Source: an uncultured Actinomycetes bacterium
GTDB taxonomy: Bacteria; Actinomycetota; UBA4738; HRBIN12
Direction of reading: 5' to 3'
DNA: 64,000 nucleotides
Assembly: GCA_963704885.1 (NCBI GenBank)
Contig: CAVPIB010000004.1
Location: 608,001-672,000, forward strand
Shown here: positions 1-64,000 of the stretch, piece by piece
Numbering within the stretch: position 1 is the stretch's first letter
Layout of the letters: the number at the start of each line of letters is the position of its first letter
The notes under the pieces: generated by a model
Told to the model about the DNA's origin: nothing
The model's database searches: none
What the model saw: only the letters and a program-made list of their open reading frames with translations
Program-made: the position numbers and the translations under genes

Positions 1-1293
1 CTGGGGCTGTTTCAAGACCTCGACCACCCGTGCGCCGCGCGCCAGCTGTTGCTGCGACGCCTTATCCAGCTCGGAGCCGAACTGCGCGAACGCCTCGAGG
101 GCGCGGAACTGGGCCAGGTCCAGGCGGAGACGGCCCGCAACCTTCTTCATCGCCTTGACCTGCGCGTTTCCTCCCACTCGGGAGACCGAGATGCCGACGT
201 TGATAGCGGGACGCACTCCGGAGAAGAAGAGCTCGGGCTCCAGGTAGATCTGACCGTCCGTGATCGAGATCACGTTGGTCGGGATGTAAGCCGACACGTC
301 GCCGCCCTTGGTCTCGATGATCGGGAGCGCCGTGAGCGAGCCCGCGCCAAGTTCATCGGAGAGCTTGGCCGCGCGCTCCAACAGCCTGGAATGGAGGTAG
401 AAGACGTCGCCAGGGTAAGCCTCGCGCCCCGGTGGGCGCCGGAGCAGCAGCGAGATCTCGCGGTACGCCACGGCCTGCTTCGACAGGTCGTCGTAGATCA
501 CGAGCGCGCTGTCGCCCTGATACATCCAGTGGGCGCCGAACGCCGCGCCCGCGTACGGAGCGATGTATTGGAAGGGGGCCGGGTCCGACGCTGCGGCGAT
601 CACCACGACCGTGTAGTCGAGCGCTCCGTTCTCACGGAGTGTCTCCACGACCTCGGCCACCGTGGACGCCTTCTGGCCGATGGCCACGTAGATGCACTTC
701 ACGGCGTTGGGCGTTCCCCAGTTCTCGCGCTGCGCGATGATCGCGTCGATCGCCACGGCCGTCTTGCCGGTCTTCTGGTCGCCGATGATCAGCTGACGCT
801 GACCACGACCGATCGCGGTCATCGCGTCGATCGCCGATATCCCGGTGTAAAGAGGCTCCTTCACCGGTTGGCGAGAAACGACGTTCGGGGCCTGCACCTC
901 CAGGTTGCGCGTGGTGTCCGACTGGATCGGTCCCTTGTCGTCGAGAGGTCTGCCGAGCGCGTCGACGACCCGCCCGAGGAACCCGTCTCCAACGGGGACC
1001 GACAGGATGCGACCCGTCTGCTTGACCGCATCACCCTCCTCGATCTTGTCAGACTCGCCCAGGATGATGCAGCCGATCTCCGCCTCTTCCAGGTTGAACG
1101 CGAGACCGAAGACCCCGCCGGGGAACTCGAGCAGCTCGTTCGCCATCGCTCTGGGCAGGCCCTGGACGCGCGCGATGCCGTCGCCGGCCTCCGAGACGCG
1201 CCCAACCTCTTCGCGATCGACAGACGGGGTCCAGCTCTCGACGTTCCGTCTGAGCGCCTCCGCGATCTTCGACGGGTCGATATCTAATGCCAT
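1..1293 (-). CDS. atpA: F1 ATP synthase subunit alpha (3' end outside the window)
   Basis: Not in the ORF track because it runs off the window. Reverse translation from ATG at 1293 gives [14 protein letters not shown]...GDGIAR...[15 protein letters not shown]...[24 protein letters not shown]. Start overlaps the atpH stop (TGATG). Confidence 0.97.
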
Positions 1294-1832
1294 CACACGC
1301 TCCCTAGTGCTTGCTTGGCGTCCTCGAGACGGCTCGCGATAGAGCCGTCGAAAACCTCGTCGCCCACACGGGCGATCACGCCGCCGACCACGGATGGGTC
1401 GACCACGACCTTCACGTCGACCTGGCGTCCGGTGGCGCGTGAGAGGGCCTGCGCCAGGCGCTCGCGCTGCTCGGGAGAAAGCTCTACGGCCGTGCGGACC
1501 TCGGCCAACGCGTGTTCGCGCTCGGCGGATGCCATCCGGGCCAGCTCGTCCACGATCTTCGGCAACTCACGGGCATGACCGGCGTCGATGACGAATCCGA
1601 GCAGGTTGATGGTGACCGGGTTCGCCTGGCCGCCGAGCAGCTCTCCCAGTACCGCCTTCTTGTTCTCGACCGGCAGCGCGGCATCCGTCAGCGACTCCCG
1701 CAGCTCCGTGTGCCGCTCGAGGGCCTTCCCGAACGCGTACAGCTCGTCCTCGACGGCCGTCAGGGCGTCCTCGGCGCGCGCCACAGCGAACATCGCCTGC
1801 GCGTACCCGCCGATGAGTGCATCTTTCGTCAC
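1293..1832 (-). CDS. atpH: ATP synthase subunit delta
   Basis: YAQAMF N-terminus, [23 protein letters not shown]-terminal motif; position in atp operon. Confidence 0.95.
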
Positions 1833-1833
1833 G

Positions 1834-2385
1834 TCAGTTCTGTCCGTTCCCGGAGGCGACCTGGTCGATGTACTCGTCGATCAGCCGTTCGTGGGAAGAC
1901 GTGTCGAGCTCGGCGCCCACGACCTTGCCGGCCAGCTCGACGGCGATCTCGCCCACCTGGGTACGCAGCTCCTGGAAGACCCGGTCGCGTTCCGCTCGGA
2001 TCTCTTCCTGGGCACGCTGGACGATCGTCTGCGATTCCTGCTCGGCCTTCGCCTGCAGGTCAACACGCAACTGATCCGCCGTCCGACGAGCCTCCTCGAT
2101 GATCCGGTTGGCCTCGTCGCGGGCGCCGGCGAGCTGCTCCCGGTAGTCCGCGAGCTGAGCGTCGGCCTCCTGGTGAGACTGCTCAGCCTTCTCCATCTCG
2201 CCCTGGATCTGCTCGCGCCGTTGCTCCAGGAGCACGCTCACGCGGGGCAGCACCCACTTCCACATGAAGAAGAAGATGATCGCGAAAGCGACCGCGCCGA
2301 CGATCAGCTCCGCCGCGTGGGGATACAGGTTCTCTTTGTCGCTTGCCGCTGCCTCGGCCAGAAGGCCGAGCGTGAGACCGAGCAT
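1834..2385 (-). CDS. atpF: ATP synthase F0 subunit b
   Basis: Single N-terminal TM helix followed by a long charged coiled coil; operon position. Confidence 0.95.
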   Translation of the reverse strand: MLGLTLGLLAEAAASDKENLYPHAAELIVGAVAFAIIFFFMWKWVLPRVSVLLEQRREQIQGEMEKAEQSHQEADAQLADYREQLAGARDEANRIIEEARRTADQLRVDLQAKAEQESQTIVQRAQEEIRAERDRVFQELRTQVGEIAVELAGKVVGAELDTSSHERLIDEYIDQVASGNGQN

Positions 2386-2399
2386 CGCTCCCCCTCCTG

Positions 2400-3449
<1,050 letters not shown>

Positions 3450-3453
<4 letters not shown>

Positions 3454-3869
3454 GGCCGCCGCGCTTCCTCGAACGTCCAGAGGTCGGCCTGCATCCGTCC
3501 GGAAAGCGCCTTGGTCTCATAGATGAGGAGCGCGACGACCGCCGGCACCAACGTGAGCGCGAAGGCAACGGGCGAGAACCAGGGCATCTGGTTCAGCAGT
3601 ACTAGGGCCAGCGTGTAGATGATCAGTCGGATCGCGTATCCACCCAGCGCCACGACGCTCACGAGCGTCGGCGAGATCGTCGCGGCCCAGGCGATCGACA
3701 GGGCGTTCGCCACGAAGTTCAGGTAGACGATCGCGATCGCGATCACCGCTGACCATCCGGACGATGGGCCGCCGAAGAGCGCCCCGATCGCATAAGCGGC
3801 GACCGCGGCGAGAACGGCGAACGGCGTCACGCGGCGGATCAGCTCGCGCTCGGGCTCAGTCCCCGTCAC
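3450..3869 (-). CDS. atpI: ATP synthase protein I (AtpI-like, 4 TM)
   Basis: Hydrophobic 139-aa ORF overlapping atpB start; typical position. Confidence 0.75.
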
Positions 3870-4086
3870 CCTCTCCCCTCCCGTACCGCAACCAGATGGT
3901 GTAGACCCCGGCGACCCCTCCGAGCACGAAGCCGATCGGCAGGAACACGTGCTCGATGCCCAGCAGTCGATCGACCAGGTACCCCAACGCCCCGAGGGTG
4001 GCGATCCCGCCGATCATCGTGGAGGTGATCGCCCAGCCGGTTCCCATGCCCGACCACTGGTCGCTCCGCTGCTCGTTGGCGGCCAT
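3856..4086 (-). CDS. AtpZ/AtpI-family small membrane protein
   Basis: MAANEQRSDQWSG...LGYLVDRLLG...GFVLGGVAG is the C-terminal 76 aa of track ORF 3856..5142; two TM segments with the GxxxD motif; first gene of the atp operon. Confidence 0.75.
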   Translation of the reverse strand: MAANEQRSDQWSGMGTGWAITSTMIGGIATLGALGYLVDRLLGIEHVFLPIGFVLGGVAGVYTIWLRYGRGEGDGD

Positions 4087-4095
4087 GGGCGCCAC

Positions 4096-4125
4096 AGTAT
4101 AGGCGGCGCCTCGGAACGGCGTCAA
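4096..4125 (-). promoter_or_regulatory. Housekeeping sigma70-type promoter of the atp operon
   Basis: Minus strand TTGACG-N18-TATACT, with the -10 lying 9 nt before the ATG at 4086 (leaderless or near-leaderless). Confidence 0.7.
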
Positions 4126-4174
4126 AGCTCGCGAGCCAGCGTTTCCGCAGGTCAGGGGCGGTTTCCTTGTGAGC

Positions 4175-4192
4175 TTGTGAAAGGATTCACGA
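4175..4192. promoter_or_regulatory. Probable Rex operator (CRP-type site not excluded)
   Basis: TTGTGAAAGGATTCACGA, one mismatch from the Rex consensus TTGTGAA-N4-TTCACAA, about 50 bp upstream of the atp -35. Confidence 0.65.
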
Positions 4193-4268
4193 AGTCTGAC
4201 TGGGCCTAGACCGACGGAGGCCGAGACGACGCACCAGTGACGTCCCAGGTCCTCGCCGACCGCCGAGC

Positions 4269-5126
4269 CTACCCGGCAGCTTTCCGGCTCGCTCGGAAGC
4301 TCCCGATCAGGTTGGCGCCAGCGCCGAAGAGTCCGGCAGCGAACAGGATCGTTCCCCAGACGTTCACCTGCGGCGGAACGCCGATCCTCGATGCGCCGAA
4401 CACCCATGTCGGGAAAGTGTTGACCGAACCACCGACGAAGTTCGTGATCACGAAGTCGTCCAGCGAGAGCACGAACGCCAGCAAGAAGCCCGCCACGATC
4501 CCGGGCAGGATGAGAGGCAGCGTGACCTTCATGAAGGCCCGGAAGGGTGTCGCGAACAGATCCTGTGCGGCGTTCTCCAACGATCGGTCGAGTCCCTGGA
4601 CGCGAGCTCGCACCGTGATGGCCACGAACGCGATCGAGAACCCGATATGGCTGAATAGGATCGATCCGTATCCGATCGGCGTCTTCGCGAGCACGAACAT
4701 CGACAACAGCGATGAAGCCAGCACGATCTCCGGGACCGCGATGGCGAGGAAGATCACGAAGTTCGTCGGCCCTCGACCGCGGAAGGAGTACCGGCCCAGC
4801 ACCAGGCCGATCAGCGTCCCAAGCGCGGTCGCGACGATCGCCGCCGGGATGGCCACGAGGATCGACGTCTTCAATGCCTCGTTGAGCCCCGGGATCGCGA
4901 ACAGCTCGCCCCACCAGGTCAGCGTGCAGCAGGTGAACTTGGCGATCTGCCTCTGCCCCACGAGCTTGTTGAACGAGAACAGGATCATGACGAATACGGG
5001 ACTCGCCAGGTAGAAGATCATCAAGCCCGTGAACACCGGCAGGATGTACGCGGTCCACCTCTTGCGCTTGGTGCGCAGCGGCGGACGATCCACCGCCACT
5101 CCTTCGTCCACGACGACCGCGCTCAT
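4269..5126 (-). CDS. Spermidine/putrescine-type ABC transporter permease (PotC-like)
   Basis: EAA-like loop SLENAAQDLFA, FVLSLDDFVIT motif. Confidence 0.88.
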   Translation of the reverse strand: MSAVVVDEGVAVDRPPLRTKRKRWTAYILPVFTGLMIFYLASPVFVMILFSFNKLVGQRQIAKFTCCTLTWWGELFAIPGLNEALKTSILVAIPAAIVATALGTLIGLVLGRYSFRGRGPTNFVIFLAIAVPEIVLASSLLSMFVLAKTPIGYGSILFSHIGFSIAFVAITVRARVQGLDRSLENAAQDLFATPFRAFMKVTLPLILPGIVAGFLLAFVLSLDDFVITNFVGGSVNTFPTWVFGASRIGVPPQVNVWGTILFAAGLFGAGANLIGSFRASRKAAG

Positions 5127-6086
5127 AGAGCTCCCGCCGCAAGCGTCGAGTCCTCGGTGCCGAGGGCTTTGGCGTAGGCCACGGCGATCACGAGCATGCC
5201 GATCATCAGGATCACAGACAGGGCGGCGGCCTCCGGATAGTCCGCCTGGCGCAAGAACTTGGTCTGGATGATCTGGCCGATCATCGTGGTGCGGTTGGAC
5301 CCCAGCACCGTCGAGTTCACGTAGTCGCCCGTCGCCGGCACGAAGGTGAGGATGAGCGCGGCGAACAGACCCGGGAAGGACAGCGGCAGCACGACCTTAC
5401 GGAACGCCTGGAAGCGTGAGGCGTACAGATCCTTGGCGGCCTCGACGAGGCGCTTGTCGATCCGGTCGAGCGCTACGAAAAGAGGCAAGAACGTGAACGG
5501 CAGGAAGTTGTAGGTGATGCCGGATACCACCGCCACAGGGGTCGCCAGCACCCGGAAGTCTTCGGGCAGGAGTCCGATGCTCTTCAGCGGACCGAACAGC
5601 AGGCCGTCGTCGGCCAGGATGAAGTTCCACTGCACGGTGCGGATCACGAACGAAACGAAGAACGGCACGAGGATCAGGAAGAACAGCGTCGACTTCCACT
5701 TGCCGGCGTAGAAAGCGATCCAGTAAGCCATGGGGAACGCGAGCAGGATCGCGAGCACGGTCGCCAGACCCGAATACAACAGCGACCTCGCGAAGAAGGT
5801 CTTGGACGAGGAGAAGGCGTCCGCATAGTTGTCGAACGCCCAGGTGAAGCTGTATCCACCCGACAGCAGGCCACCGCTCTGCAGCGACGTGTAGACGACC
5901 AGGATGAGCGGCACGATGAAGGCGAGGACCAGGTAGATCGCCCCGGGGCCCAAGATCGCCGTACGCCACGCGACGCTGCCGGCGGGCCAGGAACTGATCC
6001 GCACGCTTAGGTGGTTCGCCGCCCTCCCCGCCGGTCGCGGTCGCGGCCGCCAGCGCCGCCTCGAGGTCGCGTTCTCCGTTCGCCAC
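5123..6086 (-). CDS. Spermidine/putrescine-type ABC transporter permease (PotB-like); apparent frameshift near 5975
   Basis: LVEAAKDLYAS loop, LILVPFFVSFVIRT. Probable true start GTG at 6086 (ANGERDLEAALAA...) lies in a different frame from the body (track ORF 5123..6004). Confidence 0.82.
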
Positions 6087-6091
6087 GAGAT

Positions 6092-7398
6092 CTAGCTCTC
6101 GGTCACCGGGATGAAGATCGCGTCCCATTCCTCGCGCTCGTCGTCGGTCGTGAGGTTGCGACCGAACGGGGTCCTCGCGAGCAGGGCGTCATCGGGCCAC
6201 AGGAGCGGGCTGTCCGCGGTCTGCCTGAAGGTCCTTGGCGGTCGCGCCTTTCTCCTCGGCGGCATGCTGGGCGATCAGGTCCTGGACCGCAGACACGGGC
6301 GACATATAGAGCACCCACTCGGTGATCAGCTGGGCGATCTCGGGCTTGTAACACCCAATCCATCAGCTGGTAGGCGCCCTGGGGATTGGCCGAGTTGGCC
6401 GGGATCAGCATGTTGTCGATCCACAGCAGCGCGCCGCCATCGGGCACGATGAACTCGAACGGCTGGTCCTCCCAGATCTTGTAGTAGAGGACGTCGCCCG
6501 ACCAGGCCATCGAGGCCGCCAGGTTGCCTGCCGTGAAGTCGTCGACGTAGCCCTGATCGTAGAACTTCCGCAGGGTGCCGGAGGCCTTCAGCTTCTCGAT
6601 CCAGTCGGCGGCTTCCTTCCATTCCTCCGGTCCCGACTCCGAGGGGACGATGCCGAGGTTGATCATGACCACGTCGGGCATGTCGCCGGTGATCATGCCG
6701 ACCGAGTTCGTTCCGACGATATCGGGGTTCATCAGGTCGTCGAGCTTCGTGAGCGGTTGGCTCACCTTCTCGGTGTTCCACCCCATGCCGGTGAGGCCGG
6801 ACTGCCACGCCATCGAGAACTTGTTCCCGGGATCGAAGTCCGGGTCCTTGGCCCAGGAAGCCGCGTTGGCATCGAAGTTGGGCCGCCTCGACGGGTCCAG
6901 CTCGGTGAGCCAGCCGTTGACGAGCAACGCTGTGAGCTCACGGCCGTTCGTGATCACGATGATGTCGCGACCGGTGTCCTGGCCCGCCTGCAGCTGCGGC
7001 AGGAGCTCGCCGAAGAACGAATCGTTGGCCTGGATCTCATCGTTGTAGTTGACCTTGATGCCGGTCGCGTCCGTGAAGGCCACCAACGAAGGATTGACGC
7101 GCTGGCCGGTCTCCTTGTCCTTGGCCTGGTCGATGTAAAGCGGCCAGTTGGCGAAGTCGATCTCGGCACCCGGCTCGGCGCCGAAGTCGACCGTCTGACC
7201 GGTAGGTTCCTCTCCGCCTCCGTCGCCGCCCCCGCCGTTGCCACCGCCGCACGCCGCCAAGATCGACGCGAGGCTCAACGTGCCGACCGAGACCCCTCCG
7301 TACTTGATCAGGTTGCGACGCGAGAGCCTGCGCTCGGTCATGCCGCGCATGAGCGAGGCGGCGAACACCGGGTCGATCTGATTGCGATCCCTGGTCAT
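6092..7398 (-). CDS. Polyamine ABC transporter substrate-binding lipoprotein (PotD/PotF-like, Tat signal); two apparent frameshifts near 6350 and 6225
   Basis: SRRNLIK twin-arginine motif plus LAAC lipobox; FANWPLYID, MAWSGD, LLWIDNMLIP. The C-terminus continues in other frames (YKPEIAQLITEWVLYMSP...WDAIFIPVTES stop). Confidence 0.85.
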
Positions 7399-8537
7399 GC
7401 TTGCTCCTCCTCCATCGTCAGGCCCTCCTGGGGAGCGACCGCGAACGTATGCTCGGGCTTCCACGAGACCGTTACACCCTCACCCTGTCGCGGCGCTTCT
7501 TCGTGGCCGAGGTTCTGCACGTAAGCGGTCATGATCGTGCCGCCGACAGATTCGATCTTGTACTGGTGACTCACGCCTATGTACGTGGACATCGTCACCC
7601 GTCCCGACACCCTGTTGAACCCGGCGGGAACGTCTGCGTCGTCGCCCCGGGAGATGGTGAGTTTCTCGGGGCGAACGCCCACTTTCACGGTGCCCTGCGC
7701 ATCGGAGGGCAACCGGGAACTCGGCAGGGTGACCGACCCGCCGGCCGAAAGCGACACGGTTGCCATGCCGTTCGACCCCTCCCCGAGCTGGCCCTCGAGC
7801 ATGTTCGAAGCGCCCAGGAACCCGGCGACGAACTCGGTGGCAGGGTTCTCATAGACCATCTCGGGCTCCCCCAGCTGCTCGATCTTGCCGAGACGCATGA
7901 CCGCGAGACGGTTCGACATGGTCATGGCCTCCTCCTGGTCGTGCGTCACGTAGATGAACGTGATCCCGACCTCCTGCTGGATGCGCTTGAGCTCTAGCTG
8001 CATCTGCTTGCGGAGCTTCATGTCGAGCGCACCGAGTGGCTCATCGAGCAGAAGCACCTGGGGGTGGTTCACGAGCGCTCGAGCGAGAGCCACGCGCTGC
8101 TGCTGACCACCAGACATCTGCGGAGGCTTGCGCTTCTCGAACCCGATGAGGTCGACCAAGGTCATCGCCTCCTTGACCCGGGTCTCGAGCTGGCTCTTGT
8201 CGACCTTCTTGCGCCGCAGTCCGAACGCCACGTTCTCGTAGACATCGAGGTGCGGGAAGAGCGCGTAGGACTGGAACACTGTGTTGACGTCGCGCCTGTA
8301 TGGAGGCAGGTCGGTGACGTCACGTCCGCCCAGATACACGGTGCCGTACGTGGGGTCCTCGAAGCCGCCTATCATGCGGAGCGTGGTGGTCTTGCCACAA
8401 CCCGACGGTCCGAGCAACGAGAAGAACTCGCCTTCAAGGATGTCGAGAGACAGGTCGTCCACCGCGGCCGCGTCCCCGAAGAGCTTGGAGACTCGATCGA
8501 GGCGCACATCGATCTCAGGCACGTCCACTCCCTTCAA
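7395..8537 (-). CDS. Polyamine ABC transporter ATP-binding protein (PotA-like)
   Basis: GPSGCGKTT Walker [38 protein letters not shown]-like C-terminus. Confidence 0.92.
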   Translation of the reverse strand: MKGVDVPEIDVRLDRVSKLFGDAAAVDDLSLDILEGEFFSLLGPSGCGKTTTLRMIGGFEDPTYGTVYLGGRDVTDLPPYRRDVNTVFQSYALFPHLDVYENVAFGLRRKKVDKSQLETRVKEAMTLVDLIGFEKRKPPQMSGGQQQRVALARALVNHPQVLLLDEPLGALDMKLRKQMQLELKRIQQEVGITFIYVTHDQEEAMTMSNRLAVMRLGKIEQLGEPEMVYENPATEFVAGFLGASNMLEGQLGEGSNGMATVSLSAGGSVTLPSSRLPSDAQGTVKVGVRPEKLTISRGDDADVPAGFNRVSGRVTMSTYIGVSHQYKIESVGGTIMTAYVQNLGHEEAPRQGEGVTVSWKPEHTFAVAPQEGLTMEEEQA

Positions 8538-8604
8538 GCTTCGCGCGCATCATGCCACAGCACCCGGTCACAGGTCACGGGGGCCCACACGACGATCACC
8601 GGTG

Positions 8605-9765
8605 TCAGGCCGAGACGTCGGGGGCGGCGTCATCGGGCCGGCCGGGCGTGGCTCCCACTTCATCAGCGACCTCAGCCTGGCTCCGCCAGCGCGCCAATCG
8701 GGGGAAAGCGGTGGCCGCGAACAACACGAGCGCCCCCAGCACTACGGCTCCGACGGCCAGCCGCCCATCGATCAACCCGACCGCCAGCGCGCTGGCCGAG
8801 ATCAGCGCGCTCCACAGGTACATCAGCAGCACCGCCCCTCGATGGCTATGGCCGATGTCCAGCAGACGATGGTGAACATGCTCCTTATCCGCCTGCCCGA
8901 TCCCCTTGCCCCTCCACGTTCTTCGGACGACCGCGAGCGCCACATCCAGGATGGGGATCGCCAACACCAGCAGAGGGACGAGCACGGTCCCCGCGATTGC
9001 CGCCAGGTCGCCGGCACCCGGTGGATACGGATTGCGCCCGACGCCCGAGAGCGTGGCGATCGTGAGCAACATGCCGAGCAACATGGACCCGGAGTCGCCC
9101 ATGAAGATCCGCGCAGGAAAGAAGTTCCAGGGGAGGAACCCCAGGCAGATCCCGACCGTGATGGCCGACAGCAGCGCCGCCGAGGAGGCGTCGCCCTCGA
9201 ACGTGCTCGGCGTGCGGGTCATGTAGATGAAGAACGCAGTCGCGGCGATCGCAACCATCCCCGCCGCCAATCCATCCAGGCCGTCGACCAGGTTCACGGC
9301 GTTCACCACGAGCACCAGCCACAGGATGGTGAGCGGCACCGCCAGATCAGAGCTGACCGAGACGATCGCCGCGCTGGGGAACCAGAAGTACACGACCTGC
9401 ACGCCAAGGAGGATGAGCAAGCCCCCGATGAAGACCTGCGCCGTGAACTTGGCCAGCGCCGACGTGCCTCGCTTGTCGTCGATCGCGCCCAGTCCGACCA
9501 TCGCCGTGCACGTGACGAGTGCTGCGAGCGGCACCGAACTAGCATCGTTCATCTCCGAGAAGAACGGCAAGAAGCGCGATACGCCCAGGCCGACCAGGAA
9601 CCCCGCGTACATCGCAACCCCGCCCATGGTCGGCGTCGCCCTCGGGTGGACCTTCCGGTCGGAGGGGTGATCGATGGCACCCCAGCGCACGACCAGCCGG
9701 CGGACGAGCGGAGTGATCGCGAACGTCGTCCCGGCGCAGGCCAGGAACACCCAAAGGTAGGCCAT
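8605..9765 (-). CDS. MraY/WecA-family undecaprenyl(decaprenyl)-phosphate GlcNAc-1-phosphate transferase
   Basis: NAVNLVDGLDGLA, FMGDSGS, DKEHVHHRL motifs; usual position upstream of atp. Confidence 0.9.
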   Translation of the reverse strand: MAYLWVFLACAGTTFAITPLVRRLVVRWGAIDHPSDRKVHPRATPTMGGVAMYAGFLVGLGVSRFLPFFSEMNDASSVPLAALVTCTAMVGLGAIDDKRGTSALAKFTAQVFIGGLLILLGVQVVYFWFPSAAIVSVSSDLAVPLTILWLVLVVNAVNLVDGLDGLAAGMVAIAATAFFIYMTRTPSTFEGDASSAALLSAITVGICLGFLPWNFFPARIFMGDSGSMLLGMLLTIATLSGVGRNPYPPGAGDLAAIAGTVLVPLLVLAIPILDVALAVVRRTWRGKGIGQADKEHVHHRLLDIGHSHRGAVLLMYLWSALISASALAVGLIDGRLAVGAVVLGALVLFAATAFPRLARWRSQAEVADEVGATPGRPDDAAPDVSA

Positions 9766-9817
9766 CAGTCCCCGCTCAGCCTGCGCTTACCCAGGGCATC
9801 CGCCATCGGGAGGACTG

Positions 9818-11086
9818 TCAATCGGGGTAGACGGGGAATCGGCCCATGAGCTCGCGTACTCGGCCTCGCGCGGCGTCCTTCACGGCCCGATCGTCCGGAT
9901 GACGCAGGACATCGCCCATGACGCCGGAGACCTCCTTCATCTCGGGCTCGTCCATGCCGAGCGTGGCCGGGCCGGGCGTGCCGACGCGGATGCCCGAGGG
10001 CGTCGAGGGCGGCTGAGTATCGAACGGTATCGCGTTCTTGTTGATCGAGATCCCGACCTCATCCATCACGCGTTCCGCGTCCTTGCCACTCACCCCGAGC
10101 GGGCGAACGTCGGCGAGCACCAGATGTGAATCCGTGCCGCCCGAGACGATCCGCAGACCCTCGTCGCCCATCCCCTGGGCCAAGGCGCGTGCCGTCCTCA
10201 CCACCCGGTGCGCGTAATCCTGGTAGCCGGGCGTCATGGCCTCCTTGAGCGCCACGGCCTTCCCGGCGATGCAGTGCTCGAGCGGCCCACCCTGCATCAT
10301 CGGGAAGACCGCCTTGTCGATCGCCTTCGCGTGTTCCTCACGACAGAGGATCATCGCGCCTCGCGGTCCCCTAAGCGCCTTGTGTGTGGTGAACGTCACC
10401 ACGTCGGCGTGCGGTACCGGCGATGGATAGGCTCCGCCGGCCACCAGCCCGATGAAGTGCGACGCGTCGACCCACAGGAGCGCGCCCACCTCGTCACAGA
10501 TCTGCCTGAAGGCAGCGAAGTCGATCTCACGCGGGTACGCGGTGTAGCCCGCGAGGATGATCGTGGGCTTGTGCTCCTTGGCCAGGTCGCGGATGCTGTC
10601 CATGTCCAAGCGCTCGGTCTGCTGGTCCACCTCGTAGGCCACGAAGTTGAACCACATGCCGCTGACGTTCACCGGCGAGCCGTGGGTCAGGTGCCCTCCG
10701 TGCGCGAGCGCCATGCCAAGCACCTTGTCCTTGGGGTTGCCCGGCTCCAGGAACGCACCGAACACCGCCATGTTCGCCTGCGCGCCGGCGTGCGGTTGCA
10801 CGTTCGCGTGGTCGGCACCGAAGAGTTCCTTCGCTCGGTCGATCGCCAGCTGCTCCGTCACGTCGACGAACTCGCACCCCCCGTAGTACCTGCGGCCCGG
10901 GTATCCCTCCGCGTACTTGTTGTTCATGGAGGATCCGATCGCCGCGAGCACCGCCGGACTCGCGTAGTTCTCAGAGGCGATGAGGCGAAGGGTCGTGCGC
11001 TCGCGCTCCAGCTCATTCGCGATCGCCGAGGCCACCTCGGGATCGGCTGCTTTCAGCGCGTCCCAGCTAGCTGCGTAGTCCCTCAT
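9818..11086 (-). CDS. glyA: Serine hydroxymethyltransferase
   Basis: LIASENY, NKYAEGYPGRRYYGG, GGHLTHG, TTHKALRGPRG. Confidence 0.98.
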   Translation of the reverse strand: MRDYAASWDALKAADPEVASAIANELERERTTLRLIASENYASPAVLAAIGSSMNNKYAEGYPGRRYYGGCEFVDVTEQLAIDRAKELFGADHANVQPHAGAQANMAVFGAFLEPGNPKDKVLGMALAHGGHLTHGSPVNVSGMWFNFVAYEVDQQTERLDMDSIRDLAKEHKPTIILAGYTAYPREIDFAAFRQICDEVGALLWVDASHFIGLVAGGAYPSPVPHADVVTFTTHKALRGPRGAMILCREEHAKAIDKAVFPMMQGGPLEHCIAGKAVALKEAMTPGYQDYAHRVVRTARALAQGMGDEGLRIVSGGTDSHLVLADVRPLGVSGKDAERVMDEVGISINKNAIPFDTQPPSTPSGIRVGTPGPATLGMDEPEMKEVSGVMGDVLRHPDDRAVKDAARGRVRELMGRFPVYPD

Positions 11087-11087
11087 A

Positions 11088-11540
11088 TCAGAGCTCCTCT
11101 CGTTCGATCATGGCGATCTGGTTAACCCTGGGTACGTGTCGTCCGCCCTCGAACGGCGTGGCGAGCCACACACGGACGATCTCCTTCGCGTAGGCGGCCG
11201 CGATCACCCGTGCCCCGAGGCTCAGCACGTTCGCGTCGTTGTGCTCGCGCGCCAACCGAGCGGTATACAGGTCCTGACACAGGGCCGCGCGGATGCCGCG
11301 GATCTTGTTCGCGGCGATCTGCTCTCCCTGGCCGGATCCCCCGACCACGATCCCAGCGTCGGCGCGACCCTCGGCGACCTCCCGTGCCACAGCCGCGCAG
11401 AAGACCGGATAGTCGACGGGGACCTCAGAGTCGGTCCCACAGTCGATCACCTCGTGTCCCTCTTCGACCAGGAACACCTTCAGCTCCTCCTTCAGCGCGA
11501 AGCCCGCATGGTCGGCACCCATCGCGATCAGCACGCTCAC
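11088..11540 (-). CDS. rpiB: Ribose-5-phosphate isomerase B
   Basis: GADHAGF, DYP, GGSGQGEQIAANK, REHNDANVL, FEGGRH. Confidence 0.95.
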   Translation of the reverse strand: MSVLIAMGADHAGFALKEELKVFLVEEGHEVIDCGTDSEVPVDYPVFCAAVAREVAEGRADAGIVVGGSGQGEQIAANKIRGIRAALCQDLYTARLAREHNDANVLSLGARVIAAAYAKEIVRVWLATPFEGGRHVPRVNQIAMIEREEL

Positions 11541-12151
11541 GCTCCTCCCCCCGCGGCCTCAGAACCGGAGGCGGCGGGTCCGTACAGCCCGATCACAAGG
11601 CGCTCGAGCCACGTCTCCAGCTCCCACGCCGTGGCGCGGTAGGCCTCGAACGGCTGGCCCAGCGGATCGGCCACGTCGTCGTCCCGAGATCTCGGCAACG
11701 CGCCGGCTCGGCGGGCCTGGTCGGCCGCCGCTACCCGCGCGGCAAGGGTGGCCGGACCCGCGTGAAGTTCGGGCGCGCGAAGGGTCTCCAACAGCCGGAC
11801 CAGCTCCTTCATGGTGAAGGCTCGGGAGGCGAGCTCGGGTCCCGATCGCGCCAACAGCTCGCGATGGTCCGTCGCCATGCACAGCAGTAGGTCGGCCTGG
11901 CTCGTCACCGGGACGGTGATGCGGCGCGCACGGTGCCCAGCGATGTCGCTCCCCAGCTCGCGGGCCGCCTCCACCCCTTCCGGCGTGGCCTCTGAACCTT
12001 CCAGGCCCATGGTCCCCGCCGAGGAAACCGCAGGCGCCGCGTCCCCGAAACGGGCGCTCAGGGCGGCCCGTAGGAACCCCTCGGCCATCGGCGAGCGGCA
12101 GATGTTGCCCGTACAGACCACGAGGATGGATGTCATTCGCGAGGGCGTCAC
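11537..12151 (-). CDS. Low-molecular-weight protein phosphatase (LMW-PTP/YwlE family)
   Basis: VCTGNICRSPMAE P-loop, SSAG and DVADP motifs. Confidence 0.9.
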   Translation of the reverse strand: MTPSRMTSILVVCTGNICRSPMAEGFLRAALSARFGDAAPAVSSAGTMGLEGSEATPEGVEAARELGSDIAGHRARRITVPVTSQADLLLCMATDHRELLARSGPELASRAFTMKELVRLLETLRAPELHAGPATLAARVAAADQARRAGALPRSRDDDVADPLGQPFEAYRATAWELETWLERLVIGLYGPAASGSEAAGGGA

Positions 12152-12777
12152 CCTGAAGGGGGCGAGTCTAACAGCGGCACCTCGAGCCCTATGAGCTGCG
12201 CGACCTCAAGCGCATCGACGGCGCCGAGGCGGAGCAGACGCGCGTCGCCGTGGGCCAGGTCGAGCACGGTGGAAGCCACTCCCCGACTCCGGTCATCGAG
12301 ACACAGATACACGGCCACCTGGTCTCCGAAGACGGCCTGGAGTTCGTCGCAGGTCCCCGCCGGTGGCTCTCCCGAGAGGTTGGCGCTCGTCACCGCGAGC
12401 GGCCCCGTGAGCTCGAGCAACGCGAGCGCCAGGGCATGTCTGGGGACACGAACGCCGATCGAGTCGGCATCCGCGCCGAGCCCCCAAGCGCCGGAGGCCT
12501 CCGATCTGGGCAATATCAGCGTGAGCGCCCCCGGCCAGAGCGCCGACGCCACGCGGTCTGCGATGTCGTCGAAACGTGCCACGCCCCGTGCCGCCTCCAC
12601 AGAAGGAACCAGGATCGGCAGGGACAGGCCCCTCGGGCGCCGCTTGGCATCGAAGATCCGTGCCGTTGCGGCCGGATCGTCCGGGCGCGCGGCGAGTCCG
12701 TAGACGGTATCGGTGGGGAGTACGACCAGCTCGCCCTCGCGGAGCGCTTCCGCCGCGTCCACGAGCGCGTGCATCAC
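12148..12777 (-). CDS. tsaC: L-threonylcarbamoyladenylate synthase (Sua5/YrdC/YwlC)
   Basis: PTDTVYGL, KRRP, WPGALTL, TSANLSG. Confidence 0.93.
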   Translation of the reverse strand: MMHALVDAAEALREGELVVLPTDTVYGLAARPDDPAATARIFDAKRRPRGLSLPILVPSVEAARGVARFDDIADRVASALWPGALTLILPRSEASGAWGLGADADSIGVRVPRHALALALLELTGPLAVTSANLSGEPPAGTCDELQAVFGDQVAVYLCLDDRSRGVASTVLDLAHGDARLLRLGAVDALEVAQLIGLEVPLLDSPPSG

Positions 12778-13607
12778 GGCGTCCGCGCCGTGATCAGGCG
12801 GTCTCGGCCTGTCAGGTCGGGCAGGATCCGAGCAGCGACGAGCCCTGCCGCCTCGGCGATATCACCCACCGCGTCGGCGCTATGCTCCTCGATCTCCGCA
12901 ACCACCGCACCACCCGGTCTGAGAACATGGACCGCGCCCGCGAACAACCGCCGGTAGATCTCGGCCCCCCCCACGAGCGCCAGCTCCGGGTCTCCACGGA
13001 CGTCGCACGGGAGCTCTGGGAGTTCCTCCACATCGATGTAAGGGGGGTTGCTCACCACTAGATCGACGCTGCCTGACATCTCGCTCGGCAACGGCTCGAA
13101 CAGATCGCCTTGCAGCAACCCTATCTCCAGGTGCAGCCTGGTCGCGTTCTCCGCCGCAAGCGCGATCGCCTCCGGAGAGATGTCTATCGCCGTCACCCGG
13201 GCGTCGGAGCGTTCATCCTTCACGGCGAGCGCGATCGCGCCCGTGCCGGTCCCGACGTCGATCACGACCGGTTCCTCGAGGCCCTCGATGGATGCGAGCG
13301 CGTAATCCACGACCACCTCCGTCTCGGGACGAGGGATGAACACACCCGGCCGCACCGCGAGCGTCAGGCGACGGAACGCCTGCTCGCCGGTCAGATGTTG
13401 GAGCGGCGTTCCAACGCATCGCCGGCAGAGCGCGCGACCGAAGCGCCGCGCCTCTGGGCCGGAGAGACCGCGATCCGAAGCGTAGAGCCCGGCGCGATCG
13501 GTTCGCAGCACATGCGCCAGCAACACCTCGGCCTCTACCAGCGGGCTCTCCACGTCGTGACGTTCCAGGTACGCCGCCGCGCGGCGGACGATCTCAGCGG
13601 GACGCAC
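12774..13607 (-). CDS. prmC: Release factor glutamine methyltransferase
   Basis: VFIPRPETE, DVGTGTGAI, NPPY; directly follows prfA. Confidence 0.96.
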   Translation of the reverse strand: MRPAEIVRRAAAYLERHDVESPLVEAEVLLAHVLRTDRAGLYASDRGLSGPEARRFGRALCRRCVGTPLQHLTGEQAFRRLTLAVRPGVFIPRPETEVVVDYALASIEGLEEPVVIDVGTGTGAIALAVKDERSDARVTAIDISPEAIALAAENATRLHLEIGLLQGDLFEPLPSEMSGSVDLVVSNPPYIDVEELPELPCDVRGDPELALVGGAEIYRRLFAGAVHVLRPGGAVVAEIEEHSADAVGDIAEAAGLVAARILPDLTGRDRLITARTP

Positions 13608-13611
13608 CGGC

Positions 13612-14706
13612 TCAACCCTGCTCGTCGCGGCCCGCCAACTGGTCGGCCCGCTCCGCCGAACGCAGCAGGTCGATGAACCCGTCGAGCTCCTCGCCGCCCG
13701 TGAGCACTTCCTGTAGCTGGTGCGAGGTGTGCTTGATCCGGTGATCGGTCACGCGGCCCTCGGGGAAGTTGTAGGTCCGGATCTTCTCTGCCCGCTCGCC
13801 GGTGCCTACCTGAGAACGGCGGCTGGCGGCCTCCTTCGCCTGAGCCTCGTCCTGCGCCCGCTGGAGCAGCCGCGCGCGGAGGTACCGCATCGCCTTCTCG
13901 CGGTTCTGGAGCTGCGACCTCTCCTCTTGACACTCCACCTTGATGCCCGTCGGCTTGTGCACGATCCGAACCGCGGAGTCCGTCGTGTTCACGGACTGCC
14001 CCCCGGGGCCAGACGAGCGATAGACGTCGATCTGGATGTCCTCGGCCCGGATCTCGATCTCGACCTCCTCGGCCTCGGGGAGGACCGCCACAGTCGCTGT
14101 CGAGGTGTGGATCCTGCCCGCCGACTCCGTGACAGGCACTCGCTGGACCCGATGGACGCCCGACTCGTGCTTCAGGCGGGCGTAGGCGTCCTTGCCTCTG
14201 ACCTCGACGACGGCCTCCTTGAAACCGCCAACCTCCGCCTCAGACGCCGAGAGAACCTCGGTCTTCCAGCGATGCCGCTCCGCCAACCGTCGGTACATCT
14301 CGAAGAGCTCACCTGCCCACAGCGCGGCCTCCTGTCCCCCGGCCCCCGCGCGGATCTCGACGATCACGTCCTTCCCGTCGTTCGGATCCTTCGGCACCAG
14401 CAGCACTTCGAGCTTCCCGCGCAGCTCATCGACCCGTGCTTGCGCGGTCTCAGCCTCATCGCGAAGGAAGGCGGCCATGTCCGCGTCGGGCTCTCTCGAG
14501 GCCATCTCCCGCGCCTCCTCGGCCTGACGCGATGCGTCGATGTACTCGCGATACGGTCGGACGATCTCGTCCAGCTCGGCGAACGACTGCCCGAGGGTCC
14601 GGAACCGATCCTGGTCCGCAGCCACGTTGGGAGCGGCCAGCTCTTGCGAGACGGCTTCGTAGCGAGATTCGATCTCCGCCAGACGTGCATCGAGGGACTC
14701 GGCCAT
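13612..14706 (-). CDS. prfA: Peptide chain release factor 1
   Basis: GVHRVQRVPVTE (PxT), GPGGQSVN, IRTYNFP. Confidence 0.98.
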   Translation of the reverse strand: MAESLDARLAEIESRYEAVSQELAAPNVAADQDRFRTLGQSFAELDEIVRPYREYIDASRQAEEAREMASREPDADMAAFLRDEAETAQARVDELRGKLEVLLVPKDPNDGKDVIVEIRAGAGGQEAALWAGELFEMYRRLAERHRWKTEVLSASEAEVGGFKEAVVEVRGKDAYARLKHESGVHRVQRVPVTESAGRIHTSTATVAVLPEAEEVEIEIRAEDIQIDVYRSSGPGGQSVNTTDSAVRIVHKPTGIKVECQEERSQLQNREKAMRYLRARLLQRAQDEAQAKEAASRRSQVGTGERAEKIRTYNFPEGRVTDHRIKHTSHQLQEVLTGGEELDGFIDLLRSAERADQLAGRDEQG

Positions 14707-14767
14707 GACTGGATTATCCCGGACGCGCCGAGAACCTCACCGGAGAGGCACGAGCGCCGGCGAGCGG

Positions 14768-15535
14768 CTACTCCTCGTCTTCCTCCGACTCGAAGTCGAG
14801 CTCGAGCGGCGGGATGGCCGGCATCTCGATCGCCTCGTCGGAGAGCATGCCCTCCAGGCTGTCGACGGGGTCGCTCGTCTCTTCGTGATCGTCGGCCGCG
14901 GCAGGTGGGTCGGCGGGTGCGGCGGCGACCGCCGTCTCGCGGCTCCGGCCTGTCTCCTTCTTCGTCTCCTTGGCGAGGACGGGCTCGTCGATCGCCACCT
15001 CGAGCTCCTTCGCCACACCGATCAGACGCGACTGCATCTCCTGCAGATGCTGGACCAGGTCCTCCCTGCGTGCCGAGAGCCCGACCAACACGCGATCGGA
15101 CTCCTGTTTGGCCTTCTCCAGCAGCTCGTTGCCCTCCTGCCGCGCCTCCTCGGCTCGCGCCTGGGCGTCCACCCGGATGCGATCGGCTTCGGTTCGGGCC
15201 TCGTTCAGCATGCGGGCGGCGTCGGCCCGAGCCTCGACCAGGATCCCCTCAGCCTCTTGGTCGGCCGTGGCGAGGAGCGTGGTCAGGCGCTTCGAGAGTC
15301 GCTCGTAGGGATCGTCAGAGGGCGGCGGGCCGGGCGGTGCACCGGATGGGCCGCTCGCTCCCTCAGCCAACCTTGCCTCGCGCAGCTGGCTCTCGAGTCC
15401 CTCGACCTGCTCCGCGACCTGCGCCAGATAGTCGCGGACCTGGTCGGGATCGTAGCCTCGACGGACGGACGCGAACTCGCGGCGACGGATCTGTGCGGCG
15501 CTCGGAAGGAACGGTAGATCGATATCGGTGGCCAT
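14768..15535 (-). CDS. DivIVA-domain coiled-coil protein
   Basis: IRRREFASVRRGYDPDQVRDYL N-terminal DivIVA signature, then a coiled coil and an acidic tail; start chosen at MATDIDL after GGAGG. Confidence 0.8.
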   Translation of the reverse strand: MATDIDLPFLPSAAQIRRREFASVRRGYDPDQVRDYLAQVAEQVEGLESQLREARLAEGASGPSGAPPGPPPSDDPYERLSKRLTTLLATADQEAEGILVEARADAARMLNEARTEADRIRVDAQARAEEARQEGNELLEKAKQESDRVLVGLSARREDLVQHLQEMQSRLIGVAKELEVAIDEPVLAKETKKETGRSRETAVAAAPADPPAAADDHEETSDPVDSLEGMLSDEAIEMPAIPPLELDFESEEDEE

Positions 15536-15633
15536 CGGACAACCTCCCGGGGTCGTCGGGTAACGACCCATCTTCAAGGGGCCGATCCCAAGATGCAACG
15601 ACCCTAAGTCGGGAGTATCGGCAGGTCAGGGCG

Positions 15634-16536
15634 TCAGCTGGAGGACTCAGCGGCCTCGGCCTCACGGCGCAAGACCTCGGAGAACGAGCTGATCGCCACC
15701 TGGATCTGCCCCTTATCGGGCGGCTGGGTCGTGATCCGCTGAAGCCACAGACCGGGAGCCATCAACACGCGCATGCCCCCGGAGGACTCGAACCGGGCTC
15801 CCAGACGCAGGGCCTCGTAGGCCAGGCCCGCGATCAAAGGGATGGCCAGGATCCGGGACCCGATCCGCCACCAGATCCCCGGTGTTCCGAACAGCGTGAA
15901 GACGAAGATCGTGATGATCATGACGATGATCAGGAAGTTCGTGCCGCAGCGAACGTGCACGGTGGAGTACCGATCCACGTTGTCGGGGTCCAGCGTCTCG
16001 CCGTGCTCGTAGGCGGCGATGGTCTTGTGCTCGGCGCCGTGGTACTCGAACACCCGGTGGATGTCCTTCGTCCGACCTATCAGCCACAGGTAACCCACGA
16101 AGAGCGCCACACGGAACAAGCCCTCGAGGATGTTAGTGAGCAAGCCGGCTCCCACCTCCCGATGGACCCACGCGAAGAGCACGGTCGGGCCCAGGATGAA
16201 GACGCCCACGAAGAGGACCATCGCGAAAGCTAGGGCCAATCCCACCTGGCGGGACGTCAGTTGCTCGTCCTCCTCCATGGATTGGTTGGTGGCGATCAGC
16301 AGCGCGCGGGTGCCTATCGCGAGCGACTGACCCAGCACGATGATCCCGCGGAGGAAGGGCTTGGCCAGGAGCGGGTGACGCTTGGCTATCGAATCGATGG
16401 AGTGGGATTCGACGTAGATGTCACCGGCGGGCTTCCGAACCGCGACAGCCCAGTGGTGGGCGCCACGCATCATGACGCCTTCGACCACGGCCTGTCCGCC
16501 GTAGAGATGCGCCGACGCCGGAGAGCGTTCGGTCAC
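15634..16536 (-). CDS. DUF1385 family membrane protein
   Basis: GGQAVVEGVMMR, FEYHGAEHK, HVRCGTNF motifs. Confidence 0.9.
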   Translation of the reverse strand: MTERSPASAHLYGGQAVVEGVMMRGAHHWAVAVRKPAGDIYVESHSIDSIAKRHPLLAKPFLRGIIVLGQSLAIGTRALLIATNQSMEEDEQLTSRQVGLALAFAMVLFVGVFILGPTVLFAWVHREVGAGLLTNILEGLFRVALFVGYLWLIGRTKDIHRVFEYHGAEHKTIAAYEHGETLDPDNVDRYSTVHVRCGTNFLIIVMIITIFVFTLFGTPGIWWRIGSRILAIPLIAGLAYEALRLGARFESSGGMRVLMAPGLWLQRITTQPPDKGQIQVAISSFSEVLRREAEAAESSS

Positions 16537-16552
16537 GATGCCGTGCGGGCGA

Positions 16553-16771
16553 TCAGCTGGACGAACCCGGCTGGGTCTTGGCGTACCGCCGCTGGAACCG
16601 CTCGACGCGGCCGCCCGCGTCCATGAGCTTCTGCTTGCCCGTGTAGAACGGGTGGCAGTTCGAGCAGATGTCCGAGCGGATCTCGCTCACCGTGGAGCGC
16701 GTCTGGAACGTGTTGCCGCACGAGCAGTGCACGTTCGCGATCTGGTATTCGGGATGGATGCCTTGCTTCAT
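16553..16771 (-). CDS. rpmE: 50S ribosomal protein L31 (Zn-binding type)
   Basis: [26 protein letters not shown]. Confidence 0.97.
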
Positions 16772-16802
16772 GCTCTCGTCTCCTCTCGGGCGGCCCAGCC
16801 TA

Positions 16803-18507
16803 CTAGTTGCCGGACGGCGCCTTCGCGATCTCCTTCAGGAACTGCTCGTTCGACTTGGTCGCGCGGATCTTGTCCGTCAGGAGCTCCAACGCCGCGCCCG
16901 GCTCCAGCGCGTGTAGCACGCGGCGGAGCTTGACGACGAGTGCCAATTCTTCGGGCGGCATGAGGAGCTCCTCCTTGCGGGTGCCCGAGGCGTCGACGTT
17001 GATGGCCGGGAACAACCGCTTCTCCGCTAGTGAACGATCCAAACGAAGCTCCATGTTCCCGGTGCCCTTGAACTCCTCGAAGATGACCTCGTCCATGCGG
17101 GAACCGGTCTCAACGAGCGCGCTCGCGATGATGGTGAGCGACCCGCCCTCCTCGATGTTCCGCGCCGCCCCGAAGAACCGCTTCGGCGGGTAGAGCGCGG
17201 TGGAGTCCACGCCACCGGACAAGATCTTGCCGGAAGCCGGTGCGGCCAGGTTGTAGGCGCGAGCTAGGCGCGTCACCGAGTCGAGGAGGATAGCGACGTC
17301 CTGGCCCATCTCGGCGAGACGGCGGGAACGTTCCAGCACGAGCTCAGTCACCTGGATGTGCTGGTCGGCCGGCTTGTCGAACGTGGAGTACACGACCTCG
17401 GCCGCCTCAACGGTCCTCTGCCAGTCCGTGACCTCCTCGGGCCGCTCGTCGACCAGAAGGACGATCACGTGCGTATCGGGGCTCGACGCGATGATGCCGT
17501 TCGCGATCTGCTTGAGGATGGTCGTCTTGCCGGCCTTCGGTGGCGACACCACCATCCCCCGCTGACCCTTCCCGATAGGTGCGACCATATCGATGATCCG
17601 CTGCGCCACCTCGAGCGGACCACCTTCCAGCCGGAACCGCTCGTCGGGGAACAACGGCGTTAGCTTGTCGAAGTTCGGGCGGGCGCGGGCCGCCTCGACG
17701 TCGAGGCCGTTAACCGAGTCCAGGTCGAGCAGAGCGAAGTACTTCTCGCTGTCCTTCGGCCGGCGCACCTTGCCGGCCACCGTGTCACCCTTGCGGAGTG
17801 CGAACCGCCGAACCTGCGACAGGGAAACATAGATGTCCTCGGGCCCGGGCAGATACCCGGACGTTCGAAGGAACCCATAGCCCTCGGGAAGGATGTCCAG
17901 CAGACCGGTCAGGACCGGCGCGTTCTGCATCTCCTCCGCCCGCTCCTGTTCCTCGCGGACCCTTCGCTCCTCTCGCGAGCGGCGTCGATCCTCACGCGAA
18001 GGGCGCGGACGTCGATCGCGACCGTCCTGGGTTCGGTCGCCCTGGGTTCGGTCGCCCTGGGTTCGGTCGCCCTGGGTTCGGTCGCCCTGGGTTCGGTCGC
18101 CCTGGGGCCGATCGCCTGGGTTCGGTCGCCTGGGGCCGATCGCCCTGCGTTCGGTCGCCTTGGGGACGATCCACCTGCGACCGCTGATCGCGAGGACGAT
18201 CCTCGCTGGGACCTCGCTCGCGAGGGCGATCCTGCTGAGATCCTTCGTCTTGGCCCTCACCGGATCGGTCCGTTCGAACCTCACCGTTCATCACCTCGGC
18301 GCCCTCGTCGTCGGACGGACTCGCCACGGGCTCGGTCGGCGCGCGTGCGGCCGGTGTTTCATCAGAACCGGAGCCCGACACGATCGCGTCGATCAGGCCG
18401 GCCTTGCGCAGCTTCTGGGCACCTTCGATGCCCAAGCTCTGCGCGATCTGCTGCAATTCGGGGATCAGTTTCCCCTCCAGGACGCTGCGGTCAATCGTCG
18501 TATCCAT
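16803..18507 (-). CDS. rho: Transcription termination factor Rho with repetitive N-terminal insertion; apparent frameshifts within the repeat near 18115-18130
   Basis: Rho_N segment [18 protein letters not shown] (ORF 17992..18507) joins [33 protein letters not shown] (ORF 16803..18284). Confidence 0.96.
18027..18165. repeat. 15-bp tandem repeat (CCCTGGGTTCGGTCG, about 9 units, the first five near-perfect) encoding [10 protein letters not shown] inside rho
   Basis: Directly visible tandem array; two units lack one C, which accounts for the frame break. Confidence 0.9.
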
Positions 18508-18511
18508 GAGG

Positions 18512-19174
18512 CTATGCCTCTCCCTTCAACTCGTTCTGAAGCTTGGTCCAGTCGGCCTGGAACTTCTCCAGACCGAGGTCGGTGAGTGGGTGCTTCACCA
18601 GCTTGGTGAAGACGTCGTAGGGCATCGTGGCGATATCGGCGCCTGCGAGCGCCGCATCGATCACGTGCATCGGGTGGCGGAGCGACGCCGCCAATACGTT
18701 CGTCTGGTAGCCCTGCATCTGATAGACCTCGCAGATCTGCCGGAGCAAGAACATGCCGTCGCTCCCCACATCGTCGAGACGGCCGAGGAACGGGGAGACG
18801 ATGTACGCGCCGATCTCGGCCGCGAGGATCGCCTGCGCCGGTGAGAACACCAGCGTGACGTTGATCCGGATACCTTCATCGGTCAGCCGCTTCCCGCACT
18901 GAAGCCCGTCCGGAGTCATCGGCACCTTCACGACGACGTTCGACGCCTTCAGTGAAAGCCGGACGCCCTCCTCGTACATGGCGTCTGCCTGCGGCTGGGT
19001 GGTCTCGAGCGAGATGTCGCCGTCGACCTCGTCCAGGATCAGCTTCCATACCGCGTCTGGGTCCTCGTTCTCCCTCGCCACGAGCGACGGGTTCGTGGTG
19101 ACACCCTTCAAGACGCCCCAACGGTTGATCTCGCGGATCTCCTCGATGCTCGCGGTGTCGAGGAACAACCTCAT
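18512..19174 (-). CDS. tal: Transaldolase, TalC/FSA family
   Basis: FLDTA, GVTTNPSL, VVVKVP, NVTLVFS, SPFLGRLDD, AASLRHP. Confidence 0.9.
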   Translation of the reverse strand: MRLFLDTASIEEIREINRWGVLKGVTTNPSLVARENEDPDAVWKLILDEVDGDISLETTQPQADAMYEEGVRLSLKASNVVVKVPMTPDGLQCGKRLTDEGIRINVTLVFSPAQAILAAEIGAYIVSPFLGRLDDVGSDGMFLLRQICEVYQMQGYQTNVLAASLRHPMHVIDAALAGADIATMPYDVFTKLVKHPLTDLGLEKFQADWTKLQNELKGEA

Positions 19175-20133
19175 GTCGTCTGTCCTTTCAGTACGGGCTC
19201 GGCGCCGGCGGCCTCCTCGACCGCACGCGCCGTGGTGCGTTCCATGACCAGGTCGATAACAGCGGCGATCGACTGGTCGAATCCGTAGTTGGGGATGATC
19301 GGCACGTCGTGCGCGAGTGCCTGGCTCTTCACATAGGACTGGAGTCGCCGGATGTTGTCGAAGCCCTTCGCGTAGCGCCGCGCCGGCCGAGCGGCTATCG
19401 CATCCTCACGTGCCCCGAAATGGGAGCGATGGCGCTCCACATCGTCCACGGAGATGACGAACGGTACCGCCAGGATCCTGCCGGCGAACGCCTTCAGGTC
19501 GAAGAACCCCGGCACCACGTGCGCGCCTTCGATGATGATGCTGGTCCCCTCCAGGGCGGCACGTTCGATCAGGGCGTTGATCCCGACCGCGACGGCAGCC
19601 GTCTGCTCGCGGAAACCCACGATCAACGGATCGGCCGAACGCGTGGGGGGCTCGCGGAGCGCGACGTCGGCCTCGAAGGACGAGGTATGCAGCGTGGGCA
19701 TCAACTCCGGAGAGAACATCGAGCGCATGACCTCGCGGATGGCATCGGTAGCCACGAAGCGCACGATCCCAAGTCGGGCGGCCAGCTGTGTAGCGATCGT
19801 TGACTTGCCGACCCCGGTGGCACCGCCTATCAGGATCACGATCGGGACATCCAGCTTCTCGACCTCGCGCCAGCGAAGGAAGTTCTTCGCATAGCGATCG
19901 CCCGCGAGGTGAGTCAGCACTTCGAGCGCCAGCTCGGCGAGCTCGTCCGTGGTGAGGGAGGTGGAACCACGCTCACGCAGTCGATCTTCGATCTCCTCGG
20001 CCACCTGGTAGGCCCTGAACGGCGAGAGGCCGGTGACCATGACTTGCGAAGCCATGAGCCCCTTGGAGTACGGCAGCCCAGGCTCGCGATCCGAGATCAC
20101 GATGTGAGGGGTCTTGCTTCCCTTCTCTGTCAC
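19171..20133 (-). CDS. pgk2: 2-phosphoglycerate kinase (archaeal type, ATP-cone-like N-terminus + P-loop)
   Basis: PYSKGLMA...AYQVAEEI N-terminus, LIGGATGVGKSTIA Walker A, TDAIREVMR, PTLHTSSF, IIIEGAHVVPG; start GTG 20133 after GAGG, 4 nt downstream of cpgS. Confidence 0.85.
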   Translation of the reverse strand: MTEKGSKTPHIVISDREPGLPYSKGLMASQVMVTGLSPFRAYQVAEEIEDRLRERGSTSLTTDELAELALEVLTHLAGDRYAKNFLRWREVEKLDVPIVILIGGATGVGKSTIATQLAARLGIVRFVATDAIREVMRSMFSPELMPTLHTSSFEADVALREPPTRSADPLIVGFREQTAAVAVGINALIERAALEGTSIIIEGAHVVPGFFDLKAFAGRILAVPFVISVDDVERHRSHFGAREDAIAARPARRYAKGFDNIRRLQSYVKSQALAHDVPIIPNYGFDQSIAAVIDLVMERTTARAVEEAAGAEPVLKGQTT

Positions 20134-20137
20134 GCCT

Positions 20138-21472
20138 CTACCTCGTTCGTTGACGTTCCAAGGCCTGGTCGATGACCCCGCCCAGCGCCGTGTCGAGGTC
20201 CATCTCGCCCTCGACCACGATCGCTCGGTTGTCCACGAACACGATCTCCGCCCCTCGAGCAAGAGCCCGCTCGCACGCCACGTCGACGGCGGCAGCCTTC
20301 AACTCGGTGAGGAGGACGTCGAACGCCTCGGCTCCCTCCATGTCCTCCGCCAGTCCGGCCCGATCGGCCAGCCTGGTGCTCCAACCCACGACGGTGCATC
20401 CGTTGGCGGCCTCGAGGTGAGCTGCCTGCCTCGATGCCACCTCGGCTGGCGCCGTGGTGGTTAGGAACACCCGCTCACCCTTCACGTCTGCCAGCGGTAC
20501 CGGGATGAAGTCGGTAAGGATCTGCCGCGGATCATCGAGGAAGCGGCGGACGTGAGAGCGAAGTGCGGAGAGATTCTCGTGCCCAGCGACTGGGCCGGTA
20601 GCCATGGTAACAACGACAAGGTCCGACAACAAGAGCCTGAAGGGACCAAGATATCCGCCCAGATACTCCGGCGGAGCATCCGCTGGCACGACCAGCACGC
20701 CTGCGTCCCACGGGATCGGGGGTACGGACGCGCCGCTTCCTTCCAGGATCACAAGATCGGCCCCCTCGGCGGCCACCGCGACCTGCGCCGCTTCGCGGAC
20801 GTTCGTGGCGAACGGGGCGCCCGCCAGGCCACCGCCCACCCGGCGCGCCCCGACGGTTGTCACCCCTGTCGTAAGCGCGTCCTCCAGGTAGTCAGACGCC
20901 GCGTGCTCTCCCTTGCGGACCCGCTCGAGCAGGTCGGCGAGATCCACTGAGCCGGCGGGCGCAACCTGAGGTTCCGCGGGGCCTCCGCGTCCCATGGCCA
21001 CGACGACGGGAGTGAACCCGCGCCGCGCGGCCGTCCTGGCCAGCTCGCCGGCGATCGCCGTCTTGCCGGTTCGCTTGCCCGTTCCGATCACTGCGATGGT
21101 TGGAAGCACGAGCGGCGGTCCCGTGATGGGTGGGTCCAACCGGAAGTCGGCTCCCAGATACGGCAGGCCCCGGACGAGCGCCACCGCCACCAGCTCCATC
21201 CGCTCTCGGTAACCAAGGACGGGTTCGTCCGACAGATCCAGAACCGCGTCAGGTCCGAACTCGTCGATCGCGTCGGCAAGCGCCGCCATCCGGTCGTCGC
21301 CCACCACTCGGGTGGGGACTCCGAGGTCCGGCACCGCCGTCGGGTCGATCTTCTCCGTGCCCCCCACGAACAACGCGCCGACGACGTCGTGACCTCGCTC
21401 GCGCGCAACCTCGATCCCCCACCGGGTAACAGGCGGGTAGTGCTCGCCGTCGACCAGGACGATCACCCGCAT
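20138..21472 (-). CDS. cpgS: Cyclic 2,3-diphosphoglycerate synthetase
   Basis: C-terminal 444 aa of track ORF 20138..22318: LVDGEHYPPV, GGTEK, DLSDEPVL, GTGKRTGKTA, MGRGGPAEP, HAASDYLEDA, GGGLAG, LEGSGA, TELKAAAVDV, all characteristic of the cDPG synthetase family. Confidence 0.88.
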   Translation of the reverse strand: MRVIVLVDGEHYPPVTRWGIEVARERGHDVVGALFVGGTEKIDPTAVPDLGVPTRVVGDDRMAALADAIDEFGPDAVLDLSDEPVLGYRERMELVAVALVRGLPYLGADFRLDPPITGPPLVLPTIAVIGTGKRTGKTAIAGELARTAARRGFTPVVVAMGRGGPAEPQVAPAGSVDLADLLERVRKGEHAASDYLEDALTTGVTTVGARRVGGGLAGAPFATNVREAAQVAVAAEGADLVILEGSGASVPPIPWDAGVLVVPADAPPEYLGGYLGPFRLLLSDLVVVTMATGPVAGHENLSALRSHVRRFLDDPRQILTDFIPVPLADVKGERVFLTTTAPAEVASRQAAHLEAANGCTVVGWSTRLADRAGLAEDMEGAEAFDVLLTELKAAAVDVACERALARGAEIVFVDNRAIVVEGEMDLDTALGGVIDQALERQRTR

Positions 21473-21528
21473 AGGATGAAAGAGACCTCCTCTCGGATCG
21501 TGGATGGAGCCGGTTGAACCGCCCTCGC

Positions 21529-22318
21529 CTAATCGCCGACAGGCGCGACGCGCTCCTGCACTGGGAGCTCGTGCTCCCGGTGGACGGGCCCGCCCGACAG
21601 CGAGAACCGCGCCATCACCTGCCCATCGCCGAACGGGAACTTCCGGTGGATCGTTACTTCGTCCCCGTCGAACTCGAGCACGTTGTAGCAGGGCTTGGTG
21701 TAGCCGCGCACCCGCAGGGAAGAGACCGTTCCGGCGTTCGCGACATACATGTCCTCCAGGCGCCAGACGTAAGGGACGTGCTTGTGACCTGATAGCACGA
21801 CCTGCACACCCGCGTGGATGAGGACCTCCAACAGGTCGCCTGCGTCCATGACCGTGCTCCGCTCGCGCCCGGTTCCGGGGATGGGCAGCAGATGATGGTG
21901 GAGCACGAACACCCTCAGTTCCGCAGGTTGCAGGAACTCGCGGGAGATCCACTCGTAGCGGCCCCGGCCGATCCTGCCCTCGTTCTGATCCGGCTCTGAG
22001 GAGTCCATGCCGACCACGCGGATGCCGTCGATGTCTACCGACCAGCTCCGCGGGCCGATCAGGTCCTCGAAGTGGAGGTAGCCCACGTTGCGGGAGTCGT
22101 GGTTCCCGGGAACCGTGTACAGCGGGAGCCTCGATCCGGTCCGCATAGGCCACCCAGCTCTTGTACTCCTGACGGAAGCCTTCGCTGGTGAGGTCGCCGC
22201 TCACGACGACCGCGTCGGGCTTCAGCTCGTTCACCTCTGAGATGACGCGGTTCATCAGGTTCGGGACGAAGTACGGCGAGCCGACGTGCGGATCGGAGAT
22301 ATGGGCGATCGTGACCAC
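21529..22318 (-). CDS. Calcineurin-like metallophosphoesterase (CpdA/Icc-like); apparent frameshift near 22125
   Basis: All five motifs present across two frames: HISDPH, SGDL, VPGNHD, LHHH, SGHKH. Confidence 0.88.
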
Positions 22319-22327
22319 GATGTCTTC

Positions 22328-22333
22328 AGTGTA
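22328..22333 (-). promoter_or_regulatory. Possible -10 element (TACACT) for the phosphoesterase-cpgS-pgk2-tal unit
   Basis: TAnnnT hexamer 9 nt before the GTG at 22318; no Shine-Dalgarno visible. Confidence 0.4.
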
Positions 22334-22345
22334 AGGGTCGGTGTC

Positions 22346-23200
22346 TCAGCCCTGGGTGATCTCGACCCCGGCGGGGGCCACGGCGAGCCTGAGGACGCTC
22401 CACCCATCACCGGGATCGGGAACAGTCGTGTCGTCCGATTCGAAGGCGAGCAGCGTAGGCCCGGCGCCCGAGAGGCAGACGGGCACGCCGGCCGCTCGCA
22501 GATCCATGAACACGCCCTCGACCGTTGGAACTAGAGCCAGGCGAACGTCCTGGTGCAGCCGATCGCGGAGCGTCTGCGTGAGCAACCCGGGCTCCGACGT
22601 GAGCGCCACCACGGTAGCCGCCGCGTGAGCCGAGTTGAACACCGCATCGGAGCGTGCGATCGGATCCCCCAGCGCGGCGCGCGCCTCGACCGTCGCGAGC
22701 CGGACGTCGGGTATCAAGGCCACCGGTCGGAGCGATGGATGCGCATCCAGGCGGATCACACCGTCTCCGAACGCGATCGTGAATCCACCGGCGATCGCCG
22801 CGGCCGCGTTGTCGGGATGGCCCTCCATCTCCACGGCGAGATCCAGGATCTCCTCAGGCTCCAGCCCCAGATCGAGCAATCGGTCGGCCAGGGAGATGCC
22901 CGCCACGCACGCGGCCGCCGACGAGCCGAGGCCGCGTTCGAGCGGGATGCGATTCACGCCGTGGAGCGCGACGGACGGGATCGGCGCCCCCCCGGCGCGC
23001 GCCGCGTGGGCGAGCGCCCTGCTCACCATGTCCGTGCCGTCCGAGGAGAGCTCGTCGGCACCCTCGCCCTCCCAGGTCACACCCGGTTCGGCTTCGGTGT
23101 CGAGGGTCACGTCGTTCCACAGGTCGAGGGCCAGGCCGAAGCAATCGAAGCCGGGTCCGAGGTTCGCGGAGGTCGCAGGGACCCGGGCGGTCAACCTCAC
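22346..23200 (-). CDS. thrB: Homoserine kinase
   Basis: VPATSANLGPGFD, IPLERGLGSSAAA, EGHPDN, LSGAGPT. Confidence 0.96.
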   Translation of the reverse strand: MRLTARVPATSANLGPGFDCFGLALDLWNDVTLDTEAEPGVTWEGEGADELSSDGTDMVSRALAHAARAGGAPIPSVALHGVNRIPLERGLGSSAAACVAGISLADRLLDLGLEPEEILDLAVEMEGHPDNAAAAIAGGFTIAFGDGVIRLDAHPSLRPVALIPDVRLATVEARAALGDPIARSDAVFNSAHAAATVVALTSEPGLLTQTLRDRLHQDVRLALVPTVEGVFMDLRAAGVPVCLSGAGPTLLAFESDDTTVPDPGDGWSVLRLAVAPAGVEITQG

Positions 23201-23204
23201 GGCA

Positions 23205-24311
23205 TCAGAGTCCGAGCTCGGCGGCCACGGCCGTGGGATCCGTCGGCACCACGGCGGGGTGCGCCGCACCGGCGATCGCCCACTCCGGGTCCTTCAGACC
23301 GTGGCCGGTGAGCACGCACACGACCGTCGCGCCCTTGGGGAGCACGCCGTCGGCGTGCAGATGCAAGAGGCCAGCGATGCTCGCTGCGCTCGCCGGTTCT
23401 GCGAACAGCCCCTCCCTCGCGACGCGCCGATAGGCGGCCAGGATCTCGCGGTCGGTCACCGCCAGGATCTGCCCCTCCGACTCCGTCGCGGCCGCGACGG
23501 CCTTGTCCCACGACGCCGGGTTCCCGATCCGTATCGCTGTCGCGATCGTCTGCGGATCCTTCACCGGCGCGCCTTCCACGATCGGAGCTGCCCCTTTCGC
23601 TTGGAACCCGAAGAGCTGTGGCGGCTCGGCTATCAGTCCGTCCGCCAGGTACTCCGAATAGCCGAGCCAGTGGCTGGAGATATTGCCGGCGTTCCCGACG
23701 GGCACGCAATGGATGTCGGGCGCGCGTCCGAGCGCGTCACAGATCTCGAACGCGGCGGTCTTCTGTCCCTGCAGCCGGAACGGATTCACGGAGTTCACGA
23801 GCGTGACCGGATAGCGGTCCGCCATCTCCTGCGCCAGCTCGAGCGCCGCGTCGAAGTTGCCCTCCACCTCCAAGACCCGAGCGCCGTGCACGAGCGTCTG
23901 AGCCATCTTCCCGAGGGCGATCTTGCCCTTCGGCACCAAGACGGCGCATGTGATCCCGGCCTTGGCGGCGTACGCGGCGGCGCTCGCGGACGTGTTGCCC
24001 GTGGACGCACAGACCACGGCCTTGGCGCCCTCCTCCATCGCCTTGCTGATCGCGAGCGTCATCCCGCGATCCTTGAACGAGCCCGTGGGGTTGGCGCCGT
24101 CGTACTTCAGCCACACATCGCAGCCGGTCTCTTCTGACAACGGCTCCGAGCGGACTAGCGGCGTGCCGCCCTCGCGCAGCGTGATCACAGGTGTGTCGTC
24201 GGACACGGGGAGACGAGAGCGGTACTCCTCGATCAGGCCTCGCCACTGATGAGCGCCGCCACTAGTCTGATGCAGACTAGTGGCCTCAGACATGCCGTCG
24301 CCGACACTCAC
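23205..24311 (-). CDS. thrC: Threonine synthase
   Basis: [33 protein letters not shown]; start may be the ATG at 24293. Confidence 0.96.
24258..24284. repeat. Palindrome copy 1 of CTAGTC-N7-GACTAG (12-bp stem, 3-nt loop), inside the thrC 5' end
   Basis: GCCACTAGTCTG-ATG-CAGACTAGTGGC. Confidence 0.8.
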
Positions 24312-25597
24312 TCCTCACCCTCCACCCGCAGGACACTCGCCACCGCCCGCACGGCCGGGAGATCTCGGAGCTCCGCCAGGGTCTTCTGGAAGGCTCCCTC
24401 CTGCGCGCGATGCGTGATGAACACCAACGTGGCTTCGTCGGCGAACCCCTCCTGCCACACTCGTTCGATGGACACGTCGTTGTGTGCGAAGTGCTCCGCC
24501 ACCTCGGCGAGAACACCAGGTCTGTCCTCCACGTGCAGGTTCAGGTAGTACTGCCCGCGGGTGTCGTCCATGGGGCGTATCCGGCGCTCGTAGACGCAGG
24601 TGCAGCCGATCCCTCTGGTACCGGCGACGCGGTTGCGAGCGGCGTTCGCCAGATCGCCCACCACAGCGGTGGCGGTAGGATCGCCGCCCGCCCCCTTGCC
24701 GTAGAACATGAGCTGCCCGACCTTCTGGCCCTCAAGGAACACGGCGTTGTACGCATCGCTCACCGATGCCAGCGGATGGGTGACGGGCACCATGGCGGGA
24801 TGCACTCGAGCTGAGACCTCCCCATCCTCCAGCTCGGCGATCGCCAGGAGTTTCACCGCATACCCGAGACGCTTCGCGTCGGCGATGTCCTGCGCCTGGA
24901 TCCCCGTTATGCCCTCGCGGTAGACGTCGCCGGCGACGACTCGAGTATTGAAGACGATCGAGGCCAAGATGGCGCACTTGGCGGCGGCATCGAACCCCTC
25001 GACGTCGGCTGTCGGGTCCGCCTCCGCATAGCCCAGCCGTTGCGCCTCCGCAAGCGCGTCTTGGAACGACCATCCGTGCTCGGACATCTGCGTAAGGATG
25101 TAGTTGGTCGTTCCGTTCACGATCCCGAGGAGCCGGGATACGCGCTCCCCCACAAGGGATTCCTTGAGCGGACGGATCAACGGGATGCCGCCCGCGACCG
25201 CGGCTTCGAACGACAGGTCTACCCCGGCGGCGTCGGCCGCGTCGAACAGTTCCTTGCCGGAGTTCGCCAGGAGTTCCTTGTTCGCGGTGACGACGGCCTT
25301 GCCACGCTCGAAGGCTCGCATGATCAGCGAGCGCGCCGGCTCCATACCGCCGAGCAGTTCGCAGACGATGTCGATCTCGGGGTCGTCGATGATCGAGACG
25401 CCATCGACGGTGAAGACCCCAGCGGGAAGCGGGACACCGCGATCGCGCTCGAGATCGCGGACCGCCACCCGAGTCACCTCCAGGCGGCAGCCGGTCCGAA
25501 GCGCGATGTCGTCGCCGTGCTCATGCACCATGCGGACCACGGCGGCCCCGACGGTGCCGCAGCCGAGGAGGCCGACACGCACGGTCTGCTCGGTCAT
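24308..25597 (-). CDS. hom: Homoserine dehydrogenase with C-terminal ACT domain
   Basis: [45 protein letters not shown]. Confidence 0.96.
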
Positions 25598-27466
25598 GCT
25601 CCTCGATCCTCTCCGATCCACACCGACATCAAGATCTCGTCCTCGTAGCCGGAGGACTTCCGGGAGTGTCCCATGAGCCGTCCTTCCTCCACGAACCCGA
25701 AGCGCCGATATAACGCGATCGCCGCGTGGTTGTGCGGGTACACCGAGAGCATGATCTTCTCGACGCCCACGCTGCGCGCCCATCGCAACGCCTCGCCCAT
25801 CAGCGCCGCGCCTATACCGCGGCCTCGATGATCGGCCGCCACGGCGATCCCCAGCGTCGCGACGTGCCGCGTCACTGGATGGACCTCCCGTTGGACGAAC
25901 ACGTGGCCGACCACGCGCCCGCCGTCGAGCCCTACCACCTGCGCTTCGCGATCGGTCCAGGAGGCGCGGAATCGCGTCCGATACACCCGTGCGGGTGTGT
26001 TGGCCTCCTCCGTCCTGACGTAGCCGCCCTCGGCGACGATCTCACGCCAGAACGACTGGAACGGGCGGGCGTCGCGAGAACGCGCGGGCCTGAACACGAT
26101 CCCGTCCGGCTTCGCCGGAGGCTCATGCCGGGCCGAGGTCGCCTCCAGCCGATCGAGGTCTCCCGCGTCCTCGCGCCTGAGCCAAAGCGTGGGTCGGGCG
26201 TCTTCGACCGCGACCACCGCGGGCCGGCCTATACGGTTGTAGGCGCTGGCCAGCGGATACGTGTAGGCGCCCGTCGCCGCGAACGCGAGCAGGTCACCCG
26301 GCTGCACGTCGCCCGGGAGCGCCACGGCTTCGGCAAGCACGTCGCCGGATTCGCAATGGCGTCCCACGATGGTGAGATCCCTCTCGTCGGCCGCGCTCGC
26401 CCGGTTGGCGAGCGCCACGGTGTACCGCGCGTCGTAGAGCATGGGGCGGATGTTGTCCGACATCCCCCCGTCCACGGCGATCGCCGTACGGCCGTCGCCC
26501 AACACCCTGCGATCGCCCACCCGGTAGAGCGTGACACCTGCGTTGCCCACGATGCTCCTACCCGGCTCCGCGGCCACTTGCGGAACAGGGAGGCCGAGAT
26601 CGGAGCACCGGCGCATGATCCGCTCCATGACCGCCTCCGCCGTAGCCCCCACGCCGGGGATGCGCTCGTCGGTGTAGGTGATGCCGAAACCGCCGCCGAT
26701 ATCCACCAGCTCGGTATCGAGGCCGTGACGCCGACGGAGGTCGGCGGCCAGTGCGATCAGCACATCCACCTCCTGTAGGAACGGACCGACGTCCGGCACC
26801 TGCGAACCGATGTGAGCATGCAGGCCCACGAAACGGACGTGCGGGAGATCGGCGACCCGCGCTGCCGCCTCCCGAACCTCGAAGGTGGATGCTCCGAAGG
26901 CGGTCGCCTCGTGCCCGGTGGCGATGGACTCGTGAGTGTCGACGCCTACACCCGGGTTCACACGAAGGATGAAGGGCTGCACGACGCCAGCCGCAGCCGC
27001 GACGCGATCGAGGCGCAAGAGTTCGTCCAGGCCATCCGCGATCAGCGTTCCGATCCCCGATCGGACGGCGAGCTCCAACTCCTCGTCGGTCTTGTTCCGG
27101 CCGTGCAGGGCGATACGGGCGGCTGGCACACCTGCACGCAGGCACGCCTCCACTTCGCCGCCGCTCGCGGCCAGCAGGTCGAGCCCCTCGTCGGAAGCCA
27201 GGCGCAGGATCGCATGAGAGGTGAACGCCTTGACGGCATAGAACGTGCGAGGAAAGGCGAGGCGCGCGGCCCGGAGCCTGGAGACCAGGTCCGCCCGGTC
27301 GAACACGAGGAGCGGGGTCCCGTACCTGCCGGCCAGCTCGTCGGCCGGCAGGCCGCCGATCCACAGCCCCTGGGTGTCGAACGTCGCGTTGGCTGACCAA
27401 GGCGTCGGGAGTGCCGGCCGACGGAGCGGAGATCGCCGTCGCCGAAGGGGCCGCGGGCTCAACCAT
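25594..27466 (-). CDS. lysA: Diaminopimelate decarboxylase fused in frame to a C-terminal GNAT acetyltransferase; apparent frameshift near the 5' end (~27410)
   Basis: YGTPL, FYAVKAF (PLP Lys), HAHIGSQ, DIGGGFG, EPGRS, HCESGD, then LGIAVAADHRGRGIG...NHAAIALYRRFGF with no intervening stop. Confidence 0.9.
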
Positions 27467-29133
27467 CGTCGCGCTCCATCGAGTCGGGGGCTGAGACGCC
27501 GAGCAGGCCGAGGAGGTTCGCCAGGATCTGCTTCGTGCCGGCGCAGAGCCAAAGACGTGCCTGGGTAAGCCCTTCGTCGTCGGATACGACGCGACACTCG
27601 CTGTAGAAGCGGTGGAACCTGGCGGCCAGGCTCTGGGACGCGTGCGTGAGCCGGTGGGGTCCGCGCTGCTCGGCCGCGAGCATCAGCTGGCCGGGTACGT
27701 CGGCGAGCGCGCGGAGCAGATCGAGTTCGGCCGGGTGTGCGAGCAGGCTCAGGTCTACGTCGGCGAGCGGCTTCAGCGCGAGACCCTGAGCCTCGGCTCT
27801 GCGCAGGATCGACGCGATCCGCGCGTGCCCGTACTGCACGTAGTAGACCGGGTTCTCCATGGTCTGCTGCTTCACCAGCTCGATGTCGAAGTTGAGCGCG
27901 GAGTCGTTCGAGTACTGGAGCAGGGTGAAGCGAGCCGCATCGGTGCCCACCTCGTCGATCAGCTGATCCAGCGTTATGAACTCGCCGGCGCGCGTGCTCA
28001 TCTTCACCGGCTCGCCGTCACGTAGGAACGCCACGAACTGATAGAGAACGATCTCGACGCTCGCCGGATCGAAGCCGAGTGCCTGCGCGGCGCCCTTCAC
28101 TCGGGCCACCGTGCCGAAATGATCTGCGCCCCAGACATAGATCACGTGGTCGAACCCGCGCGAGAACTTGTCGACGAGGTACGCGCAATCCGCACCGAAG
28201 TACGTGTGCACTCCGTTCGAGCGGACCACCACGCGGTCCTTGTCATCCCCGTAGTCCGTCGACCTGAACCATTCGGCGCCCTCGGCCTCGTATACATATC
28301 CGGCGTCGCGCAGGCGTCGGATGGCCTCTTGGATCTCGCCCGCGTCGGCCAGGTCGCGTTCGGACCGGTAGACATCGAAGAGGACTCCGAACCGCTCGAG
28401 CGTGGCCTTGATCCCCTCGAGGATGCGAGCGGCTCCTTCATCGCGCAGCCGTCGCCAACCGCTCGGCCTCGGGTAGGTCGGCCAGGCCAGCGCCCTCGGT
28501 CCGCAAGATGTCGCGCGCGATGTCTGAGATGTAGTCCCCGCGGTAGCCGTCCTCCGGGAACTCCGCATCGCGGCCGAGCTCCTGGAGGAACCGCGCCTGG
28601 ACCGATGCACCGAACCGGTCCATCTGTCCCCCGGCGTCGTTGAAGTAGTACTCGCGTTCTACCGTCCATCCGGCATGTTCCAGGAGCCGCGCGAGCGCGT
28701 CGCCGATCGCCGCGTTTCGCGCGTGGCCGATGGTGAGGGGTCCCGTCGGGTTGGAGCTCACGAACTCGACCTGCATGCGCCTGCCGTTGGGCGCGGCGCG
28801 GCCGTAGGCCGCGCCGCGGGCCACAACCTCACGCATGGCTTCGTGAAGCCAAGCGTTCGTCAAGAAGAAGTTCAGGAACCCCGGACCGGCGATCTCGACC
28901 CGCTCCAGGAATGGCGCCTCGGGAAGCGCGGCCAGGACGGCCTCCGCGACATCTCGCGGCTGGCGGCTCGCCCGCGCGGCCATGGCGAGAGCCACGTTCG
29001 AAGAGAAGTCGCCGTGGACCTTCTGTTTGGGAACCGATAGCTCTGGCCGCGGCAGCTCGCCCTCGATCCCCAGGCCGGGAGCAGCCGCCTCGAGCGCGGA
29101 GCGGATCAGCTCGAGGAGCTGCTCCTCGATCAC
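27459..29133 (-). CDS. argS: Arginine--tRNA ligase; apparent frameshift near 28440
   Basis: HGDFSSN, VEFVSSNPTGPLTIGHAR, GADH, KMSTRAG, ENPVYYVQYGHARI split across ORFs 28438..29133 and 27459..28610. Confidence 0.95.
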
Positions 29134-29541
29134 CGTGCCTCGCGTTCTCCGACCCGCCGGCGTACCAGGGCGACCAGATCGACCGGCTCGAATGGTTTGG
29201 CGATGAAGTCGATCTCACCCAGATCGTGGGCCTCGGCCTGCTGATCCTCGGGTGACCGAGCCGTGAGGAACACGACCGGGACATCTCTTGAGGTTCGGGA
29301 TCGCCCGCATCTGGCGTGCCACCTCGAACCCACCGAGACCCGGCAGCATCACATCGAGCACGATCGCATCGGGCGGGACGGCGCGCGCGCGCTCAAGGGC
29401 CGCATCCCCCCGAGATGCGATCCCCACCTTGAATCCGTCGAGGCGGAAGTTCACCTCCAGCAACCGAGTGATCACCGGGTCGTCATCGACCAGGAGGACG
29501 ACGGGAGGGCGCTCCTCGGACGGTTCGTTCGCTTCCGACAT
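29130..29541 (-). CDS. Single-domain response regulator (receiver only); apparent frameshift near 29285
   Basis: LLVDDD, PDAIVLDVMLPGLGG, then VPVVFLTA and FIAKPF in the next frame; stop overlaps the argS GTG. Confidence 0.82.
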
Positions 29542-29623
29542 ACCGGGAGGATAGCTGCACGAGCGCCGCGGGCCGTGAGGAGGGGGCGCGACCACCGGTA
29601 GACTCGGTGACCGGGCGACCCGC

Positions 29624-29695
<72 letters not shown>

Positions 29696-29904
29696 CCGAT
29701 CCATATACGGGGGTCCAAGAAGCGGTGTGCGGAAGAGGGGCTGGATGTGGCCAGGCCCCCTCGAGCACCGACGAGGACAGGTTCGACCGGATCTGCCAGA
29801 TGCGCGATGAAAGGGTGGTTGCGCGAAGAACGCTTTGACCGTCCGGCGCTAATGGCCGAGTATGCAAACGCTTGACGGGCGATCCGGTTACGTAGCATCT
29901 GTCG

Positions 29905-30531
29905 GTGGACAGAAACACCCGAGAGCTCTGGGCGAAGCAAGACCAACATGAGGGCGACCGCTGGAGGCTCTTCACGGCGGTCGCCGAAGCGATCGACGCC
30001 GACAAGGTCCTGTACCCGGGCTGCTTCGTCGATATCGCTCCGTCATTCATCTTCCGGTCGGTCACCTATGTCGAGATCGATCACCGGGCCACCGAGTTCT
30101 TCGCCGACGAGGAAGGCGTGCGGCAGATCATCTCGTCGCACCCAGGCGCTCCAGCTGACCCGGAGCCCCTGTTCATCCAGGGCGACTACACCCAGAACCT
30201 CGGACTGCCCTGCCAGGCCTTCGACCTGTTGGTGTCGCTGTATGCCGGGTTCGTGTCCGAGCACTGCACAAGCTATCTACGGGTGGGAGGAGCATTGTTG
30301 GTCAATCCCAGCCACGGCGACGCCGCCATGGCCTCGATCGATCCCTCCTACCAGCTCACCGGCGTGGTGTTGTCCAGGTCGGGCGCGTATCGCGTGAGCA
30401 CTGCGAAACTGGATACGTACCTCGTGGCGAAGGATCCCGCGGAGGTCACCAAGGAGCGCCTGCACGAGACGGGAAGAGGGATCGCGTACACGAAGTCGCC
30501 ATACGCGTATCTCTTCGAGCGCGTCCGGTAG
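29905..30531 (+). CDS. Hypothetical protein, possibly class I SAM-dependent methyltransferase fold
   Basis: Protein-like composition; VLYPG, VTYVEID, FIQGDY, FDLLVS and LRVGG spaced like Rossmann MTase strands, but no canonical GxGxG. Confidence 0.6.
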   Translation: MDRNTRELWAKQDQHEGDRWRLFTAVAEAIDADKVLYPGCFVDIAPSFIFRSVTYVEIDHRATEFFADEEGVRQIISSHPGAPADPEPLFIQGDYTQNLGLPCQAFDLLVSLYAGFVSEHCTSYLRVGGALLVNPSHGDAAMASIDPSYQLTGVVLSRSGAYRVSTAKLDTYLVAKDPAEVTKERLHETGRGIAYTKSPYAYLFERVR

Positions 30532-30599
30532 CTCGCTGGGAACCAGGACGCTCCCAGTGCGCTCGAGCGGACTCCACTCCTTCCACCGAGCGTCGGGTT

Positions 30600-30738
30600 C
30601 AGGGCTTTGCGTCTGAGCTCCGGTGGATACCTGCTTAGCATGCCGCCCTCTCCGGGAGTCACGGGCATGGGGATCCGAGCGAACCGACTCCCCGAAGTGG
30701 GGGTACATCAGAGCCTCCAGGAAACCCGGGACCGTTCA
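30600..30738 (-). mobile_element. IS3-family insertion sequence remnant (left end plus truncated orfA)
   Basis: Minus strand begins TGAACGGTCCCGGGTTTCCTGGAGGCTC, resembling actinobacterial IS3 left IRs; then GGAG and ATG at 30641 giving MLSRYPPELRRKAL, like an IS3 OrfA start, after which similarity ends. Confidence 0.6.
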
Positions 30739-30763
30739 CTTGTTGTGAAATGCTGAGGGCACC

Positions 30764-31387
30764 GTGAGCGGCAAACCGGACCTCTCGTTGGAAGCCGACG
30801 ATCTGGGCGGCGACCCGATGATCCAGTTCCGCAGGTGGTTCGAGGACGCCGAGGCGGAGGGCATCCACCTGGCGAACGCGATGGCACTGGCCACGGCCGA
30901 CACGGAGGGTCTCCCCACAGCGCGGCACGTCCTGCTCCGGGGCTTCGACGATCGAGGGTTCGTGTTCTTCACGAACTACGAGAGTCGCAAGGCTCAGCAG
31001 CTGCGAGAGAACCCGAACGCCGCTTTCGCGCTCCTGTGGAAGGAGCTGGACCGGCAGGTGTGTGTGAGCGGACCCGTCCAGCGGATCGCGGCCGAGGAAT
31101 CGGACTCGTACTTCGCATCTCGTCCCCGCGAGGCGCAGATCGGCGCGTGGGCTTCGCGTCAGAGCACGGTTCTCGAGTCACGGGACGACCTGATGACCCG
31201 CTTCGTCGAGGTCGACGCCACCTATCAGGTCGACGTCCCACGCCCGCCGTTCTGGGGCGGCTTCCGGATCTACCCTGACACGGTCGAGTTCTGGCAGGCG
31301 CGCGCGTTCCGCCTGCACGACCGGTTCCGATACACCCGCGATCCGGAGGAGCCAGCCGGCTGGCGCGTCGAGCGGCTCTCCCCTTAG
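30764..31387 (+). CDS. pdxH: Pyridoxine/pyridoxamine 5'-phosphate oxidase
   Basis: NAMALAT, FFTNYESRK, YFASRPR, EFWQ..RLHDR, RLSP. Confidence 0.95.
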   Translation: MSGKPDLSLEADDLGGDPMIQFRRWFEDAEAEGIHLANAMALATADTEGLPTARHVLLRGFDDRGFVFFTNYESRKAQQLRENPNAAFALLWKELDRQVCVSGPVQRIAAEESDSYFASRPREAQIGAWASRQSTVLESRDDLMTRFVEVDATYQVDVPRPPFWGGFRIYPDTVEFWQARAFRLHDRFRYTRDPEEPAGWRVERLSP

Positions 31388-31785
31388 GCGGCGCGCACGG
31401 CCGCGTCGAGGTCAAGCCGGATCTCCGGCGCCTGCAGGATGGAGTTGTGCACGGTGCAGTGCTCGACGACCGCGCGAAGGCGATCGCTGAGCTCCTCCGG
31501 GAACGCTGCCGGAAGGACCAGCCGCATGCCGATGGATCCCACACGTGCCGGCCGCCCCTGCGCCATCTGGAAGGCGCAGTCCACACCGAACCCGTCCGGC
31601 GCGATCCCGTGGCGCACGAAGAACCGCCCGGCATAGTGAGCGACGCAGGCCGCCAGCGATGCAACGAAGAGATCGGTCGGCGTAGGACCCGCGTCGCCGG
31701 AGTCATGCTGATCGACGGTGATCGCGTGAGCACCGATGGTGACCCGGAACCGGTCACCCTGTTGGTGTCGCACTCGGATGTCCAC
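31384..31785 (-). CDS. OsmC/Ohr-family protein
   Basis: GPTPTDLFVASLAAC and CTVHNS two-Cys pattern. Confidence 0.85.
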   Translation of the reverse strand: MDIRVRHQQGDRFRVTIGAHAITVDQHDSGDAGPTPTDLFVASLAACVAHYAGRFFVRHGIAPDGFGVDCAFQMAQGRPARVGSIGMRLVLPAAFPEELSDRLRAVVEHCTVHNSILQAPEIRLDLDAAVRAA

Positions 31786-31937
31786 GGAGCTCGGCCTCCT
31801 CGGGGGTGCTCGACCTGTTCGTCGGCTCCCCCATCCAGACTGCCGCGTCCAGCGCCGGCCGATAGCCCAACTTGGCCCCCGCCCTGCGGGACCATCGACC
31901 CTGCTGCGGCTCCTTGCGAGCGGGGAGCATCGGTCGA

Positions 31938-34900
31938 GTGAGCATCCGGACCCGTTCCGAAGAGCAGGTTGCCGTGCGGCCGCGTTCGACGGTTGATGGC
32001 AACGAGGCCGTTGCGTGGGTCGCGCATCAGCTCTCGGAGGTCATCGCGATCTACCCGATCACTCCGTCCTCGCCCATGGGTGAGCTGGCGGACGCGTGGT
32101 CGGCGATCGGTCATCCGAACCTGTGGGGCGCCGTGCCGAACGTGGTCGAGATGCAGAGCGAAGGCGGCGCGGCCGGGGCGCTGCACGGTGCCATCCAGGC
32201 GGGGGCGCTCGCCACCACGTTCACAGCGTCGCAGGGCCTGCTGCTAATGCTGCCCGACATGTACAAGATCGCAGGCGAGCTCACGCCGTTCGTGATGCAC
32301 GTGGCAGCTCGAACCATCGCCACGCACGCGCTGTCGATCTTCGGCGATCACAGTGACGTCATGGCCGCACGGACGACCGGGTTCGCGATGCTCGCGTCAT
32401 CCTCCGTGCAGGAGGCGCAGGACCTGGCGTTGGTCGCGCACGCCACGACCCTTGAGGCGCGCATCCCGTTCCTGCACTTCTTCGACGGGTTCCGGACCTC
32501 GCACCAGGTCGACAAGATCGAAACGCTCAACGACGGCGACCTGCGAGCCATGGTCGACGACCGGTTGGTTCGAGCTCACAGGGCCCGGGCGCTCACTCCA
32601 GACCGCCCGGTCCTTCGCGGCACGGCGCAGAACCCTGATGTCTTCTTCCAGGCGCGGGAGGCGGCCAACCCCTTCTACCTGGCCCTGCCCGACCTCGTGC
32701 AGCAGACGATGGACCGGCTGGCCGAGCGGACGGGCCGGCCGTACCGGCTCTTCGACTACGTGGGGCATCCGGAGGCCGAACGCATCCTGGTGCTTATGGG
32801 CTCGGCGTGCGGCGCGGCCGAGGAAGCCGTCCAGACGCTCATGGAGCGAGGGGAACGCGTCGGCCTTGTGAAGGTCAGGCTCTTCCGGCCGTTCTCAGCA
32901 GAGGCGCTCGTGGCCGCCATGCCGACCACGGTTCGAGACGTGGGCGTTCTTGACCGCACCAAGGAGCCGGGGGCGCCGGGTGAACCGCTCTATCAGGACG
33001 TCGTCGTCGCCCTGGCCGAGGAGTTGAGCGAAGGACGGGCGCGGTTCGACGGTGGCATGCCACGCGTGATCGGCGGCCGCTACGGGTTGTCCTCGAAGGA
33101 GTTCACGCCGGCGATGGCGGCCGCCGTCTTCGCTGAGCTCTCCACCAGCGAGCCCAAGAACCATTTCACCGTCGGGATCGTGGACGACGTGTCGGGCACG
33201 AGCCTGCCGGTTGATGGGTCGTTCCGGACCGAGCCCGACGATGTCGTGCGCGCGGTGTTCTTCGGCTTGGGTAGCGACGGCACCGTGAGTGCCAACAAGA
33301 ACTCGATCAAGATCATCGGCGAGCACACGGACCTGCACGTGCAGGCGTACTTCGTATACGACTCTAAGAAGGCCGGGTCCGTCACCGTGTCTCACCTACG
33401 GTTCGGTCCGAGCCCGATCCGGTCCACCTACCTGATCGAGCAGGCCAGCTTCGTGGCGTGCCACGACTTCGAACGGCTGGAGCGCACGGACGTGCTCAGC
33501 GTCGCCGCGCCCGGCGCCACGTTCCTGCTCAACAGTCCGTTCGGGCCCAGCGAGGTCTGGGATCGACTGCCGGTCGAGACCCAGCAACAGATCCTGGATA
33601 AGGGGCTGCGGCTGTTCGTGGTCGACGGCTACCGAGTAGCGAAGGAGGCCGGCCTGGGGACGCGGGTCAACACCGTTCTCCAGACCTGTTTCTTCGCGCT
33701 CGCCGGCGTCCTCCCTGTGGAGGAAGCCATCTCGGCGATCAAGGACGCCATCGTCTCGAGCTACGGCAAGCGCGGCGAGTCCGTGCTGTCCAGGAACTTC
33801 GCCGCGGTGGACGGCGCGCTGGCGGCGCTCCACGAGGTCGACGTGCCCTCGGCGACGAGCGGCGAGCTCCACGTGCTTCCGCCCGTGCCAGATGAAGCTC
33901 CTGACTTCGTCCGTCGGGTGACCGCGAAGATGATCGCGGGCCAGGGAGACCTGCTGCCGGTCTCAGCGTTCCCCGTCGACGGGACATTCCCAACCGATAC
34001 CGCACGATGGGAGAAGCGGAGCATCGCCCAAGAGATCCCTATCTGGGATCCGTCCATCTGCATCGACTGCGCCAAATGCGCGCTCGTGTGCCCGCACGCC
34101 GCGATCCGCATGAAGGTCTTCGAACCGTCGGAGCTCGAGGGCGCGCCAGAGGGCTTCAAGGACAAGGAGTGGAAGTCGCGCGAACAGCCGGGGATGCGTA
34201 TGACGATCCAGGTGGCGCCCGACGACTGCACCGGCTGCGGCATCTGCGTCGACGTGTGTCCGGCGCGCAGCAAGGAGCAGGTGAAGCACAAGTCGATCGA
34301 TATGGAGCCGAAGCTCGGGCACCTGGATGATGAGCGGCGGTGGTTCGACTTCTTCCTGTCTATCCCCGACCCTGAGCGGACCGACGTGCGCGCGGACACG
34401 GTCAAGGGCTCACAACAGTTGCGGCCGCTCTTCGAGTTCTCGGGCGCCTGCTCCGGGTGCGGCGAGACGCCGTACCTGAAGGTGCTCACCCAGCTGTTCG
34501 GCGACCGGATGCTCGTGGCCAACGCCACCGGATGCTCGTCGATCTACGGTGGGAACCTTCCGACCACGCCGTGGGCGGTGGATGCCGACGGACGCGGGCC
34601 GGCCTGGTCGAACTCGCTCTTCGAAGACAACGCCGAGTTCGGGCTGGGGATGCGCCTGGCGCTCGACGCTCAGGCCGATCTAGCGCGGACCCTGCTCGAG
34701 GAGATGGAAGATCAGCTCGGCCACAACCTGGTCGTCGGCCTCCACGACGGGATCCACGCCCGCGGCGACGATCAGATAGGGCGGCAGCGCCTCCGCGTGG
34801 AGCAGTTGCGCGAACGGCTCTCGCGCCTGGAGGGAGCCGCTGCCCGCAACCTGGAGGCCGTGGCCGACGCGCTGGTGCCCAAGTCCGTGTGGATCGTGGG

Positions 34901-35574
34901 CGGCGACGGCTGGGCGTACGACATCGGCTTCGGCGGCCTGGACCACGTGCTCGCGATGGGTCGCGACGTGAACATCCTGGTCCTGGACACGGAGGTCTAC
35001 TCGAACACCGGCGGCCAGGCGTCGAAGGCCACCCCGAGGGGCGCCGTGGCCAAGTTCGCCGCGGCGGGCAAGTCCAGTGGCAAGAAGGACCTGGGCATGA
35101 TCGCCACCGCGTACGGCAACGTGTACGTGGCGCAGATCGCCATGGGCGCCGACATGCCGCAGACGGTGAAGGTCCTAGCCGAGGCCGAGGCGCACCGTGG
35201 CCCGTCGCTCGTGATCGCCTATAGCCACTGCATCGCGCACGGGATCGACATGTCGACGGCGATGAGCCACCAGAAGGAGGCTGTCGACAGCGGCTACTGG
35301 CCTCTGTACCGCTTCGACCCGCGTCATGCGCAGGCCGGAGAACACCCGTTCCACCTGGACAGCAAGGCGCCTTCGATCCCCCTGAAGACGTTCACCTCGA
35401 AGGAGGCCCGCTTCGCGATGCTCACGCGCACCGATCCCGATCGCGCGGAGCGTCTGCTCCGCCAGGCACAGGAGGACGTTCGACGCGCGTCGTCGCCTGT
35501 ACGAGCAGCTCGCGAACGTCGAGCGCCGAGCCGAGGACGCGGAGATCACCGACGACGAGGGAGGGACCCACCAG
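31938..35574 (+). CDS. nifJ: Pyruvate:ferredoxin (flavodoxin) oxidoreductase, homodimeric NifJ type; 3' end disturbed by a frameshift near 35480
   Basis: IYPITPSS, EMQSEGGA, two CxxCxxCxxxCP ferredoxin motifs, FEFSGACSGCGE, GGDGWAYDIG, YSNTGGQ. Confidence 0.94.
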
Positions 35575-36611
<1,037 letters not shown>

Positions 36612-36634
36612 CCCACGCGGTATCGTTCGCGCCC

Positions 36635-37986
36635 GTGAGCATCGAAGACACTCCGCATGCGCGTCGCGGGCGACATGCCGCGGACGATCGAAGAGCTCGA
36701 GCGACTGGTGCGGATCCCTTCGATGGGATACCCGGGCTACGACCCTGCGAACGTGCGCGCGTCGGCCGAGGCGACGCGCGAGATCCTCGTGGGCGCCGGC
36801 TTCGCCGGCGCCCACCTGCTGGAGTTGGACGGCGGCCATCCGGCCGTCTTCGGCGAGATCCCAGGACCCGAGGGCGCGCCCACGGTCCTCCTGTACGCCC
36901 ACCACGACGTGCAACCCGAGGGTCCGACCGAGCGATGGGACTCGGCGCCGTTCGAACCGGAGCTTCGCGACGGCCGCCTGTACGGGCGGGGAGCCGCGGA
37001 CGACAAGTCCGGGATCGTGATGCACGCCGCGGCCGTCCGGTCCCTTGCCGGCGACGTGCCGATCACCGTGAAGGTGCTGGTGGAGGGCGAGGAGGAGTGC
37101 TCGACCGCCCACCTCCCCGAGTTGGTCCGCGGGCACGCCGACCTGATCCGCGCGGATGTGGCGGTCATCGCGGACGCCGGCAACTACCGCACGGGCGTAC
37201 CTACGATCACGTCGAGCGTCCGCGGCGTCACCGACTGCGTGGTCTCCGTCCGCGTGCTGCACCAGGCCCAGCACAGCGGTTCGTTCGGCGGTCCGATCCC
37301 CGACGCGCTCGTCGCGCTGGCCCGCATCATCTCGCGCCTGCACGACGACGACGGGAACGTGATGATCCCCGGCTTACGTCGCTCCCCGTGGGAGGGAGCC
37401 CCTTATCCTGAAGGGGAGTTCATCGACGAGGCCGGAGCCATCGCGGGACTGCGCCTGATCGGGAGCGGGCCGATCGCGGACCGGGTCTGGACCGGGCCGG
37501 CGGTCGACGTGTTGGGCATCGACGCGCCCGCGATCCACGGTTCGTCGAACCAGATCGTTCCCATGGCTCGGGCCCGGGTGAGCCTGCGGCTGGCACCGGA
37601 AGACGATCCGGTGGCCGCCACCCGCGAGCTCGCGGACTTCCTCCGGGACTCCGCCCCGTGGGGGGTGGAGGTCGACGTCGCCCCTGGGGCGTTCGAGGCG
37701 GGGGCCGGGTACGTGGTCGACACCTCCGCTCCGGCCATGCTCGCTGCGCACCGACGCGCTGAAGGCGGCGTTCGGCCGGGAGGTCATGGAGATCGGCTCG
37801 GGGGGCTCCATCCCGCTGGTGCCGATGCTGGCCGAGACGTTCCCAGGCATCGCCGTGCTGATGTGGGGAGCCGCGGACGAACGCTCCAACACCCACTCCG
37901 TGAACGAGAGCGTCGACCTGGGCGAGGTCGAACGGATGACCGTGGCCGAGGCGCTATTCATCCAGGGTCTCGCGGACGCCTCGTAG
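36635..37986 (+). CDS. M20/M25/M40 family metallopeptidase (dipeptidase-like); apparent frameshifts near 36650 and 37750
   Basis: LLYAHHDVQP, GRGAADDK, EGEEE, HSG, GSGGSIP, HSVNES. Confidence 0.88.
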
Positions 37987-37992
37987 GCTCCG

Positions 37993-38746
37993 ATGGCGCC
38001 GATCGACGACCTGCTGGCGCGTATGGAAGGTCTGCTCCGGCCGATGCTCGCCGCCGGCGATGAGCGTCAACACTTCCTGGCCACCTACATGCGGACCACG
38101 CTCGAGGTCAAGCACGAGATCGATCGAGGGGCCTTCGTCGACGATGAGTGGACCGAGCGCTGGGACATCGGGTTCGCTGATCTGTACCTGGACGCGCTCG
38201 ACGAATGGAACGACAAGGGCACGGCCCCCGGGCCGTGGAGCATCGCGTTCAAGGCGGCGAACGTCTCGCCGCGCGTCCCGCCGCTCCGTCACCTGTTGCT
38301 CGGCATGAACGCCCACATCAACTTCGACCTGCCCCAGGCGCTGATCCAGGTGATCACCGACCAGGAGTTCGACGACCCCGCTCTCGTGGAACGCCGAGCC
38401 AGGGACCACGAGCGGATCGATGGGATCTTGGCGAGCCGCGTAGCCGCCGAGGATCTAGAGCTGAAGAAGGTGGAGCAACCGGGAGATCGCACGGTGCTCG
38501 ACCACCTGTTGACCCCGCTCAACCGCGTCGGGGTCGAAACGATTCCTGAAAGAGGCTCGAGGGAAGGTGTGGCGGAACGCGCGGGCGCTCAGCCTCGCCC
38601 GTCGGCACAGCCTCGATGAGCTCAGCTCCCGCCTCCGTGAGTTGGAGGAGTTGTCGGCAGAGCGGGTGGCTGACCTCCGCCGCCCCGGACACGTGATCCT
38701 GCGCCTGTCGAGCCATGGGTTCGGCGTTCTTCTAGAGGACGCGTGA
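37993..38746 (+). CDS. DUF5995-like hypothetical protein; apparent frameshift near 38530
   Basis: HLLLGMNAHINFDLP motif; continuation FLKEARGKVWRNA...FGVLLEDA stop in another frame. Confidence 0.7.
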
Positions 38747-38783
38747 CCCGTCGGAGGGCATCTCCGGTGCTACGTTGGGGTGC

Positions 38784-39284
38784 ATGAGCACCGAACCCGA
38801 AGCACCGGTCGAGGTGGTCCAAGCGGTGCCGGTCGAGGCCGGCGACGAACCCAAGATCCCGCTCGGCGCCCAGGAGACCATCGCGGAGCCCGCCAAGCTC
38901 CTGCGGATCGCCAGCATGGTCCGTGAGCTGCTGGAAGAGACCCGGCACGCCCCGCTCGACGAAGAGGGTCGCAAGCGTCTGGCCGACGTCTACCAGCGGT
39001 CGGTCGAGGAGCTCGGCGGATCGATCTCCGAGGACCTCAAAGAGGAGCTGGCGACGCTGGCACCTCCCGTCGACACGGTCCCCACCGAGTCCGAGATCCG
39101 GATCGCTCAGGCGCAGCTGGTGGGATGGCTCGAGGGCCTGTTCCACGGGATCCAGGCCGCGATGTTCGCCCAGCAGGCGGCCGCTCGTGCTCAGTTCGAA
39201 GAGCTCCGGCGACGCGGCCTGCCCAGCGGCCAGCCGGTAGATGCGCCGCAGGACGGACCGCCCCGCAGCGGTCAGTACCTCTAG
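38784..39284 (+). CDS. bpa: Bacterial proteasome activator Bpa/PafE
   Basis: PAKLLRIASM, EIRIAQAQLVGWLEGLFHGIQ, C-terminal GQYL. Confidence 0.93.
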   Translation: MSTEPEAPVEVVQAVPVEAGDEPKIPLGAQETIAEPAKLLRIASMVRELLEETRHAPLDEEGRKRLADVYQRSVEELGGSISEDLKEELATLAPPVDTVPTESEIRIAQAQLVGWLEGLFHGIQAAMFAQQAAARAQFEELRRRGLPSGQPVDAPQDGPPRSGQYL

Positions 39285-40129
39285 GGTTCAGCACCCTCCA
39301 GCGGCTCGACCCTCGTCGAGGTCCCGCCGGCGCTGGTCGCTCCGACGGCCTCTGCGCCACCCGCCAGCCGCTGCGCGATGTACACGGGGATCACCATGGT
39401 CAGCACCACGACGACGGCCACGACGTTCACCACCGGACGGTTCCGAGGCAGCCGTAGGTTGTTGAAGATGAACTTGGGGATCGTGAGCTTGCTTCCCGCC
39501 AGGAAGTTCGTGACGACGATCTCGTCGAAGGAGAGCGCGAAAGCCAACAGCGCCCCGGCGATGACGGCGTTGCGGATCGAGGGGAAGGTGACGTAGCGGA
39601 ACGTCTGCCACCCATCGGCACCCAGATCCATGGAGGCCTCCACCAGCGAGGTAGGGGTGCGCCGAAGGCGCGCCACCACGTTGTTGAACACGACCACGAC
39701 GCAGAACGTGGCGTGTCCGATGACGATGGTGAGAAAGCCGAACGGGATCCCCACGGTGTTCACCGATGAGTTCAAGGCGATCGCCGTCACGATCCCCGGC
39801 AGCGAGATCGGAAGCACCAGCAGGAACGAGACCGAGTTCCGCCCGAAGAACCGGAACCGATGGACGGCGAAAGCTGCCGCGCTCCCCAGGACGAGCGCCA
39901 TCAGGGTCACGATCGTCGCGATCTCCAGGGAGTTCGTCAGCGCCTCGCGCACGTCCGCGTTCCGCCATGCGATCCCGAACCATTTCGTCGTGTAGCTCTC
40001 GATAGGCCACGCTTGTCCGATGCTGTCGTTGAACGCGTAGATCACGACGACCCCGAGCGGGATGTACAGGAACGCCAGCGTGAACCACGTCCCGGCCTTG
40101 ATCATGATGCGCGCGAACCGGGACTCCAT
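39281..40129 (-). CDS. Polyamine-type ABC transporter permease (PotC/YdcV-like)
   Basis: LVEASMDLGA, LLAFALSFDEIVVT; C-terminal part of track ORF 39281..40633. Confidence 0.87.
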   Translation of the reverse strand: MESRFARIMIKAGTWFTLAFLYIPLGVVVIYAFNDSIGQAWPIESYTTKWFGIAWRNADVREALTNSLEIATIVTLMALVLGSAAAFAVHRFRFFGRNSVSFLLVLPISLPGIVTAIALNSSVNTVGIPFGFLTIVIGHATFCVVVVFNNVVARLRRTPTSLVEASMDLGADGWQTFRYVTFPSIRNAVIAGALLAFALSFDEIVVTNFLAGSKLTIPKFIFNNLRLPRNRPVVNVVAVVVVLTMVIPVYIAQRLAGGAEAVGATSAGGTSTRVEPLEGAEP

Positions 40130-41031
40130 CACAACGCCTCGAACGCCCCGGCCCGTTTCGCGAGCGCCAGGTACAGGGCCATCACGACGAGCGGCACCAT
40201 CGCGTATGCGGCCGCCAGCGGGATGTTGCCGGCCACCCCCACGTTGTCGTAGATCACGTTCCCGATGAACTGCGTGTTGCCTACGAGCTCGGGCGCGATG
40301 TAGTCGCCGAGGGTGAGCGAGAAGGCGAAGACCGAGCCCGCTACGACCCCCGGCAGGATCAGCGGGAACATCACCCTGCGGAACGTGGTCCAGCCTCGTG
40401 CGCCAAGGTCGCCGGAGGCTTCCAGGAGCGAGTCCGGGACCCGCTCGATCGCCCCGTAGATCGGGAGGAGCGTGAACGGGAGCCATAGGTAGACGAACGT
40501 GAGCCACACAGACCAATTCGACCGCCCCAGCTGGAGCGATCCGGCGCCGGTGAGTTCGACGAACCAGTTCAGGAGCCCGTTGGGCGTCAGGATGATCTTC
40601 CAGGCGAACACCCGGACCAGGTAGTTCGCCCAAAGCGGCAGGACGACCGCGATCATCAACACCCGCCGCGCTCGCGGGGTGGCCATCCGGGACGCGTAGT
40701 ACGCGAACGGGAAGGCTAGGACGATGTCGGTCAGCGTGACGGCGGCGGCGATACCGACGGTCCGCAGCGTGATCGTGCGATAGACGTCGGTCTCCCAGAG
40801 CGTCTTGAAGTTGGCGAGGGTCCAGTCGTGGACGATCTCGGATGTGAAGACATCCAGCCGCCAGAACGCCGACGCCAACAACAGAGCGAGCGACCCGAGG
40901 TAGACCACCACCATCCAGGTGAGTGGCGCCCCCAGCGAGAGACCGAGCTTGACCCCCCGATGGCGGAAGAGGTAGGCGCTGGCCCGCCGGGTCCGAGAGC
41001 CGACGGGCGGCGAAGCGATATCGGAAGCCAC
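40129..41031 (-). CDS. Polyamine-type ABC transporter permease (PotB/YdcU-like)
   Basis: LLEASGDLGA, FSLTLGDYI; GTG start after GGAGG. Confidence 0.87.
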   Translation of the reverse strand: MASDIASPPVGSRTRRASAYLFRHRGVKLGLSLGAPLTWMVVVYLGSLALLLASAFWRLDVFTSEIVHDWTLANFKTLWETDVYRTITLRTVGIAAAVTLTDIVLAFPFAYYASRMATPRARRVLMIAVVLPLWANYLVRVFAWKIILTPNGLLNWFVELTGAGSLQLGRSNWSVWLTFVYLWLPFTLLPIYGAIERVPDSLLEASGDLGARGWTTFRRVMFPLILPGVVAGSVFAFSLTLGDYIAPELVGNTQFIGNVIYDNVGVAGNIPLAAAYAMVPLVVMALYLALAKRAGAFEAL

Positions 41032-41052
41032 ACGCCTCCCGTCCTGACGAAC

Positions 41053-41083
41053 GAACGGGGGCCGCCTCCGGCGGCCCCCGTTC
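41053..41083. terminator. Strong intercistronic stem-loop after the binding-protein gene (mRNA stabiliser or partial terminator)
   Basis: GAACGGGGGCCGCC-TCC-GGCGGCCCCCGTTC, perfect 14-bp stem. Confidence 0.75.
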
Positions 41084-41095
41084 ACTCAGCTGTCG

Positions 41096-42328
41096 TTACC
41101 CGCCCCGGACCTCGGTCCAGGCCTGGGTCCACTCCGAGTAGTCGATGCAGACGTCTCCCCGGTCGTCGCCGCAGGCGACCTGCGGCGTCTTCCACAGGAA
41201 CAGCGAGTCCAGGAATGACGCGTCCCCGCAGTGGGCCTGCTTGAGAGTGTCCACGGCGGCATCTGCACCCTCGCCGTAGTACTCGACCATGAGCGTGCGC
41301 AGCTCGTCGCAGGACTTCACGTTGCTTCCGGCTGCGCCGTAGTACTCCGCCACCACCGCCTGCACGTCGGGGCGCAGCGTGTAGTCCATCCACTTCAGCA
41401 TGCAGTTCGGGTGCGGCGCGTTGGCCGAGATCATCCACGTGTCGGCCCAGCCGGTCATACCCTCTACGGGTTCGACGGCGTCGACCGGCGCCTCGGGCTC
41501 CGTGTAGGTGAAGTTGACCGGCCACGCGGTGCCGGCGTTCATCGAGCCGTTCACGAACCCGTCGATCTCATCCGTGTACAACGCCCAGTAGCTGCCCACC
41601 AGCGCCGCCTGCTGCTTCAGGAGCGCCACGGCTGCGTCGAACTGCGTCTGGTCGAGCTCATACGGGTCCGTGATCCCGAGGTCCGGATCCGCCGTCATCA
41701 GGTACATAGCCGCATCAGCGATGAAGATGGGCGAGTCGTAGGCAGTGATCGAGCCCGCGTAAGGCGAATCGGCCTCGAACGTGATGTCCCAACTCGTCGG
41801 GGCTGGGCTAACCACCTCGGTGTTGTACATGAGGAAGTTGGGCCCGTACATGTATGGGGTTCCGTACACGTTGCCATCGACGACGTAGTGCGCATTGTTC
41901 GTCCCGCCATCGGGGTTCAGCGGCGCGATGACGTTGGCCATCTCCGGGAACAGCGCCGGGTCCACCGCGCCCACGTCCTGGCCCGCGATCAGCCGGTTCG
42001 AAGCGTCGCCGGACGCCGACAGGCCGTCGTACACCGATCCCTCGCCCTGACGCATCAAGGTAACCATCTCGTCTGAGCTGTCGGCGTATGTCACGTTGAC
42101 GTCGCAACCGCTTTCTTCCTCGAAGGGCGTCACCCAGTCGATGCTCTCGAAACCCTCGGTCGTGCCGTCCTCCGTGTAACCGTGCCAGGCGATGAGCTCG
42201 AGCGCCCCCTCACCCTCGCCGATCGCGTCATACGTCGTCGACGGCTCGACGGCATCGTCGCTCCCACACGCAGCCGCGACGAGCGCGAGCACCCCCGCGA
42301 CCGCCAACCACTTCAGCTTCTTCCTCAT
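41096..42328 (-). CDS. Polyamine-type ABC transporter substrate-binding lipoprotein (YdcS-like)
   Basis: MRKK...VAAAC lipobox, [33 protein letters not shown]. Confidence 0.87.
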
Positions 42329-43447
42329 CGAGCCCCCTCCTCGTGGTCCATGGACCCCTCGAGTACGCCTCCGGCCTCGTCGACCGGTCGGTTGTTCTTC
42401 CGATCCCACACCAGACGTACGGTCTTGCCTCGCACCTGCAGCGCCTCCATCGACGACGTCGACAGATTCTGCTGCATCACCACCAGCTCGCCCCCCACGT
42501 CGAGCTTCACGATATACCGCGTTATGGCACCCAGGTATACGACCTCACGGACGTGCCCGGATGCCGAACAGTCGTTGGGTCCAACCGGCGCGTCATGCTC
42601 CCGCATGGCGATCTTCTCCGGCCGGACCGTGAACGCATGCTCGCTCCCTGAGATCTCGGCCGCGGCCGTGCCCTCCAAGACGTTGGACACGCCCACGAAA
42701 CCAGCTACGAACCCCGTCGCTGGTCGTTCGTATACCTCTGCGGGGGTGCCCACCTGTTCCACGCGGCCTCGGTTGAACACCGCCAGGCGGTCGCTCATGG
42801 TTAGCGCCTCCTCCTGGTCGTGGGTCACATAGATGAAGGTGAGCCCAACGGACTGCTGGATCTCCTTCAGCTCGATCTGCATCGCCTGGCGGAGCTTCAG
42901 GTCGAGCGCCCCCAGTGGCTCGTCCAAGAGCAACACCTTCGGGCGGTTCACCAGCGCGCGAGCGAGCGCCACCCGTTGACGCTGTCCGCCGGAGAGCTGC
43001 GCGGGTTTGCGGACTCCGAACGCGCCTAGCTGCACCATGGCAAGCGCTTCGTTCACGCGATCGACTCGCTCGTCCTTCGCGACCTTCTTCACGCGCAAGC
43101 CGTAGTCCACGTTCTCGGCGACGGTCATGTGGGGGAACAACGCGTAGTCCTGGAAGACCGTGTTGACGTTCCTCTCATACGGAGCCAGGCGGGAGACATC
43201 CTGACCGTCCAGCAGGATCCTGGCCCTCTGTAGGCACTTCGAACCCGGCGATCATGCGCAGACAGGTGGTCTTCCCGGAACCCGACGGGCCCAGCATGGA
43301 GAAGAACTCCCCTTCCAAGACGTCCAGGTCGACGCCGTCCACCGCGGCCACGTCGCCGAAACGCTTCACGACCTTCTCCAAGCGAACGGCGACACCCGCG
43401 CGCGGGGCGGACGACGTGTCGGCCGTGGTTATGGCAGGTTCGGTCAA
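42325..43447 (-). CDS. Polyamine-type ABC transporter ATP-binding protein; apparent frameshift near 43220
   Basis: GPSGSGKTT in one frame; [26 protein letters not shown] in the next. Confidence 0.87.
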
Positions 43448-43497
43448 GCCAGATCCCCCGTTGGAAGCCCCGATGGATGGCACATCTTGAACGGGAA

Positions 43498-44505
43498 TCA
43501 CCGCGACGGCAATACGCCTTGGCTGGCGCGCAGCGCCTCGGATAGCTCGCGCGTGAGCGAGCCGGCGACCGTCGGTCCCAGGTAGATGAGCGCGGTGTAG
43601 ATCTGCACGGTCGTGGCCCCGGCCTCCAGGCACGCCAGGGCGTCGGCTCCCGACGACACGCCGCCACACGCGTTGATGGGGAGCGCTCCACCGGTGACGG
43701 CGCGCACCTCAGACACGATCGTAGGTGTCCGTTCGAAGAGCGCGCCCCCAGACAACCCCCCCTTCCTCGTCGAGAGCCGGGCGTCCTGCACGGATCGCGT
43801 GTTCGAACAGGTCAGCCCGGATGCCCCCGACTCCTGAGCCACGGCTGCCAGCGCGAGCACCACGTCGCGCTCCACCGGGGTCGAGAACGGCGGCAGCTTC
43901 ACGAAGGTGGGTTTGGGGGTCCGTCCACTGATCGCGGCTACCAGTTCGCGAAGGTGTGCCTCGTTGTCACGGTCGCGACCCCAAGACACGTTGGGACAGC
44001 TCGCGTTCAACTCGATCCCGTCTGCGTAAGGCTCCAGTTGCTCGAGCGCCTGGAGAGCATCGTCGAGCGCCTCGTCGGCTAGGCTGATGAGCCGTGGGAC
44101 GACCGCGCGCGAACGACGACGGATATTCGCGGCCGCGCGCTCGGCGCCGGGATTGGGAAGACCCATCGCATTCGACATGGATCCGCGAGATGGGTACCGT
44201 ACGATCCGGGGCTTGGGGTTGCCCCGCCGAGGCAGATAGGTGACGGTTCCCCCGACCACGTAGCCGAACCCCAAGTCTCCCAAGGCATCCAGATGCGAGC
44301 AGGTCTTGTCGAACCCCGCTGCTAGGCCTATCGGGTTGCGTAGCGGGATCCCGGCGAGGGTCGTCGCCAGACTCGGGTCGTCGGTGGCGTGCCCTATCCG
44401 CGCCCACGGCAGCGGGAGGGTTAACGCGGCACGAGCGACGCGATGGGCCGCTTCCGGCGGGAGGGCGAAGAACAGCGGGCGGCCGACGGCCGAGTACCAA
44501 CCCAT
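43498..44505 (-). CDS. pyrD: Dihydroorotate dehydrogenase, class 2-like
   Basis: [45 protein letters not shown]. Confidence 0.88.
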
Positions 44506-44513
44506 CGAACACC

Positions 44514-44520
44514 TATGCTA
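44514..44520. promoter_or_regulatory. Overlapping divergent -10 elements for pyrD and pyrE
   Basis: TATGCT on + and TAGCAT on -, each 9 nt from its ATG within a 23-bp intergenic gap. Confidence 0.55.
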
Positions 44521-44528
44521 CCGGGCCC

Positions 44529-45047
44529 ATGTCCGATCACACGAACGTCGATCTTGCGCGGCGCTTGGTCGAGGCGTCGGAACTCCGCGGGGACTTCGTC
44601 CTTTCGAGCGGCAAGCGCTCGAGCGTCTACTTCGACAAGTTCCGATTCCTCACGCAACCCTCGCTCCTGCGCGAACTGGCGAAAGAGGTGGCGGGCCTGA
44701 TCCCGTCCGGCACGGATCACCTGGCCGCGCCCGAGGGGGCGGCGACGCTCCTGGCGGCCGCGGTGTCGCTCGAGACCGGACTCCCGATCGCCGTCGTCCG
44801 GAAAGAGGCGAAGGCATACGGCACGCTTTCTCAGATCGAAGGGGACGCGCCGCCGGGAGCGAAGGCCATCTTGATCGAAGACGTCAGCACGACCGGTCAC
44901 CAGGTCTTGCGCGCGGCCAAGGCTCTGGAGCAGGCTGGTGTCGACGTTACCCGGATCGTCTTGGCGATCGATCGCGGAGGCGCTGACCAGCTCCGCCAGG
45001 CCGGCTACGACGTGGCCGCCGTAGCGATGCTCCGTCCGATCGACTGA
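44529..45047 (+). CDS. pyrE: Orotate phosphoribosyltransferase
   Basis: GDFVLSSGKRSSVYFD, VRKEAKAYG, LIEDVSTTG PRPP motif. Confidence 0.92.
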   Translation: MSDHTNVDLARRLVEASELRGDFVLSSGKRSSVYFDKFRFLTQPSLLRELAKEVAGLIPSGTDHLAAPEGAATLLAAAVSLETGLPIAVVRKEAKAYGTLSQIEGDAPPGAKAILIEDVSTTGHQVLRAAKALEQAGVDVTRIVLAIDRGGADQLRQAGYDVAAVAMLRPID

Positions 45048-45068
45048 GCACAGATCCGATATGCGCCG

Positions 45069-45788
45069 TCAGTTGCGGACGCAGCGCCAGATCTGCAGAC
45101 GCCACAGCCAGCGACTGCCGCGGCGATGGAGGTTGAGGAGCCCTTCCTTCATCATCCGAGCCACGGCGACCGACTTGCCCACGATGTCCGGAAGCGGGAA
45201 CTCGCGCTGTATCACGGACTCCATGTTGTCGCCGAAGAACCTGCGAGCAGCCTCCAGGATGGACCGCTCGTCCTGGATCGTTCCGGTGGGCAGGTAGAGA
45301 CGCCCTCCGGGTGCCAGGGTGTCGCCGATGCTCTCAAGCATCATCCGAGGGAGCTCCGCTCCGGTCGGTCCACCCGCACGGCCGTCGGGGAACCAGCCGG
45401 TCACCTGTGCGATCTCGTCGGGGATCCCCGACACGTCGCCGATCAATACGGATGCCTGGACGTCCCGAACGGGGTCCAGGAGGCTGCCCGCGCGGAACTC
45501 GACTCGATCGTCCAATCCCAGGCGTCGGGCGTTCCTGGCGGCGGCCTCGACGGCCTCCTCCGATATATCGCAGCCGATCACGCGCTTGGCGCCCAGGCGA
45601 GCGGCGACGAACGACAGGACGCCGCTGCCGCAACCCACGTCGATCACGGTGTCGTCAGGACCGATCTCAAGGGCTTCGGCGATCGTGCGACTGGTGTGGG
45701 TGGGACTGAAGACGCCGGGGTTCAGCAGGATCGTGAAAGGTCCCGTCCGACCCTTCCACTCCATCTCCGTAGCGGCGCCTTGGCTCAT
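45069..45788 (-). CDS. Class I SAM-dependent methyltransferase (PrmA/HemK-like)
   Basis: PGVFSPT, VIDVGCGSG, GCDIS, LAPGGRL. Confidence 0.8.
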   Translation of the reverse strand: MSQGAATEMEWKGRTGPFTILLNPGVFSPTHTSRTIAEALEIGPDDTVIDVGCGSGVLSFVAARLGAKRVIGCDISEEAVEAAARNARRLGLDDRVEFRAGSLLDPVRDVQASVLIGDVSGIPDEIAQVTGWFPDGRAGGPTGAELPRMMLESIGDTLAPGGRLYLPTGTIQDERSILEAARRFFGDNMESVIQREFPLPDIVGKSVAVARMMKEGLLNLHRRGSRWLWRLQIWRCVRN

Positions 45789-45801
45789 CTACCAGTGAAG
45801 A

Positions 45802-46293
45802 CTACACGTCGGGGGCTTCGAACGCCGCTTCGGCACCGGGTACGAGCGCTCCCCGGTCGACCCTGGCGGCGTCGGCCTCCAGCTTGTCGCGCAAGGTCAG
45901 CGTGTGGATCCCGCGGTGGCCATCCGGATAACCCCCGATCCGCGCTGAGGCGCGCCGCAGGAGCGTGACCGTTCCGTGAGGGTTCCCACGAAGCAGGTGC
46001 ACGTAGCCCGCCCCCATCTGCGAGAGCCCCTTGAAGAACTCGGCGTCGTGGGTGCCGCGAGCCTGCTTCCACGCCGTCTCCCACGCCTCGTGGGCCGGGA
46101 AGAACTGCCCCTCCCGGGTGAACGTGCGGCCCAGCTCATGGTTCTCATCCAAGGTCAGGTTGTCGAAATCGGGCATCTGCAGCTGGTTCTCGGCGCCCCA
46201 CGGCTGGGGGCGCCCGAGCAGATCACGTGGACGTTGCGGTTTCTGCCGCTTCTCGGTGGGGAGGCCGGTCTTGCCGTGCGCTTCCTCTGGCAT
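45802..46293 (-). CDS. DUF309 family protein
   Basis: RPRDLLGRP, FFPAHEAWETAWK, KGLSQ motifs in the C-terminal half of track ORF 45802..46812. Confidence 0.75.
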   Translation of the reverse strand: MPEEAHGKTGLPTEKRQKPQRPRDLLGRPQPWGAENQLQMPDFDNLTLDENHELGRTFTREGQFFPAHEAWETAWKQARGTHDAEFFKGLSQMGAGYVHLLRGNPHGTVTLLRRASARIGGYPDGHRGIHTLTLRDKLEADAARVDRGALVPGAEAAFEAPDV

Positions 46294-46322
46294 AGGATCG
46301 ATGCTAACCCCATCCGAGCCGG

Positions 46323-46775
46323 TCACACCGGCGCGCCCGCGCTGGTCGCGATAGCGTCGAGCGCCTCCTGCAGCACCTCGTACCGGCGTTCGCCGAGCAG
46401 CCGCCGGGTGCGGGTCTCGAGCGCCTGTACGGCCTTGCGACACTCCGTGGCGGCTCGCCGGCCATGGGCGGTCAGCTTCACCACCTTCGCGCGAGCATCG
46501 TCCGGGTCGGGCGCACGGCGCACGTATCCGCGCGACTCCAGGTCGTCGACCACCAACATCATGCCCTGCTTCGACATCCGCGCCCTGTGCGCGAGCTGGG
46601 TGAGACGCGTCCCGGACCGCCGGTCCACATGGAGGAACACGGATGCGTGCCCGGGGCGGACGTCGGGATATCCACGTTCCTCGAGCGCGTGCGCGAGCTC
46701 GATCGAAAGCGCTCGATGGGACTCCAGGAGCACTCGAACCAGATCGACCTCGGACACGACGACATCGTGTCGCAT
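46323..46775 (-). CDS. MarR-family transcriptional regulator
   Basis: LAHRARMSKQGM HTH, LESRGYVRRAPDPDDARAK wing. Confidence 0.88.
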   Translation of the reverse strand: MRHDVVVSEVDLVRVLLESHRALSIELAHALEERGYPDVRPGHASVFLHVDRRSGTRLTQLAHRARMSKQGMMLVVDDLESRGYVRRAPDPDDARAKVVKLTAHGRRAATECRKAVQALETRTRRLLGERRYEVLQEALDAIATSAGAPV

Positions 46776-46829
46776 ACGCGTCGGGTTGGTCAATGCGCCT
46801 GACCATCGCCACCGGCTAGCCTCTGGGAC

Positions 46830-47327
46830 ATGTCGATCGCGATCAGGGAGGCGAAGGCCGAGGAACATGCGCAGGCAGGGGTCGTGACGGCCGAGGCGTA
46901 TCGCGAGTTCGCGCTCGAAGGCGACCCCGACTGGCAGGAGTACCTCGTGCGCCTGGCCGACGTCGCCGACCGCGCCTCGCGGACCACGATCCTGGTGGCC
47001 GTCGAGGGCGACCGGATCCTTGGAACCGCCACGCTGGAGCTGGACGGTAGGACCGAGCCGGAGGGTGATCCGCTCGGACCCGACGAGGCACATATCCGGA
47101 TGTTGGGGGTGGTTCCCGAAGCTCGCGGACGCGGGATCGGACGCCTGATCATGGAGGCCTGCGAGGTGCGCGCAGCGGCGTCCGGACGAACCCTCATCAC
47201 CCTCAACACGACACTGCGGATGCGGAGCGCTCAGCGGATGTACGAGTCGTTGGGTTACTCCCGAGACGACGATCGTGTGTTCCCCGACGGCTTCGTGTTG
47301 CTGTCGTACTCGAAGCGACTAGTCTGA
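46830..47327 (+). CDS. GNAT N-acetyltransferase
   Basis: RMLGVVPEARGRGIG, AQRMYESLGY. Confidence 0.9.
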   Translation: MSIAIREAKAEEHAQAGVVTAEAYREFALEGDPDWQEYLVRLADVADRASRTTILVAVEGDRILGTATLELDGRTEPEGDPLGPDEAHIRMLGVVPEARGRGIGRLIMEACEVRAAASGRTLITLNTTLRMRSAQRMYESLGYSRDDDRVFPDGFVLLSYSKRLV

Positions 47328-47337
47328 TACAGACTAG
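47319..47337. repeat. Palindrome copy 2 of CTAGTC-N7-GACTAG, at a convergent gene junction
   Basis: CTAGTCTGATACAGACTAG; contains the GNAT stop codon. Confidence 0.8.
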
Positions 47338-47340
47338 ATG

Positions 47341-49320
47341 TCAGGCATCTCCGGCTCCGCTGGCCGTCCGGACGATCTCGCCGCTCGCCAGGATCACGCC
47401 GTCCTCGAACTCGGCCTGGATGAGTCCACCGCGGAACTGCTGCTCGTAGAGCCGCGCATAGAGCCCGCCCCGCTCCAAGAGCTCCTGGTGCGTCCCGCGC
47501 TCCGCGATACGTCCGCGGTCGAGGGCGAAGATCACGTCGGCCTTCAAGATCGTCGAGAGCCGGTGAGCGATGGCGATCGTTGTCCTGCCTTCCATCAATG
47601 GTTCGAGAGCCGACTGAACCAGCCGCTCGGACGTGGTGTCGAGCGAGGACGTGGCCTCGTCCAGGATGAGGATCCGCGGATCCTTCAGAACCACGCGCGC
47701 GATCGCCAGGCGCTGCTTCTCTCCGCCGGAGAGCTTGTAGCCCCGCTCCCCCACCACGGTGTCGTACCCGTCGGCGAGCTCGGCGATCCGGTCGTGGATG
47801 TTGGCGGCCCGGGCCGCGGCCTCCAACTCCTCCTGAGTCGCTTCGGGCTTGCCGTACAGCAGGTTCCGCCGGATGGTCGTGTGGAAGAGGTAGGTCTCCT
47901 GCGTCACGACGCCGATCAGGTCGCCGAGGGATTCGAGGGCGATCTTCCGAACGTCGATCCCGTCTATCTCGACCGCCCCCTCCTGGACGTCGTATAGGCG
48001 CGGCACCAGGTAGGTGATGGTGGTCTTGCCGGCACCGCTCGGACCCACCAGGGCCGCAAGCTGCCCGGGGAGGATCTCCAGGTCCACGCCATCGAGCGTC
48101 CAGGGTCGCGGCGCCTCTTGGTCCACATCGGTCTCGGACACGACGACGTCGGGAGGCGAGATCGGGAGCCGGTCCGGAGGCGGCGTGTCGTAGTGGAAGC
48201 GGATATCGCGGAGTCGGACGTGCCCGCGGACCTGCTCCGGGTCGACCACGACCGGGTCCGGATCGTCCTGGATGTCCTGAGGCAGATCCATGTACTCGAA
48301 GATCCGGTCGAACAACGCGAACGACGTCTGAACGTCGTTCGAGATCTGCAGCATCGATCCGATCGGGAAGAAGATCCTGGACTGGAGGGTGGTGAACGCG
48401 ACGATCGTGCCCGCGGTGATCGCCGCCGGTTCGCTCGACGTCACCCATCCCACGACGAGGTAGGTCAACGCCGGCATGATCGCGAAGAACGTCCCGACGA
48501 TCGCGAAGAAAGACTGGCCGATCATCGTCTGACGGATCGTGAACCCGGTGAGTCGCTGGTTCTCCTCACGATATCGGTCGATCTCGTGTCGCTGACGTCC
48601 GAACGACTTCGATAGCAGGATGCCACTGACGCTCAGGGTCTCCTCGGTGATCGCGGTGAGGTCGGCGAGCGTCCTCTGGGTGTTGGTCGCGACCTCACGA
48701 CGGGCGCGTCCCACCTTGACGGTGAGCCAGATGAAGATCGGCGTGATGCAGAGCGACATCACCGTGAGCGGCCACGAAAGGAGAAGCATCGCGATCAGCG
48801 TGCTCAGGATGATCACGACGTTGGCGAGGAGGGAGGCGGCCGTGCTGGTGACCACGGATTGGACCCCGCCCACATCGTTCCCCAGCCGAGACTGGATCTC
48901 ACCGGTCCGGGTCGTGGTGAAGAACCGCAGCGGCATGAACTGCAGGTGCCTGTAGAGACCGTTGCGCAGGTCCTGCATCACCTTCAAGCCGATGAGGTTC
49001 GATAGATACGTCTGGCCGACACCGATCGCGCTCGTGATCATGGGGATGGCGATCATCAACGCGACGAGCCGATACAGGACGGGAAGATCGGGATGACACG
49101 CCGTCGCGGTGCAGTTCAGGCCCGTGTCGAAGACCTGCTTTATGAGCAGCGGGTTCACGATACCCAGGGCCGAGGTCAAGACGATGGCGACCCCGACCAC
49201 GACCACCCGACGTCGGTATGGACTGAAGGTCGCCACGACGCGGCGGACCGTGGTTCGCGTGATGGGACGCTTGTCCTCGTCCGAGAGGGGAGCAGCGAAG
49301 AAACGGCCGTGGCGACCCAT
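47341..49320 (-). CDS. ABC exporter, fused permease/ATPase
   Basis: N-terminal TM domain, GPSGAGKTT, LSGGEKQR, ILDEATSSLD, IAHRLST. Confidence 0.92.
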   Translation of the reverse strand: MGRHGRFFAAPLSDEDKRPITRTTVRRVVATFSPYRRRVVVVGVAIVLTSALGIVNPLLIKQVFDTGLNCTATACHPDLPVLYRLVALMIAIPMITSAIGVGQTYLSNLIGLKVMQDLRNGLYRHLQFMPLRFFTTTRTGEIQSRLGNDVGGVQSVVTSTAASLLANVVIILSTLIAMLLLSWPLTVMSLCITPIFIWLTVKVGRARREVATNTQRTLADLTAITEETLSVSGILLSKSFGRQRHEIDRYREENQRLTGFTIRQTMIGQSFFAIVGTFFAIMPALTYLVVGWVTSSEPAAITAGTIVAFTTLQSRIFFPIGSMLQISNDVQTSFALFDRIFEYMDLPQDIQDDPDPVVVDPEQVRGHVRLRDIRFHYDTPPPDRLPISPPDVVVSETDVDQEAPRPWTLDGVDLEILPGQLAALVGPSGAGKTTITYLVPRLYDVQEGAVEIDGIDVRKIALESLGDLIGVVTQETYLFHTTIRRNLLYGKPEATQEELEAAARAANIHDRIAELADGYDTVVGERGYKLSGGEKQRLAIARVVLKDPRILILDEATSSLDTTSERLVQSALEPLMEGRTTIAIAHRLSTILKADVIFALDRGRIAERGTHQELLERGGLYARLYEQQFRGGLIQAEFEDGVILASGEIVRTASGAGDA

Positions 49321-49368
49321 GAGGCAAGGATACGGGCGCCCACCGATACGACCGCGGACGGCCAGGCT

Positions 49369-50073
49369 CTAGACGACCTCCGGATGGATGGGATCTTGCA
49401 CCAGGGAGCGAGCCCGGCTCATGACCTCGTCGAGCATCGAGGGTGTGAGCTTGCCGGTGAACGTGTTCTGCTGGCTGGGGTGGAAGCAGCCGATCAGCGA
49501 GTAGGGGGCTAGGGCGGCCTCCGCCCCGTGTCCGAACCGCGGCTTGGGCTTCGCGGAGTGGCCGAGCGTGGCGAGCGCACGCAGCGCCCCGTCCCAGGCG
49601 AACGACCCGAGCGCGACGATCACTCGCAACTCCGGCAGGGCCGCGATCTCGCGTTCGAGGAACGGGAGGCACGCGTCGCGCTCCTGGGGGGTGGGCCTGT
49701 TGCCCGGCGGAGCGCAACGGTTCACCGCGCTCACATAAGCGCCGTAGAGGAGCAGGCCGTCGCCGCGCGAGACCGACGTCGGTTGGTTCGCGAAACCGCA
49801 GCGGTTGAGCGAGGCGTAGAGGAAGTCACCCGATCGATCCCCTGTGAAGATCCGTCCCGTCCGGTTGCCACCATGCGCCGCAGGCGCGAGCCCCAGGATC
49901 AGCACGCGTGCGTCCGGATCTCCGAAGCCCGGCACCGGCCGGCCCCAGTACTCCTGGTCGGCGAAGCGAGCGACCTTCTCGCGAGCCGCCTGTTCCCGCC
50001 AGGCGACCAACCGAGGACATGCCCGGCAAGCGACGACTTCGGCCTGGACGTCGGTCAACATGTCGCGCGTCAC
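49369..50073 (-). CDS. Uracil-DNA glycosylase family 5 (UdgB-like, Fe-S)
   Basis: CRACPRL, GLAPAAHGGNRTGRIFTGD, CAPPGN, HPSQQN. Confidence 0.9.
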   Translation of the reverse strand: MTRDMLTDVQAEVVACRACPRLVAWREQAAREKVARFADQEYWGRPVPGFGDPDARVLILGLAPAAHGGNRTGRIFTGDRSGDFLYASLNRCGFANQPTSVSRGDGLLLYGAYVSAVNRCAPPGNRPTPQERDACLPFLEREIAALPELRVIVALGSFAWDGALRALATLGHSAKPKPRFGHGAEAALAPYSLIGCFHPSQQNTFTGKLTPSMLDEVMSRARSLVQDPIHPEVV

Positions 50074-51698
50074 CGGCGCGCGGCCGCCCAGTCGTCGAAC
50101 CCCCCGATGGAGGACGTGACCTCGCCGTCGCGCACCTCCAGGATCCGATCGGGGATCCGGTCCAGCAGGTACCGGTCGTGCGAGATCACGATCACGGTCC
50201 CGTCGAACGCCTCCAGCGTGGACTCGAGCACCTCCATGCTCTCGATGTCCAGGTGGTTCGTGGGTTCGTCCAACAGCAGACAGTTCGCCCCGCCGAGCAT
50301 GAGCAGGCATAGCTGCAGCCGCGTGCGTTCGCCGCCGGAGAGCGTCCCCACCGGCTGGCGCATCTGCTCGTAGCGGAACAGGAACCGACCGAGGAGCGAG
50401 ACCGCGTCCTCCTCATACATGGGCTTCGCGTTGCGCACGAACTGGATAGGCGTGAGGTGCGGCGGCTCGGTCTCATGGCCCTGCGCCAAGTAGCCGAACC
50501 TCACCGACGGCCCCACCCATCGCTCCCCCGTCGTGGGCTCGATCGCACCCGTCAGCACCTGGCCGAGCACGCTCTTGCCGGCGCCGTTCGCACCTATCAC
50601 GCCCACGCGCTCGCCGCGCGTGATGGTGAGATCGACGTCCAGGAGCACCGGATCGTCTCCGAATGCCACGGACACGCCGCGGAGCTCCACGATCTTCTTG
50701 CCGCCCCGCTCCGTGGCGCGCATCTCGAGCGCGATCTTCCGTCGTTCGAACACCGGGCGGTCGACCTTGTCCATGCGATCGATCTGCCGCTGCTTGTTCC
50801 GCGCCTGCTTGATGTGGCGTTCGTCCACCACGATGCTCGCCCAGAGCTTGAACCGGGCGATCGCCTCTTCCAGCCGCGCGATCTCCTTCTGCTGAGTGAC
50901 GTAGAGCTGCTGCTGACGCTGGAGCGCGATCTCCTTCGCCACCGCGAACGCGGAGTAGTTGCCGGGCCAGAGCGTGATCCTCCCGTCGTCCAGCTCGGCG
51001 ATCTGATCGACCGTGTCGTCCAACAGGTATCTGTCATGCGAGATCGACACCACCCCGCCGGGGAACCCGGCGATCAGATCCTCCAGCTGCTCGCGCCGGT
51101 CGGCGTCCAGGTGGGTTTCGGGCTCGTCCAGCAGAAGCAGATCCGGCTGCCGGATGAGGCAGGCCGCGAGCGCGACCAGCTTCCGCTGTCCACCCGAGAG
51201 CTGAGTCGTCGGCAGCGCCAGATCGTCCTCGGGTATGTCGAGCGAGAGCAAAAGGCTTCGCACCTGGCCGGCCAGGCCCGGGCCGCCGATCTCCACCCAC
51301 CGGTCCAGCAACCCTTGCTGCCGAGTGAGGACGCGCTCCATCCGCGCCAGGTCCGCGATCACGTCCGGGCGAGCCAGCTCCTGCTCTACCGCGCGCAGCT
51401 GCCCGTCCAGGTCCGCCACATCGGGGCGCGCGGCCATGACCGTCGCCTCGGCGGTCCGCTCATCGCCGTCGGGGTTCTGATCCAGGTACGCGGTCACCAG
51501 CCCACGACGCCGGACCACCTCGCCGGCCGACGGCGTCTCGAGGTCGGCCAGGATCTTGAGCATGGTCGACTTGCCGGCGCCGTTGGGACCGACGATGCCG
51601 ATCCGGGCACGCTCCGTCACCTCGAAGTCCAGACCCTTGAAGACCGTCCAAGAGCCGAAGGACTTCTCGACGCCGACCAAGGCGGCAAGCGTGGTCAC
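50070..51698 (-). CDS. ABC-F family ATPase
   Basis: Two NBDs (GPNGAGKST/LSGGQ/DEPETHLD and GANGAGKS/LSGGE/DEPTNHLD), linker, no TM segments. Confidence 0.92.
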   Translation of the reverse strand: MTTLAALVGVEKSFGSWTVFKGLDFEVTERARIGIVGPNGAGKSTMLKILADLETPSAGEVVRRRGLVTAYLDQNPDGDERTAEATVMAARPDVADLDGQLRAVEQELARPDVIADLARMERVLTRQQGLLDRWVEIGGPGLAGQVRSLLLSLDIPEDDLALPTTQLSGGQRKLVALAACLIRQPDLLLLDEPETHLDADRREQLEDLIAGFPGGVVSISHDRYLLDDTVDQIAELDDGRITLWPGNYSAFAVAKEIALQRQQQLYVTQQKEIARLEEAIARFKLWASIVVDERHIKQARNKQRQIDRMDKVDRPVFERRKIALEMRATERGGKKIVELRGVSVAFGDDPVLLDVDLTITRGERVGVIGANGAGKSVLGQVLTGAIEPTTGERWVGPSVRFGYLAQGHETEPPHLTPIQFVRNAKPMYEEDAVSLLGRFLFRYEQMRQPVGTLSGGERTRLQLCLLMLGGANCLLLDEPTNHLDIESMEVLESTLEAFDGTVIVISHDRYLLDRIPDRILEVRDGEVTSSIGGFDDWAAARR

Positions 51699-52381
51699 GG
51701 TCGGTGGGTCGCGTTCATCTCGCGAAGCGACGGTGGTGGATCCGGCGCCTCCAGCCAGCGCTCCATGTTCGCCTTCACGGCGGGCCACTCTGAGTCGAGC
51801 AGGGCGTACCACGCGGTGTCGCGGTTGCGGCCCTTGATGATCATGTGCTGGCGGAACACGCCTTCGAACGTGAAGCTCAGGCGCTCAGCCGCCGTGCGCG
51901 ACCGGGTGTTCAACGCGTCGCACTTCCACTCGACCCGGCGGTGCCCCAGCTCGTCGAATGCGGTCCGCAGCATCAGGTACACGGACTCGGTGTTAGCCCG
52001 TGTGCGTTGCGCGCGCGGCGCGAACCAGATGTTCCCCAGCTCCAGATGGCGCATGTCCGGATCGATGTTCATGAACGTCACCAGACCGACCGGATCATCG
52101 GACCGGCGATCGATCACCGTGAAGAACATCGGATCGTCCGACTCTGGCAATGGGTCGATCCACAGGCTCATCGAACCCTGGTCAGCCCACGGCCCGTACG
52201 CCATGTACGTCCACATGCGCGCGGCTTCGTCGCTTCCGTCATGGGAGGCAGCGAACAACCCCGCGGCGTGTGCGTCCGGGTCCACCGGTACGAGCGACAC
52301 GAACCTGCCTTCGATCGGTTCGCGACTCGGACGCCGCGCCGGTGTCTGCGAGACCGGGTCGCCGATCGGGAGATCGCCCAC
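51695..52381 (-). CDS. RimJ/RimL-type GNAT acetyltransferase
   Basis: RRVEWKCDALN, FTFEGVFRQH, KGRNRDTAWY. Confidence 0.88.
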   Translation of the reverse strand: MGDLPIGDPVSQTPARRPSREPIEGRFVSLVPVDPDAHAAGLFAASHDGSDEAARMWTYMAYGPWADQGSMSLWIDPLPESDDPMFFTVIDRRSDDPVGLVTFMNIDPDMRHLELGNIWFAPRAQRTRANTESVYLMLRTAFDELGHRRVEWKCDALNTRSRTAAERLSFTFEGVFRQHMIIKGRNRDTAWYALLDSEWPAVKANMERWLEAPDPPPSLREMNATHRP

Positions 52382-52383
52382 GG

Positions 52384-53706
52384 CTAGGATCCGCGCGCGG
52401 CGAGCGCGGCGTCGGCCAGCACGTCGAGCGCCTCGTCCAGCTGCTGGTCGGTGATAACGAGAGGTGGCAGGTGGCGCAACACGTTGTGGTACAGGCCGCA
52501 CGAGACTGTGATCAGGCCGCGCCGTTGCGTCTCGGCCATCAGCCGGCCGACGTAGTCTCCGTCCGGCTCCTTGGTCTCCCGGTCGCTCACCATCTCCACG
52601 CCGATCATCGAACCCAGGCCGCGGATGTCGCCGATCTGCGGCACGTCGCCGGACAGCTCCTCCCAGCGCGAACGGATCGCCTTGCCTACGATCTCGGCCC
52701 GCTCGATCAACCCTTCTTCCTCGATCACATCCATGACGGCGTTCGCGGCGGCGCATGCTACGGGGTTCCCGACGTACGTGCCGCCGATCGCGGAGGGACC
52801 GGGAGCGTCCATGATCTCGGTGCGACCGACCACGGCCGAGAGCGGGTAGCCGCTGCCGAGCGCCTTCGCCAGGATCACGATGTCGGGGTCCAGGCCGAAG
52901 TGCTCGCTCGCGAGGAAACGGCCGGTCCGCCCGCACCCGGACTGGATCTCATCGGCGATCGTGAGGATGCCTTGCTCGCGGCAGAGCGCCTGCACGCCCG
53001 GCAGGAACTCGGGCGCCGGCACGATGTAGCCACCCTCCCCTTGCTCGGGCTCGAAGATCACCGCCGCGACCGAGCGAGGGTCGACGACGGTGGTGAACGC
53101 GCGCTTCAAGACGTCGAGCGCGAGCTGCCCCGATCGCTCCGGGTTCGAGCTCCGATACGGATACGAGAACGGCACGCGGTAGACCTCGGGCGCGAACGGC
53201 CCGAACCCGCGCTTGTAAGGCGTGTGCCGGCTGGTGAGTGACATGGTCAGTAGCGTCCGTCCGTGGAACGCCCCCTCGAAGCACACGACACCCGGCCGTC
53301 CTGTCGCAGCCTTGGCGAACTTGACCGCGTTCTCCACGGCCTCCGCGCCGGAGTTGAAGAGGGCCACCTTGCGGTCGCCCCCCACGGCTCGGACCAACCT
53401 CTCGGCCAGCTCCACATAGACCTCGTACGGCACCACCGAGAAGTCCGTATGCGAGAACTTGGCTGCCTGCCGCTGTACGGCCTCCACCACCTTGGGGTGC
53501 GAGTGACCTACCAGGAGACACCCCAATCCGCTCGAGAAGTCGATCATGGTGTTGCCGTCGACGTCGGTGACGGCGGCGCCGAGCCCGTGGTCGATGACCG
53601 AGTTCACGTGCAGGTCGAGCGGGTCGCACACCACTCGTTCCTTGCGAGCGATGATCTCGCGCGAGTTCGGACCCGGGAGCTCGGTCAGCATCTCGATCGT
53701 GGGCAC
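52384..53706 (-). CDS. gabT: Class III aminotransferase, 4-aminobutyrate transaminase-like
   Basis: [42 protein letters not shown]. Confidence 0.8.
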
Positions 53707-53784
53707 ACGTCCTCCTTGCGGCCTCGGGGTGAGCGTCAGCCGGGAAGGCTATCGCGGAGGTGGGGCGAGCGGCAGCGGGTCCGG

Positions 53785-54189
53785 CTACCGAGCCCCCAGC
53801 TCGCGGAACCGGGCCGCCGCTGACACGAAGACCTCGAGCGGACCAAGGAGCTCTTCCACGGCCCAGATCAGCCCTTCGAACCCTCCCAGCTCGGGCGCCT
53901 CCTCGCGGAGTCGCCGCGCCCGCCGAAGGGATTCGTCGATCCCGCGGTCGCACGCGGCCCAATCGGGTTCGACAGCATCCGCGCACCACGCCGGCATAAG
54001 CGCTCGCGCTCTCGTCACCCCTTCTTCGAACTCAAGCAACGCGTCGGGCAGTGAGCGACCCGGCATCCGCGTGGTCGGCATGACATCCGTGAGCGCCGCC
54101 TTCGCCGGCTCGATCTGGTCCAGGACCCTGCGGAACGCCGCGAACGAGGACCCGAGCTCAGGGGGCAGCCGTCTCCGACGGAGCCTCAC
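53785..54189 (-). CDS. Hypothetical protein
   Basis: GTG start overlaps the upstream stop (GTGA); helical protein-like sequence; no recognised motif. Confidence 0.55.
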   Translation of the reverse strand: MRLRRRRLPPELGSSFAAFRRVLDQIEPAKAALTDVMPTTRMPGRSLPDALLEFEEGVTRARALMPAWCADAVEPDWAACDRGIDESLRRARRLREEAPELGGFEGLIWAVEELLGPLEVFVSAAARFRELGAR

Positions 54190-54980
54190 GGTCCGAAGGC
54201 CTCCGTCCGTGCGGCGACGATCGCGGCCGGGTCGTTCGTGGCGACGGCGTCCACCCCGGACCTCATCAGGGCGACGGCATCGGCAGGATCGTCGGTCAGC
54301 CATGTGCCTAGTCGCATCCCTTCCCCGTGTACGCGATCAGCCAAGGAGGATCCAGCGGCGAGCACCCCTCCAGCGAAAGGCAGGACCCAGGCGTGACCCT
54401 GATCCCGAGCGAACCCGAACGCGGCGAGCGGGTCGACGTCCTCTGTCGTGAGCAACCCTGTCGGAACGTCCGGCGCCAGCGCGAGCGCCCGCGCGATCGA
54501 GGAAGGGTTGAAGCTCGAGATCAAGACCGTGCCCACGAACGCCACCTCGTCCAGGGCGCGGAGCGTCGCCTCAACGGCGAGCTCGTTCTCGCCGTCGAAG
54601 TCAGGCTCGCCGGGGATGTTCTTGATCTCCACGTCCACGGCGGCCCGGCCGGACAGGCACGCGAGCGCATCCTCTAGCGTGGGCACCTCGACGAGCGCGC
54701 CGTCGGCCGTGCGGATCCTAAGCGCCTTCAGCTCGTCCAGGCGGAGATCGCGCACCAGGCCGTGTCCGCCGGTGGTTCGCGAAACATCCGGATCGTGCAT
54801 AACCACGGCGACGTCGTCGGCGGTCATCCGCACGTCGAACTCCACGACGTCTGACCCCACGGCCACCGCCGCGTCGAAAGCAGCGAGGGTGTTCTCGGCC
54901 TCCATGGCAGAGAACCCACGGTGCGCCACGACCAGCCTGTCGGCCTCTTGACTGAATCTTCGTTCAGACACTAGGCTCAC
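54186..54980 (-). CDS. Glycerophosphodiester phosphodiesterase
   Basis: AHRG, ENTLAAF, EFDV, VMHD, VEIK, ISSF, TNDP. Confidence 0.92.
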   Translation of the reverse strand: MSLVSERRFSQEADRLVVAHRGFSAMEAENTLAAFDAAVAVGSDVVEFDVRMTADDVAVVMHDPDVSRTTGGHGLVRDLRLDELKALRIRTADGALVEVPTLEDALACLSGRAAVDVEIKNIPGEPDFDGENELAVEATLRALDEVAFVGTVLISSFNPSSIARALALAPDVPTGLLTTEDVDPLAAFGFARDQGHAWVLPFAGGVLAAGSSLADRVHGEGMRLGTWLTDDPADAVALMRSGVDAVATNDPAAIVAARTEAFGP

Positions 54981-55003
54981 CCTACTCCCTGCCCTGCAGG
55001 CTC

Positions 55004-55321
55004 ATGGTCGAACCCACACGCATGATGATTGAACGGCGATTCAGGCACGACCCCGCCCATACGGTGTGGGTCGATCGGGCGCGCTGTATCGGCGAAGACC
55101 CGGAGCTCTTCTTCCCTATGGGCGCACCCTCGCTCGTACAGTCGCAGACCGGGCGCGCCAAGGCGGTCTGCCGAGGATGCCCGGTCCAGCCCGACTGCCT
55201 GGAGTGGTCGCTCGTGACGGCCCAGGACGCCGGCGTGTGGGGCGGCCTGGACGAGGACGAGCGGCGCGAGATCCGCCGCGAGCGGCGGCGAGCATCCACC
55301 CTCCAGGTCGTGCTTCGCTAG
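55004..55321 (+). CDS. WhiB-family Fe-S transcriptional regulator
   Basis: C...DPELFF...CRGCPV..C and GVWGG motif, basic tail; exact start uncertain. Confidence 0.92.
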   Translation: MVEPTRMMIERRFRHDPAHTVWVDRARCIGEDPELFFPMGAPSLVQSQTGRAKAVCRGCPVQPDCLEWSLVTAQDAGVWGGLDEDERREIRRERRRASTLQVVLR

Positions 55322-55454
55322 CACGATTCAACCTGGGTCGACGCGATCCACCAGCGGTGTGATGATGACGCAGCTCTAGGTCCATCGGCCCTCCGACCTC
55401 CCCGGCCGGCGGGACATTCGTCGGCGGCTCCGCCGCCGGAGAGGGAGGGGTCAC

Positions 55455-57098
55455 GTGAGACGCGCTTCGATCATGTTCGCAACCATGTGCTTGCTCGCAT
55501 CACTGGTCGCCTCGACGGCAGAGGGCACAGCCCGGCAGCGTCCGGTACGAACGGCAGCGAAGGGCAACAGCCATATCCGCCGCTCGATAGACGGGATCGC
55601 GTCCGCGACTCGCCGACCGACGTCCAACTTCGTGGCGTCGTCGATCGACTGCACAGCCACCACCGCTCCGGGAGCGACCAATACGCAGCTCGACTGCGAC
55701 TCCGAGCTCCCGAACAACGAGCCGGACATCGTGGTCGACCCCGAGGATCCGCTCCACATGATCGCCAGCTCCAACGACTACGACCAGTGCTGCGACGCCT
55801 TCTACACCACGTTCGACGGTGGACAGACCTGGACGGTGGGCGACATGTCGAACGAGGGAATCAAGCGCACCGGCAGCGACCCCGTCACGGTGATCGATCC
55901 CAAGAGCGGGAACGCGATCCATTCCTCGCTGAACTACCGGTTCACGCCCGGCGGTGAGTCGACCGACGGCGACCTGGTGGTCTCGATCTCCACCGACGGC
56001 GGCATCACGTGGGGGAAGCCGGTCGTGGTGTCGGACGGCGAGGGCGCCGACAGCGCTCCGCTGCAGATCTTCAACGACAAGGAATGGATGGTCACGGACA
56101 CGGATCCCGGCTCGCCCTTCTACGGCCGCACGTACCTGACGTGGAGCCGGTTCGTGGCCCGCCACGGCCACTACAAGAAGTCGCCCATCTGGGAGTCACA
56201 CAGCGACGACGGCGGGTTGACCTGGAGCCCCGAGCAGGAGATCTCGGGCAGCGCGGCGTTCTGCACCTTCCAAACCGCAGGCGCCGCCGGCAAGTGCGAC
56301 GAGAACCAGTTCTCAGTCCCGGTCACGGCTCCGAACGGGACCGTCTACGTGGCTTTCGAGAACGGCCAGAACTCATCGGCGTGGGAGTACGGCCGCGAGT
56401 GGGAGAGCAGCTACCTGGTGGTCCGCTCGACGGACGGCGGCGTCACGTGGAGCCCGCCCGTGAACGCCGTAGACCTTGAGGACGGCAAGCACGACCTGCC
56501 CCAGTCCGTGTTCGGGCGCCAGACGCTGAACGGGTACCAGCTGCGTGTGAACTCGGCGGGCAACATCGTGGTGGGAGGTAACGGGACCCTTTACATCGTG
56601 TTCGCGGATAACCGCGCCGGCACGCACGACGTGCCGGATCCGATCACCGACATGAACATCTACCTGGTGATGTCGACGGACGGCGGGGTCACTTGGAGCG
56701 CTCCCACCGCTGTGGACGCCGGTCCGAGCGACCAGTGGTTCCCATGGGCCGACATCAACCCGGTAACGGGGCAGCTCGGCGTCATCTACAACACCCGCGA
56801 TGCCGCGAACCCCGATCTGTACAACGCGGGGTACGCCGTAGGCACGCCGGGATCGTTCACTCGCTCGATCGTGAGCGCGAATCCATCGGACCCCACGAAC
56901 TCGCTCTTCTTCCAGACGAACGCACCGGGCTGCAAGAAGTGCGCATCGTTCAACGGCGACTACCTTGGACTCGACTTCGGGTCTGACGGCCGGGCCAACC
57001 TGGTTTGGACCGACATGAGCGTGCTGACGGACACGTTCGGCGGGGACCCACTGCCGCATCCACGAACCCTGCAGTTCATCTTCTTCGCACGCGTCTGA
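55455..57098 (+). CDS. Secreted Asp-box (BNR) beta-propeller, sialidase-like
   Basis: Signal peptide; five Asp-boxes (TFDGGQTW, STDGGITW, SDDGGLTW, STDGGVTW x2). Confidence 0.8.
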   Translation: MRRASIMFATMCLLASLVASTAEGTARQRPVRTAAKGNSHIRRSIDGIASATRRPTSNFVASSIDCTATTAPGATNTQLDCDSELPNNEPDIVVDPEDPLHMIASSNDYDQCCDAFYTTFDGGQTWTVGDMSNEGIKRTGSDPVTVIDPKSGNAIHSSLNYRFTPGGESTDGDLVVSISTDGGITWGKPVVVSDGEGADSAPLQIFNDKEWMVTDTDPGSPFYGRTYLTWSRFVARHGHYKKSPIWESHSDDGGLTWSPEQEISGSAAFCTFQTAGAAGKCDENQFSVPVTAPNGTVYVAFENGQNSSAWEYGREWESSYLVVRSTDGGVTWSPPVNAVDLEDGKHDLPQSVFGRQTLNGYQLRVNSAGNIVVGGNGTLYIVFADNRAGTHDVPDPITDMNIYLVMSTDGGVTWSAPTAVDAGPSDQWFPWADINPVTGQLGVIYNTRDAANPDLYNAGYAVGTPGSFTRSIVSANPSDPTNSLFFQTNAPGCKKCASFNGDYLGLDFGSDGRANLVWTDMSVLTDTFGGDPLPHPRTLQFIFFARV

Positions 57099-57114
57099 TC
57101 GGGCGAACGGTTGA

Positions 57115-57142
57115 GGGTCTCCCGGCGATAGCCGGGAGACCC
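57115..57142. terminator. Bidirectional stem-loop between convergent genes
   Basis: GGGTCTCCCGGC-GATA-GCCGGGAGACCC, perfect 12-bp stem, no U-tract. Confidence 0.75.
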
Positions 57143-57148
57143 GGGCGC

Positions 57149-57799
57149 TCAGACCAGGCTCGAGGGACAGAGGTCGCTGACCGGGCACTCCTCGCACCTC
57201 GGCTTGCGCGCGACGCAGATAGACCGACCGTGGTCGATCAAGGCGTACGTGAAGTCGAACCACCGCTTCCGCGGGATCGACCGCATGAGGTCCCGCTCGA
57301 TCTTGTCGGGATCCTTCTCGGTGCTGAACCCCAGGCGTTCCGCGAGACGTCGCACGTGGGTATCGACGGCGATCCCCTCCACGACGCCGTAGGAGTTGCC
57401 GAGCACGATGTTCGCCGTCTTCCGCGCCACTCCGGGCAACGTGATCAGGTCCTCCATGGTGTCGGGGACCTTGCCGCCGTGGACCTCCACGATGCGTGAG
57501 CACGCTCCCCGGATCGACTTCGTCTTCTGGTTGAAGAACCCGGTCGACTTGATATCGGCGGCCAGCTCCGAATCCGGGACCTTCAGGTAGTCCTTCGCGG
57601 AGCGGTACTTCTTGAAGAGATCCTTCGTGACCATGTTGACGCGTTCGTCCGTGCACTGCGCGGACAGGATGGTCGCCACCAGGCACTCGAGCGGGTTGGA
57701 GAAGTTGAGCGCCACATGGGCGTCCGGGTACGCCTTCGAGAGGCGCTTCACGATCTCGGGAGCGCGATCCTGGATAGGGGAATCACGGGTTAGCGCCAT
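57149..57799 (-). CDS. nth: Endonuclease III
   Basis: ILSAQCTD, HhH LPGVARKTAN, VDTHV, C-x6-C-x2-C-x5-C cluster. Confidence 0.96.
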   Translation of the reverse strand: MALTRDSPIQDRAPEIVKRLSKAYPDAHVALNFSNPLECLVATILSAQCTDERVNMVTKDLFKKYRSAKDYLKVPDSELAADIKSTGFFNQKTKSIRGACSRIVEVHGGKVPDTMEDLITLPGVARKTANIVLGNSYGVVEGIAVDTHVRRLAERLGFSTEKDPDKIERDLMRSIPRKRWFDFTYALIDHGRSICVARKPRCEECPVSDLCPSSLV

Positions 57800-58521
57800 C
57801 AGCTCATCAGTTCGAGCGAGAAGGCGTCGCCGCTCGCGTGGTCCGCCCAGCTGCCGCCTTCCCAGATGTGCACCCCGGAACGGCCGGCCACGGACCATGA
57901 ATGGCCGTCGCCGACCATCGCCGTCTCCTCATCGATCGCCACCAGTCGCCCACCCTCGGGAACGGCCTCGGTCATGAATGCCCTGGCCCCTGGGATCCAG
58001 GTATCTATCATGTCCCAGTGCGGACCGAACAACGTCCGCGGGACGAAGCCCAACCCTGGCTTGAACACCTGTTCCAGATCGTCGGCGTCGGAGTCGAACG
58101 TCAGCTCGGTCAAGCACGCGACCCCCGCGCTGCAACCTGCGTAGGCCAGACCCCGACCCAGACGATCCAGCATGACTCGGCAGAACGCGGAGTCCCGAAG
58201 CGTTTCGGCCAGGTACCAGGGGTTCCCCCCGGAGAAGAAGACGACGGACGCCGAGGATAGGTCGTCGACGTACTCAGGGCGCTCGGCATCCTCACGGGTC
58301 CGGATGGGTAGCACCCGAGCAACGATCCCTGAACGTCCGTAGTGCTGGAGGCCCTTGTTCGCCCAGCCTTCGAAGACCTCGTCACCCTCGCGCGCAGACG
58401 CGGTGGGTACGATCAACACCGACCCGTCGCCGTCCGAGTGCTCGAGCAGCCAACCGTCGACGTCGTCGTGCCAAGACTCGAACTCGCCCGACCCCATGAG
58501 CGCGAACGCACCTTCGCTCAT
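57799..58521 (-). CDS. Peptidase S51 family (peptidase E/cyanophycinase-like)
   Basis: VPTAS, FSGGNP, GCSAG nucleophile elbow, GPHWD, AIDEETA. Confidence 0.82.
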   Translation of the reverse strand: MSEGAFALMGSGEFESWHDDVDGWLLEHSDGDGSVLIVPTASAREGDEVFEGWANKGLQHYGRSGIVARVLPIRTREDAERPEYVDDLSSASVVFFSGGNPWYLAETLRDSAFCRVMLDRLGRGLAYAGCSAGVACLTELTFDSDADDLEQVFKPGLGFVPRTLFGPHWDMIDTWIPGARAFMTEAVPEGGRLVAIDEETAMVGDGHSWSVAGRSGVHIWEGGSWADHASGDAFSLELMS

Positions 58522-59702
58522 ACCCCGGCCTCGGCGATCGCTTTCGCGAAGCCCGGGATCGCTCGCTCCACCATGTCATCGTTCGCAGTAAGCGAGATCC
58601 GGAAGTACCCGGGCATCTCGAACATCGCACCGGGAAGCACATACACGTCGTGACCGACGAGGATCTTGCAGAACGCCTCGTCATCTTCCAAGGGTGAGCG
58701 GACCAAAACGTAGAAGGTCCCCTCAGGCTCGATCGCGTCGTACCCCTGTTCGCGAAGAGCACCGACGAGGCGGTCGCGCCGTCGCTGAAGCGTGTCGACG
58801 TTGACCGACAGCTTCTCGAGCTCTGGGATGGCGTGCTGCAGAGGCGCCACCGGGAAGGCCCACCCGAACATGATCTGCCCTACGAGCAGAGGGACGCGGA
58901 TCTCGTCGGTCTCGGGCATGTCCGGTGGCGTCGCGATGTAGCCGAGACGAGACCCGGGTGAGAGCAACGTCTTCGCGTACGTGTAGATGAGGAACGAGTG
59001 AGGGTAGTGCGCGACGGGCGTGGGGAAGACCCTCCCGTCGAACACCACTCGGTTGTATGCCTCGTCCGAGAGCAGGAAGATCCGTCTGCCGTTTCGCTCG
59101 GATGCCTCCTCGAGAAGCCGCGCGAGGTCGTCCAGGAGCTGAGGCGGGTAGATCCGGCCCGACGGGTTGTTGGGCGAGTTCACGATGATCGCCCTCGTGC
59201 GCGGCGTGATGGCGGCCGCGATAGCGTCCAGATCCAGGTCGAACGTGGTCCGGTCCGCATAGACACGCACAGGTGTCGCGAGTGATCCGACGATGAGGGC
59301 CTCGTAGAAGAACCACGGCGGTGACACGAAGATCACTTCGTCACCTGGGTCCACCAGCAACCGCAGCACGATGGCGAGGCCGGAGAAGTTCCCGTTCGTC
59401 ATGTGGATGTCGTCGTCGCGGAACGCGAGTCCGAACCGATGGCGGAGCCCGGCCCCGATCGCCGCCGTCGCCGACGGGAGGTCCATGGTGTATGCGTAGT
59501 GATCCTTGCCCGTCGGTTCCGTCCCGCCCCGCAGAGCCTCAACGTAGCCGGGCACAGGTAGATCCTGCGGATTGCCGAACATGAAGTCACACGACTCTGG
59601 CCGGCGCAGGGCTTCCCATAACTCGTCGGCCGTTCCGAACTCGGCGAACCTCCCGAGCCCGTTGATGATCGCTTGCATCTGTTCGGACACCGAGCCGTCC
59701 AT
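58518..59702 (-). CDS. Class I/II PLP-dependent aminotransferase
   Basis: NSPNNPSG, SDEAY, YAKTLLSPGSRLGY. Confidence 0.9.
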   Translation of the reverse strand: MDGSVSEQMQAIINGLGRFAEFGTADELWEALRRPESCDFMFGNPQDLPVPGYVEALRGGTEPTGKDHYAYTMDLPSATAAIGAGLRHRFGLAFRDDDIHMTNGNFSGLAIVLRLLVDPGDEVIFVSPPWFFYEALIVGSLATPVRVYADRTTFDLDLDAIAAAITPRTRAIIVNSPNNPSGRIYPPQLLDDLARLLEEASERNGRRIFLLSDEAYNRVVFDGRVFPTPVAHYPHSFLIYTYAKTLLSPGSRLGYIATPPDMPETDEIRVPLLVGQIMFGWAFPVAPLQHAIPELEKLSVNVDTLQRRRDRLVGALREQGYDAIEPEGTFYVLVRSPLEDDEAFCKILVGHDVYVLPGAMFEMPGYFRISLTANDDMVERAIPGFAKAIAEAGV

Positions 59703-60418
59703 CACGCCTCCTTCACCGCGCCTAGGCGGAACCATTCGGCCTTCATGGCACGGCGGAAGATATCCTGGCCGAACGCCTGAACCATCCCTCCGACCTGGCT
59801 GTCATGAGCCTCGATCGCCTGCAACTTCAACTCCAGGAGATCCGGCGGAAGCGGGAAGTCGATCGAGAGCTCCTCTCGCGGCGTCACGGGCGGAGTGCCG
59901 GGACGGAACACGTCGAACCGGTTGTAGATCGGCACGAACTCGTCCGCCCACTCCTGCGTGTTGGTCGCGTAGTGCACCCGCGAGCCGGACCTACCGACCT
60001 CCGCATGCGCTCGGGTCGCCCAATCGCTCACGGACATGTGCGCAACATGCCCGGTCATGCCATCGGGTCCGAACGTGAGCACGGTGTCGGGCTGCACGTC
60101 GGCCATGATGTCCCGGACCCTCTCGTATCCAGTCTCTGGAAGAGCGACGTCCATGTCGATGTCCGGCAGATCCAACCAGTGGTGCTCGGTCACGCCCAGG
60201 ATCTCGAAGCAGCGCATCAGCTCGGCCTCTCGGACCTGGCCCATCGTGGCCGCGGGCCATCGCTCCTCGTCCATGGAGCCGCCCTCGCCACGCGTGGCGG
60301 TCACGCAGACCACGCGCCGACCGTCACGTACGGCCTGCGCCATCAGTCCTGCGGTGAGGTATGTCTCATCGTCGGGGTGGGCCCATATCCCCAGGATCGT
60401 TCCAAGCCCGTCCATCAC
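59702..60418 (-). CDS. PIG-L family deacetylase (MshB/Mca superfamily)
   Basis: WAHPDDE, ATRGEGG, GMTGHVAH, AHDSQ. Confidence 0.88.
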   Translation of the reverse strand: MMDGLGTILGIWAHPDDETYLTAGLMAQAVRDGRRVVCVTATRGEGGSMDEERWPAATMGQVREAELMRCFEILGVTEHHWLDLPDIDMDVALPETGYERVRDIMADVQPDTVLTFGPDGMTGHVAHMSVSDWATRAHAEVGRSGSRVHYATNTQEWADEFVPIYNRFDVFRPGTPPVTPREELSIDFPLPPDLLELKLQAIEAHDSQVGGMVQAFGQDIFRRAMKAEWFRLGAVKEA

Positions 60419-60462
60419 ATCGCCCTCCGCTTTTTCGTCAGGGCATGGTAGCGGGGCTTCGA

Positions 60463-60717
60463 TCAGCTCGTTGGGGAGTCGTGCTCTCGGATCATGAGCT
60501 GGATCCGGACCAACAGGTCAGGCGGCACGACGTCGCCGCCGCACTTCGCGCCGATCAGCTCCTTCAGGTGGCGCTGGAAGTCCGCGTGCTGCATGCACGG
60601 TGAACAATCGTCCAGGTGTCGCTGCAGGAGCGATCCCAGGTCCGACGCCAGCTCGCCGTCCAGGAATCGCTCGATCTCCAGAAGCGTTTCCCGACAGCCA
60701 TAGCTTCCCTCACCCAT
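60463..60717 (-). CDS. Zinc-binding anti-sigma factor, RshA/RsrA-like
   Basis: C...FLDGE...HLDDCSPC (HxxxCxxC), KCGGD; overlaps the sigma gene stop. Confidence 0.87.
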
Positions 60718-61306
60718 CGACAAATCCCCGTTCTTTCGCCGTGTCCCACAACGCCTTCTCCAGGGCTTTCCTTCCCCGGTGCAGACGCGACATGACCGTG
60801 CCGATCGGCGTCTGCATGATGTCGGCGATCTCCTTGTAGCTGAACCCCTCCACGTCGGCCAGCAGAACAGGCAGCCGGAAGTTCTCGGGTAGCGACTCCA
60901 ACGCACCCTTCACAGCCTCATCAGGTATCCGATCGAGAACCTCCGTTTCGGCCGAGTCCTCCACGCTGCGCGCGCCTATCTTGTCGAACAGGTACCACTC
61001 GTCGAGGTCGTCGGGGCCCTCCGCGATCTGGGGCTGACGCTGCTTCTTCCTGTAGGTGTTGATGAAGCTGTTCGTGAGGATCCGGTAGAGCCACGCCTTC
61101 AGGTTGGTGCCCTCCTTGAAGCCCGCGAAGCCCCGGAAGGCGCGCAGATAGGTGTCTTGCACCAGATCCTCCGCGTCGGCCGGGTTACGGGTCATCCGAA
61201 GGGCCGCCCCATACAGGCCGGACATGAGAGGCATCACGTCCCGCTCGAATCGCTCTCGCAGCGCGGCGACGTCCGTTGGCGTCGCGGTCTCTCCCGCTAT
61301 CGACAT
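60710..61306 (-). CDS. ECF sigma factor, SigH/SigR-like
   Basis: [45 protein letters not shown]. Confidence 0.9.
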
Positions 61307-61390
61307 GAGAACGCAGTATCCCCTATGACCAGGGCCGATGACCCTCCGGGCCTTCCGTGAAGCTGTCACAACTCGAGGGAGGGTGGGAAG

Positions 61391-63403
61391 ATGGCTCGAA
61401 TGCCCGACAGCAACGGACGCGGATCGCGCAACCGCTGGACCCCCGACTCGGGCGGTTCCGGAGGCTCCGGCACGCCCAGGCCTCGATTCAGCCCTTGGCT
61501 CGCCGTCCCTCTCCTTCTGCTCGGGATGCTGCTCTTCAGCAGCTACCTCAACAACGCGGGCACCCGCCAGATCGACCTCTCCACGTTCCTCGCCTACGCG
61601 GAGCAGGGGCAGATCGTCGGCACGGTGGAGATCTCGTCATCCAGCGTCTCCGGCGAGTTCAAGCAAGACGGCGAGACCACCAAGTTCAGCGCCACGCTGC
61701 CGCCCGGGTACGACACGTCCACGCTCACCACCCAGCTGGATGAGCTCAAAGTCGATTACAAAGGCGTGCAGCCGAGCGTGTTCACGTCGCTCATCCTCAA
61801 CATCCTGCCCTTCGCGCTGGTGATGGTGCTCATCTACTACTTCGTGTTCCGCAAGATGGGAGGGGGGGCGGGTTCCGCGCTCAACCTCGGCCGCAACAAG
61901 GTGAAGATCTACGACCGCAAGGAGATGAAGACCAGCTTCAACGACGTCGCGGGCGTGGACGAGGCCAAGGAGGAGCTCGGCGAGATCGTCGACTTCCTGA
62001 AGAACCCCAAGAAGTACCAGCGACTGGGCGGGCGCATCCCGAAGGGTGTGCTGCTGCTCGGGCCTCCCGGGTGCGGCAAGACCCTGCTCGCCCGCGCCGT
62101 CGCCGGTGAGGCCAACGTGCCGTTCTTCTTCATGTCGGGCTCGGAGTTCGTGGAGATGTTCGTGGGCCTCGGGGCCGCGCGCATGCGTGACCTGTTCCAG
62201 CAGGCTAAGGAGAAGGCGCCGGCGCTGATCTTCCTGGACGAGATCGACACCATCGGCAAGGGACGGGGCGGGGCGATGGGCGCCGGTTTCGGCGGACACG
62301 ACGAACGCGAGCAGACGCTCAACCAGCTGTTGGTGGAGATGGACGGATTCGACTCGTCGAAGGGCGTGATCATCATGGCCGCCACCAACCGTCCCGACGT
62401 GCTGGACCCGGCGCTGATCCGTCCCGGCCGCTTCGACCGCCAGGTCGTAGTGGACCGCCCCGACCTGCGGGGCCGTGAGGAGATCCTGCGGGTGCACGCG
62501 CGCGGCGTGGCTCTGGACCCCGACGTCGATCTGCACACGATCGCCTCCCGCACGCCAGGCTTCACGGGCGCCGACCTGGAGAACGTTGTGAACGAGGCCG
62601 CGCTCCTGGCCGCGCGTCGCGAGAAGAACTCGGTCACGAAAGAGGAGCTGGAAGAGGCGATCGACCGCGCCAGCATGGGACTGGAGCGCCGGTCACGCGT
62701 GATGAGCGAGAAGGAGAGGATCCGCGTGGCCAGCCACGAGATGGGTCACGCGCTCGTCGCCCACTTCAGCGAGAACCTGGACCCCGTCCACCGCGTGACG
62801 ATCATCCCCCGCGGGACGGCCGCACTCGGCCTGACCATGGTGCGACCGCTCGAGGATCGTTACCTCGCCACCGAGCCCGAGCTGAACGAGATGCTTGCGT
62901 TCGCCATGGGTGGGCGCGTGGCAGAGGAGCTCTGCTTCGAGGAGATCTCGACCGGCGCGCAGAACGACCTGGAGCGCGCGACGCAGGTGGCGCGCGCCAT
63001 GGTCACGGAGTACGGCATGAGCGAGAAGGTCGGCCCGCTCTCGCTCGGCCACGAGGACGCCAACTCCATATTCAGCGCGCCCAAGATCTCCGGGCAGACC
63101 GCCGAGGCGATCGACCAGGAGGTCAACAGGCTCCTCACCGAGGCGCACGATCGGGCCGAGAGGATCCTGCTGGAGCACCGGCAGCTGCTCGACGACCTGG
63201 CGGCCTTGCTGCTCGTAACCGAGTCGATGGATGGAGCCGACCTGGAGGCTTACGCCACGGGAACCAAGCCCATCCCTGATCCCGCCACGGCACAGCCGAA
63301 CGGCAGGAAGACGGTCCGACCCACCCCCGAACCTCAAGAGGCGGCATCCTCCGGGGTTTCACCCGCGGGACCACCTGCGCCGCCGATGCCCGCCTTAGAC
63401 TAG
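61391..63403 (+). CDS. ftsH: ATP-dependent zinc metalloprotease FtsH
   Basis: Two TM segments, [26 protein letters not shown]. Confidence 0.96.
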
Positions 63404-63418
63404 TCCAGCACAGACTAG
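63400..63418. repeat. Palindrome copy 3 of CTAGTC-N7-GACTAG, at a convergent gene junction
   Basis: CTAGTCCAGCACAGACTAG; its two CTAG boxes supply the TAG stops of ftsH (+) and the GT2 gene (-). Confidence 0.75.
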
Positions 63419-64000
63419 TCTCCGCGAGGACGAGGCTCATCGGGCGGCTCGCCTGACACCGTGAGGTCGTAGCGGTCGCGCCAGCGGTCCAGGAATCTGT
63501 AGAAGTTCCGTTTGGACCACTTGGCTCGCTCTTCGGGCGGCGTCTGGAACCACATCCGATGCTCGTGCCGCTCAACCGGCACGGGAACGACCAATGCGCG
63601 CAAGCCCTGATCCTTGATGCGGAACGAGTATTCGATGTCCGCCGTGCGGTACCAGCGGAACTTCTCGTCGAACATCCCGGCGGTCGTGAGGATCTCTCGT
63701 CGGAACGCCATGAGGTATCCCTCGACCGCGTCGCACTCCGGCCCCTCGGTCGTATCGAACTCGCGGAGGTCGGGCGACACGATCCCGAACGGCCCGCACA
63801 CCCCAACCGTCGGGTCTTCGAGCGCGGCCTCCAGCGGACCCAAGACGTCACCCGTTGCTTCGACGGATCCGTCCATGGCAAGCACGACGCGACCCCGCGA
63901 CCGTTTCAGTCCGGCGTTTCGGGCGGCGGCCCACCCCGTTCCCTCCTCGAGAGATACGACCTCGACCTCGTCGCCGAACACCGACGGGACCAGGCCCGTG
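63415..64000 (-). CDS. Glycosyltransferase family 2 domain protein (5' end outside the window)
   Basis: GWAAARNAG, GMFDEKF, DIEYSFR motifs. Confidence 0.75.
   Translation of the reverse strand, partial: TGLVPSVFGDEVEVVSLEEGTGWAAARNAGLKRSRGRVVLAMDGSVEATGDVLGPLEAALEDPTVGVCGPFGIVSPDLREFDTTEGPECDAVEGYLMAFRREILTTAGMFDEKFRWYRTADIEYSFRIKDQGLRALVVPVPVERHEHRMWFQTPPEERAKWSKRNFYRFLDRWRDRYDLTVSGEPPDEPRPRGD

What the first reader, a model, noticed from the sequence alone, without database searches (positions are those of the whole stretch)
18512..22318. Archaeal-type cyclic 2,3-diphosphoglycerate (cDPG) pathway embedded in a bacterial core operon
Seen: adjacent co-oriented genes for a cDPG synthetase-family protein (DGEHYPPV, DLSDEP, GTGKRTGKTA, MGRGGP, HAASD, ELKAAAVD) and a 2-phosphoglycerate kinase, 4 bp apart. 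The kinase stop overlaps the transaldolase start, and the block sits between thrB and rho. Known: 2PGK followed by cDPGS makes cDPG from 2-phosphoglycerate, characterised in methanogens such as Methanothermus fervidus as a thermoprotectant/compatible solute and possible phosphate/energy store. From memory, homologs are annotated in a few bacteria such as Rubrobacter, but I know of no demonstration of cDPG in a bacterium. Inference: this actinobacterium makes cDPG. The host-like base composition and lack of mobility genes suggest an old, domesticated acquisition linked to central carbon metabolism.
Basis: partly seen in the sequence, partly recalled or inferred. Interest (0 to 1): 0.88.

Follow-up and report, generated by a model that had tools for sequence, protein, structure and literature searches.

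The report
Bacterial cyclic diphosphoglycerate gene module
This soil or sediment actinobacterium carries close relatives of the two enzymes that heat-loving methanogens use to make the protective solute cyclic 2,3-diphosphoglycerate, together with a conserved phosphoesterase, and the same gene set is found in more than half of the actinobacterial genomes sampled, although nobody has yet shown that a bacterium makes the compound.

Summary
On the minus strand lie a 444-aa cDPG-synthetase homologue (20138-21472), a 320-aa 2-phosphoglycerate-kinase homologue 4 bp downstream (19171-20133) and an Fsa/TalC transaldolase whose start overlaps the kinase stop, all between thrB and rho.

The synthetase matches the solved M. 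fervidus enzyme over its full length (E 4.6e-96, model TM 0.93). It keeps 10 of the 11 named ligand residues that I could map.

- The ORF reaching 22318 is an artefact. Bases 21529-22318 are a separate metallophosphoesterase (MPE) gene, frameshifted in this assembly.
- The cassette is not rare. cDPGS occurs in 232 of 401 sampled Actinomycetota genomes, 2PGK in 230 and the MPE in 229, with almost the same all-or-none pattern by family and conserved synteny.
- No archaeal origin is shown. The actinobacterial sequences sit on one side of an unrooted tree.

A second, differently ordered cluster (cDPGS-2PGK-CBS-double MPE) in other lineages links the MPE to the pathway independently.

Best reading: a vertically inherited module for making and probably turning over cDPG in a non-hyperthermophile. 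The product is unproven. Databases already name these genes, but I found no paper on bacterial cDPG.

The parts
20138..21472 (-). cDPG synthetase homologue (P0002, 444 aa; stop codon 20138-20140)
   Evidence: E 4.6e-96 to M. fervidus cDPGS structures 8ork/8oru over the full length. The AF2 model has pLDDT 90.5, and matches 8oru at TM 0.93/0.90 with 39% identity. Ligand residues are conserved.
19171..20133 (-). 2-phosphoglycerate kinase homologue (P0003, 320 aa, GTG start) with an ATP-cone and a P-loop kinase domain
   Evidence: NF003259 E 1.3e-87, 294.1 bits (cut-off 343), covering model positions 5-299 of 306; ATP-cone at residues 36-93. It lies 4 bp after the cDPGS stop. A 2PGK gene is adjacent in 78 of 78 loci that have room for it.
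21529..22318 (-). Metallophosphoesterase gene (MPE), about 262 aa in relatives; here split by one extra base near 22124-22128
   Evidence: PF00149 match on the C-terminal ORF. All 11 relatives examined are intact, and the window needs two frames to read through. An orthologue occurs in 229 of 401 genomes of the phylum, with the same family pattern as cDPGS.
18512..19174 (-). Fsa/TalC-type transaldolase (220 aa); its start overlaps the kinase stop (ATGA)
   Evidence: TIGR00875 263.1 bits, cut-off 245.95. It follows 2PGK in 68 of 71 loci that have room for it.
16803..18284 (-). Transcription terminator Rho (downstream boundary; 227-bp gap after the transaldolase gene)
   Evidence: TIGR00767 599.5 bits. 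It lies downstream in 64 of 64 loci that have room for it.
22346..23269 (-). Homoserine kinase thrB (upstream boundary; 27-bp gap to the MPE start)
   Evidence: TIGR00191 204.7 bits, cut-off 168.25. lysA, hom and thrC lie further upstream.

Best explanation
The block is a co-oriented, tightly packed gene string, MPE-cDPGS-2PGK-transaldolase, set between thrB and rho.

Inferred mechanism:
- Step 1: the kinase (P0003) phosphorylates 2-phosphoglycerate with ATP to give 2,3-diphosphoglycerate.
- Step 2: the synthetase (P0002), probably a dimer like the M. fervidus enzyme, uses a second ATP and Mg2+ to close the two phosphates into the cyclic pyrophosphate cDPG, releasing ADP and Pi.
- Residues that would do this: P-loop Lys133/Arg134/Lys137/Thr138, Asp194, Glu390/Lys392, and Glu40/Lys41 supplied by the partner subunit.
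- Step 3 (more speculative): the conserved metallophosphoesterase reopens cDPG or dephosphorylates 2,3-DPG, returning carbon and phosphate to lower glycolysis or gluconeogenesis.

Shown here: family membership, fold, conserved ligand residues, translational coupling, co-inheritance of the three genes and conserved gene order. Inferred: the substrates, the product and the role of the MPE.

The organism shows no sign of hyperthermophily. The likelier roles are therefore a phosphate, energy and carbon buffer, or an anionic solute with K+, rather than protection against heat.

The module looks old in Actinomycetota and is compatible with vertical inheritance followed by loss in many families. It does not look like a recent import into this genome.
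For: Synthetase:
- E 4.6e-96 over the full length to the crystallised, biochemically characterised M. fervidus cDPGS.
- AF2 model with pLDDT 90.5 and pTM 0.90. Best PDB match is 8oru at TM 0.93/0.90, rmsd 2.4, 39% identity. The next fold, LpxK, reaches only TM 0.43.
- Of the 12 residues that PMC10690619 section 8 (read) names for 2,3-DPG, Mg and ADP binding, 10 are kept: E40, K41, K133, R134, K137, T138, D194, T340, E390, K392. All ten are invariant in 15 actinobacterial sequences.

Kinase:
- Best family is 2PGK NF003259, E 1.3e-87, full length.
- The adjacent kinases in the second cluster type pass the curated cut-off: 407 and 349 bits against 343.

Linkage:
- A 4-bp gap and an ATGA overlap join the genes.
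- In 401 sampled genomes of the phylum, cDPGS is in 232, 2PGK in 230 and the MPE in 229.
- By my comparison of the listings: 228 genomes have both cDPGS and 2PGK, 4 cDPGS only, 2 2PGK only. For cDPGS and MPE: 227 have both, 5 cDPGS only, 2 MPE only.
- Families are all-or-none, for example f9 26/26, f19 32/32, f14 0/17, f15 0/20, f27 0/11.
- Synteny in 80 species-level loci: 2PGK 78/78, MPE 63/72, transaldolase 68/71, rho 64/64.
- A different gene order, cDPGS-2PGK-CBS protein-double MPE, appears in 7 of 80 metagenome loci with Thermococcus-like cDPGS.

Against the cofactor reading: the genome has an archaeal-type cofactor-independent PGM (348 bits, cut-off 320) and no dPGM above cut-off.

Not a hyperthermophile: IVYWREL fraction 0.403. 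Contigs 95-99% alike occur in three marine-sediment runs, and three contigs 99% or more alike in a fourth sediment run.
Against: - No product was measured.
- The library's papers state that cDPG is found only in hyperthermophilic methanogens (PMC10690619, abstract and introduction). I found no report of it in a bacterium.
- The kinase scores below NCBIfam's curated 2PGK cut-off (294.1 against 343). The 2PGK superfamily includes enzymes with other substrates: mevalonate-3-phosphate 5-kinase and plant Lpa1 (listing).
- The cDPGS superfamily includes arginine synthetase ArcE, which shows that the fold can change chemistry (PMC11032458).
- M. fervidus Glu305, an adenosine contact, is Thr292 here. 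Pro335 could not be mapped.
- The proposed third enzyme is frameshifted in this very assembly. It is not adjacent in 9 of 72 loci.
- The cDPG hydrolase described in M. thermautotrophicus is membrane-bound (PMC1224877 section 24), whereas the MPE has no hydrophobic segment.
- Related genomes are not independent samples, so the co-occurrence overstates the support.
- 39 of 80 metagenome loci carry a cDPGS homologue with neither partner within 5 kb.
Confidence: 0.65

Rival explanations
1. Same families, different chemistry. The bacterial pair acts on another phosphorylated small acid or sugar acid, or makes a different cyclic or linear pyrophosphate, so the database name cDPGS is a mis-transfer.
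For: - ArcE shows that the cDPGS superfamily can catalyse an unrelated reaction.
- 2PGK relatives phosphorylate mevalonate-3-phosphate.
- The kinase is below the equivalog cut-off.
- Identity to the characterised synthetase is only 38-39%.
- Glu305 is replaced by Thr292.
Against: - The residues that hold 2,3-DPG in the crystal (E45, K145, R146; here E40, K133, R134) and the Mg ligands are invariant in 15 actinobacterial sequences.
- The kinase's best model by a wide margin is 2PGK.
- Kinases that pass the 2PGK cut-off sit beside cDPGS in the second cluster type.
- ArcE is so distant that its authors report only low similarity to cDPGS homologues.
- No OTC or carbamate kinase was identified among the ORFs assigned in 13.6-27.6 kb.
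Confidence: 0.17
2. The working product is 2,3-diphosphoglycerate itself, for example as a cofactor or regulator. The synthetase and MPE would only trim its level, or the synthetase would run backwards to make ATP.
For: - 2PGK-family genes occur without cDPGS in Thermus, Deinococcus and several archaea (control genomes; PMC1274311).
- 2 of 401 genomes have the kinase without the synthetase.
- The M. fervidus synthetase is reported as reversible (PMC1224877).
Against: - The genome has no cofactor-dependent PGM above cut-off. It uses an ApgM-type mutase that needs no 2,3-BPG.
- Kinase and synthetase co-occur in 228 of the 234 genomes that have either one, which is not expected if the kinase alone sufficed.
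Confidence: 0.08
3. The cassette is a lineage-specific import from archaea into this organism or its close kin.
For: - The only characterised members are archaeal.
- Archaeal (Thermococcus, Asgard) and other bacterial (Bipolaricaulota, Cloacimonadota) sequences share the family.
- The tree is unrooted, so an ancient transfer in either direction remains possible.
Against: - The gene is present in 39 of 41 relatives up to order level (25 of 25 high-quality genomes) and in 232 of 401 genomes of the phylum.
- It holds the same position before rho in named Aquicultor, Euzebyaceae and Acidimicrobiia MAGs.
- The 18 actinobacterial sequences form one side of a branch, SH-aLRT 93.
- Composition is host-like.
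- No mobility gene was identified among the ORFs assigned in 13.6-27.6 kb.
Confidence: 0.04
4. The genes are decaying relics with no present function.
For: The neighbouring MPE carries a frameshift in this assembly.
Against: - The synthetase and kinase frames are intact, with 81-93% identity within the genus and conserved catalytic residues.
- The MPE is otherwise intact, with all its motifs, and a related contig lacks the extra base.
Confidence: 0.02

Closest known systems
cDPG pathway of Methanothermus fervidus (2PGK plus cDPGS; structures 8ORK and 8ORU)
   Same: - The same two enzyme families are present.
- The synthetase is homologous over its full length (E 4.6e-96; TM 0.93; 39% identity).
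- It has the same Walker A with the Lys-Arg insert, the same Mg ligand Asp in HAASD, the same ELK motif, and the same GGTEK residues that the partner subunit supplies.
   Different: - The host is a high-GC bacterium with no sign of hyperthermophily.
- The genes are translationally coupled and sit in a thrB...rho housekeeping string with a transaldolase.
- A metallophosphoesterase gene is co-inherited.
- The kinase is below the curated equivalog score.
- Glu305 is Thr here.
- The product is not demonstrated.
Arginine synthetase ArcE (TK2200, Thermococcus kodakarensis; PMC11032458)
   Same: It belongs to the same wider P-loop superfamily. Its authors used cDPGS homologues as the outgroup and noted low similarity (passages read).
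   Different: - ArcE interconverts arginine and citrulline with ADP/ATP, and associates with arcB and arcC.
- The window protein keeps the 2,3-DPG ligands and sits beside a 2PGK gene, not OTC or carbamate kinase.
- I could not bring an ArcE sequence into the tools, so no direct alignment was made.
- The paper's SI Figs S10 and S11 (distribution and tree) were not visible to me.
Class III metallophosphodiesterases Rv0805 (M. tuberculosis) and GpdQ (Enterobacter aerogenes)
   Same: These are the nearest solved relatives of the MPE (E 6.8e-13 and 1e-10). They share the calcineurin-like fold family PF00149 and the motifs DxH, GD, GNHD and GHxH.
   Different: - No equivalog model is reached. The best NCBIfam scores are far below their cut-offs.
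- The MPE's genomic partners are cDPGS and 2PGK.
- Its substrate is unknown.
- The membrane-bound cDPG hydrolase of M. thermautotrophicus (PMC1224877) has no gene named in the passages I read, so identity with it can be neither claimed nor excluded.

Membership tests
Cyclic 2,3-diphosphoglycerate synthetase (CpgS; PF27272 CpgS_N in newer Pfam) | Full-length sequence homology to the characterised M. fervidus enzyme | tested here: met
   E 4.6e-96, query residues 2-439 against chain residues 6-454 of 460. The local Pfam and NCBIfam copies hold no model for the family: 0 hits. Relatives carry a precomputed PF27272 label.
Cyclic 2,3-diphosphoglycerate synthetase (CpgS; PF27272 CpgS_N in newer Pfam) | Two-domain fold: a unique N-terminal domain plus a P-loop C-terminal domain | tested here: met
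   AF2 model pLDDT 90.5. 8oru matches at TM 0.93/0.90, rmsd 2.4 over 457 columns. The next fold, LpxK, reaches TM 0.43.
Cyclic 2,3-diphosphoglycerate synthetase (CpgS; PF27272 CpgS_N in newer Pfam) | 2,3-DPG and Mg ligands: E45, K46 (in trans), K145, R146, K149, T150, D208 | tested here: met
   E40, K41, K133, R134, K137, T138 and D194. All are invariant in 15 actinobacterial sequences.
Cyclic 2,3-diphosphoglycerate synthetase (CpgS; PF27272 CpgS_N in newer Pfam) | Nucleotide contacts outside the P-loop: E305, P335, T353, E404, K406 | tested here: inconclusive
   T340, E390 and K392 are kept. E305 aligns with T292. P335 does not fall on a proline in the printed alignment, so it could not be mapped.
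Cyclic 2,3-diphosphoglycerate synthetase (CpgS; PF27272 CpgS_N in newer Pfam) | Catalysis: 2,3-DPG + ATP -> cDPG + ADP + Pi | not testable with these tools
   This needs an enzyme assay or 31P-NMR.
2-phosphoglycerate kinase (NCBIfam NF003259 / COG2074) | Score at or above the curated equivalog cut-off (343 bits) | tested here: not met
   294.1 bits, E 1.3e-87. Three other actinobacterial orthologues score 289-321 bits. The kinases next to cDPGS in L107 and L115 score 407 and 349.
2-phosphoglycerate kinase (NCBIfam NF003259 / COG2074) | Full-length architecture (ATP-cone plus P-loop kinase), with 2PGK as the best-scoring subfamily | tested here: met
   Model positions 5-299 of 306 are covered. 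ATP-cone at residues 36-93 and an AAA_33 P-loop domain at 99-224. Mevalonate-3-phosphate 5-kinase scores only 73.7 bits against a cut-off of 250.
2-phosphoglycerate kinase (NCBIfam NF003259 / COG2074) | Catalysis: 2-PG + ATP -> 2,3-DPG + ADP | not testable with these tools
   No solved structure of the family was found. An assay is needed.
Arginine synthetase ArcE | [quoted passage not shown] | tested here: not met
   The ORFs assigned in 13.6-27.6 kb are prfA, rho, transaldolase, 2PGK, cDPGS, MPE, thrB, thrC, hom and lysA.
Arginine synthetase ArcE | Closer sequence similarity to TK2200 than to cDPGS | not tested
   No ArcE sequence could be obtained. The paper reports only low similarity between the two families.
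Calcineurin-like metallophosphoesterase (PF00149) | Domain match and the metal-binding motifs DxH, GD, GNH[DE], H, GHxH | tested here: met
   Window C-terminal ORF E 3.4e-08; intact orthologue E 6.6e-21. Motifs are at residues 9, 41, 71, 140 and 177 of the orthologue.
Calcineurin-like metallophosphoesterase (PF00149) | Uninterrupted reading frame in this genome | tested here: not met
   There is one extra base near 22124-22128 relative to 11 intact relatives. One related contig (X1) leaves out a letter at 22124. X2 contigs covering the place show no indel.
Fsa/TalC transaldolase (TIGR00875) | Score above the curated cut-off | tested here: met
   263.1 bits against 245.95.

The most novel reading that the evidence does not exclude
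More than half of Actinomycetota, most of them not thermophiles, run a three-gene cDPG cycle. 2PGK and cDPGS build the cyclic pyrophosphate, and the co-inherited metallophosphoesterase is the hydrolase gene for cDPG turnover, which no passage I read names. On this reading cDPG is a mainstream bacterial buffer of phosphate, energy and carbon (or a K+ counter-ion) wired to lower glycolysis and gluconeogenesis, not a speciality of hyperthermophilic methanogens. The family may be at least as old in bacteria as in archaea.
Probability: 0.3. Interest if true: 0.8.

Novelty: new variant of a known kind. Interest (0 to 1): 0.62.

Why it matters
In the papers I could read, cDPG is described as exclusive to hyperthermophilic methanogens and is explained mainly as a heat protectant. 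A conserved, translationally coupled synthetase-kinase pair in 57% of sampled actinobacterial genomes, inside a housekeeping gene string, would change that picture if it is active.

- The compound would be a common bacterial metabolite, and its main role would more likely be phosphate, energy and carbon buffering or osmotic balance.
- The co-inherited phosphoesterase gives a concrete candidate for the breakdown step.
- The bacterial enzymes, from organisms that are not hyperthermophiles, may be useful for making cDPG, which is being developed as an extremolyte (PMC12136491, abstract seen).

All of this can be tested directly with two or three recombinant proteins and 31P-NMR.

Tried and rejected
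A phrase with a space in place of the comma found nothing. 'cpgS' was swamped by CpG papers, and a six-term OR search was dominated by taxon names. Those four gave no usable evidence.
- The 1992 paper on the cDPG hydrolase is not held.
- Expression: no RNA holder was listed for the stretch, so nothing can be said about transcription.
- The promoter and terminator consensus scan found 0 sites of either kind in 16-28 kb. This is uninformative for a high-GC actinobacterium.
- Naming cultured hosts: three look-ups of 30 representative proteins returned only MAG labels or none.
- Rooting the tree: I could not obtain an ArcE sequence or bring the M. fervidus sequence in as a stored protein. The trees are unrooted and lack characterised methanogen enzymes.
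- Rejected idea: that 2PGK exists to supply 2,3-BPG to a cofactor-dependent mutase. No such mutase scores above cut-off, and an ApgM-type mutase is present.

Full report
**What is there**

All genes on this stretch of the window lie on the minus strand. In order they are:
- lysA, fused to a GNAT domain (25594-27597)
- hom (24308-25783)
- thrC (23205-24311)
- thrB (22346-23269)
- a metallophosphoesterase gene, MPE (21529-22318)
- a cDPG-synthetase homologue (20138-21472; P0002, 444 aa)
- a 2-phosphoglycerate-kinase homologue (19171-20133; P0003, 320 aa, GTG start)
- an Fsa/TalC transaldolase (18512-19174)
- after a 227-bp gap, rho (16803-18284)
- further on, prfA (13612-14706)

The spacings are 27 bp (thrB to MPE), 56 bp (MPE to cDPGS), 4 bp (cDPGS to 2PGK) and an ATGA overlap (2PGK to transaldolase). 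GC across the block is 0.634-0.686, against 0.672 for the genome.

**Correction of the gene model**

Its first 65 or so residues are the N-terminus of the MPE.
- Relatives read '...RIEAPIYTVPGNHD...' in one frame.
- The window needs two frames because of one extra base near 22124-22128.
- All 11 relatives examined are intact at about 250-262 aa.
- When public contigs were laid on the stretch, one related contig (run X1, about 93% alike over that piece) leaves out one letter at 22124. Contigs of run X2 covering the place (depth 6.4) show no indel. The X3 contig ends at the site.

Whether this is an assembly error or a real, recent lesion stays open.

**The synthetase**

- The local Pfam and NCBIfam copies hold no model for this family (0 hits).
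- Against solved structures, the only hits are three chains named cDPG synthetase. Two are from M. fervidus (8ork, 8oru; E 4.6e-96; query 2-439 against 6-454 of 460). The third is 9sxb (E 7.8e-93), whose source organism I could not establish.
- An AlphaFold2 model built on 15 actinobacterial sequences has pLDDT 90.5 and pTM 0.90.
- It superposes on the ligand-bound 8oru at TM 0.93/0.90, rmsd 2.4 Å, 39% identity. The next fold, LpxK, reaches TM 0.43.
- Section 8 of PMC10690619 (read) names E45, K46, K145, R146, K149, T150, D208, E305, P335, T353, E404 and K406.
- In the printed alignment these correspond to E40, K41, K133, R134, K137, T138, D194, T292 (a change), not mappable, T340, E390 and K392.
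- The ten conserved residues are invariant in the 15-sequence alignment.

**The kinase**

- The best NCBIfam model is 2PGK NF003259: E 1.3e-87, 294.1 bits, positions 5-299 of 306. That is below the curated cut-off of 343.
- Mevalonate-3-phosphate 5-kinase scores 73.7 bits against a cut-off of 250.
- Pfam sees an ATP-cone (residues 36-93) and a P-loop kinase domain.
- No solved relative exists.
- Three other actinobacterial orthologues score 289-321 bits. The kinases beside cDPGS in two non-actinobacterial-type contigs score 407 and 349, above the cut-off.
- The same model also rings in Thermus, Deinococcus, M. jannaschii, H. volcanii and S. acidocaldarius, so family membership alone does not fix the substrate.

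**Distribution**

- The word-indexed search scored 8000 candidates, and 7971 had E<=1e-10. The best 120 are 71-94% identical. Those that carry a name at all are named cDPG synthetase or 2,3-diphosphoglycerate synthetase (JGI, or NCBI MAGs labelled Actinomycetota or Actinobacteria); many rows carry none.
- In a library of one representative per 50%-identity cluster, 245 reach E<=1e-30, 669 reach E<=1e-10 and 1035 reach E<=1e-3.
- Among 41 relatives up to order level, 39 have the gene (25 of 25 high-quality genomes). The two without it are 76% and 61% complete.
- Among 401 genomes drawn across the phylum:

| Gene | Genomes with a match | Threshold |
|---|---|---|
| cDPGS | 232 of 401 | E<=1e-10 |
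| 2PGK | 230 of 401 | E<=1e-10 |
| MPE orthologue | 229 of 401 | E<=1e-40 |

- Comparing the listings by eye for cDPGS and 2PGK: 228 genomes have both. Four have cDPGS only (G036, G209, G290, G294) and two have 2PGK only (G126, G332).
- For cDPGS and MPE: 227 have both. Five have cDPGS only (G058, G207, G225, G301, G404) and two have MPE only (G151, G332).
- Families are nearly all-or-none. Examples: f9 26/26, f16 9/9, f19 32/32, f31 16/16, against f14 0/17, f15 0/20, f20 0/13, f27 0/11.
- Related genomes are not independent, so this is a pattern, not a statistic.
- These tallies include the unpublished genomes listed in those outputs. They are a small minority and do not carry the pattern.

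**Synteny**

- In 7 of 7 same-genus loci the order MPE-cDPGS-2PGK-transaldolase is kept.
- In 17 loci from other genera and classes, MPE is adjacent in 15, 2PGK in 15, the transaldolase in 13, and rho lies downstream in 17 (one of these, L023, is from an unpublished genome).
- In the 80 best species-level loci of the genome collection, all Actinomycetota MAGs including named Aquicultor, Euzebyaceae and Acidimicrobiia, counting only loci with enough flank:
  - 2PGK follows in 78 of 78.
  - MPE precedes in 63 of 72.
  - The transaldolase follows in 68 of 71.
  - rho follows in 64 of 64.
  - thrB lies within 3.5 kb upstream in 21 of 63.
- In one family (f19) a class II fructose-1,6-bisphosphatase gene (glpX) replaces 2PGK and the transaldolase after cDPGS. 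A more divergent 2PGK-family gene lies elsewhere in those genomes (E about 1e-43 to 1e-51).
- From memory, mycobacteria have thrB directly followed by rho. That fits either an insertion into, or a loss from, a conserved string.

**A second arrangement**

I also fetched 80 metagenome loci ranked by likeness to a Thermococcus-type member. Sorted by gene neighbourhood:

| Arrangement | Loci (of 80) |
|---|---|
| MPE upstream and 2PGK downstream | 18 |
| MPE upstream only | 7 |
| 2PGK downstream only | 8 |
| 2PGK elsewhere on the contig | 1 |
| cDPGS, then 2PGK, then an MPE about 1.3-1.7 kb downstream | 7 |
| Neither partner within the flanks | 39 (24 with full flanks) |

In the two loci of the downstream-MPE type that I examined, L107 and L115, the order is cDPGS, 2PGK, a 139-140-aa CBS-pair protein, and a 507-514-aa protein with two Metallophos stretches. 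L107 is flanked by an ABC transporter and two PhoU/TrkA_C genes. The same three families clustered in a different order, in a distant branch, is independent support that the phosphoesterase belongs to the pathway.

**Phylogeny**

- A FastTree of 87 rows was built from 69 of the 150 listed representatives (those 415-500 aa long, the query included) plus 18 locus translations. Look-ups then named some branches Thermococcus, Ca. Borrarchaeum, Asgard/Hodarchaeota, Cloacimonadota and Bipolaricaulota.
- An IQ-TREE of 29 named or located rows (all unnamed representatives left out) puts the 18 actinobacterial rows on one side of a branch, SH-aLRT 93. The archaeal and other bacterial rows, and two representatives labelled as actinobacterial MAGs, are on the other side.
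- The tree is unrooted and lacks the characterised methanogen enzymes. It is compatible with one old origin in Actinomycetota, and it says nothing about direction.

**Physiological context**

- The genome has no cofactor-dependent PGM above cut-off (best 38.8 bits against 81.7) and no bacterial iPGM above cut-off (23.6 against 330.65). It does have an archaeal-type ApgM (348.4 against 320). 2,3-BPG is therefore not needed as a mutase cofactor.
- The IVYWREL fraction of 1714 long, GC3-rich ORFs is 0.403. By a formula I recall (937F-335) that is about 43 °C, with a known upward bias in GC-rich genomes.
- Contigs 95-99% alike occur in runs labelled marine sediment. Three contigs 99% or more alike occur in a run labelled sediment.
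- The literature I could read gives cDPG three roles in methanogens: thermoprotection, osmotic balance with K+, and phosphate, energy and carbon storage. It also reports a membrane-bound hydrolase inhibited by K+ and Pi (PMC10690619 introduction; PMC1224877 section 24).
- The MPE has the full metal-binding motif set and no hydrophobic segment. Its nearest solved relatives are Rv0805 and GpdQ.

**What is known and what is new**

- PMC10690619 says cDPG is found exclusively in hyperthermophilic methanogens (abstract and introduction).
- Full-text searches for the synthetase name (17 papers), for the kinase name (55 papers), and for diphosphoglycerate together with Rubrobacter (4 papers) returned nothing on a bacterial pathway, judging from listings, abstracts and the passages I opened.
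- The ArcE paper (PMC11032458, passages read) shows that a distant branch of the superfamily is an arginine synthetase. Its supplementary figures, which I could not see, may show bacterial cDPGS homologues as an outgroup.
- Database annotation already names these genes. The presence of homologues is therefore known at the level of automatic annotation.
- As far as my searches reach, these points are not in print:
  - the breadth in Actinomycetota
  - the fixed position before rho
  - the co-inherited phosphoesterase
  - the second cluster type
  - the implication that cDPG is not a thermophile speciality

**Verdict**

The functional inference is well supported by homology, fold, ligand residues and co-inheritance, but it is unproven (confidence 0.65). 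The 'archaeal acquisition' story is not supported as stated. Interest is moderate to high, because three recombinant proteins and an NMR tube would settle the question.

Noticed in passing
window 22124-22128 (within 21529-22318, minus strand): The metallophosphoesterase gene upstream of the synthetase has one extra base relative to 11 intact relatives. Its N-terminal frame therefore runs on into the synthetase frame and creates a false 726-aa ORF. One related public contig lacks the base, while contigs of another run show no indel at the site.
   Followed up: partly
window 25594-27597 (minus strand): Diaminopimelate decarboxylase LysA (residues 77-484) is fused to a C-terminal GNAT acetyltransferase domain (residues about 540-657), giving a 667-aa ORF. 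In locus L098 a separate GNAT-domain ORF sits between thrB and cDPGS.
   Followed up: partly
window about 17999-18110 (minus strand, N-terminal part of the rho ORF): The Rho ORF begins with a run of six 'GDRTQ' repeats in an Arg/Glu-rich extension before the RNA-binding domain. The true start codon is uncertain.
   Followed up: no
L107 4998-9189; L115 4992-9140: Metagenome contigs with Thermococcus-like cDPGS carry a four-gene cluster: cDPGS, 2PGK, a CBS-pair protein and a double metallophosphoesterase. In L107 the cluster is flanked by an ABC transporter and two PhoU/TrkA_C genes, which hints at a link to phosphate and potassium homeostasis.
   Followed up: partly
L014 2790-3791 (genome G093, family f19): In one actinobacterial family, a class II fructose-1,6-bisphosphatase gene (glpX) follows cDPGS in place of 2PGK and the transaldolase. 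This again ties the locus to gluconeogenesis.
   Followed up: partly
G000:C4:212699-213952 (outside the window): The genome encodes an archaeal-type cofactor-independent phosphoglycerate mutase (ApgM, 348 bits against a cut-off of 320). No dPGM or bacterial iPGM scores above cut-off.
   Followed up: partly
window 14768-15598 and 15634-16536 (minus strand): Two ORFs of 276 and 300 aa between rho and prfA have no NCBIfam match at E<=1e-10. They may be spurious frames in GC-rich DNA or unassigned genes.
   Followed up: no
L118-L186, various: 39 of 80 metagenome loci, mostly low in GC (0.23-0.66), carry a cDPGS homologue with no 2PGK or MPE within the fetched flanks. In those lineages the partners are elsewhere, or the enzyme works differently.
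   Followed up: no
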